From assembly GCA_963665665.1 (NCBI GenBank), contig OY762428.1, positions 192,001-256,000 on the forward strand: a DNA stretch of 64,000 nucleotides, given 5' to 3'. The position numbers and the translations under genes were made by a program. The DNA comes from Candidatus Kapaibacterium sp. Lineage in GTDB: Bacteria; Bacteroidota; Ignavibacteria; Kapaibacteriales; UBA2268. The notes under the pieces are model-generated. The model did not search any database. It saw only the letters and a program-made list of their open reading frames with translations, and was not told the origin of the DNA. Positions 1-64,000 of this stretch are shown one piece after another (positions within the stretch are counted from its first letter, which is position 1; every line of letters starts with the position of its first letter).

Positions 1-168
1 AAAATTGCCAACAGGCTTATCACAAACTTCCACCCTTCAGCCACACCGTCACTTCTTCTTGCCGGAGCATTTGCAGGGAAGGAATTTCTTTTCAAGGCTT
101 ACAAGCAGGGTATGAAGGATAATTATAGATTCTATGCTTATGGCGATGCTATGCTTGTAAAATTATAG
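1..168 (+). CDS. queA: S-adenosylmethionine:tRNA ribosyltransferase-isomerase QueA, 3' end (5'-truncated by window)
   Basis: Frame 1 translates KIANRLITNFHPSATPSLLLAGAFAG...NYRFYAYGDAMLVKL*; LITNFH and YRFYxYGDAML are the QueA C-terminal signature. Not in the ORF track. Confidence 0.88.
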   Translation, partial: KIANRLITNFHPSATPSLLLAGAFAGKEFLFKAYKQGMKDNYRFYAYGDAMLVKL

Positions 169-193
169 TTACTACAACTATATCGCAAATTTT

Positions 194-223
194 AAATCCC
201 GGTGAATTCATCGGGATTTTTTT
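194..223 (+). terminator. Rho-independent terminator after queA
   Basis: AAATCCCGGTG-AATT-CATCGGGATTT stem followed by a T-run. Confidence 0.75.
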
Positions 224-444
224 GTACCTTCATTTATGAACAGCTAATCAAATTTTAAAACGAATTATGAAGTTATAAGTTTATTACATTCCTACTTCAC
301 ACTACGTATATATTTAGGAGGAGTCGGGAACTGAATTGGAACATTCAAAACTGAGACTTCAAAAATTCTTTTGATTCCGGAGGTCTGGCATCGAAAATTA
401 ATTGAAATCAGGATTTCTCAAATTTGATTCTAACATGTACACAT

Positions 445-475
445 AAAAAAATCCCGGCATAAGCCGGGATTTTTT
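445..475. terminator. Bidirectional intrinsic terminator downstream of the large minus-strand gene
   Basis: AAAAAAATCCCGGC-ATAA-GCCGGGATTTTTT perfect stem with A/T tails, 22 bp from the stop at 497. Confidence 0.85.
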
Positions 476-496
476 ATAAATCAATATCTTCAGGAA

Positions 497-3400
497 TTAT
501 TTGGTAACAACGAATTTTGTTGTTCCTTCAAATACTCCTGATGTCATCTTCACGTAATAAACGCCTGACGGAATATCGAGTGCGTTAACATCAAGTTCGA
601 ATGTGTATTTTCCATGCTTAAGATTTCCATCGATAAGTGTTTTTACTTCTTTACCGAATGAATCATAGATAGAAATAGTGGTGTGGCCTTCGATTCCAAC
701 CTGATAGGTAACTTCAGCAGTTGTGGATACCGGATGCGGACTCAGCCTTACTTTTTCAAAAGGAACACCAGTGATCTGAACCATCCTGAGGTCGTTAACA
801 CAAACCGGGGCAATGATAATTTTACCGGGAATTTCCTGTTCGAATACATATCCGTTTGGCAGTCCGACGATTTCAAAGTCAACCGGAAGATCGATAACAT
901 TCTTTTCTGCAAGGCCTACAAAGAGTTTGAAGCGGAACAGAACATTATGAGATTCAGTATCAAGGAAAGCACCGCCCGGAGCTTCCAATTCAACAAACAG
1001 ATGCTGACGATCGATAATTCTTGCTTCTGTTACCGAGAATCCGTCAGTCATTGTGTTATCTGTTATAATATCAGCTTTGCTGTCAAGTATAGGATATACT
1101 TCATAAGCATCCTGATTTGAAGCACCTGCAAATGTAACAATTACTTTAAACTGTTCAATTTCAGTATCAAGCAGAGCTTTTGTTTCGCTGTCTGCATTTT
1201 TCATTTTCACATCGATATCAAGAATATCACCGGGCTCAGCAGTATAATCATCTTCAATCCAGATAACTACATGATGATCTTTACCTTCGCCCCAGAGCAT
1301 AGATGTTTCGTCGCCAACTTCTGTTGTGTGGTAATCTATCTGTGCTTCGTAAGGTCTTACTTCGAGAGGAGCAAACTGTACGTCAACCTGTAATCTTTCT
1401 CCCTGCTCTACAACTATCGGAAGCTGATCTTTAGTAGCAGGTTTGCCTTCTATTTCCCAGCTGAGAATTGAGAAAAATTCTCTGTCTGTACCATCAATGG
1501 TAAGTGCTTCTTCGATTACTGCATCAACAGATCCGTTATTGACAAAGTATACAACTCCCTGGTCGCGTGTTGTAATAAAGTGCTGGAAGAAATTATGATC
1601 AGTAGCGCCAATACCAACAGTCTGTCCACGACCGATCAATGTATCAACAGGATTTTCAGGTGCGTCGTCGCCTGCATGTGTTGTTTCCAGCAATGCAATA
1701 TGGTCTCCTACTCCGGTTGCAGTAAATGTAATCGGAACAGGTAATTCTGCGCCAGGTTTCAAAGTAATCGGGTAAGGATTATCAATAAAGAACTGCGGAT
1801 CAATTTCAAAAGCATCTTTATTATCATTTGAAATCTGGATATTAGTAATTGTCAGATCCATTGCAGTCATATTATCCTGAGGCTCGGGAGCATCTTCCGG
1901 CATCGGGGCTTTGATCATACCAAATCCGGGAACCTGTGTGCCAACAAGAACTGCAGGTCCGAAATCATTACCTTCGATATCAATATGAGGCTGTAGCTCG
2001 ATACCATGGAGAATATCTGAAGCCGTTAGAATTTCACCATTAAATGAAGCAGTGAAAACTACATCAGATGTATATTCAGCTATACCGTCGCCTTCTTTAG
2101 GAGCAAAATAAGCTTTCAGGTAAACCGGTTCGTTCGGATTAAGCTGATTTGGAAGATTAGATTTATCCAATCTGAATACACCATGCGGATCATTTTCAAT
2201 TTCAACACTTTCTACGTTCAGTTTTGTGTTTCCTGAGTTGTTAACACGAACTGTCCATTCATATTCAGTTGAATCGTTGAATTCATCAATTACACGCCTT
2301 TTCATCCAGTCATGGCCAAGAATTTCCGGGCCTGCTTCTATACCTTCGCCCACCCATTCGGACCAAAGTTTATCTTTTTCTGTATTACCGGTAAACCAGG
2401 CAGTATCAATATCCTGCTGTCCGGCAACATCTGGTTTATACCAGACTGTAAATTGGTGGTCATCTCCACTTTCGCCCATAGGAGCAAGTTTAAGAGGGAA
2501 TTCCAGGTCCTCTACTCTCAGGAAGTGAGTTTTATCATCCCATACAATTGTATTAAGTTCAACTTCAAAATCACTTCTGTTTTCGATAATTACCGGCCTT
2601 GATTTTTCAGTTCCAACCGGAACCTGACCCCAGTTAGCATCACCAATCCAAACGATCGGTTCGCTCATGCGGAAACGAAGTTCGCCGAGAGGTTCTTCAA
2701 AGCATGAAAGAACGGCATAAACAGAATCCACTATATCATCAGACCTGAGTTTAAGAGCAGTAGCGCAAACTTCTACTTTAACTTCTCCACCCGGAGGTAT
2801 AGTTACAGGAAGTCCGCTGATATCGATCTTGAACTCTTCCTCGTTATATTTCAGGTAGAGTGAATCAACAACAGTTTCAACCTCACCCGGATTCGACAAT
2901 GTAAGGTCTTCGCATACTGTCTGATCAATTTGCAGCAATCCGAAATCAAGCTGTTCCGGATCGTATCCAATCTGCTCGGGGATATATTCATACTCACGAA
3001 TAATTGTTTTACCCGAACGGGTTTTTACTTCTACCGTAGCTTTAGCAGGCTGCTTAATATCAATAACATCGAGGTAATAATTCACAACCTGATCTTCTTC
3101 GGGATCAAATTCATCAACGTGCCATTCATAATTTTCTTCATTATAGATATCAATTCTGAAAATTTTAGCACAGGAAGAATCTTCCGGAAGAGCAATAGCA
3201 GTACCTACAACATTACCGCATATCATAGTATCTGTTACTACCAGTGAATCCTCGCACTGAATAGCAAAGTTAATACCAACAGGGTATCCATAAGCAAAAC
3301 CGTCTTTGGCAGCATCCCAGTTACCATAAGCATAACCTGCAAAAGTAACACCGCTGTCAGCTTCAATATAGTGGCTGCCTGCGCCAATTTCTTCAGTAAC

Positions 3401-4804
3401 GAAGCTGTATTCTGTACCGGGAATATTCCTTACAGCCATACCAAATTTTGCATAGAAGGACTGGCCGTCGAAGTATAATTTGCGTGTATCATCTGATTTG
3501 AATGTTACGTAAACAAAGTTATCCATCGCGCCCGGTGAACGGAATGAAGCATAGGAGCACCACTGTTCGATAGGAGTAAGACAGAACATCATACCCTGGC
3601 CGTTACGCGGGGGATTCTGAACTTCGTCGTCATCTTTTTCCGGAGGGTTGGCAGGATTTACTGCACGTGACCACCATGCTTTACCATACTGCCCGACAAG
3701 TATTTTTTTATTAGCAATATAGTATCCGGGTTCTGTCTGGCTGAGAATATCAAAAACCTCACCTTCCTTGAGAGTCGGGCTGATCTGTTTCAGTGAAGAA
3801 CCGTCGGCTCTCATCTGGGAGATTTGTGTTTCATCTTCAGTAGCAACAAACCTGATGATATCACCTTCGAGGTTTTCAACCATGTTGCCATCATTATAGG
3901 TACGGTCTTTATATTTAACCGGAGCAGAAATATATTCTTTACCAAGAAGTGAAACGGGCCACATCATATCGGCAAGCATATTTCTCATAAAGTCCGTTTT
4001 AATACCGTACATTGTTACCGAAAAGCGTGGGAAAGCACCTTTCGTATGGCCAGAAATAACTGCAATAGGTTTGTTTGCAGTAATTTTCGATCCTGAAAGA
4101 TCAGTTGCCCAATCCTGGTTCAGATATTCAAATATCTTAGCTTCTATCAGGTATGTATCGCCTTTGTTAAGCTTAACACTTCTTGTATTACCTTTTTTTA
4201 CACCGGATTCAGTTTCTGCAGATGGAGTATAGCTTACATCAGTTCTGTCCTCTGTTGCAACAACAAGAATCTGAGCAGGCTTCCATTCATTGTATCCGGA
4301 ACGCATTTTCACGTTGTCCTGATACATGTTCAGAGTAAAATATTTTTTACCAAGCCACTCAACAGGTGTAACACGATATGCTTCACCAGACCATTTATAT
4401 GCAACGAAAACAGCAACAGAAAAAGGATTATCGCCTGTCAGGTGAATACCTTTATCAGTAACTACCTCGCTTTCAAGATTTTCAAGGTGATCCGGCATTT
4501 CTACCACAACTACTTCGTGAGGCTGATCCAATTTCACATTTTTAACAAAAGAGCCGTCTTTTGATTCAATGTAAACATTGGTTGGAACTTTGGATGACAG
4601 CCAAAGTTCAATTGGATATATACCCCAACGAACAGGTTCCGACCTGTCCCTCAGGCAATGAGGAATACCAAGCCAGTACTCGCGCCCGTCTGTTATCTGT
4701 CCGTCATTATTCTGTGCCGAAGCAGGAATGGCGGGAACTGTCATAAATGCAACAAACAGGGCAATGAAAAGTTTCTTAAATATTGAGAAACCATAATTCA
4801 TCAT
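497..4804 (-). CDS. Large secreted surface protein: IgGFc-binding N-terminal domain, multiple Ig-like (choice-of-anchor D type) repeats, cohesin-like domain, T9SS type A C-terminal domain
   Basis: Signal peptide (ends ASA-Q); GREYWLGIP, KGIHLTGDNPFSV, ITANKPIAVISGH motifs typical of IgGFc_binding; repeated LDFG/ANWG..V..N units; C-terminal SPHPVS...IYDSFGKEV...SGVYYVKM...KFVVTK. ATG at 4804 has GGAG upstream; ORF track extends to 4834. Confidence 0.8.
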   Translation of the reverse strand: MMNYGFSIFKKLFIALFVAFMTVPAIPASAQNNDGQITDGREYWLGIPHCLRDRSEPVRWGIYPIELWLSSKVPTNVYIESKDGSFVKNVKLDQPHEVVVVEMPDHLENLESEVVTDKGIHLTGDNPFSVAVFVAYKWSGEAYRVTPVEWLGKKYFTLNMYQDNVKMRSGYNEWKPAQILVVATEDRTDVSYTPSAETESGVKKGNTRSVKLNKGDTYLIEAKIFEYLNQDWATDLSGSKITANKPIAVISGHTKGAFPRFSVTMYGIKTDFMRNMLADMMWPVSLLGKEYISAPVKYKDRTYNDGNMVENLEGDIIRFVATEDETQISQMRADGSSLKQISPTLKEGEVFDILSQTEPGYYIANKKILVGQYGKAWWSRAVNPANPPEKDDDEVQNPPRNGQGMMFCLTPIEQWCSYASFRSPGAMDNFVYVTFKSDDTRKLYFDGQSFYAKFGMAVRNIPGTEYSFVTEEIGAGSHYIEADSGVTFAGYAYGNWDAAKDGFAYGYPVGINFAIQCEDSLVVTDTMICGNVVGTAIALPEDSSCAKIFRIDIYNEENYEWHVDEFDPEEDQVVNYYLDVIDIKQPAKATVEVKTRSGKTIIREYEYIPEQIGYDPEQLDFGLLQIDQTVCEDLTLSNPGEVETVVDSLYLKYNEEEFKIDISGLPVTIPPGGEVKVEVCATALKLRSDDIVDSVYAVLSCFEEPLGELRFRMSEPIVWIGDANWGQVPVGTEKSRPVIIENRSDFEVELNTIVWDDKTHFLRVEDLEFPLKLAPMGESGDDHQFTVWYKPDVAGQQDIDTAWFTGNTEKDKLWSEWVGEGIEAGPEILGHDWMKRRVIDEFNDSTEYEWTVRVNNSGNTKLNVESVEIENDPHGVFRLDKSNLPNQLNPNEPVYLKAYFAPKEGDGIAEYTSDVVFTASFNGEILTASDILHGIELQPHIDIEGNDFGPAVLVGTQVPGFGMIKAPMPEDAPEPQDNMTAMDLTITNIQISNDNKDAFEIDPQFFIDNPYPITLKPGAELPVPITFTATGVGDHIALLETTHAGDDAPENPVDTLIGRGQTVGIGATDHNFFQHFITTRDQGVVYFVNNGSVDAVIEEALTIDGTDREFFSILSWEIEGKPATKDQLPIVVEQGERLQVDVQFAPLEVRPYEAQIDYHTTEVGDETSMLWGEGKDHHVVIWIEDDYTAEPGDILDIDVKMKNADSETKALLDTEIEQFKVIVTFAGASNQDAYEVYPILDSKADIITDNTMTDGFSVTEARIIDRQHLFVELEAPGGAFLDTESHNVLFRFKLFVGLAEKNVIDLPVDFEIVGLPNGYVFEQEIPGKIIIAPVCVNDLRMVQITGVPFEKVRLSPHPVSTTAEVTYQVGIEGHTTISIYDSFGKEVKTLIDGNLKHGKYTFELDVNALDIPSGVYYVKMTSGVFEGTTKFVVTK

Positions 4805-5188
4805 GTACTCCAAAAAAAATTGATAAAAATTCAAGTAATTTCATTTTATATATTTATTAAAACACAAAAGTCAATTTTTGCATATTATAAAAATAATTGC
4901 ATAAAAACAAGCTGTTATGTGTTAAGTTTTTCAGATATAAAGTCCTATTGCTATTTTTGTTTACCTAAACGTTCAAAGTTACTAAACATTCATCATATAT
5001 AACAATTAAAAACCGTTTTTGTCACAAATTTTTTTTAATTTTAACAAATTTATTTGCAACATGTTATTAAACGTATATGTTTTTAATAAATTACATTATT
5101 TTAAATAAGTTATATTGATATTTTTTTGTGTCGGGATTAAAAATATCCCTTATATTATTATTTTTTTTTAATCTAAAGTGGTACTTAT

Positions 5189-7369
5189 ATGCCTTATAAA
5201 ATAACATCTGTAATAATATTTTTAATATTTGTGGTTTTTCCACCTACAAGCGCAAAAATTTCGGATAACGAAATTTATTTCAGGGACAAAATTTCTCTGC
5301 AGGAAATTAGTAAAACAAAAAATAAGACTGACAATAAGCTTAATAATGCAACTTATGCGACAGGATCTTTTAATGGTTTTTTTGACTTAGTCGAAATATT
5401 CAGCAGATATGATTTATTACAAACACAATATCCGGAATATTTCATTGATAGAGAAATTCTTGGTTTTACTTTTGAAAACAAGCCGATAGCAGTATGGTGG
5501 TTTGGAAATTCCGAATCACCCCATGAAATATTATTTACCGGAATGCATCACGCAAATGAACCTTCCGGAATGATGGTCCTGACTTTTTTTATTGAAAAAC
5601 TACTGGAAACCGCTGCATCTGATCCGGAAAGCACCGAAGCACTGCTACTGAAAAACAGGAAAATTGCCGTTATTCCCTGCCTTAATCCTGACGGATATGT
5701 TTTAAATATCCTCATGGGAGCCAGCTGGAGAAAAAACCGAAGCCTCCCGGACAGCAACTCACATTATCACGGAGTTGACCTGAACCGGAATTATGGCCCC
5801 GAGGAATTCTGGAATTCTCCGTTTGGATATTCAGCAACAGAAAATAATTCAGATCTATACAGGGGCCCTTTTCCTTTCTCGGAAAAGGAAACCCGGGCTG
5901 TTAAAGATTTGTGCGAATCCAATAGTTTTAACCTGGCCCTTAATTATCACTCTTTTGGAAATTTTATAATTTATCCTTTTAGCGCATTAGCCCGCGAAAC
6001 TTCGGATTCTGCTTATTACAGAGAGCTGACTCTTGCCTTAACAAAAGAAAACAGGTTTCTGACCGGCCTGGATTCTTCTACTGTCAGATATCATTGCAGG
6101 GGTACGAGTGATGATTGGATGTACCAGGAAAATGAAAATAAAAATAAAATTTTTGCAATGACAGTTGAAATTGGCAACTATTCCGATGCAAAATACCCCA
6201 GGCCAGAGCGCATGGATACTCTGTGCTATCAAAACTACAGCATGAACATGAAAGCCCTTGAATGTGCTGGTTATTCAACTCATATCAAAACTATCTGCAG
6301 CAAATTCGATGAATCAACGAACAAATGCTTTATTGAACTTGAAGTAGTGAATACCGGAAGAAATTCGGGTATGACAAATTATATTTTTACTGCTCCATCA
6401 GGTGATTTAGTATTTGATGAACAATTGCAAACAATAAATTTTAAATCCCCCGGAGAAAAACAATACCTAAAAATTCCGATAACAATTACCAACAACATCA
6501 CAAACGGTTCTGAAAAAGAAATAATTATACAAACTGGATATCCGGATAATGTCCGGCGTCTTGATACATTAAATGTTATTTTGTGGAAATCCGATTCCAG
6601 AGTTTTGTTTGCATCAGAAGAAGATTTCAATAAATGGGAAACAACAACCGGAGGATGGGGAGTAGAAAAAGACATACTTAGTAATAGAATGGTACTTTCG
6701 GACAGCCCGGGGGGGAATTATTCAAATATCAAAAAAAATTATTTAACTTTTCGGGACGATATTGACCTGAGTGAAAAGAACAATGCTTATCTTCAATTCG
6801 ATTTCAGACTGATAACAGAACGAAAATATGATGTTGCCCTTGTGCAGGCATCGATTGATTCAGGAAAATCCTGGAATAATCTTGAAACAGGCAGAATGAT
6901 CCGTGGCGAGAGTCTGGCAAATGGAGCTTTCAAAAAAACAATGACAGGGCTGTCAGGAGTTTTCCCCGATTGGATAAGGCAGAAAGCTGATTTATCAGAA
7001 TTTTGCGGTAATAATATTAAGCTAAGATTCCTGATGCTTTCAGACGGGCAGGTTTTTCTGGATGGTATTTACTTAGATAGCGTAATTGTCCATGAATATG
7101 ATGATTCGATTATGTCAGCTGATGAAAAAAGTTTATCAGTTATCGATAATGTTTATCCTAATCCGGTAAATCAGGGGGATTATTTATTTTTCGATATGAC
7201 ATATATACCGGCAAATGTTGTATTATTTGATATATCCGGAAAGAAATTATTCAATAAGAATACTTATGAAAACAAAATAAAAATACCCGGCAATATTTCG
7301 TCCGGCATATATTATATCAGGATTGATTCACATGAAAAGACAATATCATATCCGGTTTTTGTTAGATAG
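5189..7369 (+). CDS. M14 family zinc carboxypeptidase with T9SS type A C-terminal domain
   Basis: GMHHANEP (HxxE), NPDG, WRKNR, GVDLNRNY, NYHSF, GTSDDW, TVEIG motifs; C-terminal VYPNPV...SSGIYYIRI. Confidence 0.88.
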   Translation: MPYKITSVIIFLIFVVFPPTSAKISDNEIYFRDKISLQEISKTKNKTDNKLNNATYATGSFNGFFDLVEIFSRYDLLQTQYPEYFIDREILGFTFENKPIAVWWFGNSESPHEILFTGMHHANEPSGMMVLTFFIEKLLETAASDPESTEALLLKNRKIAVIPCLNPDGYVLNILMGASWRKNRSLPDSNSHYHGVDLNRNYGPEEFWNSPFGYSATENNSDLYRGPFPFSEKETRAVKDLCESNSFNLALNYHSFGNFIIYPFSALARETSDSAYYRELTLALTKENRFLTGLDSSTVRYHCRGTSDDWMYQENENKNKIFAMTVEIGNYSDAKYPRPERMDTLCYQNYSMNMKALECAGYSTHIKTICSKFDESTNKCFIELEVVNTGRNSGMTNYIFTAPSGDLVFDEQLQTINFKSPGEKQYLKIPITITNNITNGSEKEIIIQTGYPDNVRRLDTLNVILWKSDSRVLFASEEDFNKWETTTGGWGVEKDILSNRMVLSDSPGGNYSNIKKNYLTFRDDIDLSEKNNAYLQFDFRLITERKYDVALVQASIDSGKSWNNLETGRMIRGESLANGAFKKTMTGLSGVFPDWIRQKADLSEFCGNNIKLRFLMLSDGQVFLDGIYLDSVIVHEYDDSIMSADEKSLSVIDNVYPNPVNQGDYLFFDMTYIPANVVLFDISGKKLFNKNTYENKIKIPGNISSGIYYIRIDSHEKTISYPVFVR

Positions 7370-7460
7370 CAGAGAAAAAAAAATTAAAAATTTGATTAAT
7401 CGTTAAGTTTTAAGAAATTTGTAGTCGTTTTAGATTGATTTATTGAAAGTAAGTGCAGGA

Positions 7461-8105
7461 ATGACAGATAAAATTGGCGAGAATGATGTATACTACACAA
7501 GTTTAAGACCTGAAAGAACTGAAATAAAGATCAAAGGCTCAAGATTTATAGCATCTGCCAAAAGTGTATCATCAAAGGAAGAAGCAATATCTTATCTAAA
7601 TGATATTAAGTCAGAGTTCCATGATGCCAGGCACAATTGTTTCGCTTACAGGATAGGAAAAGAAGGAATGGAATTTCGCGCATCAGATGACGGCGAGCCA
7701 TCAGGAAGTGCCGGCAAACCCATCCTTTTCACGATAAAGAAATACGGCCTTACGGATATAATTGTTGTTGTAACAAGATATTTCGGCGGTACAAAGCTCG
7801 GAGTTGGCGGGCTGGCAAGGGCATATTCTGATTCTTCTGAAGAAACATTGAAAATTTCTAAAAGAAAGCCGATCTACATTGTAAATCCTGTTAAAATCTT
7901 TTGCACTTATGAAGATATTAATGCGGTGAAAAGGCTTGTTGATGAATATTCAATAAATTTTCAGGATTACTATGCTGATTCAATTGAAATTGATGCAAAT
8001 ATTCCGGCTTCGCTGGCACAAAGATTTAGCGCTGAATTGACTTCTAAAACATCTGGAAGGGCCGGCTGCATTCTTTCTGAAAAAAATAATAATATAATGC
8101 TGTAA
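7461..8105 (+). CDS. yigZ: YigZ/IMPACT family protein
   Basis: IKGSRFIA, ARHNCFAY, SDDGEPSGSAGKP, VVTRYFGGTKLGVGGLARAY motifs; ATG at 7461 chosen over TTG 7443. Confidence 0.9.
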   Translation: MTDKIGENDVYYTSLRPERTEIKIKGSRFIASAKSVSSKEEAISYLNDIKSEFHDARHNCFAYRIGKEGMEFRASDDGEPSGSAGKPILFTIKKYGLTDIIVVVTRYFGGTKLGVGGLARAYSDSSEETLKISKRKPIYIVNPVKIFCTYEDINAVKRLVDEYSINFQDYYADSIEIDANIPASLAQRFSAELTSKTSGRAGCILSEKNNNIML

Positions 8106-8121
8106 CTACATCGGAAAAAAA

Positions 8122-9003
8122 ATGAAAATTGTAAGAACAATAAAAGATATGCAGAATATATCTGATAGATTCAGGGCAGAAGGTAAGAAAATTTCTTTGG
8201 TTCCAACAATGGGATATTTCCATGAAGGCCATTTAAGCCTGATGAAAAGAGGAAAAGAACTGGCTGATATAGTTATTACAACATTATTTGTAAATCCCAC
8301 TCAATTCTCACCCAATGAAGATCTTGACAAATACCCGAGGGATTTTGACAGAGACCGGAAATTGGCAGAAAATGCAGGAGCAGATTTTCTTTTCTTTCCG
8401 GATGTTAAGGAAATGTACCCTGATGGGTTTGACCTGAGAATTAATATTGGCGGGGTTACATCTGAATTCGAGGGAAAAAGCAGGCCGACTCATTTTTCCG
8501 GTGTAGCCACTGTTGTAGCAAAATTGTTCCTTGCCACGAACCCACATATAGCTTTATTCGGGCAAAAGGATTACCAGCAGACACTTGTTGTACGTAAACT
8601 AAATCATGACCTGAATTTCAATATCGACATCGCAGTTTCTCCTACAATCAGGGAAGCAGATGGTTTGGCCATGAGTTCAAGGAATAAATATCTATCGGCA
8701 GAACACCGCGGAAAAGCGACCATTCTGTTCAAGGCCCTCGAAGCGGGGCGTCTGGTAATTGAATCCGGCGAGCGCGACAGGAAAATAATTAACGCACACA
8801 TTCATAAAACGCTAAGAACTGTTTCTGAAATCAGGATTGATTATGCCTGTACTGTTGATGCAGGTACTCTGGGAGTGCAGGATAAATTCGATGCCGGGCA
8901 AAAGGTTGTAATCCTTTTAGCCTGCTATCTTGGTAAAACCCGCCTTATAGATAATGCTCTGATAACTATCCCTGCGAAATTTCCGCCTGTTGCAATGACG
9001 TGA
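8122..9003 (+). CDS. panC: Pantoate--beta-alanine ligase
   Basis: VPTMGYFHEGH, FVNPTQF, RPTHFSGV, FGQKDYQQ, READGLAMSSRN, RLIDN. Confidence 0.97.
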   Translation: MKIVRTIKDMQNISDRFRAEGKKISLVPTMGYFHEGHLSLMKRGKELADIVITTLFVNPTQFSPNEDLDKYPRDFDRDRKLAENAGADFLFFPDVKEMYPDGFDLRINIGGVTSEFEGKSRPTHFSGVATVVAKLFLATNPHIALFGQKDYQQTLVVRKLNHDLNFNIDIAVSPTIREADGLAMSSRNKYLSAEHRGKATILFKALEAGRLVIESGERDRKIINAHIHKTLRTVSEIRIDYACTVDAGTLGVQDKFDAGQKVVILLACYLGKTRLIDNALITIPAKFPPVAMT

Positions 9004-9010
9004 TTGTTAA

Positions 9011-12000
9011 TTAATTAGACAGGGATTTTTTTTTGGGAATGATCACAGTAAATTCGGATCCCTGGCCGATTTCACTCTCTATAACAATTCGTGCCCCCAT
9101 TCGGTCGGCACATTTTTTTACAATGCTAAGCCCTAAGCCGGTTCCTTCAACAAGCCCAATATCATTTTTATTTTTATAAAATGGTTTGAATATATTTTTT
9201 CTGTCTTCCTGTGATATTCCGCAGCCCTTATCGCAAACCTGAAAGATAATATAACTTTGATCCTCGAAACAATTTAGATTTATTTCGGAATTATCAGGAG
9301 AAAACTTCCTGGCATTTAGAAGCAAATTAATTAAAATCTGGTGCAATAATTTTGGATCGGTCTCGATAACATCACTACCAAGGTTGAATTTGTGTAAGAA
9401 CTTATGTTTACCGCCATCAATCACTCTTATTTCATCAAGAAGGTCATAACAAAGCATTCTAATATTAACCAAAGACGGCGTATATTCAAGTTCCTGGTCA
9501 GTATTACTGCTAAGCATCATAGTATCTTCAAGCATTTTAATCAAAGCTTTTACGGAACTTCTGATTTTATAAATGTGTTTGTCAACCCCTTCACTTTTAC
9601 CGGAATCAGCTATGATCTTTATCAGCTCGGCCGAGGAAAGAATAATTGTGAGCGGGGTTCTGTATTCATGAGAAATCATATCTATGAACCTGGAACGCAT
9701 TTCGCTTAGTTCTTTTTCTTTATCATAGGCTTTTGTTAGTTTTTTCTGAGCCTTTCTGACTTCCTTTTCAGCCTTTTTCCTTTCAATATTTTCCTGTTTC
9801 AGAACATCAAGTGTAATTTTTAATTTTGCTGTTCTGTCGCTGACCCTTTTTTCAAGATCTTTATTTAGTTTACGAATTTCACGATCTGCTTTTATCTTTT
9901 TTCGGAAATAGATAAAAACAAAAAATCCGGCAAGAATTATTAAAATTGTTAAAGGAATAAAAAACACCGGCTGCATATAAGTCGGATATGGCACCATGAA
10001 ATCCAGGCAGTAGCCCTTTTCCAGATAATTCCCGAATAATCCTTTTGCCTGAACAACAATACTGTGCTCACCGGATGTAAGATCGTAAAGGTTTATATTC
10101 CTGTCGTAATTCCATTCAGTCCAGTCGGCATTGTCCAGCTTGTATCGAACCTGTATCTGATCTGAAGCAAGCTGCCCGAGATAAGCATAAGTATCCCAAC
10201 TGATTGTAACCGAACTTCCGCTCCCCTTAATATCAGAGAAAACAACTACAGGAGCCGGATGATTTTCTTCATCAGTATTTAAAATATTAATACCATTGCC
10301 AAGTGTTCCAATATAAATATCGCCGGAATTAAAATTCAATGGCCATGTTTGTGCAAAACCTAAACCATTTTTCTGATTGAAATGCGAAACGATACCGTTT
10401 TTATAGCTGAAAACTCCGTTTTTTGTTGATATCCAAAGTCGTTTTTTGGTATTATATATTTCCCGGACAAAATATATCCCTTCCTCCATGAAAACCCGGG
10501 GGTAATTGAACTCCTTATCCTGAAGGTATCCAAGGCCTGTGTATTGATCGGTAAACCATATTCCTCCCGTTTGTGTCTCGGTTATAGCAAATACCCTATT
10601 GAACCTCATCCCATTACTTTTATCCCAATGGTAAAAAACGCTATCCTGCCACTTATTCAATCCCTGGCTTGTAGCAAACCAGTAAGAACCGTTGCTATCC
10701 TCGATAAAATCATAAACGCGGTCTCCGTCCATACCATTATCATTGGACCATGAGTAAAAAGTTTTGTCCATATAAAGAAAAGCACCATTACCGGAATCTG
10801 CCTTATCCCTGTTTAGTGTTAAAAACCACAAATTACCTTTGCGGTCTTTCTTGATTTTGTGAACATTAGTATTAAAGAAACCATTTTTTTCATCATAGTG
10901 AGTCCAGTATTTACCATCAAATTTATAGACCCCCATGAAATTTCCGCCACTGCCAACCCAGATATTTCCTTCATTATCCTGATTTATACCTGTAACACCG
11001 GATAGTGACTTGCCTTTCACAAATTCATAAAAAACCGGATTGCTTCTGTTTTTTAAGTCAATCAATCCCTGATCGGTCCCGACCCATAGATTATTTTCTT
11101 TATCAAAGAATATATCGTTAATTAAATTCCAGCCGCTACCATTCTGAAAATTTATATAATCCCATCTTTTCGATGAAAGATTAACAAGATAAAGGTTGTC
11201 TTCGGTTGCTACCCAAAGATTGTTATTCGATGAGAATTTAATGTAAGATGCATTTTTTAATAGTTCCGGCGGATTTTTAAATTCATACCAGTCATTTCCA
11301 TTTTTAAGATAAATTATCCCACCGACAAAAATGAGCACTGCCTGCCCGTCGTTGTTAATATCACCAATAAGAAAAACTCTGTCTGTTTTAATTTTTTGGT
11401 TAATTTCAAGGCCTGATTCAGATATTTCCCAAATACCGGAATACTGATAAGGATAGCCAAGCCAGAAAAAACCCGGATAATTTTTACGCCCGAAAACATC
11501 TGACAATGTAAACGGGTAATCATATTGGTTATCCATGTATTTAACCCAGTTCTCTCCGGTAAACCTGTAAAGCCCGGAATTACCGGTAAACCACATATCA
11601 CCGTTCGAAGCTTTTCGGATATATCTTCTTTTCCTGATGATCTGGGGATTTTCAGGCATGGGAATTACCTGTACATCATCTTTGCCATCATAAAAGAACA
11701 GAAATTCCTCGTTATTACTCTTGTTAAATCCACGCCCCAAATAATACAGGCTATCGTAAATTGTTATTTCATCAACAAAAATTTCTTCAGAATTAATTTT
11801 CAGATTTATGACCCTGATGGTATCTTTATTAACAAAATAGATACTGCCATCATCAGTTCCCATAATTCCGGAACCTCTGTCGGGCATAAAATCCACTAAT
11901 TCCTCGGCAGTAAACCCGGCACTATCTGCTACAACTTCGTGCCAGATGAAATTATCGAACCATGCAAATCCTTTGGGAGTAACCACCCAGAGAGTTTTGT

Positions 12001-12208
12001 CACTGCTTTCAACAATTTTTATCACATTGTTCGACGGAAGGCCTGATTTTAATGAGTAGGAACTCCATCTCCACGCCATTTTCAAATCATCTTCAATATT
12101 TGCTTTTAAAATATTTACTGACATCAGTATCAGAAATACCGTTAATGATAATCTGACTAAATTTTTATAATATTTATCAAAATTATTTATCAATTTGTAA
12201 GAGCCCAA
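9011..12208 (-). CDS. Membrane sensor histidine kinase with periplasmic beta-propeller (Reg_prop) and Y_Y_Y domains
   Basis: Repeated D..G.LW.GT..GL blades, YKLDNADWTEW (Y_Y_Y), TM helix, SHEYRTPLT H-box, NLLLNARKF, DKGCGI, GTGLGLSIV. No receiver domain. Start uncertain. Confidence 0.88.
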   Translation of the reverse strand: MGSYKLINNFDKYYKNLVRLSLTVFLILMSVNILKANIEDDLKMAWRWSSYSLKSGLPSNNVIKIVESSDKTLWVVTPKGFAWFDNFIWHEVVADSAGFTAEELVDFMPDRGSGIMGTDDGSIYFVNKDTIRVINLKINSEEIFVDEITIYDSLYYLGRGFNKSNNEEFLFFYDGKDDVQVIPMPENPQIIRKRRYIRKASNGDMWFTGNSGLYRFTGENWVKYMDNQYDYPFTLSDVFGRKNYPGFFWLGYPYQYSGIWEISESGLEINQKIKTDRVFLIGDINNDGQAVLIFVGGIIYLKNGNDWYEFKNPPELLKNASYIKFSSNNNLWVATEDNLYLVNLSSKRWDYINFQNGSGWNLINDIFFDKENNLWVGTDQGLIDLKNRSNPVFYEFVKGKSLSGVTGINQDNEGNIWVGSGGNFMGVYKFDGKYWTHYDEKNGFFNTNVHKIKKDRKGNLWFLTLNRDKADSGNGAFLYMDKTFYSWSNDNGMDGDRVYDFIEDSNGSYWFATSQGLNKWQDSVFYHWDKSNGMRFNRVFAITETQTGGIWFTDQYTGLGYLQDKEFNYPRVFMEEGIYFVREIYNTKKRLWISTKNGVFSYKNGIVSHFNQKNGLGFAQTWPLNFNSGDIYIGTLGNGINILNTDEENHPAPVVVFSDIKGSGSSVTISWDTYAYLGQLASDQIQVRYKLDNADWTEWNYDRNINLYDLTSGEHSIVVQAKGLFGNYLEKGYCLDFMVPYPTYMQPVFFIPLTILIILAGFFVFIYFRKKIKADREIRKLNKDLEKRVSDRTAKLKITLDVLKQENIERKKAEKEVRKAQKKLTKAYDKEKELSEMRSRFIDMISHEYRTPLTIILSSAELIKIIADSGKSEGVDKHIYKIRSSVKALIKMLEDTMMLSSNTDQELEYTPSLVNIRMLCYDLLDEIRVIDGGKHKFLHKFNLGSDVIETDPKLLHQILINLLLNARKFSPDNSEINLNCFEDQSYIIFQVCDKGCGISQEDRKNIFKPFYKNKNDIGLVEGTGLGLSIVKKCADRMGARIVIESEIGQGSEFTVIIPKKKSLSN

Positions 12209-12855
12209 ACAATAATATTAGTTCCGAATTTTAATGATTCTTCTCTTTTTTCCGGAGAATCGTGGTGTACTTCAGGGTCGGCCCAGCCATCACTTGGATT
12301 GCTCTCGAAGGTATAGAAAACACATAGGCGGCCGTCATTGAATATTCCGAAACTTTGGGGTATTTTATCATCATGTTCATGAATTTTCGGGGCTCCTTTC
12401 GGGAAGGAATAATGGCAATTAAAAATCCCGTGTGAAAAAGGAATCTCAATAAATTCTCTGCCTGGAAATACTTTCTTCATTTCTTTTCTTATATAGCTGT
12501 CAATCCCATAATCATCATCGATATATAAAAACCCTCCGTTTTCAAGATATGCTCTTAACCTTCTTGCTTCATCATCTGAAAATTTCAGGTTGCCATGCCC
12601 GGTAAGATAAATCAGGGGATAAAGAAACAGGTTATCCGAGGCCAGGTCAACATATTCATATACAGGATTAACGTTGATGTTTGTATTAGCTTTTATATAT
12701 TTCAGCAGATTAATTTCTGCCGACTGATCGTTATACCAGTCTCCCCCGCCCTGATATTTCACTCTGGCAAGTTTCACGGCACTTTTTTTTGCCGATACAC
12801 CGGTAAACAGCGATATCGTAAAAAGAATAATTAAAAATATTGCGATTTTTCTCAT
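12190..12855 (-). CDS. DUF4159 domain-containing protein (signal peptide)
   Basis: ARVKYQGGGDWY, YPLIYLTGHG, YLENGGFLYIDD, PKIHEHD, DGWAD...KFGTNI motifs. Confidence 0.85.
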   Translation of the reverse strand: MRKIAIFLIILFTISLFTGVSAKKSAVKLARVKYQGGGDWYNDQSAEINLLKYIKANTNINVNPVYEYVDLASDNLFLYPLIYLTGHGNLKFSDDEARRLRAYLENGGFLYIDDDYGIDSYIRKEMKKVFPGREFIEIPFSHGIFNCHYSFPKGAPKIHEHDDKIPQSFGIFNDGRLCVFYTFESNPSDGWADPEVHHDSPEKREESLKFGTNIIVWALTN

Positions 12856-12916
12856 AACTCTCTGTTTATCAAATTTTCAATTCTCTTTACTTAAACGTAA
12901 TAGAATTAAAAAAAAT

Positions 12917-13576
12917 TTAATCCATTGTACAAACAAGTAATTTTTTTTCCTGCTCCGCAAAAGAATTATAACCCACTAATTCAAGCATCTGTTCTTTCAC
13001 TTTTAATCCGGGATTTTTTGCCAGGGCATCATCAATTTCCCTGCTCAGATCTCCGCCCTTTAAGAAAATAAATTTCGTGGATTTTTTCTTAATTTTATTT
13101 GTAAGGGATATAAGTTTTTCAATTCTTGTAACTGCCCTGGCGAAAATAAAATCAAATCCTTCTTTGTAATCCTTTAGTTTATAAATATCTTCGACTCTTG
13201 ATGTTATGGCTTTCATCTTTCTATTTCCGGTATGAGCAGCAAACATAGTAGTCATTTTAATTTTTTTTGCAATTGAATCTACAAGAAGAATATGGAGGTC
13301 AGGCCTTGCAATTCCAATTGGTATACCAGGCAGGCCGCCACCGGTACCAACATCCAGGCATCTGGATTTAAGCGGTATATCAACATATTTGAGCAATGCA
13401 AGGGAATGCAGGATATGTTTTTCAAGAATATTTTCATGATCTTGACGGGATATCATGTTAACCTTTTCATTCCAATATAATAATTCAGAACAATAACGTT
13501 CTACTTGCTCACGTTGTTCCTCTTCAAGTATTATTCCGTTAGCAGAACAAATTGTCCAAAATTCGATTAAATCCAT
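12917..13576 (-). CDS. rsmG: 16S rRNA (guanine527-N7)-methyltransferase RsmG
   Basis: WNEKVNMISR, KHILHSL, LDVGTGGGLPGIP, DSIAKK, FARAV, LKGG. Confidence 0.95.
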   Translation of the reverse strand: MDLIEFWTICSANGIILEEEQREQVERYCSELLYWNEKVNMISRQDHENILEKHILHSLALLKYVDIPLKSRCLDVGTGGGLPGIPIGIARPDLHILLVDSIAKKIKMTTMFAAHTGNRKMKAITSRVEDIYKLKDYKEGFDFIFARAVTRIEKLISLTNKIKKKSTKFIFLKGGDLSREIDDALAKNPGLKVKEQMLELVGYNSFAEQEKKLLVCTMD

Positions 13577-13704
13577 ATAGCAAAGTTTTTTTTATTATCA
13601 AAATCAACAATATTCAATTTAAGTTATTTTTATTAACCTGCAAATTTTAATTAAATTTATTATATTACATAGTAAAGTATTGTAAATTAAATTTTGTTTT
13701 AGTC

Positions 13705-14343
13705 ATGCCCGAATCAAAACCATTTTTTTCAGTAGTCATATCTACAAGGAACAGGAAACAATTGATTCAAAGAGCTTTGAAGTCATTATTGTCGCAAACC
13801 GAAAATGACTGGGAGGTAATCATATCCGACGACGGCAGCAACGACGGTACCAAAGAACTTATCCATAATATGCAACTTGCTGACCCCAGAATCAGATATA
13901 TTCCTCACAATCATGTGGGAGCAGGCCCCTCAAAATCAATAGGGGTAAAGAAAGCCAGAGGAAAATTCATTACTTTTCTGGATTCCGATGATGAATATGA
14001 ATCGGATCATCTGGTAAAAAGAAAAAAAATATTACTTGATAATGATATTCAGCTTTTGCATGGAGGAGCAAAAATTATTGGTAATTCTAAGGTGCCGGAT
14101 ATAAATAATCCGGGAAATAACATTGAAATAAAAAAATGTATAATCGGTGGGACGATGTTCATAAGGGACGATGTTTTCAATATGGTTGGCGAATACTCCC
14201 TGAAGCAGTTCGGAGATGACAGAGACTTCTTTAGCAGAGCAAAAAATGCAGGCCTGAAGATATTTGAAACCAACGAACAAACTTATGTTTACCATAGGGA
14301 TACAGATGATTCGCTGTGTGATAACTATGACGATGAAAAATAA
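13705..14343 (+). CDS. Glycosyltransferase family 2 protein
   Basis: FSVVIST.NR, SDDGSNDGT, FLDSDD (DxD); stop overlaps the nth start (TAATG). Confidence 0.9.
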   Translation: MPESKPFFSVVISTRNRKQLIQRALKSLLSQTENDWEVIISDDGSNDGTKELIHNMQLADPRIRYIPHNHVGAGPSKSIGVKKARGKFITFLDSDDEYESDHLVKRKKILLDNDIQLLHGGAKIIGNSKVPDINNPGNNIEIKKCIIGGTMFIRDDVFNMVGEYSLKQFGDDRDFFSRAKNAGLKIFETNEQTYVYHRDTDDSLCDNYDDEK

Positions 14344-15005
14344 TGGTTAAAAAATTTTCCGATTCCATACGGGCACAAAAAGCAAGAATGAAAAAGATCA
14401 TCGATATTCTTTCCGGTGAATATCCCGATGTAAAAATCCAGCTTGATTTTAAAACACCACATCAGCTGCTTGTTGCAACAATCCTTTCTGCGCAGTGCAC
14501 TGATGCAAGAGTAAATATGGTTACCAAAGGCCTTTTCAAAAAATACAAGTTGCCATCAGATTTCCTTAAGGTTCCGGTGGAAGAACTGGAAAAAGATATC
14601 TATTCAACAGGTTATTACAAGGCTAAAGCAAAGCATATCCAGCAGGCTACAGATGTTATCGAAAACAAATTCAATGGAGAAGTACCGGGTACAATGGATG
14701 ATCTTCTGTCACTGCCGGGTGTGGGTAGGAAAACAGCTAACGTTCTGCTGGGACACTGCTTCAATATACCGGGTATTGTTGTAGACACTCATGTTATCCG
14801 AATATCTAATCTCCTGGGGTTCGTTGATACCAGGAATGCAGTTGCAATCGAAAAGAAATTAAATCTGATAATCCCTGAAGATCAATGGGTGGTTTTTACG
14901 CATTATTTCATAAACCACGGCCGTAATGTTTGTATTGCCAGAAGGCCGAAATGTGCAGAATGCCAGATATCGCACCTGTGTCCTTCGTCGGGTGTGGGAA
15001 AATAA
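14343..15005 (+). CDS. nth: Endonuclease III
   Basis: LSAQCTD, HhH LPGVGRKTAN, VDTHV, Fe-S loop CIARRPKCAECQISHLC. Confidence 0.97.
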   Translation: MVKKFSDSIRAQKARMKKIIDILSGEYPDVKIQLDFKTPHQLLVATILSAQCTDARVNMVTKGLFKKYKLPSDFLKVPVEELEKDIYSTGYYKAKAKHIQQATDVIENKFNGEVPGTMDDLLSLPGVGRKTANVLLGHCFNIPGIVVDTHVIRISNLLGFVDTRNAVAIEKKLNLIIPEDQWVVFTHYFINHGRNVCIARRPKCAECQISHLCPSSGVGK

Positions 15006-15093
15006 CTGATTATTTTGAAACCCTGTCGTTAAGATAGCGTAAATTCAGGTATAAGGCTTGTAAATTATTGATAACAGGGAAAGTACAAAAGTA

Positions 15094-16245
15094 ATGAAAA
15101 AGTTTGTAGTTATATTCATATTCCTCTTTGCTAAAAACATTTACTCTATTGATTATGATATTTCAGGATATATTTATGAATTACCTGTTTATAATACAAT
15201 GCCTGATATTTATAATATCCCGGGAATTGAATACAAGCAGGAATCATTTACCAACCTTACCCGGCTCAGATTAACACCTGAACTTTACATTGGTGATAAC
15301 GGCAAAATTGTTTTACACTACGAAATGAATATGCTTTATTCTGATATGGGGCAGGCCATGTTCGGAAGTATTGGTAAAACAAATCGCCAGGCAGTAAATT
15401 TGAGCAATGAAATAACCCAAAATGGAGATTTCAGCCTTACACATTTCATCGACAGACTTTATTATAAACATACGGCACTAAACTGGGAGTTTGCCTTTGG
15501 ACGGCAAAGAATAGCATGGGGCAGCGGACGTATCTGGCAACCGACAGATCTTTTTAATCCGATTAATCCGGCAAATTTCAGTAAAACAGAAAAAGACGGA
15601 GCCGATGCTGCTTCGATTAAATATTTTATTGGTAATTTTTCAGATATCGAGTTTGTTTACAATTTCAGGGAAAGATGGGAATACGGTAATTTCGGAGCAC
15701 GCTATCGTACTAATATTTCGGAATATGACCTGGCTGCCATTGCAGGATATTTTGATAAAAGAGCCGTTCTTGGCGGCGATTTTGCAGGAAATCTTTTTGA
15801 TGCAGGAGTACGCGGCGAGTTAGTTTATTCATTCAGTAGGGAAACCGAAAATAAGGAATTTGTAAGAGTAATACTTGGAGCGGATTACCAATTTACTCAG
15901 GACGTTTATGCCCTTATTGAATACCAGTATAACGGTGAAGGAACAAATGAAAAATCCGAATACTTTGATAATTTCATGAGGCTGCAAAAAGGAGAAATCC
16001 AAAATCTTGGAAAGAATTACTTAGCGGCCCAATCTACTTACCAGGTACATCCGCTTGTCAGCTCATCCCTGATGCTGATTTCGAACCTCGGAGACGGCAG
16101 CGGAATGCTTCTCGGAAATATCGGCTGGTCGGCGCTGGATAATTTATCTATCGGCATTGGTGCAATGTATGTTTACGGAGAAGACTTCACAGAATACCAG
16201 TTTTATCCTAAATCAGTTTACTTAACCGGAGAATATTTTTTTTAA
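15094..16245 (+). CDS. Hypothetical outer-membrane beta-barrel protein
   Basis: Signal peptide, IDRLY, GRQRIAWGSG..W.PTDLFNP motif, alternating hydrophobic strands, C-terminal YFF. Confidence 0.7.
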   Translation: MKKFVVIFIFLFAKNIYSIDYDISGYIYELPVYNTMPDIYNIPGIEYKQESFTNLTRLRLTPELYIGDNGKIVLHYEMNMLYSDMGQAMFGSIGKTNRQAVNLSNEITQNGDFSLTHFIDRLYYKHTALNWEFAFGRQRIAWGSGRIWQPTDLFNPINPANFSKTEKDGADAASIKYFIGNFSDIEFVYNFRERWEYGNFGARYRTNISEYDLAAIAGYFDKRAVLGGDFAGNLFDAGVRGELVYSFSRETENKEFVRVILGADYQFTQDVYALIEYQYNGEGTNEKSEYFDNFMRLQKGEIQNLGKNYLAAQSTYQVHPLVSSSLMLISNLGDGSGMLLGNIGWSALDNLSIGIGAMYVYGEDFTEYQFYPKSVYLTGEYFF

Positions 16246-16269
16246 TAATATAAGTCAGGTAACAAAGTA

Positions 16270-18432
16270 CTACCTCCCCAGCTTTGCCTTTAAATTGGCT
16301 GGTAAAGCTCCTCCAATAGCTTTAAATTTATCGGCATAGTTATTCGCCTTTCCTGTCTGGCCTCTTTGGATGTAAAATGCTATAATGTTCTCGTACGCCG
16401 GGGCATCTGTAGGAAAAAGTTTAATAATATTTTCCAGGTTTTTAAGCGCTTCATTTTTTCGTCCCATTTTATAGAGAATTTCCGTTTTCATGTGATAAGG
16501 AACTGAGGTCTCCGGGAATACTTCAACCATAATATCAGTCAGATCAAGCGCCTGCCTGAACATATTTTTTCCAGTAAGCAGATCAAGTTGAGAATAAACA
16601 ATATCTATGATATTCGCCTGCGTCCTGTTCGCCGAAACCAGCTCCCGGAAATATTCTTCTGCTTTTTTATCATCGCCCTTATAGAAGTTTAGCGTTATTA
16701 ATTGAGGATAAACAGACCATGCATCGGATTTTATTTTCCTGATATTTTCATATTGTTCGATTGCTTTATCATATTCCTTTAGTTTCGCAAAATATATACC
16801 GCTTTTCAAATGCCATTTTACCAGATTCTCTTCATCAGCAGAATTGAGAAGCGGCCTTTCTTCTTTCGCGTAATCAGGATTATCAGGTACGGAAGGCCCA
16901 CCCGTAAGAATTATTCCCATCCTGTCGGTATCAAAAATATCTCCTGAAGCAACAAGCCTTACTTCATCATAGAATTTTGACATTTCCGGGTCTGCTATTT
17001 CATTTCTACCATCATGTATGCTCTCATAGTAGCCTAATGGTAATGAGCGCGACAGGTGCCCCGCCATAAGAATTTTAGAGCTATCCCTGATCGTCATTGG
17101 TAAGTGCGAAAGCACAGGGTCGCAAAGGGCGTAATAATCAATAATTTTCTTCTCAAACCCGGCATAATAGCCAAACATACCAACAGCACCGATAACATAG
17201 ACATCATATTCTGATTCTGATGAGGCTTTTCCCATTTGCGCCCACAGCATATCCGGCTCTCCCCTGCCGGATTTCAAAACAGGGATCAAACCGTTATACT
17301 GGTAAAAAAAAGCTCTTTCATCGCTAATTCCGTCTTCGTTTATATGATTTGTTAAAAGCGGAGAATTGCCCTTGCCATAGCCTGGCCCGGACAATATCGG
17401 AGGAGTATTTGAAATCAATATGGTGATTAATAATATTCCTGCCGGCAGAACATACTGGTATTTTAAAATTTTAACCGGAAGTTTAATATTCGAGTTGAGT
17501 AAAATCAGGACTGACATTAAAAACGGAACTGAGAAAAACCTGCCGGCCATAAAATCACCGCCGATATAAAATATATAGATCATGTATAATGCAATTCCTG
17601 CGCCAAGCAGCCCGATTTCGGATTTCCTGTTTTTTATTAGAGCTTTTATTGAAAAAACAACTATGCTAAAAATTGTTAGTAAGGTAACTGGATCGTTTAT
17701 CAACGATTCTTTAAAATAGGCAAAGGCCACCAGGATTTTCCACGAAAATTCAGTATCGCCGCCCATTTTCGCTATTGCTGTATTCGGGAAAAATGAGCCG
17801 TAGTAGATCAGGGCAAATAATTCCCAGATAATCAAAGGCAGAAATGCAATAATGATCCTGCCAATATATTTGATTGATAAATTATCCCTGATTTTCAGGG
17901 CAAGGAACGGTAAAAATAGTAAAATAAGGTCAGGCCGGTTCAACGCGATCAAAGAAATCAGCAGAAAAGACCAAATATCCTTATTACTGGTATCCGCGCT
18001 GAAACGAATATAAAAGAACAGCGCCATAAGAAAATAGCTGAGAGGATTTTCAAGCCCGGAAGCTGAATACTCGATAAATGACCTTGATGAGATTAAAATC
18101 GCAAAGGCAATAATTGTGAGTGGAAGCCCGGATTTATTCCTGCCCGCAGCAAGCAAAACTGCTCCGAGGGAAAGGATGCCTGAAAAAATGATAGTAGTAA
18201 AATATGGCTCGCCGCTAATAAACTGCAATGGTATATTCACAAGCATCCATAGCGGATGAGTATAGACCTGCACCCTTTCGAATATATTCCACCTTAGCCC
18301 GAATCCGTTAAGGAAATTATCGATAACCCGGAATGTGATATACGCATCGTCATTGACGTAGGCATTCATGATGAAAAGGTATATGAATATAATTGAAGCG
18401 GCAATTAAAAAATAATTCTGCTTTGTTCTCAT
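16270..18432 (-). CDS. GT-C type polytopic membrane glycosyltransferase (AftB/arabinofuranosyltransferase-like) with C-terminal TPR region
   Basis: DDAYITFR..DN...G.GL.WN..ERVQ.YTHPLW, SGLENPL, YYG..FPNTA.AK, GGDFM.GRF motifs; about 10 TM helices; helical TPR-like tail (YDKAIEQY, EALKNLE). Confidence 0.72.
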   Translation of the reverse strand: MRTKQNYFLIAASIIFIYLFIMNAYVNDDAYITFRVIDNFLNGFGLRWNIFERVQVYTHPLWMLVNIPLQFISGEPYFTTIIFSGILSLGAVLLAAGRNKSGLPLTIIAFAILISSRSFIEYSASGLENPLSYFLMALFFYIRFSADTSNKDIWSFLLISLIALNRPDLILLFLPFLALKIRDNLSIKYIGRIIIAFLPLIIWELFALIYYGSFFPNTAIAKMGGDTEFSWKILVAFAYFKESLINDPVTLLTIFSIVVFSIKALIKNRKSEIGLLGAGIALYMIYIFYIGGDFMAGRFFSVPFLMSVLILLNSNIKLPVKILKYQYVLPAGILLITILISNTPPILSGPGYGKGNSPLLTNHINEDGISDERAFFYQYNGLIPVLKSGRGEPDMLWAQMGKASSESEYDVYVIGAVGMFGYYAGFEKKIIDYYALCDPVLSHLPMTIRDSSKILMAGHLSRSLPLGYYESIHDGRNEIADPEMSKFYDEVRLVASGDIFDTDRMGIILTGGPSVPDNPDYAKEERPLLNSADEENLVKWHLKSGIYFAKLKEYDKAIEQYENIRKIKSDAWSVYPQLITLNFYKGDDKKAEEYFRELVSANRTQANIIDIVYSQLDLLTGKNMFRQALDLTDIMVEVFPETSVPYHMKTEILYKMGRKNEALKNLENIIKLFPTDAPAYENIIAFYIQRGQTGKANNYADKFKAIGGALPANLKAKLGR

Positions 18433-18447
18433 CGAATTCGTTTCTGA

Positions 18448-18525
18448 TTGTTAATACAAACATAATCCAATTATTTGTTAATACAAACATAATCCAATTA
18501 TTTGTTAATACAAACATAATCCAAT
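18448..18525. repeat. Perfect 27-bp tandem repeat, about 2.9 copies (TTGTTAATACAAACATAATCCAATTAT)
   Basis: Units at 18448, 18475 and 18502 (third truncated at 24 bp), starting 16 bp upstream of the 18432 start codon. Confidence 0.95.
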
Positions 18526-18720
18526 ACAATCCCCGCCTTTCAAATGGAGAAAGCTGAATGGTTTGTACATTTTCTATTGACAGATTTTAAATTGGCAATA
18601 GTCAGTTACTCCAATAACAATCTTAATGGGAAAAGGTCTCAGGATTATTTTTTTTATATTGAAATTATTGGAGAATCACGATATTGTAATCGAAACAATA
18701 TTTAAAATTTTGATAAAAAA

Positions 18721-19038
18721 TTATAAGATTTTGATGCCGGTCCTTATGATTTCAGAAACAAAAGGATTATCTGAAATAAATTCTTCCGGCCTGTAGATAT
18801 GAGTTTCAATATCAACACTGGTTGCCAACTTCGCGCGAATGAGTTTATCATTATCCCAATAAATATTTCATTCAAAATCATCGGAAATTACTGCAATATC
18901 AATATCGCTATACTCATTTGAATTTCCATTTACGCGTGAACCAAAAAGAAAAATACTATCAATTGCGATATTATCTTTACCTGCTTCTATGGCAAATTTC
19001 CTGATTAAATTTATTATATCATTAGGGATTTTATCCAA
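18721..19038 (-). pseudogene. Minimal nucleotidyltransferase (MNT, MntA antitoxin-like) with internal TGA stop
   Basis: Manual translation MDKIPNDIINLIRKF...IFLFGSRVNGNSNEYSDIDIAVISDDFE*NIYWDND...DIETHIYRPEEF...NPFVSEIIRTGIKIL*; GS-x10-DID polymerase-beta motif; TGA at codon 57 (18868-18870). Confidence 0.85.
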
Positions 19039-19100
19039 TTGTATTTTTCCTTTATTATGTCAAAAGTCTTTTAGTGTTTAATAGAAAATCTCCTTATAGG

Positions 19101-19134
19101 AAAAAAAAACGCCCGAACAATGATATCCGGGCGT
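19101..19134 (-). terminator. Intrinsic terminator after nuoF
   Basis: ACGCCCG...CGGGCGT stem preceded on + by A9 (U-tail on the minus strand). Confidence 0.7.
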
Positions 19135-19163
19135 ATTCTGAATAATTTTATTTCACTGCATCT

Positions 19164-20492
19164 TTAACCGTAAACCAGGTTGTCGGCGGTATTTCTTCTT
19201 CCATGGACAACATTAGGGGCCTGGTACTGACGCTTTTCTTTAACTGCTTTTTCAAATTCATCGCGGAATTTGGTAACAAATCCGCGAATCGGCCATGCGG
19301 CAGCATCACCGAGGGCGCAAACTGTGTTGCCTTCAATATTGTTGCATATATCCACCAGCAGGTCAAGGTCTTTCATTGTTCCCTCGCCGGCAGCAATGCG
19401 TTTCAGAATTTTCTCCATCCATCCGCAACCCTCGCGGCATGGTGTGCACTGGCCGCATGATTCATGATGATAGAAATGCATAATCCTGAGAGTGATCTTT
19501 ACAAGGTCGGTATCTTCGTCCATAACCATTACGCCGCCCGTTCCAATATGAGTACCGAGAGGCTTTAAGGATTCCTCATCCATTCTCACGCCTTCGATCT
19601 CGTCGCCGCGCAGCGGAGGCATTGATGAACCGCCCGGAATGATAGCTTTAATCTTTTTATCTCCTCTGACTCCGCCACAAACATCATAAATAATATCAGT
19701 TAGCAAAGTTCCTGTGGGTAACTCATATACACCGGGTTTATTCACGTGCCCGCTAATTCCATAAAGCAGCGTTCCGGGATGCCCTTCGGCTCCTATCTTT
19801 GAGTAAGCCTCGCCACCCATTTTCAATATTTTCGGAACTGTTGCGATAGATTCTACGTTGTTAACCGTTGTCGGACAATTCCAGAGACCAGCCTGAGCAG
19901 GGAACGGAGGTTTGAACCTCGGGTATCCGCGCTTGCCTTCTATCGAGTTCATCAGAGATGTTTCCTCGCCGCATATATAAGCTCCGGCCCCCTTGTGGGT
20001 GTAAATATCTATCGAATAGTCGCATCCGTAAGTTTCCTTCATTTTCGGGCCGATAAGTCCGCGCTCGTAAGCGTCATCAATGGCCTGCTGCATCAGGTTT
20101 ATCCATTTGTGGTACTCGCCCCTGATATAAATATAGGCAGCTTTTATACCCATGGCATAGCCGGCAATCATTATCCCCTCGATAAGCTGATGGGGATTGT
20201 ATTCAAATATCTGCCTGTCCTTGAACGAACCCGGTTCGGATTCGTCGCCGTTCACGGCAAGGTATTTGGGTTTTGAATCATCCTTTGGCATGAAGGACCA
20301 TTTCAGGCCGGTCGGGAAAGCAGCCCCGCCGCGCCCGCGCAGTCCGGATTTTTTAACCTCGTTGATTATATCATCCTGAGAAAGCTTTATAGCTTTCTTA
20401 AATTCTTCATAGCCGCCATTGGCAATATAAACATCTAATTTGTGCAGGTCCGGTATATCAGGAAGCAGAATTTTCGGGAAGTCACTAATCAT
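19164..20492 (-). CDS. nuoF: NADH-quinone oxidoreductase subunit F
   Basis: SGLRGRGGAAFPTGLKWSF, NGDESEPGSFKDR, GAGAYICGEETSL, ESCGQCTPCREG, C-terminal VCALGD. ATG 20492 chosen; ORF track runs to TTG 20507. Confidence 0.95.
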   Translation of the reverse strand: MISDFPKILLPDIPDLHKLDVYIANGGYEEFKKAIKLSQDDIINEVKKSGLRGRGGAAFPTGLKWSFMPKDDSKPKYLAVNGDESEPGSFKDRQIFEYNPHQLIEGIMIAGYAMGIKAAYIYIRGEYHKWINLMQQAIDDAYERGLIGPKMKETYGCDYSIDIYTHKGAGAYICGEETSLMNSIEGKRGYPRFKPPFPAQAGLWNCPTTVNNVESIATVPKILKMGGEAYSKIGAEGHPGTLLYGISGHVNKPGVYELPTGTLLTDIIYDVCGGVRGDKKIKAIIPGGSSMPPLRGDEIEGVRMDEESLKPLGTHIGTGGVMVMDEDTDLVKITLRIMHFYHHESCGQCTPCREGCGWMEKILKRIAAGEGTMKDLDLLVDICNNIEGNTVCALGDAAAWPIRGFVTKFRDEFEKAVKEKRQYQAPNVVHGRRNTADNLVYG

Positions 20493-20745
20493 GATTGCCT
20501 TTTTCAAATAGTTTAGATATCAATATATATTAAATTAAAAATTTTAGTTTAATAATCAACGGAAAAAATTATTTAGTACAAAATATGTGGGTTTTATTAT
20601 AAAAAAAGATAAAAATCAGGAATATTTAATCCACACCTTTCAGCAAAATGCCACAACTACGCCACTGTCGATTTGGTCAGATATTGGGAAAAGGAATGCC
20701 TGTTTGCTGAGAAGATTCCCCCGCCGGCCCCGACAAATTCCGGAT

Positions 20746-20860
20746 CAATTCCCCTCACTTGGAGGGGATTAAAGGGGTGGTTTCTTTTCTCTGCCTTTTT
20801 AGATGAACAATTCCCCTCACTTGGAGGGGATTAAAGGGGTGGTTTCTTTTTCTTTGCCTT
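20746..20860. repeat. Two direct copies (about 52 bp) of a REP-like palindrome CAATTCCCCTCACTTGGAGGGGATTAAAGGGGTGGTTTC
   Basis: Copies at 20746 and 20808 are near-identical; internal TCCCCTC/GAGGGGA hairpin. Confidence 0.9.
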
Positions 20861-20928
20861 CGCACCTTGCACATTTATCCACGAGCTAAAGCACGTGGCT
20901 ATTGAATTTGACGATTATAAGGCTGGGA

Positions 20929-21498
20929 TGTCATTCTGAGTGGAGCGAAGAATCCATTCCTAATTGACAATGGACAATTAAAAATTAAAAATTGGAAGAA
21001 GCCGCATGTCCACCGCTGGCACCGACGAGTCTGGAAAGGGCGGGGTGGACTTCTTAAATAATTCCCCTCGTTGAGGGGTGGCGAGCGCAGCGAGTCGGGG
21101 TGGATTCTTCATACATTATCTGCAAACAAAGATGGATTCTTCGGTCGCAAGAGCATCGGAATTATATAAAAAGCTCCGTAGGAGCGGAATTTTTGTAGAT
21201 AATGTTTACATTGCGAATATTAAAAGCTCCGTAGGAGCGACACAATCTTTTGCCAATGTCGCCCCTAAGGGGCTATTGTCCTTTCCGGATTCGTCTTTCT
21301 ACAAAAATGTCGCGGCTACGCCGCTTTCGGTATGGCTGGTTTTATAAAAATTCCCCTCGTTGAGGGGTGGCGAGCGCAGCGAGACGGGGTGGATTCTTCA
21401 TACATTATCTGCAAACAAAGATGGATTCTTCCGTCGCTTCGCTCCGGAAGCCTGCCCCTGCCTGCACCGATTTATCGGTGACGTGTCGGGGAATGACA
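20929..21498. repeat. Composite REP/MITE-like element: arms TGTCATTCTGAG..GAAGAATCC and GGATTCTTC..GAATGACA enclosing nested repeats
   Basis: Left arm 20929-20955, right arm ends 21498; contains a heptamer run (20962-20996), an approximately 88-bp direct repeat (21060-21148 and 21349-21437) and AGCTCCGTAGGAGCG palindromes (about 21172 and 21225). Confidence 0.75.
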
Positions 21499-21700
21499 AC
21501 ATAACACCTCCTTCTCCGGCTCTTACCCCCCGTTCTTCCACCCCAATGAACAGGCCGCCGGCCTTAATTCCCTATCCTGTGGTTTCAATGAATTGGATAA
21601 ATCCCTTAACCCAACGCTGTTTTGAACCAGAATCCTGATGTTTGGTCTAATTGCCTTGTTGGCAGGGCTTTAAACTGCCCTGGCCGGAGGTATTGAACTA

Positions 21701-21994
21701 CTGTTTGGCCTTATTGTAGTGAAATTTGGCCTTATTGAGGACTTGTTTAGCCTTATTGAGGACTTGTTTGGCCTTACTGAGGACTTGTTTGACCTTATTG
21801 AGGTCTTGTTTGGCCTTACTGAGGTCTTGGTTGACCTTACTGAGGTCTTGTTTGACCTTACTGAGGTCTTGTTTGACCTTACTGAGGTCTTGTTTGGCCT
21901 TACTGAGGACTTGTTTAGCCTTACTGAGGACTTGTTTAGCCTTATTGAGGTCTTGTTTGGCCTTACTGAGGACTTGTTTGACCTTATTGAGGTT
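21701..21994. repeat. 21-bp tandem array, 14 units, consensus TTGTTT(GG/AG/GA)CCTTA(C/T)TGAGG(A/T)C
   Basis: Units read every 21 bp from 21701 to 21974 with no indels. Confidence 0.97.
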
Positions 21995-21995
21995 A

Positions 21996-22492
21996 CTCAT
22001 TATCTTCAAACAAGGCATCATTATCTTCAAACAAGGCAGCAATGACTCCGAACAAGGCGTCAATGACTTCAACCAAGGCATCAATGACTCCGACCAAGGC
22101 GTCAATAACTCCGACCAAGGCAGCAATAACTCCAAACAAGGCAGCAATGACTTCAACCAAGGCATCAATAAAGCAAAACATTGGTTCAATAGTATCGACC
22201 AAGGCAGCAATAAAGCAAAACATTGGTTCAATAGTATCGACCAAGGCAGCAATAAAGCAAAACATTGCTGCAATGGCATCGACCCCTCCCAAACCCTCCC
22301 CGAAGGAGAGGGCTTTGAAGAAGAATAAGGCGGCAATAGGTTAAACCAAGGCGGCAATGACTTCGACCCCTCCCAAACCCTCCCCGAAGGGGAGGGCTTT
22401 GAAGAAGAATAAGGCGGCAATGGATTCGAACAAGGCAGCAATAGGTTAAAACTTTGGTTCAATAGTGTCGACCATCGGTGCATTACCATAGA
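21996..22492. repeat. 21-bp tandem array, consensus (A/G)(G/T)CAAT(G/A)ACT(C/T)C(G/A)A(A/C)CAAGGC, with two in-phase hairpin insertions
   Basis: 13 units 21996-22268, then 63-bp units at 22269 and 22353 carrying CCCTCCCCGAAGG(A/G)GAGGG, and 21-bp units at 22332, 22416, 22437 and 22458. Confidence 0.93.
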
Positions 22493-22494
22493 CT

Positions 22495-22696
22495 CTTCCT
22501 ACTTCCCCCCGGCCCCCTCCTTCGGAAGGAGGGGGAGTTAATCTTATGATATTTAACTTCTTATCCCCTCCTCGGGGAGGAGGGGAATACAGGGGTGGTT
22601 TTCTTGCTTTGCTTCCGGACATTGGTGCTATGCCGCTGCCTCTTCCTACCTCACCCCCACTTCCTACTTCCCAAAGAGGAATGGGTTTGGGGAGGT
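22495..22696. repeat. Cluster of C/G-rich REP-like hairpins
   Basis: CCCCCTCCTTCGGAAGGAGGGGG (about 22514-22536), TCCCCTCCTCGGGGAGGAGGGGA (about 22564-22587), and CTTCCTACYTC motifs also found at 44595. Confidence 0.75.
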
Positions 22697-22868
22697 AAAA
22701 CATGATAATTCAAAATACCGATATGTTATCCAATTATTGATAAATACCAGATATTAATGGATGTCATTGTTTTTCTAACTCGTTGTTTTTTTTTAATTTC
22801 TGAGTCAGTAGTATTATATTTTTGATTTTTTACCCTACACCAAATTATATGATTGACAGGTTAAAATT

Positions 22869-23657
22869 TCAAGCTTTCGGAGGACTCCAGCCTTTTCTTT
22901 TCCAATGAATAAGTTCGATATCAACCGACCCGACTATTACTTCCATTGTTGCTTTAATCGGCACCCTTGCATCATCATCGCTGAACCATCCCTCAAAATA
23001 ACCGTTCAGTCCATAGATACCTTCCCAAAGTGCTTTTCCGTCAAAATATTTAGTCTTGATCCCGTAGTCAACAGCATCAATTTCCACTTCTTCTCTTTTG
23101 TCCTGGAAATTTATTATGGTGTATGCTGTATCTACTCCCATAAAGGTAGGAACTTTGATAGATTTCTCCAGAAAAGAATATTGCCTTGAAAGGAAGAAAA
23201 GCGACATTCCGTCATTCCATTTGCTGTTTGTTTTAATCGAATCCCTGGATTTCAGTTTTTTATTTTCCCAGGTTTCAAAACGGATACTGCTGTTAGTATT
23301 ATCGAAATCAATTTCCTGATACTCCCATGTATCGCTCATAAATTTGGTATTTCCCTGGAAACGATAGGAGTATGACAGCCCCGGCGACATCCAGCTTTTA
23401 AATATTGCTTTAAGCCCTACGAAGGGGATTCCGTCATTTGAAGTCATATAGGCTTTTGTGCGTATTGCCCTGTTGCCATCAAAAGCTGTATCAGCTTCGG
23501 TAATTACTTTTATTGTTCCAAGGCTGAATCCCATGTATGAAACCCTGTAAACCAGTTCTTCCCCAACCTGAAGTATAGTTTCCGCTGCTACCGATCTTGC
23601 CCCGGTAATTAGTAATAATATCAGTATAAATCTACTTAAACGCAGTATCATTTTCAT
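22869..23657 (-). CDS. DUF3108 domain-containing protein
   Basis: Signal peptide, GEELVYRVSY.G..LG, WFSDDDARVP.K...V.VGSV..EL motif. Confidence 0.8.
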   Translation of the reverse strand: MKMILRLSRFILILLLITGARSVAAETILQVGEELVYRVSYMGFSLGTIKVITEADTAFDGNRAIRTKAYMTSNDGIPFVGLKAIFKSWMSPGLSYSYRFQGNTKFMSDTWEYQEIDFDNTNSSIRFETWENKKLKSRDSIKTNSKWNDGMSLFFLSRQYSFLEKSIKVPTFMGVDTAYTIINFQDKREEVEIDAVDYGIKTKYFDGKALWEGIYGLNGYFEGWFSDDDARVPIKATMEVIVGSVDIELIHWKRKGWSPPKA

Positions 23658-23667
23658 CTTCCGTAAA

Positions 23668-25365
23668 TTACAAACCCGCTATTTTTTTTGCCATGGGGAA
23701 GAGCTCAATCGATTTTTGAAGCATTTTGTCTGATTCAAAATAAATTTCAAGGTATCTTTCCCTGCCGAATAAATATCTTGCCATTCCCGCTTTCAGCAAT
23801 TCCTTAATTCTTTCTTCATCTTCTTTGTACTGTTCATTATCCCACCTGACTCCCTTTGCAACAGAATATTTTTTCAAATCTGATATTAATTCAGCAGAAA
23901 CATTAAAATCGGATTTAAAAAATGAGAAATCATCCTCATATTTCTTAATTATCTTTTGTCCTTCAACACCCATATAGGAATCAATGAACCTGGAAAATAC
24001 TTTGATATCCCACAGATCCAGAAGTAATTCAGTATCTTTGCTATAATTTATTATATAATCAGGGATTATACCTCCGCCGCCAAGAACATGCCTGCCGGAC
24101 TTTGTATAATGTATGGGCAGGGAATCAACATCGAAATCTTTTTTTGTAGAATCAGAATATTTTTTAATAATCAAATAGTTTTCGCTTTCAATCAGTTCGG
24201 TATCCTTTTCATCGGCAAAACTTTTCTTCAACTTTTCGATTGAATGCTCGATATTATCTCCTTCATCAACATCTATCCTGTGAGCGAGCCCTCGATATTC
24301 CTCTTTATCGTCATAAGGCCTTTGAATACACCTTCCGGAAGGAGTATAATATTTCGAAATAGTAAGCCTGTAGGCCGATCCGTCGTTCAGGCTGTATTCC
24401 CGCTGAACAAGCCCCTTACCGAATGAAGTTATTCCGGCCACCAGCCCCCGGTCAAGATCCTGAACAGCCCCGGAAACAATTTCGCTTGCAGAAGCAGAGC
24501 CATAGTCAATCATTACTATTAGTGGACTTTTTTCAAAAAGCCCGTTGGAAGTAGCAATTTTTTCTTCATCAAACTCAACTCTTCTGCTTTTGGTATAAAC
24601 AATAGTATCACTGTCAGGAATAAATTCATCAGCAACCATAACTGCCTGATTAAGATAGCCACCGGGATTGCCCCTTAGGTCAAGGACTAATCTGTTCATC
24701 CCGAGCGCCTTTAATTCTTTTAAAGCATTTTTCATCTCCTGGTGCGTTGTAGCTGAGAATTTTGAAAGCCTGATAAAACCTACATCAGTATTTTTAATAA
24801 TAAAATAAGTATCTATACTGTTCAGAGGTATTTCACCCCTGGTAATAGTAAAATCAATTACTGATTTTTCTCCGGGGCGATAAATTTTCAAAGCAACATC
24901 AGAACCTCCGGGCCCTTTTAACTTTGCAGTAACAGAGTCTGACTTAATACCTATTACCGTATTATTATTAACTCTGATAATCTTATCGCCGGCAAGAATT
25001 CCGGCTTCTTTACTCGGGCCGCCATCGATAACAGATAAAACTGTCAGAGTGTCTTCAATAACATCAAATTCAACACCGATACCCTCGAAACTGCCTTTCC
25101 TCATTTCATCATTTACTTTTTTCATTTCCTCGGCAGATATATAAATTGAATGAGGGTCTAATTCATCCAGCATTCCCTTTATGGCTGTTTCAACTAATTT
25201 ATGGGTATCCACGTCCTCGACATAATTTTTATTAACTCCCTGAAGAACTCTGTCAAATTTTTTAACCTGGTTATAAATATTATCTCCGGAAATCAACGGA
25301 TGAAAAACTACACCTATCACGATTCCGCTACAGACTGCCAATACACCTATCAATACTTTGTTCAT
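23668..25365 (-). CDS. S41 family C-terminal processing peptidase (PDZ + protease)
   Basis: LDPHS.Y, FEGIGV, GGPS..AGI..GD.I, LDLRGNPGG, SASASEIVSGAVQD.DR, SFGKGLVQ, YYTPSGR.IQ. Confidence 0.95.
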   Translation of the reverse strand: MNKVLIGVLAVCSGIVIGVVFHPLISGDNIYNQVKKFDRVLQGVNKNYVEDVDTHKLVETAIKGMLDELDPHSIYISAEEMKKVNDEMRKGSFEGIGVEFDVIEDTLTVLSVIDGGPSKEAGILAGDKIIRVNNNTVIGIKSDSVTAKLKGPGGSDVALKIYRPGEKSVIDFTITRGEIPLNSIDTYFIIKNTDVGFIRLSKFSATTHQEMKNALKELKALGMNRLVLDLRGNPGGYLNQAVMVADEFIPDSDTIVYTKSRRVEFDEEKIATSNGLFEKSPLIVMIDYGSASASEIVSGAVQDLDRGLVAGITSFGKGLVQREYSLNDGSAYRLTISKYYTPSGRCIQRPYDDKEEYRGLAHRIDVDEGDNIEHSIEKLKKSFADEKDTELIESENYLIIKKYSDSTKKDFDVDSLPIHYTKSGRHVLGGGGIIPDYIINYSKDTELLLDLWDIKVFSRFIDSYMGVEGQKIIKKYEDDFSFFKSDFNVSAELISDLKKYSVAKGVRWDNEQYKEDEERIKELLKAGMARYLFGRERYLEIYFESDKMLQKSIELFPMAKKIAGL

Positions 25366-25672
25366 TTATTTTCCGAGAATTCTTTAAAAAAACGGATAAT
25401 ACTACATGCTAATATACGGTTATTTTCATTTAAAGTTTGAATTTTAGTAATTTTCCGGAGCAAGTGCCAAGTAGTTGGCATACAAAATTTCATTAAAAAT
25501 CATTCTTCACTGAAAATTCAAAAAATTCAGGAATGTTTCAATATCACAACTGTTAATGTTTTATGGCAGGGATTTGGTTTACAATTATTATAAAACACAA
25601 GAAATTCCATGTTTAATTTAAGAATTTTAATATTTTTGTAAAGCAGCTAAGGGGCGTGATTTTTTTTAAGGG

Positions 25673-28600
25673 ATGAACATGAAAAAAATATGGTTTGCAG
25701 CATTACTTTTACTTACAATTACAACATCAGATATTTTGGCGTTTCCAAGTATTTTTATTACGGAAACTGATCTTTCCGGATATCCGGAAGTAAAGGCAAA
25801 ATACCTGTCCTTCGATGAAAACTTCGAAATACACCCGGGTGTTTCACCATCCAGTTTTTCAGTTACCGATAACGGTGTAGCTGTTCCGGTACTCAGCGCT
25901 GAATGCCAGGAGCAGGATTTAATCAACGAATTCGACCTTGTGGTTACGTTCGATCTTGCTATGAATAACGGGTCTGAAAGTTCAAATTTCGAAAAAGCAA
26001 GAAGTATTATCGGCCATCTGTTCGACATCATTGATACTACAAAAACAAAAACCGCACTTTCAAGCTTCGAGATGGTTTCTTTCCTCGAAAAGGATTTTAC
26101 TATCAACCGGTCAGAACTGCATACTGCCTTAGACAGGTTAAAGCCTCGGAGGGGATCGTATTTTGATATGGCTTTGTCTTCTTATCCGGCAGGCGCATTA
26201 AATATTGTCAGCCAGTCAGAAAGTGAAAAAGCTATATTGCTAATTACCGATAGTTATGGCGATGTTGATGCCGACAAAGTAATTGAAATGGCAAATGAAA
26301 ACAGCACCCGGGTATATTGCATTACCCTTGGCGAAGAACTACCTGACGGCTTGAAGAGAATATCTGATGAAACAGGCGGAGCATATATCGAACATCTGCA
26401 CGGATATAACAGCGACATAGAAATTGCAGCCCTCCTGAATGCGCTGATGAAAAATTATAAGCCCTGTACTCTTAGCTGGGAATCACCTCAGAATTGTATC
26501 GACGACCATCTTATTGAAGTTTACCTTCTGCCCTATTCCTCCGATGGCGCTACAATGATTAATATGCCGGAAAATCTGAAGCCATTTATTCAGGCAAGCC
26601 CCGAATACCTTCGTTTTGCTTCAATTTTAATACCTGAAACAGCAACAGATGATGTTACGATAACTGCTGTTAATTCAGATATACATATCGATTCTCTATC
26701 ATTAACCGACCCGCATTTTTCGATTATTCCTGCAACGGATATTGAAGATTTTGACCTGATAAAGGGATCATCACATAAAGTTTCAGTGAAATTCACACCA
26801 ACAGATTCCGCCATAGTCTTTTCAAAACTGATCGTTCACAGCAATGCCTGTGACGGATACGAGATTCTAATTACCGGTGGATTTCCTAATACACCTCCGA
26901 ATGACAGAACTATTGACCTTGTTACCCCCGAGGCAGGAGAAACATTATTGATTGATGATACGGTCTCGGTTGAATGGCAGGGGCTTCTGCCGATTGATGT
27001 TATTCAGCTTGAATATACAATCGATAACGGAAAATCATGGGATACTCTGGCCAAGAATGTTAACGGGTTAAAGCACAATTGGATTGTTCCCGACGAACCG
27101 AGCGATTCCTGCCTGGTCAGGGCTATACAGCTATGGCCTAATAATGTTGGCCGTACAATGGACTTAAGGCATCCTCAGGGCGTGAATTCCGCATTATTCA
27201 GTGTGGATTATGATTTTGTGGTTACATCCTGCAAAGACAGTATAGTAAGGCTCTGGAATTCTAATAACGGTAAAGTTGTTCGCGAATATAAAGGACATAC
27301 AGGGCAGGTAACCTGGGCAGAATTCAGCAACGATAATAAATATATAGCTTCTTCAGGAACAGACAGCATCGCAATAATCTGGGACAGGGAAACCGGTGAC
27401 CTTGTTCATAAACTCGAAGGACACACCCGCGAAGTAAGATCTGTGGTGTTCAGCCCGGATAGCAGGAAGGTAATCACTTCAAGCGCTGACGGTAAAGCCA
27501 TTATATGGGATGTGGAAACCGGCAATCAGGATAAAATAATCGAGCAGTCAACTCTGCCTTTATATTTTGCAACATTCGATCCCGTTGACGGTTCAAGAGC
27601 ACTTGTGGCAGGAGTTGAAAAAGATGTCAAATTATGGAATATTCAAAGTGGGGTTGTTGAAAAGAGATTTTCAACTCCTAACGGATATTATTCACATTCC
27701 GCTTTCAGCGCGGACGGCTCGAAGCTGGTAATTTCAAGTCAGCTTGGCGGTGCCACTGTTTGGGATGTTGCTTCTGAAACTCAACTATCTGCTGTTGCCC
27801 ACCTTGATACAAGCGGCAGTTCTTCAGCAATAATGTTTTCTGCTTTTGATGCAACCGGAGATACGATTTTAACATCAGGTTTCGATCAGAAAGTAAAAAT
27901 GTGGGATGCCAATACCGGTGATTCCGTTGTTACATTCCTTGAGCATACAAGCACCGTGAAAACAGCTGTTATGAACTTCGACGGCGCCCGTGTTCTTACA
28001 TCAAGCTGGGATTCCACTGCAAAGATATGGAACAGGAAAAAGCGCGACCTTCAAATGGATTCCACTGACGGTGTATTCAGCATCAGGGGAGCTTCGCTTC
28101 TGGCATTTAATATTGATTTCGGAGGTGTGGTTTACGGGGAACTTGCCGATTCCATAGTCACAACATTTCTGATTAATGAAAATGACTATACTGTAAAAGT
28201 CTATGATTTTGAGACAGACGGCCTTGCCGCAAATGACTTTACCATTCTGAAAGGTATGCCTCCATTTGAAATTGATCCCGGCGATACAGTTTCAATCGAA
28301 TTAAGGTTCACTCCCGGTAATATTGGGGAAAGGCTTGCCAACCTGAATATCAAGATCCCCGGTACAACAGTAACAGCTGAATTAAAAGGTATCGGTATTG
28401 AACCAGGACTTAGAACAATTGCAGATTACATTGATTTCGGGCAGGTTGAACTTGGCGATTATAAAGACTCTACTATTACAATGATAGTTCGGAATAACAG
28501 GGACGATGCTATCGAAATAACGGATATCTCAGTTAAAAGCCCGGATACTGAACACTTTGATATTATCAGCGGAGAAGGTCCCGTTACGTTAAATCCTGAC

Positions 28601-29422
28601 CAAGGCCATGAAATGATAATCCGCTTCATACCTGAAAGGCTTGGCCGAATAAACGGGTATCTTGAATTTGAATATGACGGAGAAGCTTCTCCTGCAAGAA
28701 TATTTCTTTATGGAGAGGGAGTTCCGCTTATTATTGATACAATTAAAATTAGCGGCAGTGACATTAATGCGAAGGCCGGAGATATTGTAGCATTTCCGAT
28801 TAAAATTGAGAATATCAGCGAGCGCGGAGTGCCGCCCGGAGTAAGCGGGTTTGAAGCAAGGCTGAGATACAATGCTACTTTGCTCGAGCCTCAGGAAACC
28901 AGCTTAAGAAGCCGGGCTGATTCGATTGATGAAAATCAGCGATTCATGTTCGTAACATTGCCCGTTGATTCTGACGGGGATGGCATACTGGCAATGATAC
29001 CGTTTAAAGCAGCTCTTGGAAATGCTACAGAAACAGACATTATGCTTGAAGATATCGCACAGATCGGGCGTGGAAAACTTGTTATATACGAAGAAAAGGG
29101 AAGCTTTTCACTTGAAGGAGTTTGCCAGGAAGGTGGCGCCAGGCTTTTCGACGGAGACAGCAGGCTGACGCTTACACAAAATATGCCAAATCCAGTGAAG
29201 CATACGGCAAAAATTGAATTTGAACTATTCGAAAAAGGACATACTGCTTTGTATGTTTATGATATAGAGGGAAATAAAGTTTTAACTATATTGAGTGAAT
29301 CTCTCAACCCAGGCATGCATTCCGTCGATTTTAATGTGGAATCACTATCATCGGGCGTATATTATTACGTGCTGGAAACACCCACGAGAAAAATTTCTCG
29401 TAGGATGCACGTGGAAAAATAG
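25673..29422 (+). CDS. Secreted protein: VWA domain, Ig-like (choice-of-anchor D) domains, WD40 propeller, cohesin-like domain, T9SS type A C-terminal domain
   Basis: Signal peptide; ILLITD (VWA-like); GH..V..FS.D...D..W WD40 repeats; IDFG units; C-terminal QNMPNP...VYDIEG...LSSGVYYYVL. Confidence 0.82.
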   Translation: MNMKKIWFAALLLLTITTSDILAFPSIFITETDLSGYPEVKAKYLSFDENFEIHPGVSPSSFSVTDNGVAVPVLSAECQEQDLINEFDLVVTFDLAMNNGSESSNFEKARSIIGHLFDIIDTTKTKTALSSFEMVSFLEKDFTINRSELHTALDRLKPRRGSYFDMALSSYPAGALNIVSQSESEKAILLITDSYGDVDADKVIEMANENSTRVYCITLGEELPDGLKRISDETGGAYIEHLHGYNSDIEIAALLNALMKNYKPCTLSWESPQNCIDDHLIEVYLLPYSSDGATMINMPENLKPFIQASPEYLRFASILIPETATDDVTITAVNSDIHIDSLSLTDPHFSIIPATDIEDFDLIKGSSHKVSVKFTPTDSAIVFSKLIVHSNACDGYEILITGGFPNTPPNDRTIDLVTPEAGETLLIDDTVSVEWQGLLPIDVIQLEYTIDNGKSWDTLAKNVNGLKHNWIVPDEPSDSCLVRAIQLWPNNVGRTMDLRHPQGVNSALFSVDYDFVVTSCKDSIVRLWNSNNGKVVREYKGHTGQVTWAEFSNDNKYIASSGTDSIAIIWDRETGDLVHKLEGHTREVRSVVFSPDSRKVITSSADGKAIIWDVETGNQDKIIEQSTLPLYFATFDPVDGSRALVAGVEKDVKLWNIQSGVVEKRFSTPNGYYSHSAFSADGSKLVISSQLGGATVWDVASETQLSAVAHLDTSGSSSAIMFSAFDATGDTILTSGFDQKVKMWDANTGDSVVTFLEHTSTVKTAVMNFDGARVLTSSWDSTAKIWNRKKRDLQMDSTDGVFSIRGASLLAFNIDFGGVVYGELADSIVTTFLINENDYTVKVYDFETDGLAANDFTILKGMPPFEIDPGDTVSIELRFTPGNIGERLANLNIKIPGTTVTAELKGIGIEPGLRTIADYIDFGQVELGDYKDSTITMIVRNNRDDAIEITDISVKSPDTEHFDIISGEGPVTLNPDQGHEMIIRFIPERLGRINGYLEFEYDGEASPARIFLYGEGVPLIIDTIKISGSDINAKAGDIVAFPIKIENISERGVPPGVSGFEARLRYNATLLEPQETSLRSRADSIDENQRFMFVTLPVDSDGDGILAMIPFKAALGNATETDIMLEDIAQIGRGKLVIYEEKGSFSLEGVCQEGGARLFDGDSRLTLTQNMPNPVKHTAKIEFELFEKGHTALYVYDIEGNKVLTILSESLNPGMHSVDFNVESLSSGVYYYVLETPTRKISRRMHVEK

Positions 29423-29441
29423 CTGATACGGGGAATTTATC

Positions 29442-29476
29442 AGCGGCCTTGAATTATTTTTAAGGCCGCTTTTTTT
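29442..29476 (+). terminator. Rho-independent terminator
   Basis: AGCGGCCTT...AAGGCCGCT stem followed by a T-run. Confidence 0.85.
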
Positions 29477-29538
29477 ATGAGAAAATTTAAAATCGAATTA
29501 TATTTGTAATTATTCAGAAATCGAAAAGGAAAAATATT

Positions 29539-30789
29539 ATGATTCAGGCAATAAGAGGAACAAAAGACATTCTGCCGGACACAATGCATAACTGGCATTA
29601 CATAGAAGATGTTTTCAGGAAATCTTCAGCCAAATTCTCATACAATGAAGTCAGAACGCCAATATTTGAAAAAACAGAAGTATTCTCGCGGGGAATCGGA
29701 GAAAACACAGACGTTGTGAATAAAGAAATGTACACATTCGAATCAAAGGGCGGCGATTCAATCACATTACGCCCGGAAATGACAGCTGCAATTGGCCGCT
29801 CGGTACTTCAAAACTCTCTTATTCAACAATCATCAGTACTCAGATACTGGTACTTCGGGCCATTTTTCAGATACGAAAATCCGCAGAAAGGCCGCCAGAG
29901 ACAGTTCCACCAGTATGGGGCAGAAACCATAGGTTCACCATATCCCGAGAGTGATATTGAAAATATTGCTCTCGCTAATGATATTATAAAATCTGCCGGG
30001 ATCAAAGAATATCAATTATTATTAAATTCAATCGGCAACACAGAATCAAGAATGAAATTCAGGCAAGCACTTGTTGAATATTTCTCAGGAATAAAAGATC
30101 AGCTTTCCGAGGATAGCCAGAACCGCTTAGATAAGAATCCACTTCGAATACTTGATTCGAAAAACAGAAATGATATCGAAGCCGTTAAAAATGCACCTGT
30201 AATAACAGATTACCTTGATGAAGAAAGCAGCAATCACTTCAATGAAGTTAAAGCTGGCCTGGAAAAGCTTGGTATCGAGTACCGGGAAGTTCCTACTTTA
30301 GTTAGGGGGCTGGATTATTATTGCCATACGGTTTTTGAATTCCAAAGTTCTGCTCTTGGCGCACAGGATTCTTTCGGAGGCGGCGGGCGCTACAACGGCC
30401 TGCTCCAGCAACTCGGGTCCAAGAAAGAAGTACCGGCAGTCGGTTTTGCTATGGGTGTTGAAAGGTTACTTCTTGTTTTGGAAGCTGAAAAAGCATTACC
30501 GGAAAATGCACCAGTACCGGATTTCTATGTAATCTGTGCCGGGGATTCACCAAGGGAATATTCTCTGAATGTAATCAATAAACTCCGTTCTAAAGGGCAC
30601 AATGTATTATCTGATATTCTTCGCCGTTCGATGAAAGCACAATTTCGGGAAGCCAATAAATCCGGAGCCCCTTATACCGTTATTATTGGTGAAGATGAGA
30701 TGAATAAAAATATTCTTCAGGTTAAGAAAATGGAAACCAGCGAACAAAAAGAAATTTCAGTAGATGATTTAGATTATATAAAATTTTAA
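29539..30789 (+). CDS. hisS: Histidine--tRNA ligase
   Basis: RGTKD, TPIFE, KEMYTF, LRPEMTA, FRYENPQKGR.RQFHQ, LVRGLDYY, GGGRY, GFAMGVER. Confidence 0.98.
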   Translation: MIQAIRGTKDILPDTMHNWHYIEDVFRKSSAKFSYNEVRTPIFEKTEVFSRGIGENTDVVNKEMYTFESKGGDSITLRPEMTAAIGRSVLQNSLIQQSSVLRYWYFGPFFRYENPQKGRQRQFHQYGAETIGSPYPESDIENIALANDIIKSAGIKEYQLLLNSIGNTESRMKFRQALVEYFSGIKDQLSEDSQNRLDKNPLRILDSKNRNDIEAVKNAPVITDYLDEESSNHFNEVKAGLEKLGIEYREVPTLVRGLDYYCHTVFEFQSSALGAQDSFGGGGRYNGLLQQLGSKKEVPAVGFAMGVERLLLVLEAEKALPENAPVPDFYVICAGDSPREYSLNVINKLRSKGHNVLSDILRRSMKAQFREANKSGAPYTVIIGEDEMNKNILQVKKMETSEQKEISVDDLDYIKF

Positions 30790-30821
30790 ATCGTTCTTAT
30801 TATTGAATATCATTCTTTGGG

Positions 30822-30944
30822 ATGTTTCAAAAGCCGAAAAAGATGTCATTCTGAGCGCATCGAAGAATCAAAAATTTGCATAATATATTGGTTCTTCACT
30901 TCGTTCAGAATGACAAACTTCATAAGATCAGAATATTGAAACAT
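30822..30944. repeat. Palindromic MITE/REPIN-like element (GTCATTCTGAG family), intact copy
   Basis: Outer arms ATGTTTCAA/TTGAAACAT; inner arms TGTCATTCTGAGCG..GAAGAA (30844) and TTCTTC..CGTTCAGAATGACA (ends 30915). Confidence 0.85.
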
Positions 30945-30985
30945 TCCGAATAATTTTTAAAATTGAACATAAACATCGGGTAGAA

Positions 30986-32221
30986 ATGGCTGCATATTAT
31001 AAATTTTTTAAAAAAGCGATAAGTATTAATCTATCCAAATTGCATATTAAAATATCCCTGGCCTTCGGAGCATTTATTATTTTGCTTGCAGTTATTCTGT
31101 TTACACAGTTAATGGTTAGCGATCTGATAAAGAGAGAACAGAAACTGATAACATTTTATGCAGACATGTATCAGCATTACGCAGGCCTGGAAAACGTTGA
31201 TGATTTTTTATTTTTCATGACAAATATCAATACAACTATCTCCTTTCCTGTAATTCTGACTGATGAAAAAGATGAACCGATAGCTCCATTCGAAGAGTGG
31301 ACCTTAAATATTTCTTTTTCCGAGGAAATGACTATGAAGGACAGGCGGGAATACCTGAATGATTTTATTGATGAAATGAAGTCAAGTTATCCCCCGCTTG
31401 TTGTAAAAGAAGGTATGATTACCACAAAAATATATTATACAAATTCCCCGCTGGTAAATTATCTGCTATTGTTCCCTTTAGTTGCTTTGATAATTGTGTT
31501 TGTTTTCATTTTTGTCGGGTATATGGCATTTTCTAATATCAGGAAAAGTGAAGAGCAGAAAGTATGGGTGGGTATGGCAAAGGAGGCTGCACATCAGCTT
31601 GGCACTCCTCTGTCATCGCTCATGGCCTGGATTGAAATACTGAAGATAAATAAAGACGAACCTGAGCTGATACATGAAACAATCGACGAAATGCAGAATG
31701 ACATTAACCGATTAAGTACAATCGCAACAAGGTTTTCAAAAATCGGTTCAATGCCTGAAAAATCACATAATAATCTTTCCGAATTGATAGAAAAAGTTAG
31801 TATCTACTTTGAAAAACGTCTTCCGCACCTTAAGAGAAAGGTTGATATTGTGCGCCATATTGATCCGGATATTATGGCAAATATTAATATTGAGCTTTTT
31901 GAATGGGTATTGGAAAATCTTATTAAAAATGCCGCCGAAGCTATTGAAGATAAAAAAGGCGAAGTTAGAATATCAGCTGGCATAGCTTCCGGACAGAAAA
32001 TAATTATTACAGTTTCAGATACCGGAAAAGGAATGAATGCCAAGCAGAAAAGATCTGCATTCAATCCCGGCTTCACAACCAAAAAACGCGGCTGGGGCTT
32101 GGGGCTCAGCCTTGTGCGCAGAATAGTCGAGGAATATCATAAAGGGAAAATATCCATAAAGGATTCCAGCCCCGGCAAGGGTACAACATTTATTATAGAA
32201 CTTCCGGGAAACGAAAAGTAA
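30986..32221 (+). CDS. Two-component sensor histidine kinase
   Basis: Two TM segments, AKEAAHQLGTPLSSL H-box, ENLIKNA, DTGKG, FTTKKRGWGLGLSL. Confidence 0.93.
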   Translation: MAAYYKFFKKAISINLSKLHIKISLAFGAFIILLAVILFTQLMVSDLIKREQKLITFYADMYQHYAGLENVDDFLFFMTNINTTISFPVILTDEKDEPIAPFEEWTLNISFSEEMTMKDRREYLNDFIDEMKSSYPPLVVKEGMITTKIYYTNSPLVNYLLLFPLVALIIVFVFIFVGYMAFSNIRKSEEQKVWVGMAKEAAHQLGTPLSSLMAWIEILKINKDEPELIHETIDEMQNDINRLSTIATRFSKIGSMPEKSHNNLSELIEKVSIYFEKRLPHLKRKVDIVRHIDPDIMANINIELFEWVLENLIKNAAEAIEDKKGEVRISAGIASGQKIIITVSDTGKGMNAKQKRSAFNPGFTTKKRGWGLGLSLVRRIVEEYHKGKISIKDSSPGKGTTFIIELPGNEK

Positions 32222-32231
32222 TTAATAACAG

Positions 32232-32945
32232 TTAAAATTTGTAATATAAATTCAGTGTTACGCCGCGCCTGATATTTGGAAGCACGGCAAAGGCAAGATT
32301 TTCATCAACATTGAAATCAAATAGATGCGCCCCGGCATAAGCGTCCACTGTGGCAATAAGATAAACACCCATAAGATAGAGGCCGCTAAGGTCGCGGTTG
32401 TCCCTGTAAAGTTCTTTCCATCTTTTCTGCAAGTCGAGCGAATCTTCTGCAACGCTCAGGGCATAGTTTAACTCGGAAGGAACATCTTCCCCATTCTCCT
32501 CTATAAGACTGATCTGCATTTCAAGATCGTCTATCCTGCTATCAATAACAGCAATTTCGTCCACTTTACCATTATACTTCGACCAGTTATCGGCAATAAA
32601 ATAAACAAGTGTTCCCGCAGCACCTGCGAAAATCGGAACTTTCCAGTAATTTTCCGTGTATACCTGCCCCAGGCCAGGAAAAATCAGAGAATAAACAATA
32701 GCCTTTGTTGTTGATTTCTGCATTTTAAAATTATAACTTTCTTCAGAAGCATCATTCTCCTGCTCGTTATCCGTACTATCCATAACAACAATGGATTTCT
32801 CTTTGTTAACAACTTCATTCAAAGCAGTGGAATCCTGAGGTATCTGAGCAAACAAAAGTGAACTCAGAAATATGAAAACAATAAATAAAATACAGGCTTT
32901 ACCCGGAAAGTTATTCTTAATACTATTTTTTTTCCTGAATCTCAA
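32232..32945 (-). CDS. DUF5683 domain-containing protein
   Basis: KA..YSLIFPGLGQVY..NYWKVPIF and YRDNRD...Y.I..VDAY..AHL.DF motifs. Confidence 0.8.
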   Translation of the reverse strand: MRFRKKNSIKNNFPGKACILFIVFIFLSSLLFAQIPQDSTALNEVVNKEKSIVVMDSTDNEQENDASEESYNFKMQKSTTKAIVYSLIFPGLGQVYTENYWKVPIFAGAAGTLVYFIADNWSKYNGKVDEIAVIDSRIDDLEMQISLIEENGEDVPSELNYALSVAEDSLDLQKRWKELYRDNRDLSGLYLMGVYLIATVDAYAGAHLFDFNVDENLAFAVLPNIRRGVTLNLYYKF

Positions 32946-32994
32946 CCTTAATTCTTATACATGAATAAATACCTAAATAATATACCTAATAAAC

Positions 32995-33029
32995 TAATCG
33001 TCCAACGGATTTAAGTCGTCGGACGATTA
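32995..33029. terminator. Stem-loop downstream of ridA
   Basis: TAATCGTCC...GGACGATTA inverted repeat 14 bp past the ridA stop; weak U-tail. Confidence 0.55.
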
Positions 33030-33042
33030 TATTGCATTCAGA

Positions 33043-33423
33043 TTATTTTACCAGAACGATTGCTTCGATTTCAACAAGAACGTCTTTTGGAAGCCTTGCA
33101 ACTTCGAATGCAGCCCTTGCCGGTTTGCTCTCGCCAAAATATTCGTTGTAAACTTCGTTCATTTTCACGAAGTCGTTCATATCTTTCATAAGTACTGTTG
33201 TTTTAACAACATCATTAACTGTTGCGCCTGCTTCATCAAGAATAGCAATGATGTTTTTAATTGACTGGTGAGTCTGTCCTACAATTTCATCACCAACGCA
33301 TTTACCACTTGCATCAAAAGGAATCTGGCCGGAAATAAACATAAAATTACCACTTGCTTTTACTGCCTGTGAATAAGGCCCGATTGGTGCGGGAGCCTTG
33401 TCTGAATAAACTGCTTCTTTCAT
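33043..33423 (-). CDS. ridA: RidA (YjgF/YER057c/UK114) reactive imine deaminase
   Basis: [54 protein letters not shown]. Confidence 0.93.
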
Positions 33424-33450
33424 TTTGCTACTCCAATATTATTATTTCAA

Positions 33451-33789
33451 TTAGTTATCTCTATTTTCCGATTTCAAAATATAGTAAACCTTCTCCCCTT
33501 TCCTGACCATACCGTATTTTTCCCTGGCAATTCGTTCAATTTCCAGGGTATCGCTATGAAGACGATTAATTATGGCATTCAGGGAATCTTCCCTGGTTTT
33601 CAGGGATTCAATCTCACCGGCAAGCTCAGATTTCTTCGATTGCAGGCTGATTAATGAAATTACCCCGTGATCTGAAAAAAGAATAAAAGCTGATATAACA
33701 AGGAAAATTCCGCCGATAATTAATACTTTCCGACGTTTCAGGGTATAATCCCTAATCTGATTTATTCTTTCCTTGTTTATAAATTGCAT
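33451..33789 (-). CDS. ftsB: Septum formation initiator (FtsB/DivIC family)
   Basis: Single TM, coiled coil, IERIAREKYGMVRKGEKVY motif. Confidence 0.85.
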   Translation of the reverse strand: MQFINKERINQIRDYTLKRRKVLIIGGIFLVISAFILFSDHGVISLISLQSKKSELAGEIESLKTREDSLNAIINRLHSDTLEIERIAREKYGMVRKGEKVYYILKSENRDN

Positions 33790-33823
33790 CTTGAAATCGA
33801 AATATTATATTCTTCAAAACTTG

Positions 33824-33866
33824 AAAAAAGCCCGCCCGTTTTCCAAATTAAGTCGGGACAGGCTTT
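33824..33866 (-). terminator. Probable terminator after gcvPA
   Basis: AAAAAAGCCCGCCCG...CGGGACAGGCTTT imperfect stem with an A-run on +. Confidence 0.5.
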
Positions 33867-34024
33867 ATTTATCTTTTTTTAAGATGTTTATAAATCTGAA
33901 CTTTATTTTTGTCGTTCTGAATATAATGAAGGATATGGTTTTCACTAATTCTTTGGATACTTCGCTACGCTCGGAACGACAATTGTTCAAACTTACATTA
34001 CAACTTAATAATCATTTTCAAATA

Positions 34025-35365
34025 TTATTTTGCGAATTTTTTCAAAAATTCAACAAAATCATCCATTTCCTTTTTGCTGCGTTTTTCTGTAACAGAAATC
34101 AACAGTCCCGGTTTGCAACCCGGGAATCGAGAGCTGTCGATACCTGCAAGAAAACCGGCCTTTTCGCCTTCTTCGATGATCTCTTTTGCCGGAATCGGAG
34201 TTTCAACAAGGAAGTCATAAAGGAAGGGTTTGTCATTCATCAGCTGGAATCCTTGGATTTCTGCAATTTTCTTAGCAAGATAGTGTGCTTTCTGGAAAGA
34301 CTGCTCTGCAACTTCTTTTATTCCTGATTTACCCATTGTAGCCATGTAAACAGTAGCGGCAAGCATAAACAATCCCTGGTTAGTACAGATATTTGATGTT
34401 GCCTTTTCTCTCTTGATCTGCTGTTCTCTTGTCTGTAATGTAAGAACAAAACCGCGATTGCCGTCGGAATCGACTGTAACACCGGAAAGCCTGCCAGGCA
34501 TTTTGCGAACAAATTTCTGCTTACAGGCAAATAATCCGAGGTAAGGGCCACCATAGCTCATCGGGATACCGAGGGGCTGCCCTTCACCTACAACTATATC
34601 TGCATTATAATTACCTGGAGCTTCCAGAACTCCGAGAGAAATCGGATCAACAACCACAACAAACAAACCTTTGTGGGTGTGAGCAATTTTCTCAATTCCA
34701 AAAACATCTTCTATATTACCATAAGCATTTGGCTGCTGTGTGATAACAGCAGCAACATCCGCATTCATATTTTCTTCAAGCTTATTCAGATCGCAAAGTC
34801 CGTCATCGGTGGAACATTCAATAAAATTGAATTCTTTACCGGCTGTAATATCTGAAAGAACGCGCTGATAATGCGGGTTAAGCTTACCGGCTATCAGAAA
34901 TGTGGATTTTTTTGTTTGAATGTTTGCCAGGAAAGCAGCTTCTGCAATTGCAGTGCCTCCATCATAAAGCGAAGCATTTGCAACATCCATTCCTGTAAGC
35001 TGGCATATCATTGTCTGGAATTCGTACATGGCCTGAAGCGTCCCTTGTGATACTTCAGCCTGATAGGGTGTGTATGCTGTTTTAAATTCCGGACGTTCCA
35101 ATACGCTATACACCATGGATGGAACATACCTGTCGTGAGCTCCGCCCCCCATAAAACAAATATGGGAATCGGCAGCAATATTATTCTGAGCATAAGAATC
35201 AATAAGTTTTATTACTTCATATTCTGACAGGGAATCAGGGATATTCAAATCACCCTTGAACCTGATGTTTTCAGGAATTTTAGCGATTAATTCGTCAAAA
35301 TTCTCCACACCAATCTGTTCAAGCATTTCCTTGCGGTCCTGGTCAGTATTCGGTACGTAAGCCAT
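34025..35365 (-). CDS. gcvPA: Glycine dehydrogenase (decarboxylating) subunit 1
   Basis: EFKTAYTPYQAEVSQGTLQ, ANASLYDG, GGPYLG, LQTREQ.I.REKATSNICTNQ. Confidence 0.96.
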   Translation of the reverse strand: MAYVPNTDQDRKEMLEQIGVENFDELIAKIPENIRFKGDLNIPDSLSEYEVIKLIDSYAQNNIAADSHICFMGGGAHDRYVPSMVYSVLERPEFKTAYTPYQAEVSQGTLQAMYEFQTMICQLTGMDVANASLYDGGTAIAEAAFLANIQTKKSTFLIAGKLNPHYQRVLSDITAGKEFNFIECSTDDGLCDLNKLEENMNADVAAVITQQPNAYGNIEDVFGIEKIAHTHKGLFVVVVDPISLGVLEAPGNYNADIVVGEGQPLGIPMSYGGPYLGLFACKQKFVRKMPGRLSGVTVDSDGNRGFVLTLQTREQQIKREKATSNICTNQGLFMLAATVYMATMGKSGIKEVAEQSFQKAHYLAKKIAEIQGFQLMNDKPFLYDFLVETPIPAKEIIEEGEKAGFLAGIDSSRFPGCKPGLLISVTEKRSKKEMDDFVEFLKKFAK

Positions 35366-35640
35366 ATTAAGCTCCTATCTATAAAAGTCGAATTAAAAAA
35401 TCATTTTCAACGAACACAAATTTATATTAAAATCCTTTGCTATGCAATAGATAATAATTGAGAAATTTTGATTTAAATCAGGATTAAAATACATTAGTAT
35501 CAAATTAGAACATTTCATACAAATCCGATTAATATTATTATCCGATCTTATTATTGATATTTCAAAAATATTGATTAAATTAAGCCGTTCTGAAAATAGG
35601 AAATTATTGTAAAAAATGTCGATATCCGGCTTCGAAAACA

Positions 35641-36498
35641 ATGGCAGACAGAAATTTAATAAGATTCGACTGGGCAATCAAAAGGCTCCTGCGCAACAAA
35701 GCAGACTATTCTGTTCTGGAAGGCTTCCTGTCTGAATTGCTCAAAGAAAATGTTAGTATTGAAACCATCCTTGAAAGCGAAAGCAACCGGCAGTTTGAAA
35801 AAGATAAATTTAACCGGGTTGATATGCTTGTCCGAAATTCAAAAGACGAACTTGTTATCATTGAAATCCAAAATGAGCAGGAATATGATTATTTCCACAG
35901 AATGGCTTACGGCTCATCAAAAACCCTTACAGAACATATAAGCGTAGGCGAACCTTATATTAATATCAAAAAGATCTATTCAATCAACATTGTTTATTTC
36001 GACCTTGGGCAGGGAGATGATTATATTTATCACGGAAAAACGGATTTTACCGGTATCCACAAAAATGACAAACTGATACTTTCACCAAAACAGGCTGAAT
36101 ATTTAGGAAAAAAGAAACCTTCCGAAATTTTTCCAGAATACTATGTGATTAAGGTAAATCAATTTGATGATATTGCAAAAGACAAACTGGACGAATGGAT
36201 TTATTATCTGAAAAACAATGAAATTAAAGATAGTTTCACTGCCAGGGGTATTGACAAAGCCAGAGAATTGTGGAAAACAGACAAATTAGACAATGACGAA
36301 TACATTGGCTACAAAAAGCACCTCGAGGATCTGCATTATGCCGCAAGTATGGCATGGTCGATGAAAATGGATGCAGAATACAATGTTAGAAAATCCGAAG
36401 CAATGAAAATTGCAAAGAAACTTAAAATAGCTGGTATGGATAATGATTCAATAATGGAATGTACCGGGTTAAATAAAGACCAGATTGAGAAATTGTAA
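35641..36498 (+). CDS. Rpn family recombination-promoting nuclease / putative transposase (PD-(D/E)XK)
   Basis: IRFDWAIKRLLR.KA, KFNRVDML, IIEIQ, YFHRM.YG.SK, LDEWIYYLK, C-terminal IAKKLK.AG.....I...TGL....IE.L. Confidence 0.92.
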   Translation: MADRNLIRFDWAIKRLLRNKADYSVLEGFLSELLKENVSIETILESESNRQFEKDKFNRVDMLVRNSKDELVIIEIQNEQEYDYFHRMAYGSSKTLTEHISVGEPYINIKKIYSINIVYFDLGQGDDYIYHGKTDFTGIHKNDKLILSPKQAEYLGKKKPSEIFPEYYVIKVNQFDDIAKDKLDEWIYYLKNNEIKDSFTARGIDKARELWKTDKLDNDEYIGYKKHLEDLHYAASMAWSMKMDAEYNVRKSEAMKIAKKLKIAGMDNDSIMECTGLNKDQIEKL

Positions 36499-36533
36499 TA
36501 GTAACATCCTGTCCATTCATGGTTTTTCATTCT

Positions 36534-36614
36534 TTAGCCGTATTCCAAAATATCTCCGGCCTGGCATTCCAATACCCTGAATATCTCCTAAAATGTAAAA
36601 AATCGAAACGCTAT
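36534..36614 (-). pseudogene. 3' remnant of a YozG-like XRE/HTH_26 transcriptional regulator
   Basis: Minus strand reads IAFRFFTF*EIFRVLECQAGDILEYG*, matching the family C-terminus AIRFSTLEAICxxLxCQPGDILEY; internal stop, no 5' half. Confidence 0.6.
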
Positions 36615-36908
36615 AGAACAAACCCAATTTATGCCACAATTTTAAACTTTTGGCATTTTAATCATAAAAAAATATTCTTTCCCCTGACGAATCTGAATAT
36701 TTTTTATCTTGTGCCGCAAAGACCAAACAATCATGCTTTTGCTGCTTTCATATATATCTCATATTCTATGATAATTCATATCTGTAACATCATAGTATAT
36801 TTACATTTATCAACAACAAGCAGCAATTATTAATTTTTTTTAAAAAAACTCTTGCTCTTGAATAATATGTTTTTTATATTCAATTGGTGAAATAGTTGCA
36901 AGGGCCTT

Positions 36909-38162
36909 ATGAAGTTTGTCAACATTGATAACATCCTTAGTACGATTTTAGTAATACTAATACTGAAATTTCTTCCCTATATATTCCAGGTTGATTTCCT
37001 TAATCCCATTGAAAACACACTTGAAGATTTCCAGATCAGCGATATTGTATTCTCGAAAATTATGGATGAAAATGCAATTCCTGATACAAATATTGTTTTA
37101 GTTAATATTGGCCTGCTTAATCGTAAAGGTATAGCTGCCCAAATAAATATTATCAATAGATACTCGCCCAAAGTAATTGGAATTGACAGCTTTTTTCGCG
37201 AATTGAAATCCGATGACCTTGATGATCCCCTGGCAAGAGCATTTGCAAAAACCAACAACCTGGTTCTTGTAAGCGAACTATACGATTACAATAACAGGTG
37301 GAATTATTGGGATACTATTAAAACTTCACATGAAAAGTTCAGCAGGAACGCGAAAAGCGGCTATGCAAATTTTATAGTCCGGGATGATAATTACAGAACA
37401 GTAAGAAATTTTACACCTAAAGAATTTGTCAGAAACCGCAGGGAACTATCTTTTGCTTTGCAGGTTGCATCGATTTACAGGCCCGAGTCAGTTGACAGAA
37501 TGATGGCAGCACCCGAGCAAACAGAATTTATAATTAATTTCAGGAGAAACACGGACAAATACAGAACCCTTGATGCATTTCAATTATTTAAAATGCGGGA
37601 CAGCCTGCATTTCTTAGAAGGTAAGATCGTCCTGCTGGGATTTATGGGGCCGGATGTAATTTCCCCCACGAATGAAGATATGTTCTTCACACCGCTGAAC
37701 GACAGATATGTAGGAAAAAATTACCCGGACATGTACGGCGTTGTTGTTCATGCAAATATCATTTCAATGATGCTGGAAAATAGTTACCTTACTTCAGTAC
37801 CCTATTCCTATTCCCAGGCTTTCACCGTTATGGTAATTTTTTTCAATATGTGCCTGTATTCATTTGTCAGAAGAAAATTTCCATCATTATACGAGCCGGT
37901 CAGTTTATTAGGAACATTTAGTCAGATTCTGATAATTTTATTATTTTTAATGGGTTTATTCTACTATTTCGGTGTCCAGGCACAAAATGCGGGTGTGTTT
38001 TTTGCATTGCTGCTGTGCAAACAGGGCTATGAGTTATATAACGATTCCCTGAAAGAAATTGCAATGAAAAGAGCGAAAAGATTAATGCCCCAAAAATTCA
38101 GAAATTCAGGGAGAATGAAAAACTTCAGGGAAAGGCTGTTCAGAAAATATGCTGATAAATAA
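36909..38162 (+). CDS. CHASE2 domain membrane protein without cytoplasmic output domain
   Basis: DTNIVLVNI, R..IA, PKVIGID, GKIVLLG, D.FFTP, MYGVVVHANIISM followed by three TM helices and a short basic tail. Confidence 0.85.
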   Translation: MKFVNIDNILSTILVILILKFLPYIFQVDFLNPIENTLEDFQISDIVFSKIMDENAIPDTNIVLVNIGLLNRKGIAAQINIINRYSPKVIGIDSFFRELKSDDLDDPLARAFAKTNNLVLVSELYDYNNRWNYWDTIKTSHEKFSRNAKSGYANFIVRDDNYRTVRNFTPKEFVRNRRELSFALQVASIYRPESVDRMMAAPEQTEFIINFRRNTDKYRTLDAFQLFKMRDSLHFLEGKIVLLGFMGPDVISPTNEDMFFTPLNDRYVGKNYPDMYGVVVHANIISMMLENSYLTSVPYSYSQAFTVMVIFFNMCLYSFVRRKFPSLYEPVSLLGTFSQILIILLFLMGLFYYFGVQAQNAGVFFALLLCKQGYELYNDSLKEIAMKRAKRLMPQKFRNSGRMKNFRERLFRKYADK

Positions 38163-39324
38163 AAAAATATTGCGGGATTCTCTTTTTTCAACACTTCTGG
38201 TGCTGGTATTTATGTTTGTGCTTCCTGCATTTTTCAGTTTTGATATTTTTGAACCTATAAAGGACTCTCTTGAAGATTTTCAGATAACTGACATACACTA
38301 TTCCAAAATTGAAGACAAGCAAACAACCGAAGCAGATACAAATATTGTAATTATCGATATTGAAAATCTTAGCAATGCCGGCCTTGCAAAATTGATAAGA
38401 GATGTACACCAATTTCATCCGAAAGTAGTAGGCATAAATACAATATTGAAGAAAAGTAATAAAAAAATTGACGATTTATCCCTTGCCGATGCAATTAAAA
38501 ATGTAAAGAATGTTGTTTTCTCTGCCCGGCTTAAAAATGATACCCTGATAACAAGTGATAAAATTTTTATGCCATCTGAAGATTTTAAAATTGGAATAAG
38601 CACAGTGATCAGTAATGATCTGAAACAATATTTCACTGTCAGGGATTTTAAGCCTAAATTTGAATTTAAGGGTAAAAAAATCAACTCCTTCGGAATGGAA
38701 ATTATGTCGATATACTCACCCGGAGCATACAATCAAATTGAAAACAGAAACAGTGAAACTGAAATAATACATTACAGGGGAAATTACCGTAAGTTTCCTT
38801 TTATAGAAGGTATATCACTTGTTCGGGAAGGAATTACAGAAGAATTTATCAGGGGAAAAATAATTCTGCTTGGAGTAGTTGGAGCATTCAGAAAATACGA
38901 TCTTCTTGAAAGGCTTTATTTCACCCCGATGAACGAAAGATTTGCAGGCAGAACATTCCCGGATATGACCGGAACAGAGATCCAGGCAAACATTATTTCC
39001 ATGATCGGGAAGGGAATTTATACCGGAAAAATGCCCGGATGGGTAAGTATTATTATTGCCATAATTTTATGTTATGCTAATATGATAATTTTTTCTTACA
39101 TTTGTGTTAAAAATATTTCATGGTTCGAGTTAGGGAGCCTGCTAATATTTGTGATAGAATCTTTGAGCATGATGGCGTTGACAGTATATTCATATAGCCT
39201 GTTTCGATTTCAATTCAGCCTTACCGAAGCGCTGTTCGCATCGGCACTGTCTATTTTCGCTTATCAGATTTACAATGATTCTCTTAAACCTGCTTTAATA
39301 AACATGTTGAAAAAGATCACTTAA
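38149..39324 (+). CDS. CHASE2 domain membrane protein (paralog) without output domain
   Basis: DTNIVIIDI, PKVVGI, GKIILLG, YFTP, MTGTEIQANIISM plus three TM helices; overlaps the upstream paralog by 14 bp. Confidence 0.83.
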   Translation: MLINKKILRDSLFSTLLVLVFMFVLPAFFSFDIFEPIKDSLEDFQITDIHYSKIEDKQTTEADTNIVIIDIENLSNAGLAKLIRDVHQFHPKVVGINTILKKSNKKIDDLSLADAIKNVKNVVFSARLKNDTLITSDKIFMPSEDFKIGISTVISNDLKQYFTVRDFKPKFEFKGKKINSFGMEIMSIYSPGAYNQIENRNSETEIIHYRGNYRKFPFIEGISLVREGITEEFIRGKIILLGVVGAFRKYDLLERLYFTPMNERFAGRTFPDMTGTEIQANIISMIGKGIYTGKMPGWVSIIIAIILCYANMIIFSYICVKNISWFELGSLLIFVIESLSMMALTVYSYSLFRFQFSLTEALFASALSIFAYQIYNDSLKPALINMLKKIT

Positions 39325-39336
39325 CAGGAGTCAGTC

Positions 39337-40311
39337 ATGAAAAAACTTATATATCCACTCATCATAATTTTCCTTTTAGGATTTTTTATCAATGCCGAGG
39401 AAGATGATTATAAATTTAAAGTTCTCGCAGCCAAAGGAGGAATAAAAATAAGCATGAACAAAGGTAAATGGAAACCTTTGAAAAACAGCATGGTGCTAAA
39501 AGAAAACGACAAAATTAAGCTTTCCGGGAAATCTTATCTCGGCCTGGTTCACGAAAGCGGACGCACAGTGGAACTGGATAAACCAGGAGAATACAGTATT
39601 AATAAACTAAACTCGGAAATACTTAAGAAAAAAGATAAACTTAGTAAGAAACTAACAGAATACATAGTTGATGAAATGTCCGAAGCCGAAGACCTTTTTT
39701 CCGACAGCGACTACCACGAATCGATGGGAATTACCGGTGCTGTGGAAAGATCTTCCGAATTGATAATTAAAAATTATGACAGCGAAGGAAAAATCTCTGA
39801 TCCTGTTGGAAAAGACATGACAATAAGGCTTGTATTTCCTTTTAAAACAAGCATGACAGGCCCGGGCGCAGAATTCAAATGGTACAAATCAGCCACTCTG
39901 AAAGAATATAAATTTACAATCCGCGACAGGTTCGACGAAATCGCATTCAGCAAAATAGTCAGCGATACTTCTATTACAATTAATATTGATGATATTGGCC
40001 TGGAAAGAGGCAGTTACTATTTCTGGAATGTATCTCAGACTCCGGAGCAGATGATAATTTCTCATGATAACGCAGTACTTTTCCTCAGCAAGGAAAAATC
40101 TGAGCAGGTAAAAAATGACCTCCGGAATATTGAAGAGTATTATGGATCAGCTGATTCTCCGATGAAAGAAATTTTAAAAGCTTCGTATTTCGAAAAAAAT
40201 GAACTCTTTATTGAGGCTGACAGAGCTTTCCGAAAAGCTCTGGAAATTCTTCCGGAAACTGAAAATTATGAAAAAATGTATGCTGCTTTCAAATACAGGA
40301 TGACAAGATAG
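39337..40311 (+). CDS. Secreted hypothetical protein (FecR-like N-terminal beta domain, DUF928-like middle, TPR-like C-terminus)
   Basis: Signal peptide; FKVLA.KG...W..L....L...D.I; ITGAVER; F.W...Y.F.I.D; YFWNV; ASYFEKNELF.EA...F.KA. GGAG RBS upstream. Confidence 0.6.
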   Translation: MKKLIYPLIIIFLLGFFINAEEDDYKFKVLAAKGGIKISMNKGKWKPLKNSMVLKENDKIKLSGKSYLGLVHESGRTVELDKPGEYSINKLNSEILKKKDKLSKKLTEYIVDEMSEAEDLFSDSDYHESMGITGAVERSSELIIKNYDSEGKISDPVGKDMTIRLVFPFKTSMTGPGAEFKWYKSATLKEYKFTIRDRFDEIAFSKIVSDTSITINIDDIGLERGSYYFWNVSQTPEQMIISHDNAVLFLSKEKSEQVKNDLRNIEEYYGSADSPMKEILKASYFEKNELFIEADRAFRKALEILPETENYEKMYAAFKYRMTR

Positions 40312-40333
40312 TTTAAATAAAACCGGTGATAAA

Positions 40334-41332
40334 ATGAGAAAGATACTGCCTTTATTTTTGATAATATTTATGGCATTTTCCGTTTCAAATGCTTATGAAT
40401 TTAACGTGCTTGCCCTGAATGGTAAAACCCAGGTAAAAAAAGGGAAAAAATGGATTAACCTGAAATCAGGAGATAAATTAACAAAAAAACAATCAATAAA
40501 AATTGGTAAGAATTCTTATATAGGTATGGTTCATAAAAATGGTACCACCCTGGAGGTCAAAGATAAGGGAACTTATAAAGTCAGCTCGCTCGTAAAAAAA
40601 GTTATTGCCAAAGATGCATCCACAACGAAAAGAATGGCCGATTATGTGATTGAAGAAATGAGCAGCGCCGACGACCTGTTCGAAAAGGATGACTACCATG
40701 GCAGTATGTCAACTCTCGGGTCGGTTGAAAGAGCGGTTGGCGAAGATATAAATGCCCTTGAAAAAGCCGAGGATATTGCAGGTACGGATCATTCAATTAG
40801 CAGCAACCTGAACAGTATAAGTTCTTTAGTTTCCGGTGACGGCTATAATACAATCCAGGCCAGAATGCCCAAAACCTCTTACCTGATAGATTCCAAAGTT
40901 GAATTTTCATGGCAAGGTGGCAATACTGAAAAATATTTCGTCGTGATAAAAGACGACAAGAATAAAATTATTGCAAAAAAAGAAGTCAGGGGTAAGAAAA
41001 CTCCCATAGACCTGCAGGAACTTGGAGTTCAGCCGGGCAAATGTTACTATTGGAAAGTTGAATCCGGAAAAGACAAATCGATTGAAAATTGTATTATGCT
41101 GATGGATAAAAGAACATTTCCGGAATTTTTTGTTGAGTATGATAAAATCAGGAAAAGCACCGGAGAAAAACCCGGAGCCATGGACGAATTAATACTGGCA
41201 GCATTCTTCGAAGATTATAACGTTATGAACCGCGCCTATGCATGCTACAGGAATGCTGTAATTAAATCAGGAAGATCACCCGATATGGAAAAATTATTTG
41301 CATCATACTTAGACAGAATAGGCTGCAGGTAA
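40334..41332 (+). CDS. Secreted hypothetical protein, paralog of 39337..40311
   Basis: Same layout; DYVIEEMSSADDLFEKDDYHGSMSTLGSVER aligns with EYIVDEMSEAEDLFSDSDYHESMGITGAVER. Confidence 0.6.
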   Translation: MRKILPLFLIIFMAFSVSNAYEFNVLALNGKTQVKKGKKWINLKSGDKLTKKQSIKIGKNSYIGMVHKNGTTLEVKDKGTYKVSSLVKKVIAKDASTTKRMADYVIEEMSSADDLFEKDDYHGSMSTLGSVERAVGEDINALEKAEDIAGTDHSISSNLNSISSLVSGDGYNTIQARMPKTSYLIDSKVEFSWQGGNTEKYFVVIKDDKNKIIAKKEVRGKKTPIDLQELGVQPGKCYYWKVESGKDKSIENCIMLMDKRTFPEFFVEYDKIRKSTGEKPGAMDELILAAFFEDYNVMNRAYACYRNAVIKSGRSPDMEKLFASYLDRIGCR

Positions 41333-41468
41333 GCTTTTATTCATAAAAAATTTTCAAAAGATTTCATATCTGCAAATTCTAACGATAAACCATTAAATTT
41401 TAGGGTTTATTGCCATAATTTTTTTTTCTATATTGCATCAAAAATTTATACACAGGAGGCATAAGATT

Positions 41469-42350
41469 ATGGCAACAATTATTGACGGAAAACTTATTTC
41501 TGCGCAAATCAGAGAAGAATTAAAAGAAAAAACAGCGAAACTTAAAGAGGAAAAAGGAATACAGCCGGGCCTGGCAGTACTCCTAATAGGAGAAGATCCC
41601 GCATCGCAGGTATATGTTAGAAGCAAGGCCAAAGCCTGCGAAGACCTCGGATATTATTCCATTGTTGAAAAATGGGAACCGGACGTAAGCGAAGAAGATG
41701 TACTGAACAAAGTTAAAGAATGGAATAACAACAATAAAATCCATGGCATTTTGGTTCAGTTGCCTCTCCCCGGTCATATCGACGAAAATAAAGTAATCAG
41801 AACAATCAGCCCTGATAAAGATGTTGACGGTTTTCATCCTGAAAGTATAGGCCGCCTCGTTATCGGTTTGCCCGGATTTGTTTCCTGTACCCCCGGCGGG
41901 ATTATGGAATTACTAAAGCGTACCGATATTGATATGAAAGGTAAGCATGTGGTTGTTGTCGGGCGCAGCAATATAGTCGGTAAACCAATAGCCAATCTAC
42001 TGTACCAGAAAACTCCTGATGCGAATGCCATTGTAACAATCTGCCATACAGCTGCTAAAGATATTAAGTATTATACAAAACAGGCAGATGTACTTATTGC
42101 CGCTGTTGGCAGGGCAAATATTATTGGAGCAGACCACGTGAAAGACGGTGTTGTAATAATTGATGTTGGTATAAACAGGGTTGAAGACGCAAGCGCAAAG
42201 CGTGGCTACAGGCTTGTTGGCGATGTAAACTTCGCTGAAGTTGAACCGAAAGCTAAAGCTATTACTCCGGTTCCCGGCGGTGTAGGGCCAATGACAATAA
42301 CAATGCTGATGTATAATACATTCAAATCAGCATCAGGTGATTTCAGCTAA
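41469..42350 (+). CDS. folD: Bifunctional methylenetetrahydrofolate dehydrogenase/cyclohydrolase
   Basis: IIDGK, S..YV.SK, HGILVQLPLP, KDVDGFH, CTPGG, GRSNIVGKP, IDVGINR, TPVPGGVGPMT; ATG 41469 follows GGAGG. Confidence 0.97.
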   Translation: MATIIDGKLISAQIREELKEKTAKLKEEKGIQPGLAVLLIGEDPASQVYVRSKAKACEDLGYYSIVEKWEPDVSEEDVLNKVKEWNNNNKIHGILVQLPLPGHIDENKVIRTISPDKDVDGFHPESIGRLVIGLPGFVSCTPGGIMELLKRTDIDMKGKHVVVVGRSNIVGKPIANLLYQKTPDANAIVTICHTAAKDIKYYTKQADVLIAAVGRANIIGADHVKDGVVIIDVGINRVEDASAKRGYRLVGDVNFAEVEPKAKAITPVPGGVGPMTITMLMYNTFKSASGDFS

Positions 42351-42642
42351 AATGTATGCAGCCAAACTAAAAATTAATTAATTGGCAAATAATTGAAATT
42401 GATGTTATTATCATATATTTTTATAAACTACTTTCACGAACCCTTTATGTCAACGACCTGCCGGGATTCAAAGGAATAGCTTTAACCTCTTACCCTTCCT
42501 TTTCAGGGAGGGTTTGGAGGAATTAATTTTGAAAATATTATCAAATACTTTAATTATCAATTATAAATTTTTCGCTCTGCTTCGGGATAAAGATTGAAGC
42601 AAAACAAGGATTAAATTTAATATATTTCAGTACGGAAAAAAG

Positions 42643-43377
42643 ATGAAAAATCAGGATACATACCAAACAATTTTTGAAGATGATGATATTATTGTAATTA
42701 ACAAACCATCCGGGATTCTTTCTATTCCGGACAGATATGATCACACCCTGCCAAGCCTTTATAAAATTCTCGGGGATATTTACGAAAAAATATTTGTTGT
42801 TCACAGGTTGGACAAGGGAACAAGCGGAATTATGGTTTTTGCTAAAAATGCAGAGTCGCACAAAAGCCTGAATGACCAGTTCCAGAACCAGGAAATCACG
42901 AAAATATACCATGCCATACTGAAGGGCAGGATGATAGAAGACAAAATGGAAGTAGATATTCCACTTGCCCACAACCCCAGGAAAGCCGGGCAGATGATCC
43001 CATCGGCAAGAGGCAAGGAATCACTTTCGATAATAAAAATTCTTGAAAGTTTCAGGGCAGCGACCCTTGCGGAAGTAAACCTGATTTCCGGGCGTCAGCA
43101 CCAGCTTCGGGTACACTGCTCGGCCATAGGCAATCCGCTGATAGTTGATGATATTTACGGAGACAGCAGCGAATTTTATGTTTCATCGGTTAAACGCAGG
43201 TTCAACCTGAAAAAAGGAACAGAAGAAAAACCGATCATGAACAGGATATCCATGCACGCCCGAAGCCTGAAGTTTAATCATCCGGAAACCAGTGAGCAAT
43301 TGGAATTCCAGGCGGAATATCCCAAAGATTTTGCCGCTGTGCTCCAGGTATTAAGGAAATATGCTTCTATTGTATAA
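42643..43377 (+). CDS. RluA family pseudouridine synthase
   Basis: NKPSG, VHRLDKGTSG (catalytic Asp), GRQHQLRVH, P.I.D..YG, MHA..L.F.HP. Confidence 0.94.
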   Translation: MKNQDTYQTIFEDDDIIVINKPSGILSIPDRYDHTLPSLYKILGDIYEKIFVVHRLDKGTSGIMVFAKNAESHKSLNDQFQNQEITKIYHAILKGRMIEDKMEVDIPLAHNPRKAGQMIPSARGKESLSIIKILESFRAATLAEVNLISGRQHQLRVHCSAIGNPLIVDDIYGDSSEFYVSSVKRRFNLKKGTEEKPIMNRISMHARSLKFNHPETSEQLEFQAEYPKDFAAVLQVLRKYASIV

Positions 43378-43701
43378 AAGATAATCCGCTATCTTCGCTT
43401 ATAAACCTTTTAAAATATGATAATCCGAAACAATAATTCCGTCGCGGCAAAGCGCCCGGGGCATTTCCGCCCCCGTCCGATGGAAATTATGGGCCTTTGG
43501 ATTCTCAATATTGCCGGGCATAGCAAACTTCATTAATTTTTAAATAAATATTCACCCGGCAAAAGCGATTACCGGCACTTTCGGATAGAAACAGCAATTG
43601 ATAAAATGGATCGACAGGACTAATAGAACGAAATTCAATATCAAAAAAGTAAATTTCTGTGTTTTCTGAGTAAAATTTTACCTGAAAAAATATTTTTGGA
43701 A

Positions 43702-44289
43702 GCACATCCCAACGTTAAGACGGCACATCCCAACGCTAAGACGGCACGCACCAACGTTAAGACGGCACGAACCAACGTTAAGACGGCACATCCCAACGTT
43801 AAGACGACACATACCAAGGCTAAGACGGCACGAACCAAGGCTAAGACGACACAAACCAACGCTAAGACGTAACATACCAAGACTAAGACGTAACATACCA
43901 ACGCTAAGACGGCACATCCCAACGCTAAGATGACACATACCAACGCTAAGACGGCACGAACCAACGCTATGATAACATATATCAGCGATAATCAGGCTCT
44001 GGAGAACGCTCGGAAGGCACGGGGGAATGCTCGGAAAGCTCGGGGGAATGCTCGGGAAGCACGGTGGAAGGCTCGGGAAGCTCGGGGGAACGCTCGGAAA
44101 GCTTGGGGGAACGCTCGGAAAGCTTGGGGGAACGCTCGGAAAGCACGAGGGAAGGCTCGGGAAGCTTGGGGGAACGCTCGGAAAGCTTGGGGGAAGGCTC
44201 GGAAAGCACGAGGGAAGGCTCGGAAAGCACGAGGGAACGCTCGGAAAGCTTGGGGGAATGCTCGGAAAGCTTGGGGGAACGCTCGGAAA
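43702..44289. repeat. Continuous 21-bp-register array of 28 units with two sub-families
   Basis: 13 units of consensus GCACATACCAACGCTAAGACG (43702-43974), one divergent linker unit (43975-43995), 14 units of consensus GCTTGGGGGAACGCTCGGAAA / GCACGAGGGAAGGCTCGGAAA (43996-44289); no indels. Confidence 0.97.
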
Positions 44290-44594
44290 GCATAAAACAG
44301 CGGGTTTCCGGCACAAAAAATTGTTTCCAAAGAACACACCAACGGCATTAAAGCCAATAATATCATACAATTACATTAACAAAAGCCTGTTCAGCAGAAT
44401 TCCTATAGGAGGATGGCCCGCGCCGCCGAAATAAAATTTCAAACAGTGAGAGTTTATTTTACACTTTCTTTAAATATGACGTTGGGATAAATGATTTTTT
44501 GGCATTATATATAGAATAACTTCCGAATATTTGCCGGATTAAGACAGCTTTTATTTGAGAAATCATTCTTTTCGAGAGAAATAGAACAGGCTCC

Positions 44595-44830
44595 CTTCCT
44601 ACCTCCCCCCGGCCCCTTCTTTCATACAATATCTGCAAACAAATATTAAGAATAGACTCTTCATTTCGTTCAGCCTGCCCTCGGCTTGTCGGGGAGTGAC
44701 ATTTTTTTAGATTTAAAAAAATCTAACTTATTTTTCCTTTGTGCTGAATAGTAACATAATTCGGAAGCCCGATTTCACAACACATCTTTTAATAACTTTC
44801 CCAACCCTCTGATCATAAAAGGGTTGGGAT
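44595..44830. repeat. REP/MITE-like fragments shared with the 20.7-22.7 kb cluster
   Basis: CTTCCTACCTCCCCCCGGCCCC (cf. 22495), TTCATACAATATCTGCAAACAAA (cf. 21108, 21397), interrupted right arm CTTCATTTCGTTCA[insert]GAGTGACA, and a TCCCAACCCT...AGGGTTGGGA hairpin at about 44799-44829. Confidence 0.75.
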
Positions 44831-44888
44831 TATAAAATATAACAACAATCAATTTTTTCCAAAATGCATGAAAATTGGATAATCCAAT

Positions 44889-46850
44889 CTACTCTTTTGG
44901 CGTAATCACATAAATCTGTACTGTTCTTGAAAGCTGACGCCCTATTGGCAGGTTATTATCAAAAATCATATTGTTTTCGCCAACCCCCTGAACTTCATAT
45001 TTTTTAGCTTTAACTTTGCCGCTAAGGTAGTCCTTTACAGTTTTTGCCCTTTGTTCGGCCAGTTTCTTATTATAAGATTCGTTACCGATTCTGTCGGAAT
45101 AGCCGTAAATCTGAACTATTGAATTATAACTTATGGCCGGGAGTACATTTTTATCAAGGATATGAATATCTTTGTCAGAAATATCAGCATTATCAAAATC
45201 AAATAATATCAGGCTGAATTTGGAGATTGTTCTGTCGGCGCGGTCTTCAACTTTTTTCCTTGAGAAAGAATAAAAATCAACAGGAACCGAACCGAAAGCA
45301 GTGTTTTCCATATCAGCTATGTTTTCCACATATAATGTGTATTCTACCGGCAGTTCGCTCGCTTTAAGTTCATCAGGCAGAATTACCCATTTTACCGGGC
45401 GAACGTTTCCTGTGCCATTAAATTCACGAATCACGTCGCCGGACTGGGAAATCTCAAGTTTCCATTTTCTAAGTGAATCGGAGCTGTTTACTTTAGGAAC
45501 AAATTCAATCAGGTCAGGTTCAGCCAGAGCCTGGCGTTCACGGTCGATAATAATAGGCTCAAGAATTGAAGGATCATTACTGCTGAATTCAATCCTCCTG
45601 TTTTCTTCAATTCCGTCAGGATCTTTTTGTGCCGAAGGTTTTTCGGGGAGTTCTCCTGCAACTGTTGAAATTCTATCAGGTTTGATACCATAATTTATAA
45701 TAAGATAATTTTTTGCAAATTCTGCTCTTTTTGCTGAAAGATCACTTTCGGAGGATTCATTAGAGCCGTCAACGGTACCGATAATTTTAATCGTAGCATT
45801 GTCATTTACTGCCATTCTTTCGCCGATAATATCCAGGGTATGCATATTTATTTCAAGTGCATCCGCACCCAAAGAGCCAATACTGAAATCACCTGTTTCC
45901 ATTTCGGCAGACAGTGCCTGGTTGTTCTTATCAGGGAAAGGCATATTTTCTTCACAGAAAACGTAAGGTATCATCGGGAAAAGTTCTGTGTACTGAACTT
46001 CTTCAACTTTAATTCTGTCGAGTGGTGCAGTGTTTCCGGCTTTGTCGTAATACCTGACATCATCAAAAGAAACATCAAGAAAATGATCCGGATCCTGTGG
46101 TTTGTCTTCTCCAAGGCCGAATGTGAGGCTTACTCCAAGTCTTAACTGTGGAACTTCCCAGGAATCATAAATATCATTCGAAGATACGCCGCTGAAAGGC
46201 ATTCTGAATGATATTTCAGGAGACAGATAAGTGTTCTCAGAAAGATTGAACACATATCCTGCACCAATATTCAAAGCAACTCTTACGCTTTTGTCTGCTA
46301 TATCAACGCCGGTTTCATTATAAACTAATGGTTCCTGAGAGCCTTCAGTGAGTGTTTCATTATTGTCATACTCTCCGGTTATCGGAATGCCAAATTCCAG
46401 GCCGGTAAGGAAGTAAAGCCTTTTTAGCGGGAGCAGATTATGAAACTGTACTACCGGAGAAACTTCCAGGTAATATAAAGAGGCATCTCTTTCTGCTTTG
46501 TAAGAATATGTATCATTTCCGTCAGTATTTTCTATTGTTGCGCTCATTGTGTTCAGCCCAAGCCGGCCGCTAAGAACGAAATTTTTATCTAACGGATAGT
46601 TTACAATAGCCCCAAGGTTAACACCAAGGCCGTTGGCATTATCAGAGAAAGCCTGGTTCAATAATGGCCTCGTGGTCATTATAGTGTCGGCAGGTACATA
46701 AGGAAAATCCGGGCTGTGCATGTTGTAATTTAGCCCTGCATATACTCCGAAATTCAGCGGCATCGTAAAATCTTCCTCCTCGGCCATTGCCTGCGATGCT
46801 ATAAACCAGACCCCCAGGAAGAAAAGAATTGTCTTCAAGTTTGTTTTCAT
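44889..46850 (-). CDS. OmpA family protein with N-terminal beta-barrel and two OmpA-like peptidoglycan-binding domains
   Basis: Signal peptide; barrel strands; first I.GTVD...LSAKRA...ENRRIE and second LFDFD...GYSDRIG...N.KLA.QRA..V...GRQLSRTV motifs. Confidence 0.85.
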   Translation of the reverse strand: MKTNLKTILFFLGVWFIASQAMAEEEDFTMPLNFGVYAGLNYNMHSPDFPYVPADTIMTTRPLLNQAFSDNANGLGVNLGAIVNYPLDKNFVLSGRLGLNTMSATIENTDGNDTYSYKAERDASLYYLEVSPVVQFHNLLPLKRLYFLTGLEFGIPITGEYDNNETLTEGSQEPLVYNETGVDIADKSVRVALNIGAGYVFNLSENTYLSPEISFRMPFSGVSSNDIYDSWEVPQLRLGVSLTFGLGEDKPQDPDHFLDVSFDDVRYYDKAGNTAPLDRIKVEEVQYTELFPMIPYVFCEENMPFPDKNNQALSAEMETGDFSIGSLGADALEINMHTLDIIGERMAVNDNATIKIIGTVDGSNESSESDLSAKRAEFAKNYLIINYGIKPDRISTVAGELPEKPSAQKDPDGIEENRRIEFSSNDPSILEPIIIDRERQALAEPDLIEFVPKVNSSDSLRKWKLEISQSGDVIREFNGTGNVRPVKWVILPDELKASELPVEYTLYVENIADMENTAFGSVPVDFYSFSRKKVEDRADRTISKFSLILFDFDNADISDKDIHILDKNVLPAISYNSIVQIYGYSDRIGNESYNKKLAEQRAKTVKDYLSGKVKAKKYEVQGVGENNMIFDNNLPIGRQLSRTVQIYVITPKE

Positions 46851-47068
46851 GATAAATTTTCTGATAAATGAAACAAAGAAATTACCTCTTTAATGCTTTT
46901 GCAAAATAATTTATTATAATGTCAGATAAAAATTTATTTCAACATTCCCGTTAATGGCTGGACGCATTAGCAAAAAAAATGTTACATGTATATAAAAGAT
47001 CAAAACATATTCACGGAAAAATCGTAATATTATACAATTAGAATTTTACCATTTTCGGGGAATTAATT

Positions 47069-47749
47069 GTGAAAAAAATTATTATATTATTCAGCCTATT
47101 TGTTGGTTTAAGCTTTTCCGCATATTCTCAGATCGATATTGGCCTCAGGCTTGGCCTATCAACGCCTAACGACAGAATTAATGATGTTTATAACAGTTCA
47201 AATCTGAAGTTTTCAAAAATTATCGACGGAAACTATACCGATGTTTATGGCGATTTAAAAAGAGAAGGGACAAAATCCGGTTACCATATTGGAATGGTTG
47301 GCAGAGTAAGCCTTTCAGATGATTTTGTTTTTGTAGGCGGACTAACATATCATAAGTTCCCGTTGACTGAATTGAAAGTAGAAGACATTGAATCCACGGA
47401 AGATATCGAAAATGCTGTTTACGAGGCGAATCAGAGTTATATTACATTAAATGCAGGTGTAAATTATTATTTTTTAGAACTTATTGTTGATGTTTATGGC
47501 GTTGGTGAATTGCAGTACAACTATCTATCAAGCGATGTAAACCTGATCGACGGCATTGATCTCTTTCCTCCAACAATGAATCCTACCGACAGCAGGGTTG
47601 GGGCAGGCCTGGGTCTGGGTGTTGACCTTGACCTGAAACTTGTAACACTCAACGTAGAGGGTAAGTACAATTTTGCTAACCTCGTTGGAATGGAAGATAC
47701 TGAAAGCTCCAAGAATTACTTCAGCCTTTCATTGTGCGTGTTTATGTAG
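47069..47749 (+). CDS. Outer-membrane beta-barrel (8-stranded, porin-family) protein
   Basis: Signal peptide, IGLRLGL, GYHIG, G.G.GLG, VEGKYNF, aromatic near the C-terminus; GTG start. Confidence 0.75.
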   Translation: MKKIIILFSLFVGLSFSAYSQIDIGLRLGLSTPNDRINDVYNSSNLKFSKIIDGNYTDVYGDLKREGTKSGYHIGMVGRVSLSDDFVFVGGLTYHKFPLTELKVEDIESTEDIENAVYEANQSYITLNAGVNYYFLELIVDVYGVGELQYNYLSSDVNLIDGIDLFPPTMNPTDSRVGAGLGLGVDLDLKLVTLNVEGKYNFANLVGMEDTESSKNYFSLSLCVFM

Positions 47750-47844
47750 CCGTTCGCCAAGATTCGCTCTGCTCATCTTGTCGAATGGATGGGATCTAAG
47801 CGAGGTCCGCAGAGCGAACCGTGTCGAAAAGAGCATTGGAAATA

Positions 47845-47900
47845 TTGACAATTGTACCATAATTTGTATTTTTGGGACAAATAAAAAGAATATGGGACAA
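47845..47900 (+). promoter_or_regulatory. Candidate promoter/operator of the fic gene
   Basis: TTGACA (47845) and TATTTTTG (47867, fits TAnnTTTG); inverted motif TTGTACCA (47852)/TGGGACAA (47873), repeated at 47893. Confidence 0.4.
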
Positions 47901-48971
47901 AATGCACCACATTATCAACTTGAAAAACTTCCTCCTTTGAGAGAAATGGTGGAAACCATTGAGATTCTAAGACAAACGAACAAGTCTACGGCTGCCTTAG
48001 CTGAGTTGAAAGGTATTGCAAAAACAATTCCTAATCAAGGAATGTTGATTAATGCCATAGTTTTGCAGGAAGCAAAAGATAGTTCCGAAATTGAAAATAT
48101 TATTACAACCCAGGATGAGCTTTACAAAGCCTTGACTGTGAATAAAACTCATATATCACCAGAGACAAAAGAAGTTGTAAATTATCGCAAAGCAATATTT
48201 CATGGATATGACATTGCGAAAAATCAAGGATTTTTGAGAGTAAATGATATTGTAGGAATTCAACAAGAATTGGTTGATAACACTGCTGGGATTAGAAGTA
48301 CTTCAGGAACTGTATTGAAAAATGATACAACAGGAGAAATAGTTTATACTCCACCCCAAGACAAAGCAGAAATACTTGACTTGCTGACAAATTTTATTAT
48401 TCATTTTAACCAACAAGATGATTTGTCGCCATTAATAAACTTGGCAATATTACATTACCAATTTGAAAGTATTCACCCATTTTATGACGGAAACGGTAGA
48501 ACTGGTCGGATTTTAAATATCTTGTATTTGATACTTAACGAATTGATTGATGTTCCTATTTTATATTTGAGTTCGTATATAATTGCAAATAAACCAGAAT
48601 ATTATCGATTATTAAATCAGACAAATCGGACAGGTAAATGGGAAGAATGGATAATGTTTATGCTTAAAGCAGTCGAAAGCACATCAATAGACACAATTAA
48701 GAGGATTACAGATATCAAAGACCAACTTGATTCTACAATACTTAAAGTTCAGGAAAAAGCTCCCAAAGTCTATAGAAAAGAACTTGTTGAATTGCTTTTT
48801 GAGCAACCATATTCAAAAATTGAGTTTGTAGTAAATAAATTAGGTGTAGAAAGAAAAGCAGCTTCCCGATATTTAAAAGAACTTGAAGATATTGGAATAG
48901 TAGAATCTCAAAAAATCGGAAGAGAGACTTTATATATAAATAAGGAATTGATAGAAATACTGAAACAATAA
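47892..48971 (+). CDS. Fic family protein (class II, internal inhibitory motif; C-terminal HTH)
   Basis: Catalytic HPFYDGNGRTGR, N-terminal SSEIEN (S/TxxxE[G/N]), C-terminal RKAASRYLKELEDIG. ATG 47892 chosen; the ORF-track start 47673 overlaps the upstream gene. Confidence 0.93.
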   Translation: MGQNAPHYQLEKLPPLREMVETIEILRQTNKSTAALAELKGIAKTIPNQGMLINAIVLQEAKDSSEIENIITTQDELYKALTVNKTHISPETKEVVNYRKAIFHGYDIAKNQGFLRVNDIVGIQQELVDNTAGIRSTSGTVLKNDTTGEIVYTPPQDKAEILDLLTNFIIHFNQQDDLSPLINLAILHYQFESIHPFYDGNGRTGRILNILYLILNELIDVPILYLSSYIIANKPEYYRLLNQTNRTGKWEEWIMFMLKAVESTSIDTIKRITDIKDQLDSTILKVQEKAPKVYRKELVELLFEQPYSKIEFVVNKLGVERKAASRYLKELEDIGIVESQKIGRETLYINKELIEILKQ

Positions 48972-48980
48972 TGCACGAAA

Positions 48981-49109
48981 GCCTAACAATGTATATACAA
49001 AATAGGCGAAGTAGTAGTAAATTCAAGATCTGTAGCCCCTCTAACTGCGTTGCGTTTTGACAGTAAAGAAGCCCGCAATCTGCCCTACTCATACAATTTA
49101 TCGTTACTT
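48981..49109 (+). mobile_element. attC-like recombination site downstream of fic
   Basis: Begins GCCTAAC (RYYYAAC) 9 bp after the stop and ends ..CGTTA (GTT at 49103); internal imperfect arms AATGTAT/ATACAATT and TAGGCGA/TCTGCCCTA; about 129 bp. Confidence 0.6.
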
Positions 49110-49131
49110 AATACCTTCAATCATTCCTCAT

Positions 49132-49164
49132 AAAAATAATGCCCGACGCAGAAAAGCGCCGGGC
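49132..49164 (-). terminator. Intrinsic terminator after sucC
   Basis: GCCCGACGC-AGAAAA-GCGCCGGGC stem with an A-rich flank on +. Confidence 0.7.
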
Positions 49165-49190
49165 TTCGTCTTAACGAACTATTAAGGCTG

Positions 49191-50429
49191 TTATGCTCCC
49201 ACTACTTCGGTAACCTTCCTGGCTGCTTCTTCGAATGTTGTAGCAACCTTGAATTCCATACCGGAATTTTTAAGTGTTTCAGCGCCCTCAACGGCATTGG
49301 TTCCATCCAAACGAACAATAACAGGTGCATCAACCTGTACTGTCTTCAGTGCTTCCACAATACCGTCTGCAACTTTGTCGCAGCGAACGATACCGCCAAA
49401 AATATTTATCAGAACAGCTTTCACGTTAGGATCGCTCATCATAATCCTGAAAGCATTGGAAATTCTCTGTACATTTGCGCCGCCGCCTACATCAAGGAAG
49501 TTTGCAGGTTCGCCGCCGGATAATTTAATAAGATCCATTGTGGACATTGCAAGGCCGGCACCATTTACCATACAGCCAACATTACCATCGAGCTTGATAT
49601 AGTTCAAATCAAATTTCGAAGCTTCCACTTCAAGCGGGTCTTCTTCGCTTTCATCCCTGAGTTCCAAATAGTCGGGATGGCGGAACATTGCATTATCGTC
49701 AAAATTCATTTTGGCGTCAAGAGCAATCATTTCACCATCAGTTGTCAGTACCAGAGGATTGATCTCAAGAAGGCTGCAATCCAGTTCTTCGTAAGCTTTT
49801 GAAAGGTTCTTAATGAAAGGTATGAAATTTTTCAGTGCCAAACCGCTTAAACCAAGGCCGAAACCAAGTTTTCTTGCCTGGAAATCATCAAGATGGCCGC
49901 CCGGTTTAACCTGTTCTTTCAGGATTAGCTCAGGTGTTTCAGCGGCAACTTTCTCTATTTCCACACCACCTTCGGTTGATACCATGATTGTATTCATGCC
50001 TGACTGTCTGTCCAGAACGATACCTGCGTAAAATTCTTTTTCGATACCAACGCCCTGTTCAATCAGAAGCCTTCGTACTACGCTTCCGGCTTCTCCTGTC
50101 TGGATAGTTACAAGTTTGTTGCCGAGCATTTTTTCAGCAATCCTGTAAGCTGAATCAGCAATATTACCACCGGATATGATATTAACTCCCCTAAGGGGTT
50201 TATTACCATAAATAATTTCATTACCGGTTTCCATATCGTGGATAATACCTTTTCCACGTCCGCCGGCGTGAACCTGCGCCTTAATTACAACTGTTTCAAT
50301 ACCTTTTTCGGCAAATTCTTCGTGAGTTACTTTACCGGCATCTTCAGCATTAAAAACAACTTTGCTGAAAAGAACAGGCACATCAAATTTCTTTAAAAGT
50401 TCCTTCGCTTGATATTCATGAATTTTCAT
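49191..50429 (-). CDS. sucC: Succinate--CoA ligase [ADP-forming] subunit beta
   Basis: MKIHEYQAKELL, KAQVHAGGRGK, EINPL, LDAK, GCMVNGAGLAMSTMD, PANFLDVGGGA, NIFGGIVRCD. Confidence 0.97.
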   Translation of the reverse strand: MKIHEYQAKELLKKFDVPVLFSKVVFNAEDAGKVTHEEFAEKGIETVVIKAQVHAGGRGKGIIHDMETGNEIIYGNKPLRGVNIISGGNIADSAYRIAEKMLGNKLVTIQTGEAGSVVRRLLIEQGVGIEKEFYAGIVLDRQSGMNTIMVSTEGGVEIEKVAAETPELILKEQVKPGGHLDDFQARKLGFGLGLSGLALKNFIPFIKNLSKAYEELDCSLLEINPLVLTTDGEMIALDAKMNFDDNAMFRHPDYLELRDESEEDPLEVEASKFDLNYIKLDGNVGCMVNGAGLAMSTMDLIKLSGGEPANFLDVGGGANVQRISNAFRIMMSDPNVKAVLINIFGGIVRCDKVADGIVEALKTVQVDAPVIVRLDGTNAVEGAETLKNSGMEFKVATTFEEAARKVTEVVGA

Positions 50430-50619
50430 AGAAAAAACCCGGTATATTGTTAAAAATATATTTTGAATTGTCTTTTGTTCAAATTAATCTTCCCGGCAAG
50501 CGGTCGTTTTGTCTAGGCCGTCATTTTTTCACACTGCAAATTAAAAAATATTTTTTGTTTCAACTAAAAAAAATTGTCAAAAATTCACTTGTTCTTGTAT
50601 TTTAAAAGATAATCTATTG

Positions 50620-51123
50620 CTAAGAAGCATCTTCCTCTTTACTAACAACGATTAATACCTGATCGGAATCTACCTGCTCGCCTGCTTTAACATTTACTGT
50701 TTCTATAACGCCGTCGATTGAGGCGTAAAGAGTAGATTCCATTTTCATTGCCTCAACTATTATCAGCGCGTCACCTTCAGAAACTTTATCGCCCTCTTTA
50801 ACTTCCACTTTTACAACAGAACCCGGCATGGGGGGAAATATCTCTTCCCGGTCTGCGTTGGCTGCATCAGCAGTAAATGAAGTTTCCTCTTCATCAGGAA
50901 TGGAAAAATCAAATGAAAACTCACCAATTCTGACAAATATTTTATTATCTTTCAGAGCAGTATATGCATTATAATTTTTACCTCCAATATTAACCCTTAC
51001 AAGATTTTCTCCGTAACGAATAGTGGAGGCGTTGATAATTTCATCATTGATTTTAAATTCTTCCGTTGCATTGGGAGAAAGCTTTTCAATATTTATAAGT
51101 TCTTTTTTAAATAATAGTTCCAT
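50620..51123 (-). CDS. Biotin carboxyl carrier subunit (BT-like linker + biotinyl domain) of methylcrotonyl-CoA carboxylase
   Basis: PMPGSVV and EAMKME biotinylation motif; follows the biotin carboxylase gene. Confidence 0.9.
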   Translation of the reverse strand: MELLFKKELINIEKLSPNATEEFKINDEIINASTIRYGENLVRVNIGGKNYNAYTALKDNKIFVRIGEFSFDFSIPDEEETSFTADAANADREEIFPPMPGSVVKVEVKEGDKVSEGDALIIVEAMKMESTLYASIDGVIETVNVKAGEQVDSDQVLIVVSKEEDAS

Positions 51124-51147
51124 GATAATTTCCGTTGATTTTTGAAA

Positions 51148-52629
51148 TTATATTTCCCATTCGCCAATTTCCTGCCACGGTTCGGGTATTGAGTTATCAT
51201 CCGAAACTGCAAAAGATTTTTTCTGATTTTTAATTGTGCTGAAAGCTGCAATCATTGCTGCTTTACTAATATCATCCTGAGGTTCGCCAACATTTGGCAT
51301 GTGCTTTTCGATGAAGTCTGTAAAGGTATTGCCATTGATAAATTCAGGATGTTCCAATGCCTGTTTCATGAATGCTATTGAAGTTTTTACACCGAGAAGA
51401 ATGTTCTCTTTCAGGGCAGAGATCATTTTCAATCTGGCTTCTTCTCTGTCTGCACCGTAAGTGATAAGCTTGGCCATTACAGGATCATAAAATACCGGAA
51501 CTTCCGATCCGCTGTAAACGCCCGTATCATATCTAATACCTGGGCCTACCGGTTCTTTAACAAAAAGCAGGTCGCCTGATGAGGGCATGAAATTGTTTTC
51601 GTCGTCTTCGGCATAGATCCGGCATTCGATAGCGTGGCCGCGCTGGCTAAGTTCTTCCTGTTTAAATGGCATTTTCCCGCCGAAGGCAAGATCAATTTGA
51701 AGTTTCAGTAAATCAACTCCCGTCACCATTTCCGTAATCGGATGTTCAACCTGGATTCTTGTATTAACTTCCAGGAAGTAGAAATTTCTATCATTGTCCA
51801 GAAGAAATTCAACCGTGCCTACATTATTATAATTTGCAGCTGCAACAACGCGGATAGCTGTTTCTCCCATTTTCTTTCTTAATTCAGGATCCAGGGCAAC
51901 CGAGGGACTTTCTTCAATTATTTTCTGATGCCGCCTTTGTATCGAGCATTCCCTTTCGAACAGGTAAACTGCATTGCCGTAATCGTCTGCTGCCACCTGA
52001 ATTTCCACATGACGTGGAGATTCAATATATTTTTCAAGAAAAACTTCGTCGCTGCCAAAGGCAGAAAGCGCTTCTCTCATGGCTCCTTCAACAGCAGCTG
52101 CCAGTTCTTTGGATTCCCTTACTACCCGCATTCCCTTTCCACCGCCTCCGGCAGAAGCCTTAATTAAAACAGGGAATCCCATTTCTTCAGCAAGTTTCTC
52201 GTAATCAGATATTTCTTTGGAACTGCCTTTCATTCCGGGAATTACCGGCACGCCGGAATCAATCATAACTTTTCGTGATGCTGTTTTCGATCCGAGAAGG
52301 CTTACAGGCTCCGGTTTGGGCCCGATAAATATAAGTCCGGCATCGCGAACTTTCTGATTAAATTCGGCATTTTCCGCCAGGAATCCGTAACCCGGATGTA
52401 TAGCATCAGCTCCGGTATCAAGGGCTGCCTGAATAATTGCTTCCATTTTTAAATACGAATCTTTTGCAGGAGCCGGGCCAATACAGACTGCCTCGTCGGC
52501 AAGTATCACATGTAATGCTTTTTCGTCTGCTTCGGAATAGACTGCCACAGTTTCATGGCCAAGTTCCCTGCATGCCCGAATAATTCGGCAGGCTATTTCG
52601 CTCCGGTTAGCTATGAGGATTTTGTGCAT
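51148..52629 (-). CDS. Biotin carboxylase subunit (methylcrotonyl-CoA carboxylase alpha, BC domain)
   Basis: KILIANRSEIA, HPGYGFLAEN, KASAGGGGKGMR, ERECSIQRRHQK, FLEVNTRIQVEHP, HAIECRIYAED. Confidence 0.93.
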   Translation of the reverse strand: MHKILIANRSEIACRIIRACRELGHETVAVYSEADEKALHVILADEAVCIGPAPAKDSYLKMEAIIQAALDTGADAIHPGYGFLAENAEFNQKVRDAGLIFIGPKPEPVSLLGSKTASRKVMIDSGVPVIPGMKGSSKEISDYEKLAEEMGFPVLIKASAGGGGKGMRVVRESKELAAAVEGAMREALSAFGSDEVFLEKYIESPRHVEIQVAADDYGNAVYLFERECSIQRRHQKIIEESPSVALDPELRKKMGETAIRVVAAANYNNVGTVEFLLDNDRNFYFLEVNTRIQVEHPITEMVTGVDLLKLQIDLAFGGKMPFKQEELSQRGHAIECRIYAEDDENNFMPSSGDLLFVKEPVGPGIRYDTGVYSGSEVPVFYDPVMAKLITYGADREEARLKMISALKENILLGVKTSIAFMKQALEHPEFINGNTFTDFIEKHMPNVGEPQDDISKAAMIAAFSTIKNQKKSFAVSDDNSIPEPWQEIGEWEI

Positions 52630-52655
52630 TTGAAACCTTCAATTTTATATTTCAA

Positions 52656-53426
52656 TTATTTTTGTTTCTTAAGAAAATTACCCATTCTTTCCTGTGCTTC
52701 ATCACTCATTCTAAGCCTGGCTATCATTCCTGCCGTATATTCCATCAGTTCCGTATGTTTAATTTTTCCGACGTCAAATATTAATTCTTTTGCTGCCCTG
52801 ACCGCATGTGGGCCTGAAGAAAGTATCAACTCTACCTTGTGATCAACAAAATTGTCAAATTCATCCGGTGGAACAGCATAATTAATCAATCCTATTTTTT
52901 CCGCGAAATGTGCGTCAAACCTTTCACCGGTAATAAATAATTCCCTGGCTCTTGAACTTCCGATCCTGCACATCACATAAGGTGAAATTACAGCCGGTAC
53001 CAGCCCCAGTTTGACTTCAGTAAATGCAAACCGCGCGGTATCAACTGCAATAACAATATCACAAACACTCATCAGCCCGGTACCTCCGCCAATGGCAGAG
53101 CCGTTCACCCTTGCAATTACAGGTATCGGGTAATTGTGTATCATGTCCATAAGTTCTGCGAGTTTTATTGAATCCTCGAAATTCTCGTCGTAGGTATAAT
53201 CAAGGACACCGCTCATCCATTTCAGGTCTGCTCCGGCACAAAATGAAGGGCCTGATCCGGTTAAAACTATACAGCGTAATCCATCGGTTTCTTTCAGTTC
53301 CCGGAATGCATCGGTCAGGTCTGCAATCAATTCCGCGTTGAAAGCATTATGAATATCCGGCCTGTTCAGTATAATCCTGGCAGTTCTTCCGGAATTTTCG
53401 ATTAATAATGTTCTATAAATGTTCAT
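52656..53426 (-). CDS. Enoyl-CoA hydratase family protein, probably methylglutaconyl-CoA hydratase (LiuC-like)
   Basis: LNRPDIHNAFN, SFCAGADLKWM, AIGGGTGL, TEVKLGLVPAVISPYV; MCC gene context. ATG 53426 chosen. Confidence 0.88.
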   Translation of the reverse strand: MNIYRTLLIENSGRTARIILNRPDIHNAFNAELIADLTDAFRELKETDGLRCIVLTGSGPSFCAGADLKWMSGVLDYTYDENFEDSIKLAELMDMIHNYPIPVIARVNGSAIGGGTGLMSVCDIVIAVDTARFAFTEVKLGLVPAVISPYVMCRIGSSRARELFITGERFDAHFAEKIGLINYAVPPDEFDNFVDHKVELILSSGPHAVRAAKELIFDVGKIKHTELMEYTAGMIARLRMSDEAQERMGNFLKKQK

Positions 53427-54459
53427 CTTTGTTTTGTGCTTGTGGAATATAATATGTTTTTCCCTCGGACTTTTTGTCAACTGCTTTCATAGCAATATCC
53501 TGAACCTGGTTGTAAGATTTTTCGAGCCTTTGGGAATATGTTTCTATCAATTTAGCCTGCTCGGCAATAGTTTTTTCGAGTGATTCGATCTTGGTTGTCA
53601 TTACGTTTTTCTCGCCGCTGAATTCAGCTTTTAGTAGGGATTCTTTATGCTCAGATTCCATAATGATCTTTTCAGTGGCATGCTTCACTGCCCTGTTAAT
53701 CTCTTTTTCCATTGTTACCGGGAATTTTTCTACTTCCTGCCTTAGGCTGTTTAATTCTTCTTCAGCTTTTTCAATAATTGATTCTCTTTCAGCAAGGGAT
53801 TTTTCAGTTTCCTCTTTCATTGTGGCGAGTTCTCTTTCAAGGGCTGCTTTTTCGGCTTCGAATTTATCCTTTGCCTGTTTTCTTTCCAGTTTGAAATTGT
53901 ATTCGAATTCTTCTTTCAGGCGCATTCTTTTCTTATTGTCCTCTGCTACGATTTCTTTTCTTTCAATTTCATATCCGGCTTTTTCTTTTTTCCATTCATC
54001 GCGGGTTTCTTCAATTTCTTCTTCAAGCTCATACTTTTCTTCTTCAAGTTCACTTATAAGTTCTTCTTTTTTGGCTCTTTGCGCTTCAATAATTGAGGAC
54101 AGAGTCAACGCTTCTTTTTCGATTTCATAAATTTCGCTAAGTTCGGCCTCTTTTATTTCTACTGCTCTTTTCAGCTTATCATAGTTTTTAAGTTCCTGTT
54201 CGATTCCATCGCTTACATTATTTATTAGTGCAGTAAATTCATCTTTAACAGTACTTATACTTTTAGAAAATCCTTCAGTTAATATTTTATCCGTAGATTC
54301 AATAACTTCTTTTTTCTCTTTTTCAGCTTTTTTAATTTCAGGTTTAAGCTGAGTTTTTTCTTTTTCTTTCAATTCAGTTAATAGTTGATTATACGCTTCC
54401 AGCATTTCCTTTTTGGTGTTGCTCATAGAAACTTGTTTTTCGTTTTCCTTTGCTGTCAT
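53413..54459 (-). CDS. Conserved-type long coiled-coil hypothetical protein
   Basis: E/K-rich heptads over about 300 aa; NTKKEMLEAY start, EEFEY, VQDIA.KAV end; GGAGA RBS before ATG 54459. Confidence 0.8.
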   Translation of the reverse strand: MTAKENEKQVSMSNTKKEMLEAYNQLLTELKEKEKTQLKPEIKKAEKEKKEVIESTDKILTEGFSKSISTVKDEFTALINNVSDGIEQELKNYDKLKRAVEIKEAELSEIYEIEKEALTLSSIIEAQRAKKEELISELEEEKYELEEEIEETRDEWKKEKAGYEIERKEIVAEDNKKRMRLKEEFEYNFKLERKQAKDKFEAEKAALERELATMKEETEKSLAERESIIEKAEEELNSLRQEVEKFPVTMEKEINRAVKHATEKIIMESEHKESLLKAEFSGEKNVMTTKIESLEKTIAEQAKLIETYSQRLEKSYNQVQDIAMKAVDKKSEGKTYYIPQAQNKDEHL

Positions 54460-54546
54460 CTTTGATCTCCAAATAAACATCATAAAATTAAATACTAATA
54501 CCGGCTATTTTGAAATTCAAAACAGCCTTCTTACAAAATTAAATAA

Positions 54547-56154
54547 TTACATCCTGAATACGCCATATTTCTGATCCGGTATTTCCCTGTTCAAAGCCAT
54601 AGAAATGCCGAGCCCGACAACATTTCTCGTGTCAAGCGGATCGATAATACCGTCATCCCAAATCCTTGCCGAGCTGTAATAGGGTGTTGCCTCGTATTCA
54701 TATTTATCAATTATCGGTTGTCGTATTGCCTTTATCTCATCGTCTGTAAGGGTTTTTCCCGAACGTTCAAGCTGTTTGATTTTTACTGTTGCAAGAACGT
54801 CTGCCGCCTGCTCGCCGCCCATAACTGAAATTCTTCCATGCGGCCACATCCAAAGCAGGTTGGGATCATATCCACGGCCACACATTGCATAGTTGCCCGC
54901 TCCATACGAACCGCCCACTATAATAGTGAATTTGGGGACATCGGCATTTGCTACAGCGTGAACAAGCTTCGCTCCGTCGCGGGCTATTCCGCCGTGCTCG
55001 TATTTTCGCCCTACGATGAACCCGGTTATATTCTGTAGGAATAGCAGAGGAATTTTCCTGATAGTGCATAGCTCAATAAAATGCGCACCTTTCAGGCTGG
55101 ATTCAGAAAATAATACTCCATTGTTTGCAAGAATGCCTACCGGATAGCCCATTATCCTTGCAAAACCAGTGATAATTGTTGTTCCGTATGTTTCCTTAAA
55201 TTCCTGAAAACGGCTGCCGTCAACTATACGGGCAATTACTTCTCTCATGTCGAAAGGCGTGCGTATGTTTTTGGGCATAATGCCGTAAAGTTCTTTCGGG
55301 TCGTAAGCAGGCTCTTTGGGAATTTCTCTGCCTATATCAAACTTTTTCTGTTTTCCGAAGTTCTCTACAATATTCCTTGTTATTTCAAGAGCATGAGTGT
55401 CGTTCTGAGCGTAATGATCCGATACGCCTGATATCTTACAATGAACATCAGCGCCGCCGAGTTCTTCATCTGTAACAACTTCCCCGGTTGCCGCTTTCAC
55501 AAGTGGCGGCCCCCCAATAAATATAGTTGCCTGGTTTCGAACCATAATTGTTTCGTCGCTCATGGCGGGAACATAAGCACCGCCTGCAGTACAGGAACCC
55601 ATTACAACAGCTATCTGTGGTATATTTTCAGCTGACAGTCTGGCCTGGTTATAAAATATTTTGCCAAAATGGTCTCTGTCCGGAAAAGTTTCGGATTGAT
55701 GAGGAAGGAAAATTCCCCCGCTGTCAACTAAGTAAATGCAGGGAAGATGGTTCTTCAGTGCAATTTCCTGCGCACGAACATGCTTCTTAATTGTCATTGG
55801 GAAATAAGTACCGCCCTTGACTGTGGCATCGTTTGCAACAATCATACATTCTCTCCCTTTTATCACTCCAATGCCGGTTACCATTCCGGCAGAAGGGGCT
55901 GCATCGTCATACATATCATAAGCAGCAAAAGAAGAGAGTTCCAAAAAAGGAGTATTTTTATCACATAATTTTTTTATTCTGTCCCTGACAAGCATTTTAC
56001 CACGTTCTTCATGGCGTACTCTGGACTTCTCAGGCCCTCCGAGTTTTACCTTCGATAATTCATCGCGAAATTCTGCAACAATATTTTCAGAGTGTTCGAA
56101 ATTTTCCTTGTAGGCAGGTGTTTTTAACGAGATTTTTGATTGAATTTTTCTCAT
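54547..56154 (-). CDS. Methylcrotonyl-CoA carboxylase beta subunit (carboxyltransferase)
   Basis: [78 protein letters not shown]-terminal YGVFRM. Confidence 0.93.
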
Positions 56155-56401
56155 ATATCTTCAGCTTCCGGATATTTAAGCAAAATATTTTCATTAATTA
56201 AATTGATTTTAATTACCGAACAGACATATAGAAAAGACTAATCATCGTATTGCCGGCAATAAAATAAAAAAAATTCCTGTATTAACAAGCCATAAAAGTG
56301 AATGATTGTAAATATTGACAGAATTTCAATTTTTTTTGAATATTTGTATCATTTGTGTTTTTTTTTGAAGAATATTTGAAAACAGAATTCCACTACTAAG
56401 G

Positions 56402-56512
56402 TCATTATTTATAAATCCGTTAATACCGACACTGACAGAATGGGGAATAATTACTATGGCCAGCCTCCTGTCAGTATTTGGCATTTGGATTATTTGGAAG
56501 AGAATGATCTGA
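56402..56512 (+). pseudogene. Orphan IPTL-CTERM sorting signal remnant
   Basis: Reads SLFINPLIPTLTEWGIITMASLLSVFGIWIIWKRMI*: IPTL-x-EWG, TM helix, basic end. In-frame TGA at 56366 upstream and no standard start before IPTL. Confidence 0.7.
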
Positions 56513-56874
56513 ATCTGCCAATATTTTATTCTTTGTTGTCTGCAATAATAATCTCAGATATCAGGAATCCAGTTAATTCAATTATTGTCGCTGTTTTGCT
56601 TAATACCATACACTTTCCGACCCCTTCAAAACACATGATATGCGGAACACACGAGGTGTAAAACCCTTCCGAAGGGGTTGCTTATCTGATCAATAGATAA
56701 AATTGTAAAATAAAATGCTTGTTTTGCTGTAAAAAACCAGCCCTATCTTTAGTAAAATGTCGGAAAATACGGGCGGGAATTCATCTTGTAACTAAATATT
56801 TATCACACTAAGCAAATTAAAACAAGGTTACTATTCAGTTTAACTTTGAAAATATGGAAAAACTGTATAAAGCG

Positions 56875-56963
56875 GTCATTCTGAGCGCCAGCGAAGAATC
56901 CATTCTTCAATAATTCTTTAAGAAAAAGATGGATTCTTCAGTCGCAAGCTCCTTCAGAATGAC
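56875..56963. repeat. Palindromic MITE/REPIN-like element (GTCATTCTGAG family)
   Basis: GTCATTCTGAGCGCCAGCGAAGAATCCAT ... ATGGATTCTTCAGTCGCAAGCTCCTTCAGAATGAC. Confidence 0.85.
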
Positions 56964-57116
56964 GTTTTTAGGATTTTTCCTCAAAATATTAAACTATCTG
57001 AGTGGTTACAAAACAGGAAAAGCTCGCAAATCTCAGAATCAATATATTATCAAAGAAACATCCGATCCCCTGAAGAGACCGGATGATTTCAATTTAATAA
57101 ATTTTTGCACTAAATA

Positions 57117-60100
57117 TTAAAAATCATATCCCAGTGAGAAGAGGTATTCCGGTTTGGACCAGTTGCTGAACTCATTTCTCCAGGCAACATCCATTTTTAC
57201 CGGCATTCCCAATAGATATGTTCTGACACCAATACCCGAACTCATCATTAGATCCTGAGGGTGGCGTTTGCCATTCTCGTCAACATAGGTTGCCTTAAAA
57301 TCATCGTTGAATGCCCCGCCAACGTCAAGGAACAGTGCTCCCTGCACTCCCTGGAAAAGAATCGGTACAGGGCCGGCAAGCAGCGCCCTGAATAGCGGGA
57401 ATCTGAACTCAACATTAGATACAAAATATTTCGACCCGACTTTCTCGGCAAGTTCAAAACCACGAAGAGGATAAACAAATTCCATAAATGCAAAATCTTC
57501 CGGATTTTCGAACGGAAGAGTTGTGATAGTATAGTTTGGATTTATCCAGTTTTCGGTTCCGCCCAGGAAGAAGTTCTGCGGGTTTGGCCCGAAACTGGCT
57601 GCACCAGCTCCCCTGACGGCAATATCCATAAAGGCACCTACATGAATGTAATGCCTGAAATCTGCTTTGAATGTTGTAAACCCAATTCCCTTATCAGTTA
57701 ATTTCGGGGTTCCCTTGATTCCGACAAAATACCTGCTGCCCTTTGCCGGGCCGAAATTACCCCAGAGAACATCGTCGTGAACATAACGGAATTCCGGAAC
57801 GAACATCATCCTTGTCTGATCCTCAATTTCGATAGGATTTCCACTAATAGAAACAGGCAATGCGTTTTCTTTAGAAACATTCATCCAGGCAAGGCTTGCT
57901 TCAATTCTGTTGAACATATCAAATGGAAGTGAGCCGGTAACACCAAGGCCCCAATTCCTGAAGCGGTAAAAAGTAGTATTCCCAGTCTCTTCATATCCGG
58001 GAACCAATCCGCGAACATATCCGGCGCTGTGATAAGCATTGAAATTATAATCAATTATTTCCGGCATATAATAGTAACCAACATATATCGAGCTGTTCCT
58101 GAGATCAGTCAGGAGATTAGCCTGAGCAAATATCTGATGATCTCCCATTATATCACTGAAAAGCATTTGTGTAACGCCCTGCATTCCATAATAAGTTGAA
58201 TAACCGGGATTTGCTAAAATCAAATCCGGAGAAAATTTAACTTTATAATCTTTGATAACAAAAGTTGAATCATCATATAATCCAGCTTCTTTTCCATCTT
58301 TCGAATCTGTTCCCATAGCCTGCAAATCAGGATTGGGCTTGATAATTTCCTGCCGGGAAAATTCAATATCAAAATCGCCGTAACCTTTCAGGTCATCCTG
58401 TTCATCAAAATCTTCGATTACAACACTATTGATAATTTCTTTATTTTCAATCTGTTTTTGTCTGAATTTTGTAAGAGGCAGAGTATCAATATCAAGATTT
58501 TTCTCAAATGGATAGCGAATCATATAAATATCATATCCGGCATTTACCTGAACATTGAAGAGCAGTTTCGATGCATCAGGGGTCAGGGAAAGCTGGGAAA
58601 TTCCATTTATTGAATTTGTTTTGGGAATAATCCTGTTGGTTTTCAAATTCAATTCATAAATATTACCTATACCGTTTTTATCCGATACAAACAGCATCCT
58701 GTTATCCTTAGGCCCGACAGCGATTGATGTTTTCTGATAATCAGGATCGAAAGTCAGCCTGGTAATTTTTTTATCAGATAAATATATCCTGTAAATATCA
58801 GAACTGTAGACATTATGATTCCAAATCTGAACCTGTTTTGGTTTAATATCAGAAGCCAAATTATCTTCGCGGTCAGAGATAAAGAAAACAGATTTGGAAT
58901 CGTTAGCCCAGACAGGATAAGAATCAGAGAAAACATCGTCAGTCAGTTTTGAATATTCTTTGTTATTGATGTTGTATATAAAAATATCGCTGCGACAGTC
59001 CTGAGTGCCTACAAAGGCAATTTTATCACCATCGGGAGACCATACAACGGAGGAAATTGATTTTAGCCCGAAAGTCAGCTTATCATAATCACCATCATCA
59101 GCATCAACAATAAAAACTGCATCTTCGGGGCCTGCCTTAGCTGAAATAGCTATTTTTTTACCATCCGGAGACCAGCTTATACCAGGAGTAAGTAAATTAA
59201 GATCCTCGAAGTCCTGAGCTCTGAAACTACTAACAAGTTCCTGCCGGGATTCTTTGTTATCAATATCCTGAACGAAAACTCCGAACAATCCTTCTTCATC
59301 GGCAATGAAGGCAACTTTTTCCCCGTTCGGAGAGACAGCAGGCGAAGAATTATAAAAGTTTCCGGCCTTTTTGTGATCAGTTACGGCAACGGCAAAATCT
59401 TTCGGGTCGTCAAACACATCAAGGTCTGTCCAGTAGTATTTTTTAAGGTCTTTTTGCCATTGTTCCGAAAACTCTTCCAATTTCATATTGAAAGCGCTTC
59501 TGAAAGCAGCTTCAACATTTTTATTTATTTTAAATTTTGTAATAAGCTCCCCGATTTTTTCCGGGCCATATTTATCTGCCACATACCAGTAGAATGTCTG
59601 CCCGCCACGATAAGCAAGATAACCCGACAAATATTCAAGCGGAGGCAAATACTCGCTGATAGTAAGGTCTCGCATAAACATATCAGTTTCAGTATTCATT
59701 CCGCCAATTGATTCGAACTCGGCCAGACCTTCATTCATCCAGATTGGCAGAAATGCCTGCCCGCCCGTACTTATGGAAGTTTGCAGCGAACCGCCGTGAA
59801 GCATATCATTCAGAACGGCATGCACAAGTTCGTGGTGGATAACGTGGTCGAGCTGTGAAAAATCACCCTGAAAGGGAACCACAACCCTGTTTTTGTATAA
59901 TTCGGTAACACCGCCAACGCCTTCAGGCATAAAACTCATTATCACGTTGGTTTGCTGAAACTCGTTGTGAGAGTTATACACCATCATGGATATTCTTTTC
60001 CGTATCTTCCAGTTCAGAGTTTCCTCGATTGAAGCCAGGGCACGTTCGGCACTGTTGGCAGAGTATTTTGCTATATAGGAAGATCCTGCATCAAAATACA

Positions 60101-60242
60101 CGTCGAAATGCTTTGATTCAATATATTTCCAGTCGAATGTCTGGTATTGTACTTTGTTCTTGCCAAACTGAGCGTTAGCAGCAGATGTAAAAAGAGAAAT
60201 GGTTGCAAATATTACAAGAAAAGTTTTTAATAATTTCAACAT
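57117..60242 (-). CDS. Peptidase MA-like domain + PD40/TolB-like propeller + BamA/TamA-like (Omp85) barrel protein
   Basis: QFGKNKVQY after signal peptide; HHELVH and W.NEGLAE zinc motifs; repeated WSPDG; LRGF, EFRFP, G.G.R, C-terminal FSLGYDF. Confidence 0.85.
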   Translation of the reverse strand: MLKLLKTFLVIFATISLFTSAANAQFGKNKVQYQTFDWKYIESKHFDVYFDAGSSYIAKYSANSAERALASIEETLNWKIRKRISMMVYNSHNEFQQTNVIMSFMPEGVGGVTELYKNRVVVPFQGDFSQLDHVIHHELVHAVLNDMLHGGSLQTSISTGGQAFLPIWMNEGLAEFESIGGMNTETDMFMRDLTISEYLPPLEYLSGYLAYRGGQTFYWYVADKYGPEKIGELITKFKINKNVEAAFRSAFNMKLEEFSEQWQKDLKKYYWTDLDVFDDPKDFAVAVTDHKKAGNFYNSSPAVSPNGEKVAFIADEEGLFGVFVQDIDNKESRQELVSSFRAQDFEDLNLLTPGISWSPDGKKIAISAKAGPEDAVFIVDADDGDYDKLTFGLKSISSVVWSPDGDKIAFVGTQDCRSDIFIYNINNKEYSKLTDDVFSDSYPVWANDSKSVFFISDREDNLASDIKPKQVQIWNHNVYSSDIYRIYLSDKKITRLTFDPDYQKTSIAVGPKDNRMLFVSDKNGIGNIYELNLKTNRIIPKTNSINGISQLSLTPDASKLLFNVQVNAGYDIYMIRYPFEKNLDIDTLPLTKFRQKQIENKEIINSVVIEDFDEQDDLKGYGDFDIEFSRQEIIKPNPDLQAMGTDSKDGKEAGLYDDSTFVIKDYKVKFSPDLILANPGYSTYYGMQGVTQMLFSDIMGDHQIFAQANLLTDLRNSSIYVGYYYMPEIIDYNFNAYHSAGYVRGLVPGYEETGNTTFYRFRNWGLGVTGSLPFDMFNRIEASLAWMNVSKENALPVSISGNPIEIEDQTRMMFVPEFRYVHDDVLWGNFGPAKGSRYFVGIKGTPKLTDKGIGFTTFKADFRHYIHVGAFMDIAVRGAGAASFGPNPQNFFLGGTENWINPNYTITTLPFENPEDFAFMEFVYPLRGFELAEKVGSKYFVSNVEFRFPLFRALLAGPVPILFQGVQGALFLDVGGAFNDDFKATYVDENGKRHPQDLMMSSGIGVRTYLLGMPVKMDVAWRNEFSNWSKPEYLFSLGYDF

Positions 60243-60430
60243 GGCTCAACTCCGCTTTTCCGATGATTCATACATTTTATGTATCTGATAATTTCACTTA
60301 TTCCTATTAATTTAGACGACACTAAAAAATAAAAAGTTTAATCAACTACTTACTGAAACCATCAATTAACTGTTATGACACATCAAAATGCAATTTTTCT
60401 ACTGATTTTATCTATGATTTTAAATATGAT

Positions 60431-60460
60431 AAAAAAAACCCGGGCTGAACCCGGGAATTT
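60431..60460 (-). terminator. Intrinsic terminator after gcvPB
   Basis: A8-CCCGGG-CTGAA-CCCGGG-AATTT. Confidence 0.7.
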
Positions 60461-60477
60461 TCAATTATATCAAAATT

Positions 60478-61929
60478 TTATGCTTCTTCTTTCCAGCAAA
60501 CATTTAGTTTTCTGGCGGCCAGAGCATCATCCAGCCTGCGAACGGGAGTTGTCAGCGGGCTGTTTAGTACAGTATCAGGATCGTTTACAGCTTCTTCTGC
60601 AATTTTGATCATAACCTCGGCAAACTCGTTCAGGCCTTCTACAGTTTCAGTTTCAGTAGGCTCTACAAGCATGGCTTCGTGAACGATCAGCGGGAAATAG
60701 ATAGTAGGTGCATGATAGCCATAATCGAGTAATCGTTTTGCAACATCCTTGGTTGTTACGCCATTTTCTTTTTGTTTATCACCACTTAGAATAAATTCAT
60801 GCATGCAGTGTTCATCATAAGGTGCCAGATAATGGCCTTTCAATTTAGAGAAGAGGAAATTAGCATTGATAATTGCATTTTCGCTTACTTTCCTGATCCC
60901 TTTGGCGCCAAGAATCCTGATGTATGTATAAGCCCTTACCAGTACGCCGAAATTACCAAAGAATGTATGAACCTTACCAATTGATTTTGGCAGTTCTTCG
61001 TTTATATGATAAATATCACCGTCTTTCTCAATCTGGGGAACAGGAAGATATGGCTTCAGCCTTTCGCTTACACATACAGGTCCTGAACCGGGGCCGCCGC
61101 CGCCATGCGGTGTTGCAAATGTTTTGTGCAGGTTAATATGCACACAGTCAAATCCCATATCTCCGGGGCGGACAATGCCGAGGAGTGCGTTAAGGTTAGC
61201 ACCATCCATATACATCAGGCCGCCAGCATCATTCACAAGCCTGGCAATTTCTTCTATCTGGTATTCAAACAGCCCCAGAGTATTCGGATTAGTAAGCATG
61301 AATCCTGCAAGATCATCACCCAGTTTTGTTTTAAGGTCTTCAAGGTCCACCCTTCCGTCTTCCATAGATTTTACGGATTCAATAGTCATACCCGAAATTG
61401 TTGCGGAAGCAGGGTTTGTACCGTGAGCTGAATCCGGGATAAGGATCCTTTTTCTTTCAGGCTGGCCATGGTCGTGATGATAGGCTCTGAACATCATAAT
61501 TCCTGTAAATTCGCCCTGGGAACCGGCAGATGGCTGCAGGGTAACTCCCTGGAGCCCTGTAATTTCTTTCAGATAATCTCCCAGTTCGTACATAAGCCTT
61601 AAGGCTCCCTGTGCCTGTGTTTCATCCGAGCATGGATGCAGCCCGAGGAACTTAGGATGGCTTGCAGTATATTCATTTACTTTGGGATTATATTTCATTG
61701 TACATGAGCCAAGAGGATAGAGCCCCTTTTCAATGCAATGATTAAGATTCGACAATTTAACAAAATGCCTTGCAACTTCGCTTTCGCTAATTTCCGGCAA
61801 TGCAGCATCTTCTTTCCTGATAAGATTTTCAGGAATTTCGCTATTTATATCTACCTGGTCAATTTCCAATCTGGGTAATGTATAACCCTTCCTGTTTGGC
61901 CTGCTTTTCTCAAAAATCAACTTTTCCAT
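60478..61929 (-). CDS. gcvPB: Glycine dehydrogenase (decarboxylating) subunit 2
   Basis: [63 protein letters not shown] (PLP lysine), EPTETE. Confidence 0.97.
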
Positions 61930-62015
61930 GGTTTTACCAATTTAATTAACAAATATCGGCATGTTCATCTGCCGGCAAACAGTAAAATTCGAAATTAGCA
62001 ATTTCCGTTGTAATC

Positions 62016-62834
62016 TCAAATAAATTCGGAATTATTTTTTAAATAATTTAATCCGTCCTTTGCCGCACTTTGTTCGGCTTCCTTTTTACTACGTCCGGTT
62101 CCTGCACCAATAAGGGCACTTTCAACAAAAACCCCTACTCTGAATTCTTTCTGATGGTCGGGGCCGCTTTCATCCAGAACATTGTATGTTGGTGAAGGTT
62201 TGCCAGCCCCCTGGACTTTTTCGAGAAGTATACTTTTATAATTATCATCTTTCATTACCTGCTTTTGCAGCATTATCGGCACCAGGCTGTTAATTATAAA
62301 GCCTCTTGTCACTTCAAGCCCGGAATCAAGGTATATAGCAGCTATAACGGCTTCCAGGGCATCGGCCATAATAGATTCACTCCCTGATTTCATGGATTTC
62401 TCCGCGCTGAAGCTCAGCTGAATGAATTTATCAAGGCCGATCTTTCCGGCACAGAGCGCTAAAGTATGGCTGTTAACAAGCCATGAACGCATTTTTGTAA
62501 GCTCTCCTTCAAGGACGTTGGAATGCATTGAAAACAGGTAATCGGCAATTATCATTCCAAGAATGGAATCACCAAGAAATTCAAGCCTCTCATTAGAAAA
62601 ATAAGACGGGTCTTCCAGTATCTGTAAATACGACCTGTGTGTAAGGGCCTGTTCGAAATATTCAGTTTTCAAAATTTGTATGCCAAGGGCCTGTTCAAGC
62701 TCTTTTTTCTTCTCAAAATCTAAAAATCCAACCACAGGGAACATTCCGCTGTGATTGGATTTAAAAGAGAAGTATTTTCTGACCGGAAAGAATCGAAGAA
62801 TACCGTTATAAAATTGATTTACAATATCCTTCAT
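62016..62834 (-). CDS. rnc: Ribonuclease III
   Basis: ALTHRSY, NERLEFLGDSILG, EGELTK, ADALEA.IAAIYLD, dsRBD GPDHQKEF...G.GRSKKEAEQ.AA. True start may be downstream. Confidence 0.96.
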   Translation of the reverse strand: MKDIVNQFYNGILRFFPVRKYFSFKSNHSGMFPVVGFLDFEKKKELEQALGIQILKTEYFEQALTHRSYLQILEDPSYFSNERLEFLGDSILGMIIADYLFSMHSNVLEGELTKMRSWLVNSHTLALCAGKIGLDKFIQLSFSAEKSMKSGSESIMADALEAVIAAIYLDSGLEVTRGFIINSLVPIMLQKQVMKDDNYKSILLEKVQGAGKPSPTYNVLDESGPDHQKEFRVGVFVESALIGAGTGRSKKEAEQSAAKDGLNYLKNNSEFI

Positions 62835-62855
62835 ATCATAATTCCATTTTAGTTT

Positions 62856-64000
62856 TTATTCTCCTTCGTATGCTTTAAAGCATAAGGTAGCATTATGGCC
62901 TCCGAAACCGAATGTATTGCTGATGGCAGCTTTTATTTCGGCTTTTTTGGGTTTGTTCGGAGTATAATCCAGATCACATTCCGGATCAGGGTTGAACAAA
63001 TTAATTGTTGGAGGAACCATACCGTTTTTCATAGCTAAAACAGTTGCAATTGCTTCCACAGCTCCTGCAGCACCAAGCATGTGGCCTGTCATGGATTTAG
63101 TTGAACTAAGAGCCATTTTATAAGCCCTGTCGCCAAATACTGTTTTCACAGCAGCAGTTTCTGTTTTATCATTGAAAGGTGTTGAAGTACCGTGCATATT
63201 GATATAATCAATATCATCAGGTGTAAGCCCTGCATCTTCGATTGCTTTCAGCATCGATCTTACAGCGCCTTCACCGCCTTCAACAGGCTGAGTTATATGG
63301 TATGCATCATCAGTAAGGCCTATGCCTGCAAATTCGGCATAAATTTCAGCGCCACGTGCTTTTGCATGTTCTTCTGTTTCAAGCACAAGAACACCAGAGC
63401 CTTCGGCCATCACAAAGCCGTCGCGTTCCTTATCGAAGGGCCTGCTTCCCGTAGCAGGATCATCATTGCGTGTGGATAAGGCCCTTAGAGCATTGAATCC
63501 GCCGACACCCATGGGGCAGATAGCAGCCTCGCTGCCGCCCACAACCATTACATCGGCATCTCCCCTTTGAATTATCATCAGGGCATCAGACAATGCATGA
63601 GATGAAGTGGCACAAGCAGAAACAGTTGCATAGTTCGGCCCTTTTAATCCCCATTTGATAGCTACCTGCCCGGAAGCAATATCAATGATCATCATGGGAA
63701 TAAAGAAAGGTGAAATCCTGTCTGGTTTTCCGCCCCTTTTCCAAAGCTGCTGCTGCTGCTCATGATAAGTAAGCATTCCGCCAATACCCGAACCAATAAT
63801 CACACCTGCTCTGTTACGGTCTGTTTTTTCAAAATCAATGCCCGAATCCTCGATTGCCATGGCCGAAGCAGACACAGCAAGCTGAGTAAACAAATCCATT
63901 TTACGGGATTCTTTGGGGTGCATGTGAAGAGAAGGATCGTAATTCTTTACTTCGCAGGCAAATTTTGTTTTATAATCCGTAACATCAAAACGGGTTATCA
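62856..64000 (-). CDS. fabF: Beta-ketoacyl-ACP synthase II (5'-truncated by window)
   Basis: SACATSSH, SRPFDKERDGFV, DAYHIT, NMHGTST, KSMTGHMLGAAG, SNTFGFGGHN; the frame stays open upstream of the ORF-track ATG (ITRFDVTDYKTKFACEVK). Confidence 0.96.
   Translation of the reverse strand, partial: ITRFDVTDYKTKFACEVKNYDPSLHMHPKESRKMDLFTQLAVSASAMAIEDSGIDFEKTDRNRAGVIIGSGIGGMLTYHEQQQQLWKRGGKPDRISPFFIPMMIIDIASGQVAIKWGLKGPNYATVSACATSSHALSDALMIIQRGDADVMVVGGSEAAICPMGVGGFNALRALSTRNDDPATGSRPFDKERDGFVMAEGSGVLVLETEEHAKARGAEIYAEFAGIGLTDDAYHITQPVEGGEGAVRSMLKAIEDAGLTPDDIDYINMHGTSTPFNDKTETAAVKTVFGDRAYKMALSSTKSMTGHMLGAAGAVEAIATVLAMKNGMVPPTINLFNPDPECDLDYTPNKPKKAEIKAAISNTFGFGGHNATLCFKAYEGE

What the first reader, a model, noticed from the sequence alone, without database searches (positions are those of the whole stretch)
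21701..22268. Back-to-back 21-bp arrays forming an in-register imperfect palindrome of about 570 bp
Seen: the left array read on the minus strand from 21991 is CTCAATAAGGTCAAACAAGTC; the right array on plus from 21996 is CTCATTATCTTCAAACAAGGC (16/21 identical), separated by only GTTA. Both follow NNC AAT NAN NNC RAN CAA GNC, with 14 and 13 units and no indels. Each arm has homogenised separately while retaining shared positions. 21 bp is two B-DNA helical turns. Inference: a divergently oriented, helically phased protein-binding platform (iteron- or centromere-like), or a long periodically bulged RNA hairpin. I recognise no named element with this layout; together with 43702-44289 it is the best candidate for an undescribed system here.
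Basis: partly seen in the sequence, partly recalled or inferred. Interest (0 to 1): 0.8.

Follow-up and report, generated by a model that had tools for sequence, protein, structure and literature searches.

The report
Gene-less copies of 21-bp lattice cassette
The two mirrored 21-base arrays are the centre of a non-coding element with 53 copies in this bacterial genome that keeps a strict two-helix-turn grid; it likely descends from the arrays that precede an unstudied helical-plus-fibronectin gene family, and likely serves as a phased DNA track for a protein supplied from elsewhere in the genome.

Summary
The arrays are real: 14 + 13 units, GTTA spacer, arms 63% alike in mirror register (null 43%). 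They are not unique. They are the centre of a ~1.1-kb non-coding element with 53 intergenic copies, all on one 21-bp grid. Its AT-rich core shows 234 variant alleles and no indel in 15 copies.

The arrays belong with an unnamed helical-bundle + FN3 gene family. In other genomes 63 of 81 members have a period-21 array upstream (5 of 81 downstream), with unrelated units and, on average, mirror-related neighbouring blocks. The window's second array pair (43702-44291) still carries such a gene's leader, ATG and decayed first codons; the A/B element's link is weaker (core homology). Gene-less arrays recur in a second genome.

Best reading: a phase-locked dsDNA scaffold detached from its gene and coated in trans. 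Binding is untested, and the protein is acidic. Coding, MITE and hairpin readings fail or lack support.

The scan had already noted the repeat family here and the gene-array module in other genomes. The link between them was in none of the notes I saw. My paper searches found no description.

The parts
21508..21697 (.). Conserved 'tail': old, degenerate 21-bp rows in register with the left arm; shared by 53 copies
   Evidence: grid; mean 28 substitutions per pair in 181 bp, about 0 gap events
21698..21991 (-). Left arm (array A), 14 x 21 bp; every one of the 53 copies has a different string of unit variants
21992..21995 (.). GTTA junction (mirror axis); 14 of 53 copies carry a ~565-bp AT-rich core here, with the grid kept
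21996..22268 (+). Right arm (array B), 13 x 21 bp, mirror-related to A
22269..22495 (+). Degenerate B rows with two 42-bp hairpin inserts (84-bp period) fitted to the grid
22496..22621 (.). End module, 6 grid rows (126 bp) of G/C-rich hairpins; the same module lies in tandem just downstream of a DUF559 gene elsewhere in the genome
20755..21500 (.). Mosaic of multi-copy REP-like palindromes flanking the element; off-grid and indel-tolerant (the family labels for such palindromes are recalled, not tested)
43702..43969 (.). Second element, array C (12.8 x 21 bp)
43996..44291 (.). Second element, array D (14.1 x 21 bp); the same unit precedes the intact family gene at G000:2118628
43522..43701 (-). 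Leader of the lost gene: 127 of 193 identical without gaps to the leader of gene G000:2118628, up to and including the ATG
43459..43521 (-). Decayed 5' remnant (ATG plus about 20 codons) of the helical-bundle + FN3 gene; similarity ends after it
   Evidence: 65/105 across the ATG, 22/105 beyond
19164..20507 (-). Flanking gene, NuoF-like (Complex1_51K, NADH_4Fe-4S); not part of the element
22869..23657 (-). Flanking gene, DUF3108; not part of the element

Best explanation
The two arms are the centre of a non-coding ~1.1-kb element laid on one strict 21-bp grid and present in 53 intergenic copies; it likely descends from the 21-bp arrays that lie upstream of an unnamed helical-bundle + FN3 gene family, after loss of the gene, and likely works as a phased double-stranded DNA track that a protein would coat once every two helical turns, supplied in trans. 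SHOWN: the grid, the copy number, the absence of indels and of coding signal, the gene-array pairing in other genomes, the mirror relation of neighbouring blocks there, and a gene remnant in the window's second element. INFERRED: (1) descent of the A/B element from such a cassette, through its AT core; (2) selection acts on register, not sequence, as expected if a repeating protein step of 21 bp (about 71 A) must stay in phase across both arms; (3) the binder is the family's own product (8 genes in this genome) or a host protein it organises - its long predicted helices of 47 and 57 residues would span about 70-85 A; (4) copies spread and are reshuffled by in-register recombination within REP-like intergenic mosaics, not by a reverse transcriptase or a TIR-reading transposase.
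For: Register: 36 of 44 copies with both ends measure 0 mod 21; in 53 of 53 the B rows lie on the A grid, with (14) or without (39) a core. 15 of 15 AT cores are exactly 565 bp, ~61 substitutions per pair, 234 distinct variant alleles, 0 indels. Off-grid REP modules next door do vary in length (8 length classes among 16 copies; -1 in 8 of 20). Core variability is periodic at 21 (0 of 500 permutations), not at 3 (p=0.67). Gene link: 63 of 81 family genes with readable upstream DNA have a period-21 array upstream, 5 of 81 downstream; 1 of 25 unrelated FN3 loci has one. Units are at chance similarity by ~60% protein identity while the period stays 21. Neighbouring blocks are mirror-related (10.8/21 vs 9.6+-0.23, 0 of 1000 shuffles, 19 pairs), not direct (9.2 vs 9.1). 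The window's second element keeps leader, ATG and decayed first codons. The AT core is homologous to the upstream of the 304-aa paralogues (score 150 vs 76+-10, maximum 104 in 200 shuffles; 6 unrelated AT-rich windows 44-68), and the top 8 ungapped diagonals share one phase mod 21. One A/B copy lies upstream of a family gene. Gene-less multi-block arrays recur in G430. The gene-less genome G393 has no array of 6 or more units in 800 kb sampled. The genes are under purifying selection (38 of 55 variable sites at third positions, 4 copies).
Against: No binding was tested. The proteins are mostly acidic (pI ~4.5-5; P0002 N-domain net -15), unlike typical DNA binders, and no DNA-binding fold was matched (best Z 9.3, generic helical bundles). 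A 10.5-bp one-face signal is inconsistent: FFT z=4.0 but lag-10 autocorrelation z=0.06 and core p=0.36. No common sequence motif among units. The A/B element itself holds no gene remnant, its units match no gene-linked unit of other genomes above 13/21, and in the one copy upstream of a gene the ATG is off-grid (448 bp, 7 mod 21). 18 of 81 genes have no array. Loci come from a limited set of related genomes and are not independent; copies within G000 share history through recombination. The G393 comparison is one genome, partly sampled.
Confidence: 0.5

Rival explanations
1. A selfish or neutral minisatellite-bearing repeat (BrickBuilt/BOX-like). The grid is a by-product of slippage and unequal exchange in 21-bp units, and the gene link is only ancestry.
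For: 53 intergenic copies, leader-repeats-tail layout, enriched between convergent genes (21 of 53, against 220 of 1144 background gaps), not found in 40 relatives. Unit-number changes keep length mod 21 trivially.
Against: Slippage does not explain 0 indels against 234 substitution alleles in an 83% AT core, nor the same period with unrelated units in 63 of 81 gene-linked loci. No terminal inverted repeat (score 14 vs null 13.6).
Confidence: 0.2
2. The arrays are a product rather than a binding site: a ruler-like process tied to the protein copies sequence at a 21-bp offset, turning any nearby DNA into a lattice and erasing out-of-phase indels.
For: Variant alleles match the base 21, 42, 63 or 84 bp away somewhat more often than at other lags in three data sets (core 0.51-0.54 vs 0.46+-0.025; tail 0.39-0.47 vs 0.35+-0.024; gene upstream 0.48-0.54 vs 0.45+-0.034). 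Units turn over very fast (10/21 at 87% protein identity).
Against: The excess is small and is also expected from phase-dependent base preference. No catalytic fold was found, and no RVT_1 reverse transcriptase in G000 or G430.
Confidence: 0.15
3. A transcribed repeat RNA or long bulged hairpin, perhaps bound by the protein.
For: Folds at -198 kcal/mol, z=-7 against dinucleotide shuffles; gene-linked arrays lie 70-750 bp upstream of the start, where a leader could include them.
Against: The energy is matched by unit-order shuffles (-201) and reached by 1 of 12 column-permuted controls. Left-arm units differ between subfamilies while the right arm stays similar. Most gene-linked arrays are a single arm. 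No Rfam match below E 0.2. A period of 21 fits B-DNA (10.5 bp per turn) better than A-form RNA (own knowledge).
Confidence: 0.1
4. The arrays encode small heptad-repeat (coiled-coil) peptides, 7 codons per unit.
For: Open frames cross the window's arms (e.g. 21698-22489 minus, 263 aa) and hit coiled-coil Pfam families below their cut-offs.
Against: In 57 gene-linked arrays the open frames are at chance level (1.49 and 1.42 per strand vs 1.36), and 4 arrays have no open frame in six. No period-3 variability. Stops in the tail rows. Length changes come in 21s, not 3s.
Confidence: 0.05

Closest known systems
BrickBuilt MITE/minisatellite of Porphyromonas gingivalis (PMC4596501; abstract and first part of section 7 read)
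   Same: Species-restricted, multi-copy, always intergenic, tandem unspaced units between a leader and a tail.
   Different: BrickBuilt has 23-nt units in one orientation and IS5-like terminal inverted repeats. Here: period 21, mirrored arms, no TIR, one grid through tail, core and hairpins, and a cognate gene family.
Plasmid iteron arrays and parC/tubC centromeres with their cognate binding protein (recalled, not read; search returned 0 papers)
   Same: Phased direct repeats near two helical turns, upstream of a gene, sometimes beside AT-rich DNA.
   Different: Chromosomal, dozens of gene-less copies, unit sequence unconserved, and the partner is an acidic helical bundle + FN3 with no Rep, ParB or ribbon-helix-helix match.
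Intergenic TAACTGA heptamer repeats of Beggiatoaceae, Cyanobacteria and Bacteroidetes (PMC4679880; abstract only)
   Same: Dispersed intergenic tandem repeats of unknown function, proposed to be protein-binding sites.
   Different: Fixed 7-mer sequence there. Here the period is fixed and the sequence free, with no 7-bp sub-repeat in units (lag 7 z=-0.6).
NCBIfam NF052641 'PQLLE family protein'
   Same: Weak similarity to the N-terminal domain: 9 of 14 members, best E 1e-9.
   Different: All below the curated cut-off (34 vs 80 bits for P0002). No function given, and no relevant paper among the 5 listed.

Membership tests
MITE (BrickBuilt type) | Multi-copy, intergenic, non-coding | tested here: met
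   53 copies, intergenic; no coding signal
MITE (BrickBuilt type) | Terminal inverted repeats | tested here: not met
   Best local match of left end to reversed right end 7 bp, score 14 vs null 13.6+-2
MITE (BrickBuilt type) | Target-site duplication / empty-site alleles | tested here: inconclusive
   Both ends run into variable REP-like mosaics; no close relative with empty sites
Iteron origin / plasmid centromere | Repeats phased at about two helical turns | tested here: met
   Period 21 throughout
Iteron origin / plasmid centromere | Adjacent Rep/ParA/ParB/ParR gene, one locus per replicon | tested here: not met
   Flanks are NuoF-like and DUF3108 genes; 53 loci with unrelated neighbours
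Iteron origin / plasmid centromere | Cognate protein binds the repeats | not testable with these tools
   Needs binding assays
Iteron origin / plasmid centromere | Cognate protein has a winged-helix or ribbon-helix-helix fold | tested here: inconclusive
   AF2 gives helical bundle + FN3; only generic helical matches, Z up to 9.3
Heptad-repeat protein gene | Open frame above chance and codon-periodic variation | tested here: not met
Known structured RNA (Rfam) | Match to a family model | tested here: not met
   4 matches, E 0.21-4.4, far below gathering scores
Retroelement-derived repeat (retron/DGR/DRT) | Reverse transcriptase in the genome | tested here: not met
   PF00078 absent from G000 and G430, present in 3 of 5 genomes searched; divergent RTs outside this model not excluded
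21-bp array + helical/FN3 gene module (noted earlier in this scan, not found in print) | Period-21 non-coding array upstream of a family gene | tested here: met
   63 of 81 in other genomes; in G000 genes at 2118628 and 1352685, degenerate arrays before the 304-aa paralogues
21-bp array + helical/FN3 gene module (noted earlier in this scan, not found in print) | This locus carries the gene or a remnant | tested here: inconclusive
   No gene at 21508-22621; link is through AT-core homology of sister copies; remnant shown for 43459-44291

The most novel reading that the evidence does not exclude
An undescribed bacterial protein-DNA lattice system: a rod-shaped helical-bundle + FN3 protein polymerises on DNA with a 21-bp step, reading geometry rather than sequence. 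It imposes a 'rule of 21' on its tracks, and in this genome dozens of gene-less, mirror-symmetric tracks have spread as landing pads that organise the chromosome or propagate themselves.
Probability: 0.35. Interest if true: 0.9.

Novelty: categorically new. Interest (0 to 1): 0.72.

Why it matters
Non-coding DNA that takes substitutions at about 10% divergence yet no indels, and keeps a two-turn period while its sequence turns over completely, points to a constraint on DNA geometry that the known repeat classes compared here do not show. Tying the orphan repeats to a specific gene family turns an unexplained satellite into a testable pair: one small soluble protein and a defined DNA track. If the protein coats DNA with a 21-bp step it would be a new kind of nucleoprotein filament or nucleoid organiser, and a possible modular DNA scaffold. 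This genome shows the tracks persisting in far more copies (53 + 22) than the genes (8), so any function must act in trans.

Tried and rejected
- Fold search of the N-domain: no specific match among 48,161 chains (best Z 9.3; chemoreceptor McpS/TorS-like bimodular bundles Z 8.3-8.8 over ~185 residues). Foldseek was run on the full-length model only and returned FN3. No useful PDB sequence hit. No Pfam family for the N-domain.
- Expression: no RNA holder listed, so nothing can be said.
- B unit as an amplified piece of the gene's first codons: best site in the 304-aa genes (11.3/21) but no better than top chance sites in other paralogues (13-13.5), and not in register on the best diagonal. Rejected as unproven.
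- Array units as templates for the gene: 13.96 vs 13.89 shuffled, 54 arrays. Rejected.
- Internal palindromy or half-period self-similarity of units: none.
- One-face (10.5-bp) conservation: inconsistent.
- Replichore bias: 22 vs 31, none clear.
- Tail in relatives: 0 of 40.
- Paper searches with no description of the module: 0 papers; 2, unrelated by listing; 25, unrelated by listing of 20; 0; 0; 5, unrelated. The library omits most subscription papers and I read no supplements, so 'not in print' is limited to these searches.

Full report
OBSERVATION. The arrays are as described: 14 left units (21698-21991), GTTA, 13 right units (21996-22268), no indels, 16/21 for the first pair and 63% over 13 pairs, against 43+-4% for column-permuted arms (p=0.0002). 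They lie in a 2.4-kb gap between a NuoF-like gene and a DUF3108 gene, both on the minus strand. Depth in public runs of two samples is about 30-50 times the flank, and the junction 21-mer occurs 6 times in the genome, so this is a real multi-copy element.

THE ELEMENT. Genome-wide, period 21 dominates tandem repeats (288 of 861 TRF rows; 159 of the intergenic rows of at least 100 bp and 4 copies, plus 65 at 42, 63 or 84). The stretch 21500-22620 has about 50-60 homologous loci; 53 carry the tail (mean identity 88.5%). Written in rows of 21, the window's copy is one grid of 54 rows through tail, both arms, the strand flip and inserted hairpins. Of 44 copies with both ends, 36 measure 0 mod 21; the 8 others include two interrupted by a transposase gene and two off by one base. 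In all 53 the B arm lies on the A-arm grid, including 14 copies with an AT-rich core between the arms, and all 53 left arms differ in their string of unit variants. The core is exactly 565 bp in 15 of 15 copies found by its anchors, with about 61 substitutions per pair, 234 distinct variant alleles and no indel. The tails have about 28 substitutions in 181 bp and about 0 gap events per pair. Neighbouring off-grid palindromic modules vary in length. Core variability has period 21 (0 of 500 permutations) and not 3 (p=0.67). Copies recombine, so pairs are not independent; the allele count is the fair figure. There is no terminal inverted repeat, and copies favour convergent gene gaps (21 of 53). 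The tail was not found in 40 relatives.

THE GENE LINK. Clustering neighbours of all arrays showed two homologous unknown genes, members of an 8-copy family in this genome. AlphaFold2 gives two tandem units of a short helix plus a 47- or 57-residue helix, followed by one or two FN3 domains (pLDDT 93; FN3 confirmed). The N-domain has no Pfam family and only a sub-threshold NCBIfam match. It is patchy and often multi-copy: 17 of 151 genomes of the order, up to at least 19 copies. Named records with homologues include Candidatus Kapaibacterium. I examined 90 gene hits outside G000, after dropping one duplicate locus and one weak hit; 9 lacked readable upstream DNA. Of the 81 left, 63 have a period-21 array within 1.2 kb upstream and 5 downstream; 1 of 25 unrelated FN3 loci has one. 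The 18 without include single-copy orthologues of G085, G331 and G006. Units are unrelated between loci and fall to chance similarity by about 60% protein identity. They are non-coding: open frames at chance level in 57 arrays, none in 4. Neighbouring blocks are mirror-related, 10.8/21 against 9.6+-0.23 in 19 pairs, while direct similarity is at chance, so the back-to-back layout recurs in the module.

ORPHANS. The window's second element (arrays at 43702-44291; 22 loci share its leader) aligns without gaps to the leader of gene G000:2118628 (127 of 193), keeps the ATG at 43521 and about 20 decayed codons, then diverges. It is a cassette that lost its gene. For the A/B element the link is indirect. 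The AT core of its sister copies is homologous to the upstream of the six 304-aa paralogues (150 vs 76+-10), with the top 8 ungapped diagonals in one phase mod 21. Those six upstream regions are also gap-free over 705 bp with 47-96 substitutions (selected by ungapped identity). One A/B copy lies upstream of a family gene, though off-grid. In G430, gene-less multi-block arrays related to its gene-linked arrays occur at 3 loci found by search and 2 more gene-less array loci lie in 381 kb of readable random sample; G393, which has no family gene, shows one weak 92-bp hit and no array of 6 or more units in 800 kb. Neither G000 nor G430 has an RVT_1 match.

MECHANISM. Fixed period, free sequence, free orientation and no indels are what selection on helical phase of double-stranded DNA would leave; 21 bp is two turns at 10.5 bp (own knowledge). 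I therefore favour a track coated by a protein with a 21-bp (about 71 A) step. The family's long helices would span about 70-85 A at 1.5 A per residue (inference). Against this, the proteins are mostly acidic, no DNA-binding fold was matched, and a one-face conservation signal is inconsistent. The binder may be a host protein, or the arrays may be the product of a 21-bp ruler process; a small excess of variants matching the base 21-84 bp away fits either. The hairpin energy (-198, z=-7 vs dinucleotide shuffles) is explained by the inverted arms alone. Confidence: lattice 0.5, neutral satellite 0.2, ruler product 0.15, RNA 0.1, peptide 0.05.

COMPARISON AND NOVELTY. It resembles BrickBuilt (PMC4596501, abstract and part of section 7 read) in layout but lacks TIRs, and resembles iterons or centromeres (recalled) in phasing but lacks their genes and single-locus nature. 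Paper searches found no description; subscription papers and supplements were not seen. Within this scan, earlier AI notes had described the repeat family in this genome, including the 21-bp register, and the gene-array module in other genomes. I re-tested both. Function remains untested.

Noticed in passing
window:43459-44291: Second 21-bp element (C/D), 22 loci share its leader; keeps leader, ATG and decayed first codons of the helical+FN3 gene.
   Followed up: yes
window:20755-21500: Mosaic of at least five multi-copy palindromic REP-like modules, 15-100 loci each.
   Followed up: partly
window:18448-18525: Perfect 27-bp repeat, 2.9 copies, just upstream of the gene at 16270-18432.
   Followed up: no
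window:47673-48971: ORF with an HPFYDGNGR motif, Fic-like (label recalled, not tested).
   Followed up: no
G000:C1:1193964, 1732431, 2358300, 2399484, 2666254, 3764863, 5074527: Seven further gene-less AT-rich stretches homologous to the core, several with weak period-21 repeats.
   Followed up: partly
G000:C1:163860-167163 and 4626708-4630010: Two family genes separated from their upstream lattice by an insertion sequence; the copy at 860840 is truncated at about 180 aa.
   Followed up: partly
G000:C1:98470-99774 and 626269-627606: Two near-identical tyrosine-recombinase-like genes (label from the sequence motif, not tested), each just beyond the B end of an element.
   Followed up: no
L013:3983-4384: DUF559 gene followed by tandem copies of the element's 126-bp end module, suggesting where that module came from.
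   Followed up: partly
G000:C1:2119900-2120600: Another repeat mosaic (short purine-rich and ATCCTAT-type units) downstream of the 425-aa family gene; similar units encode N-terminal low-complexity stretches at 92827-96699 and 649385-653356.
   Followed up: no
L050, L051, L052: Family genes in G085, G331 and G006 have no array; possibly domesticated single-locus orthologues.
   Followed up: partly
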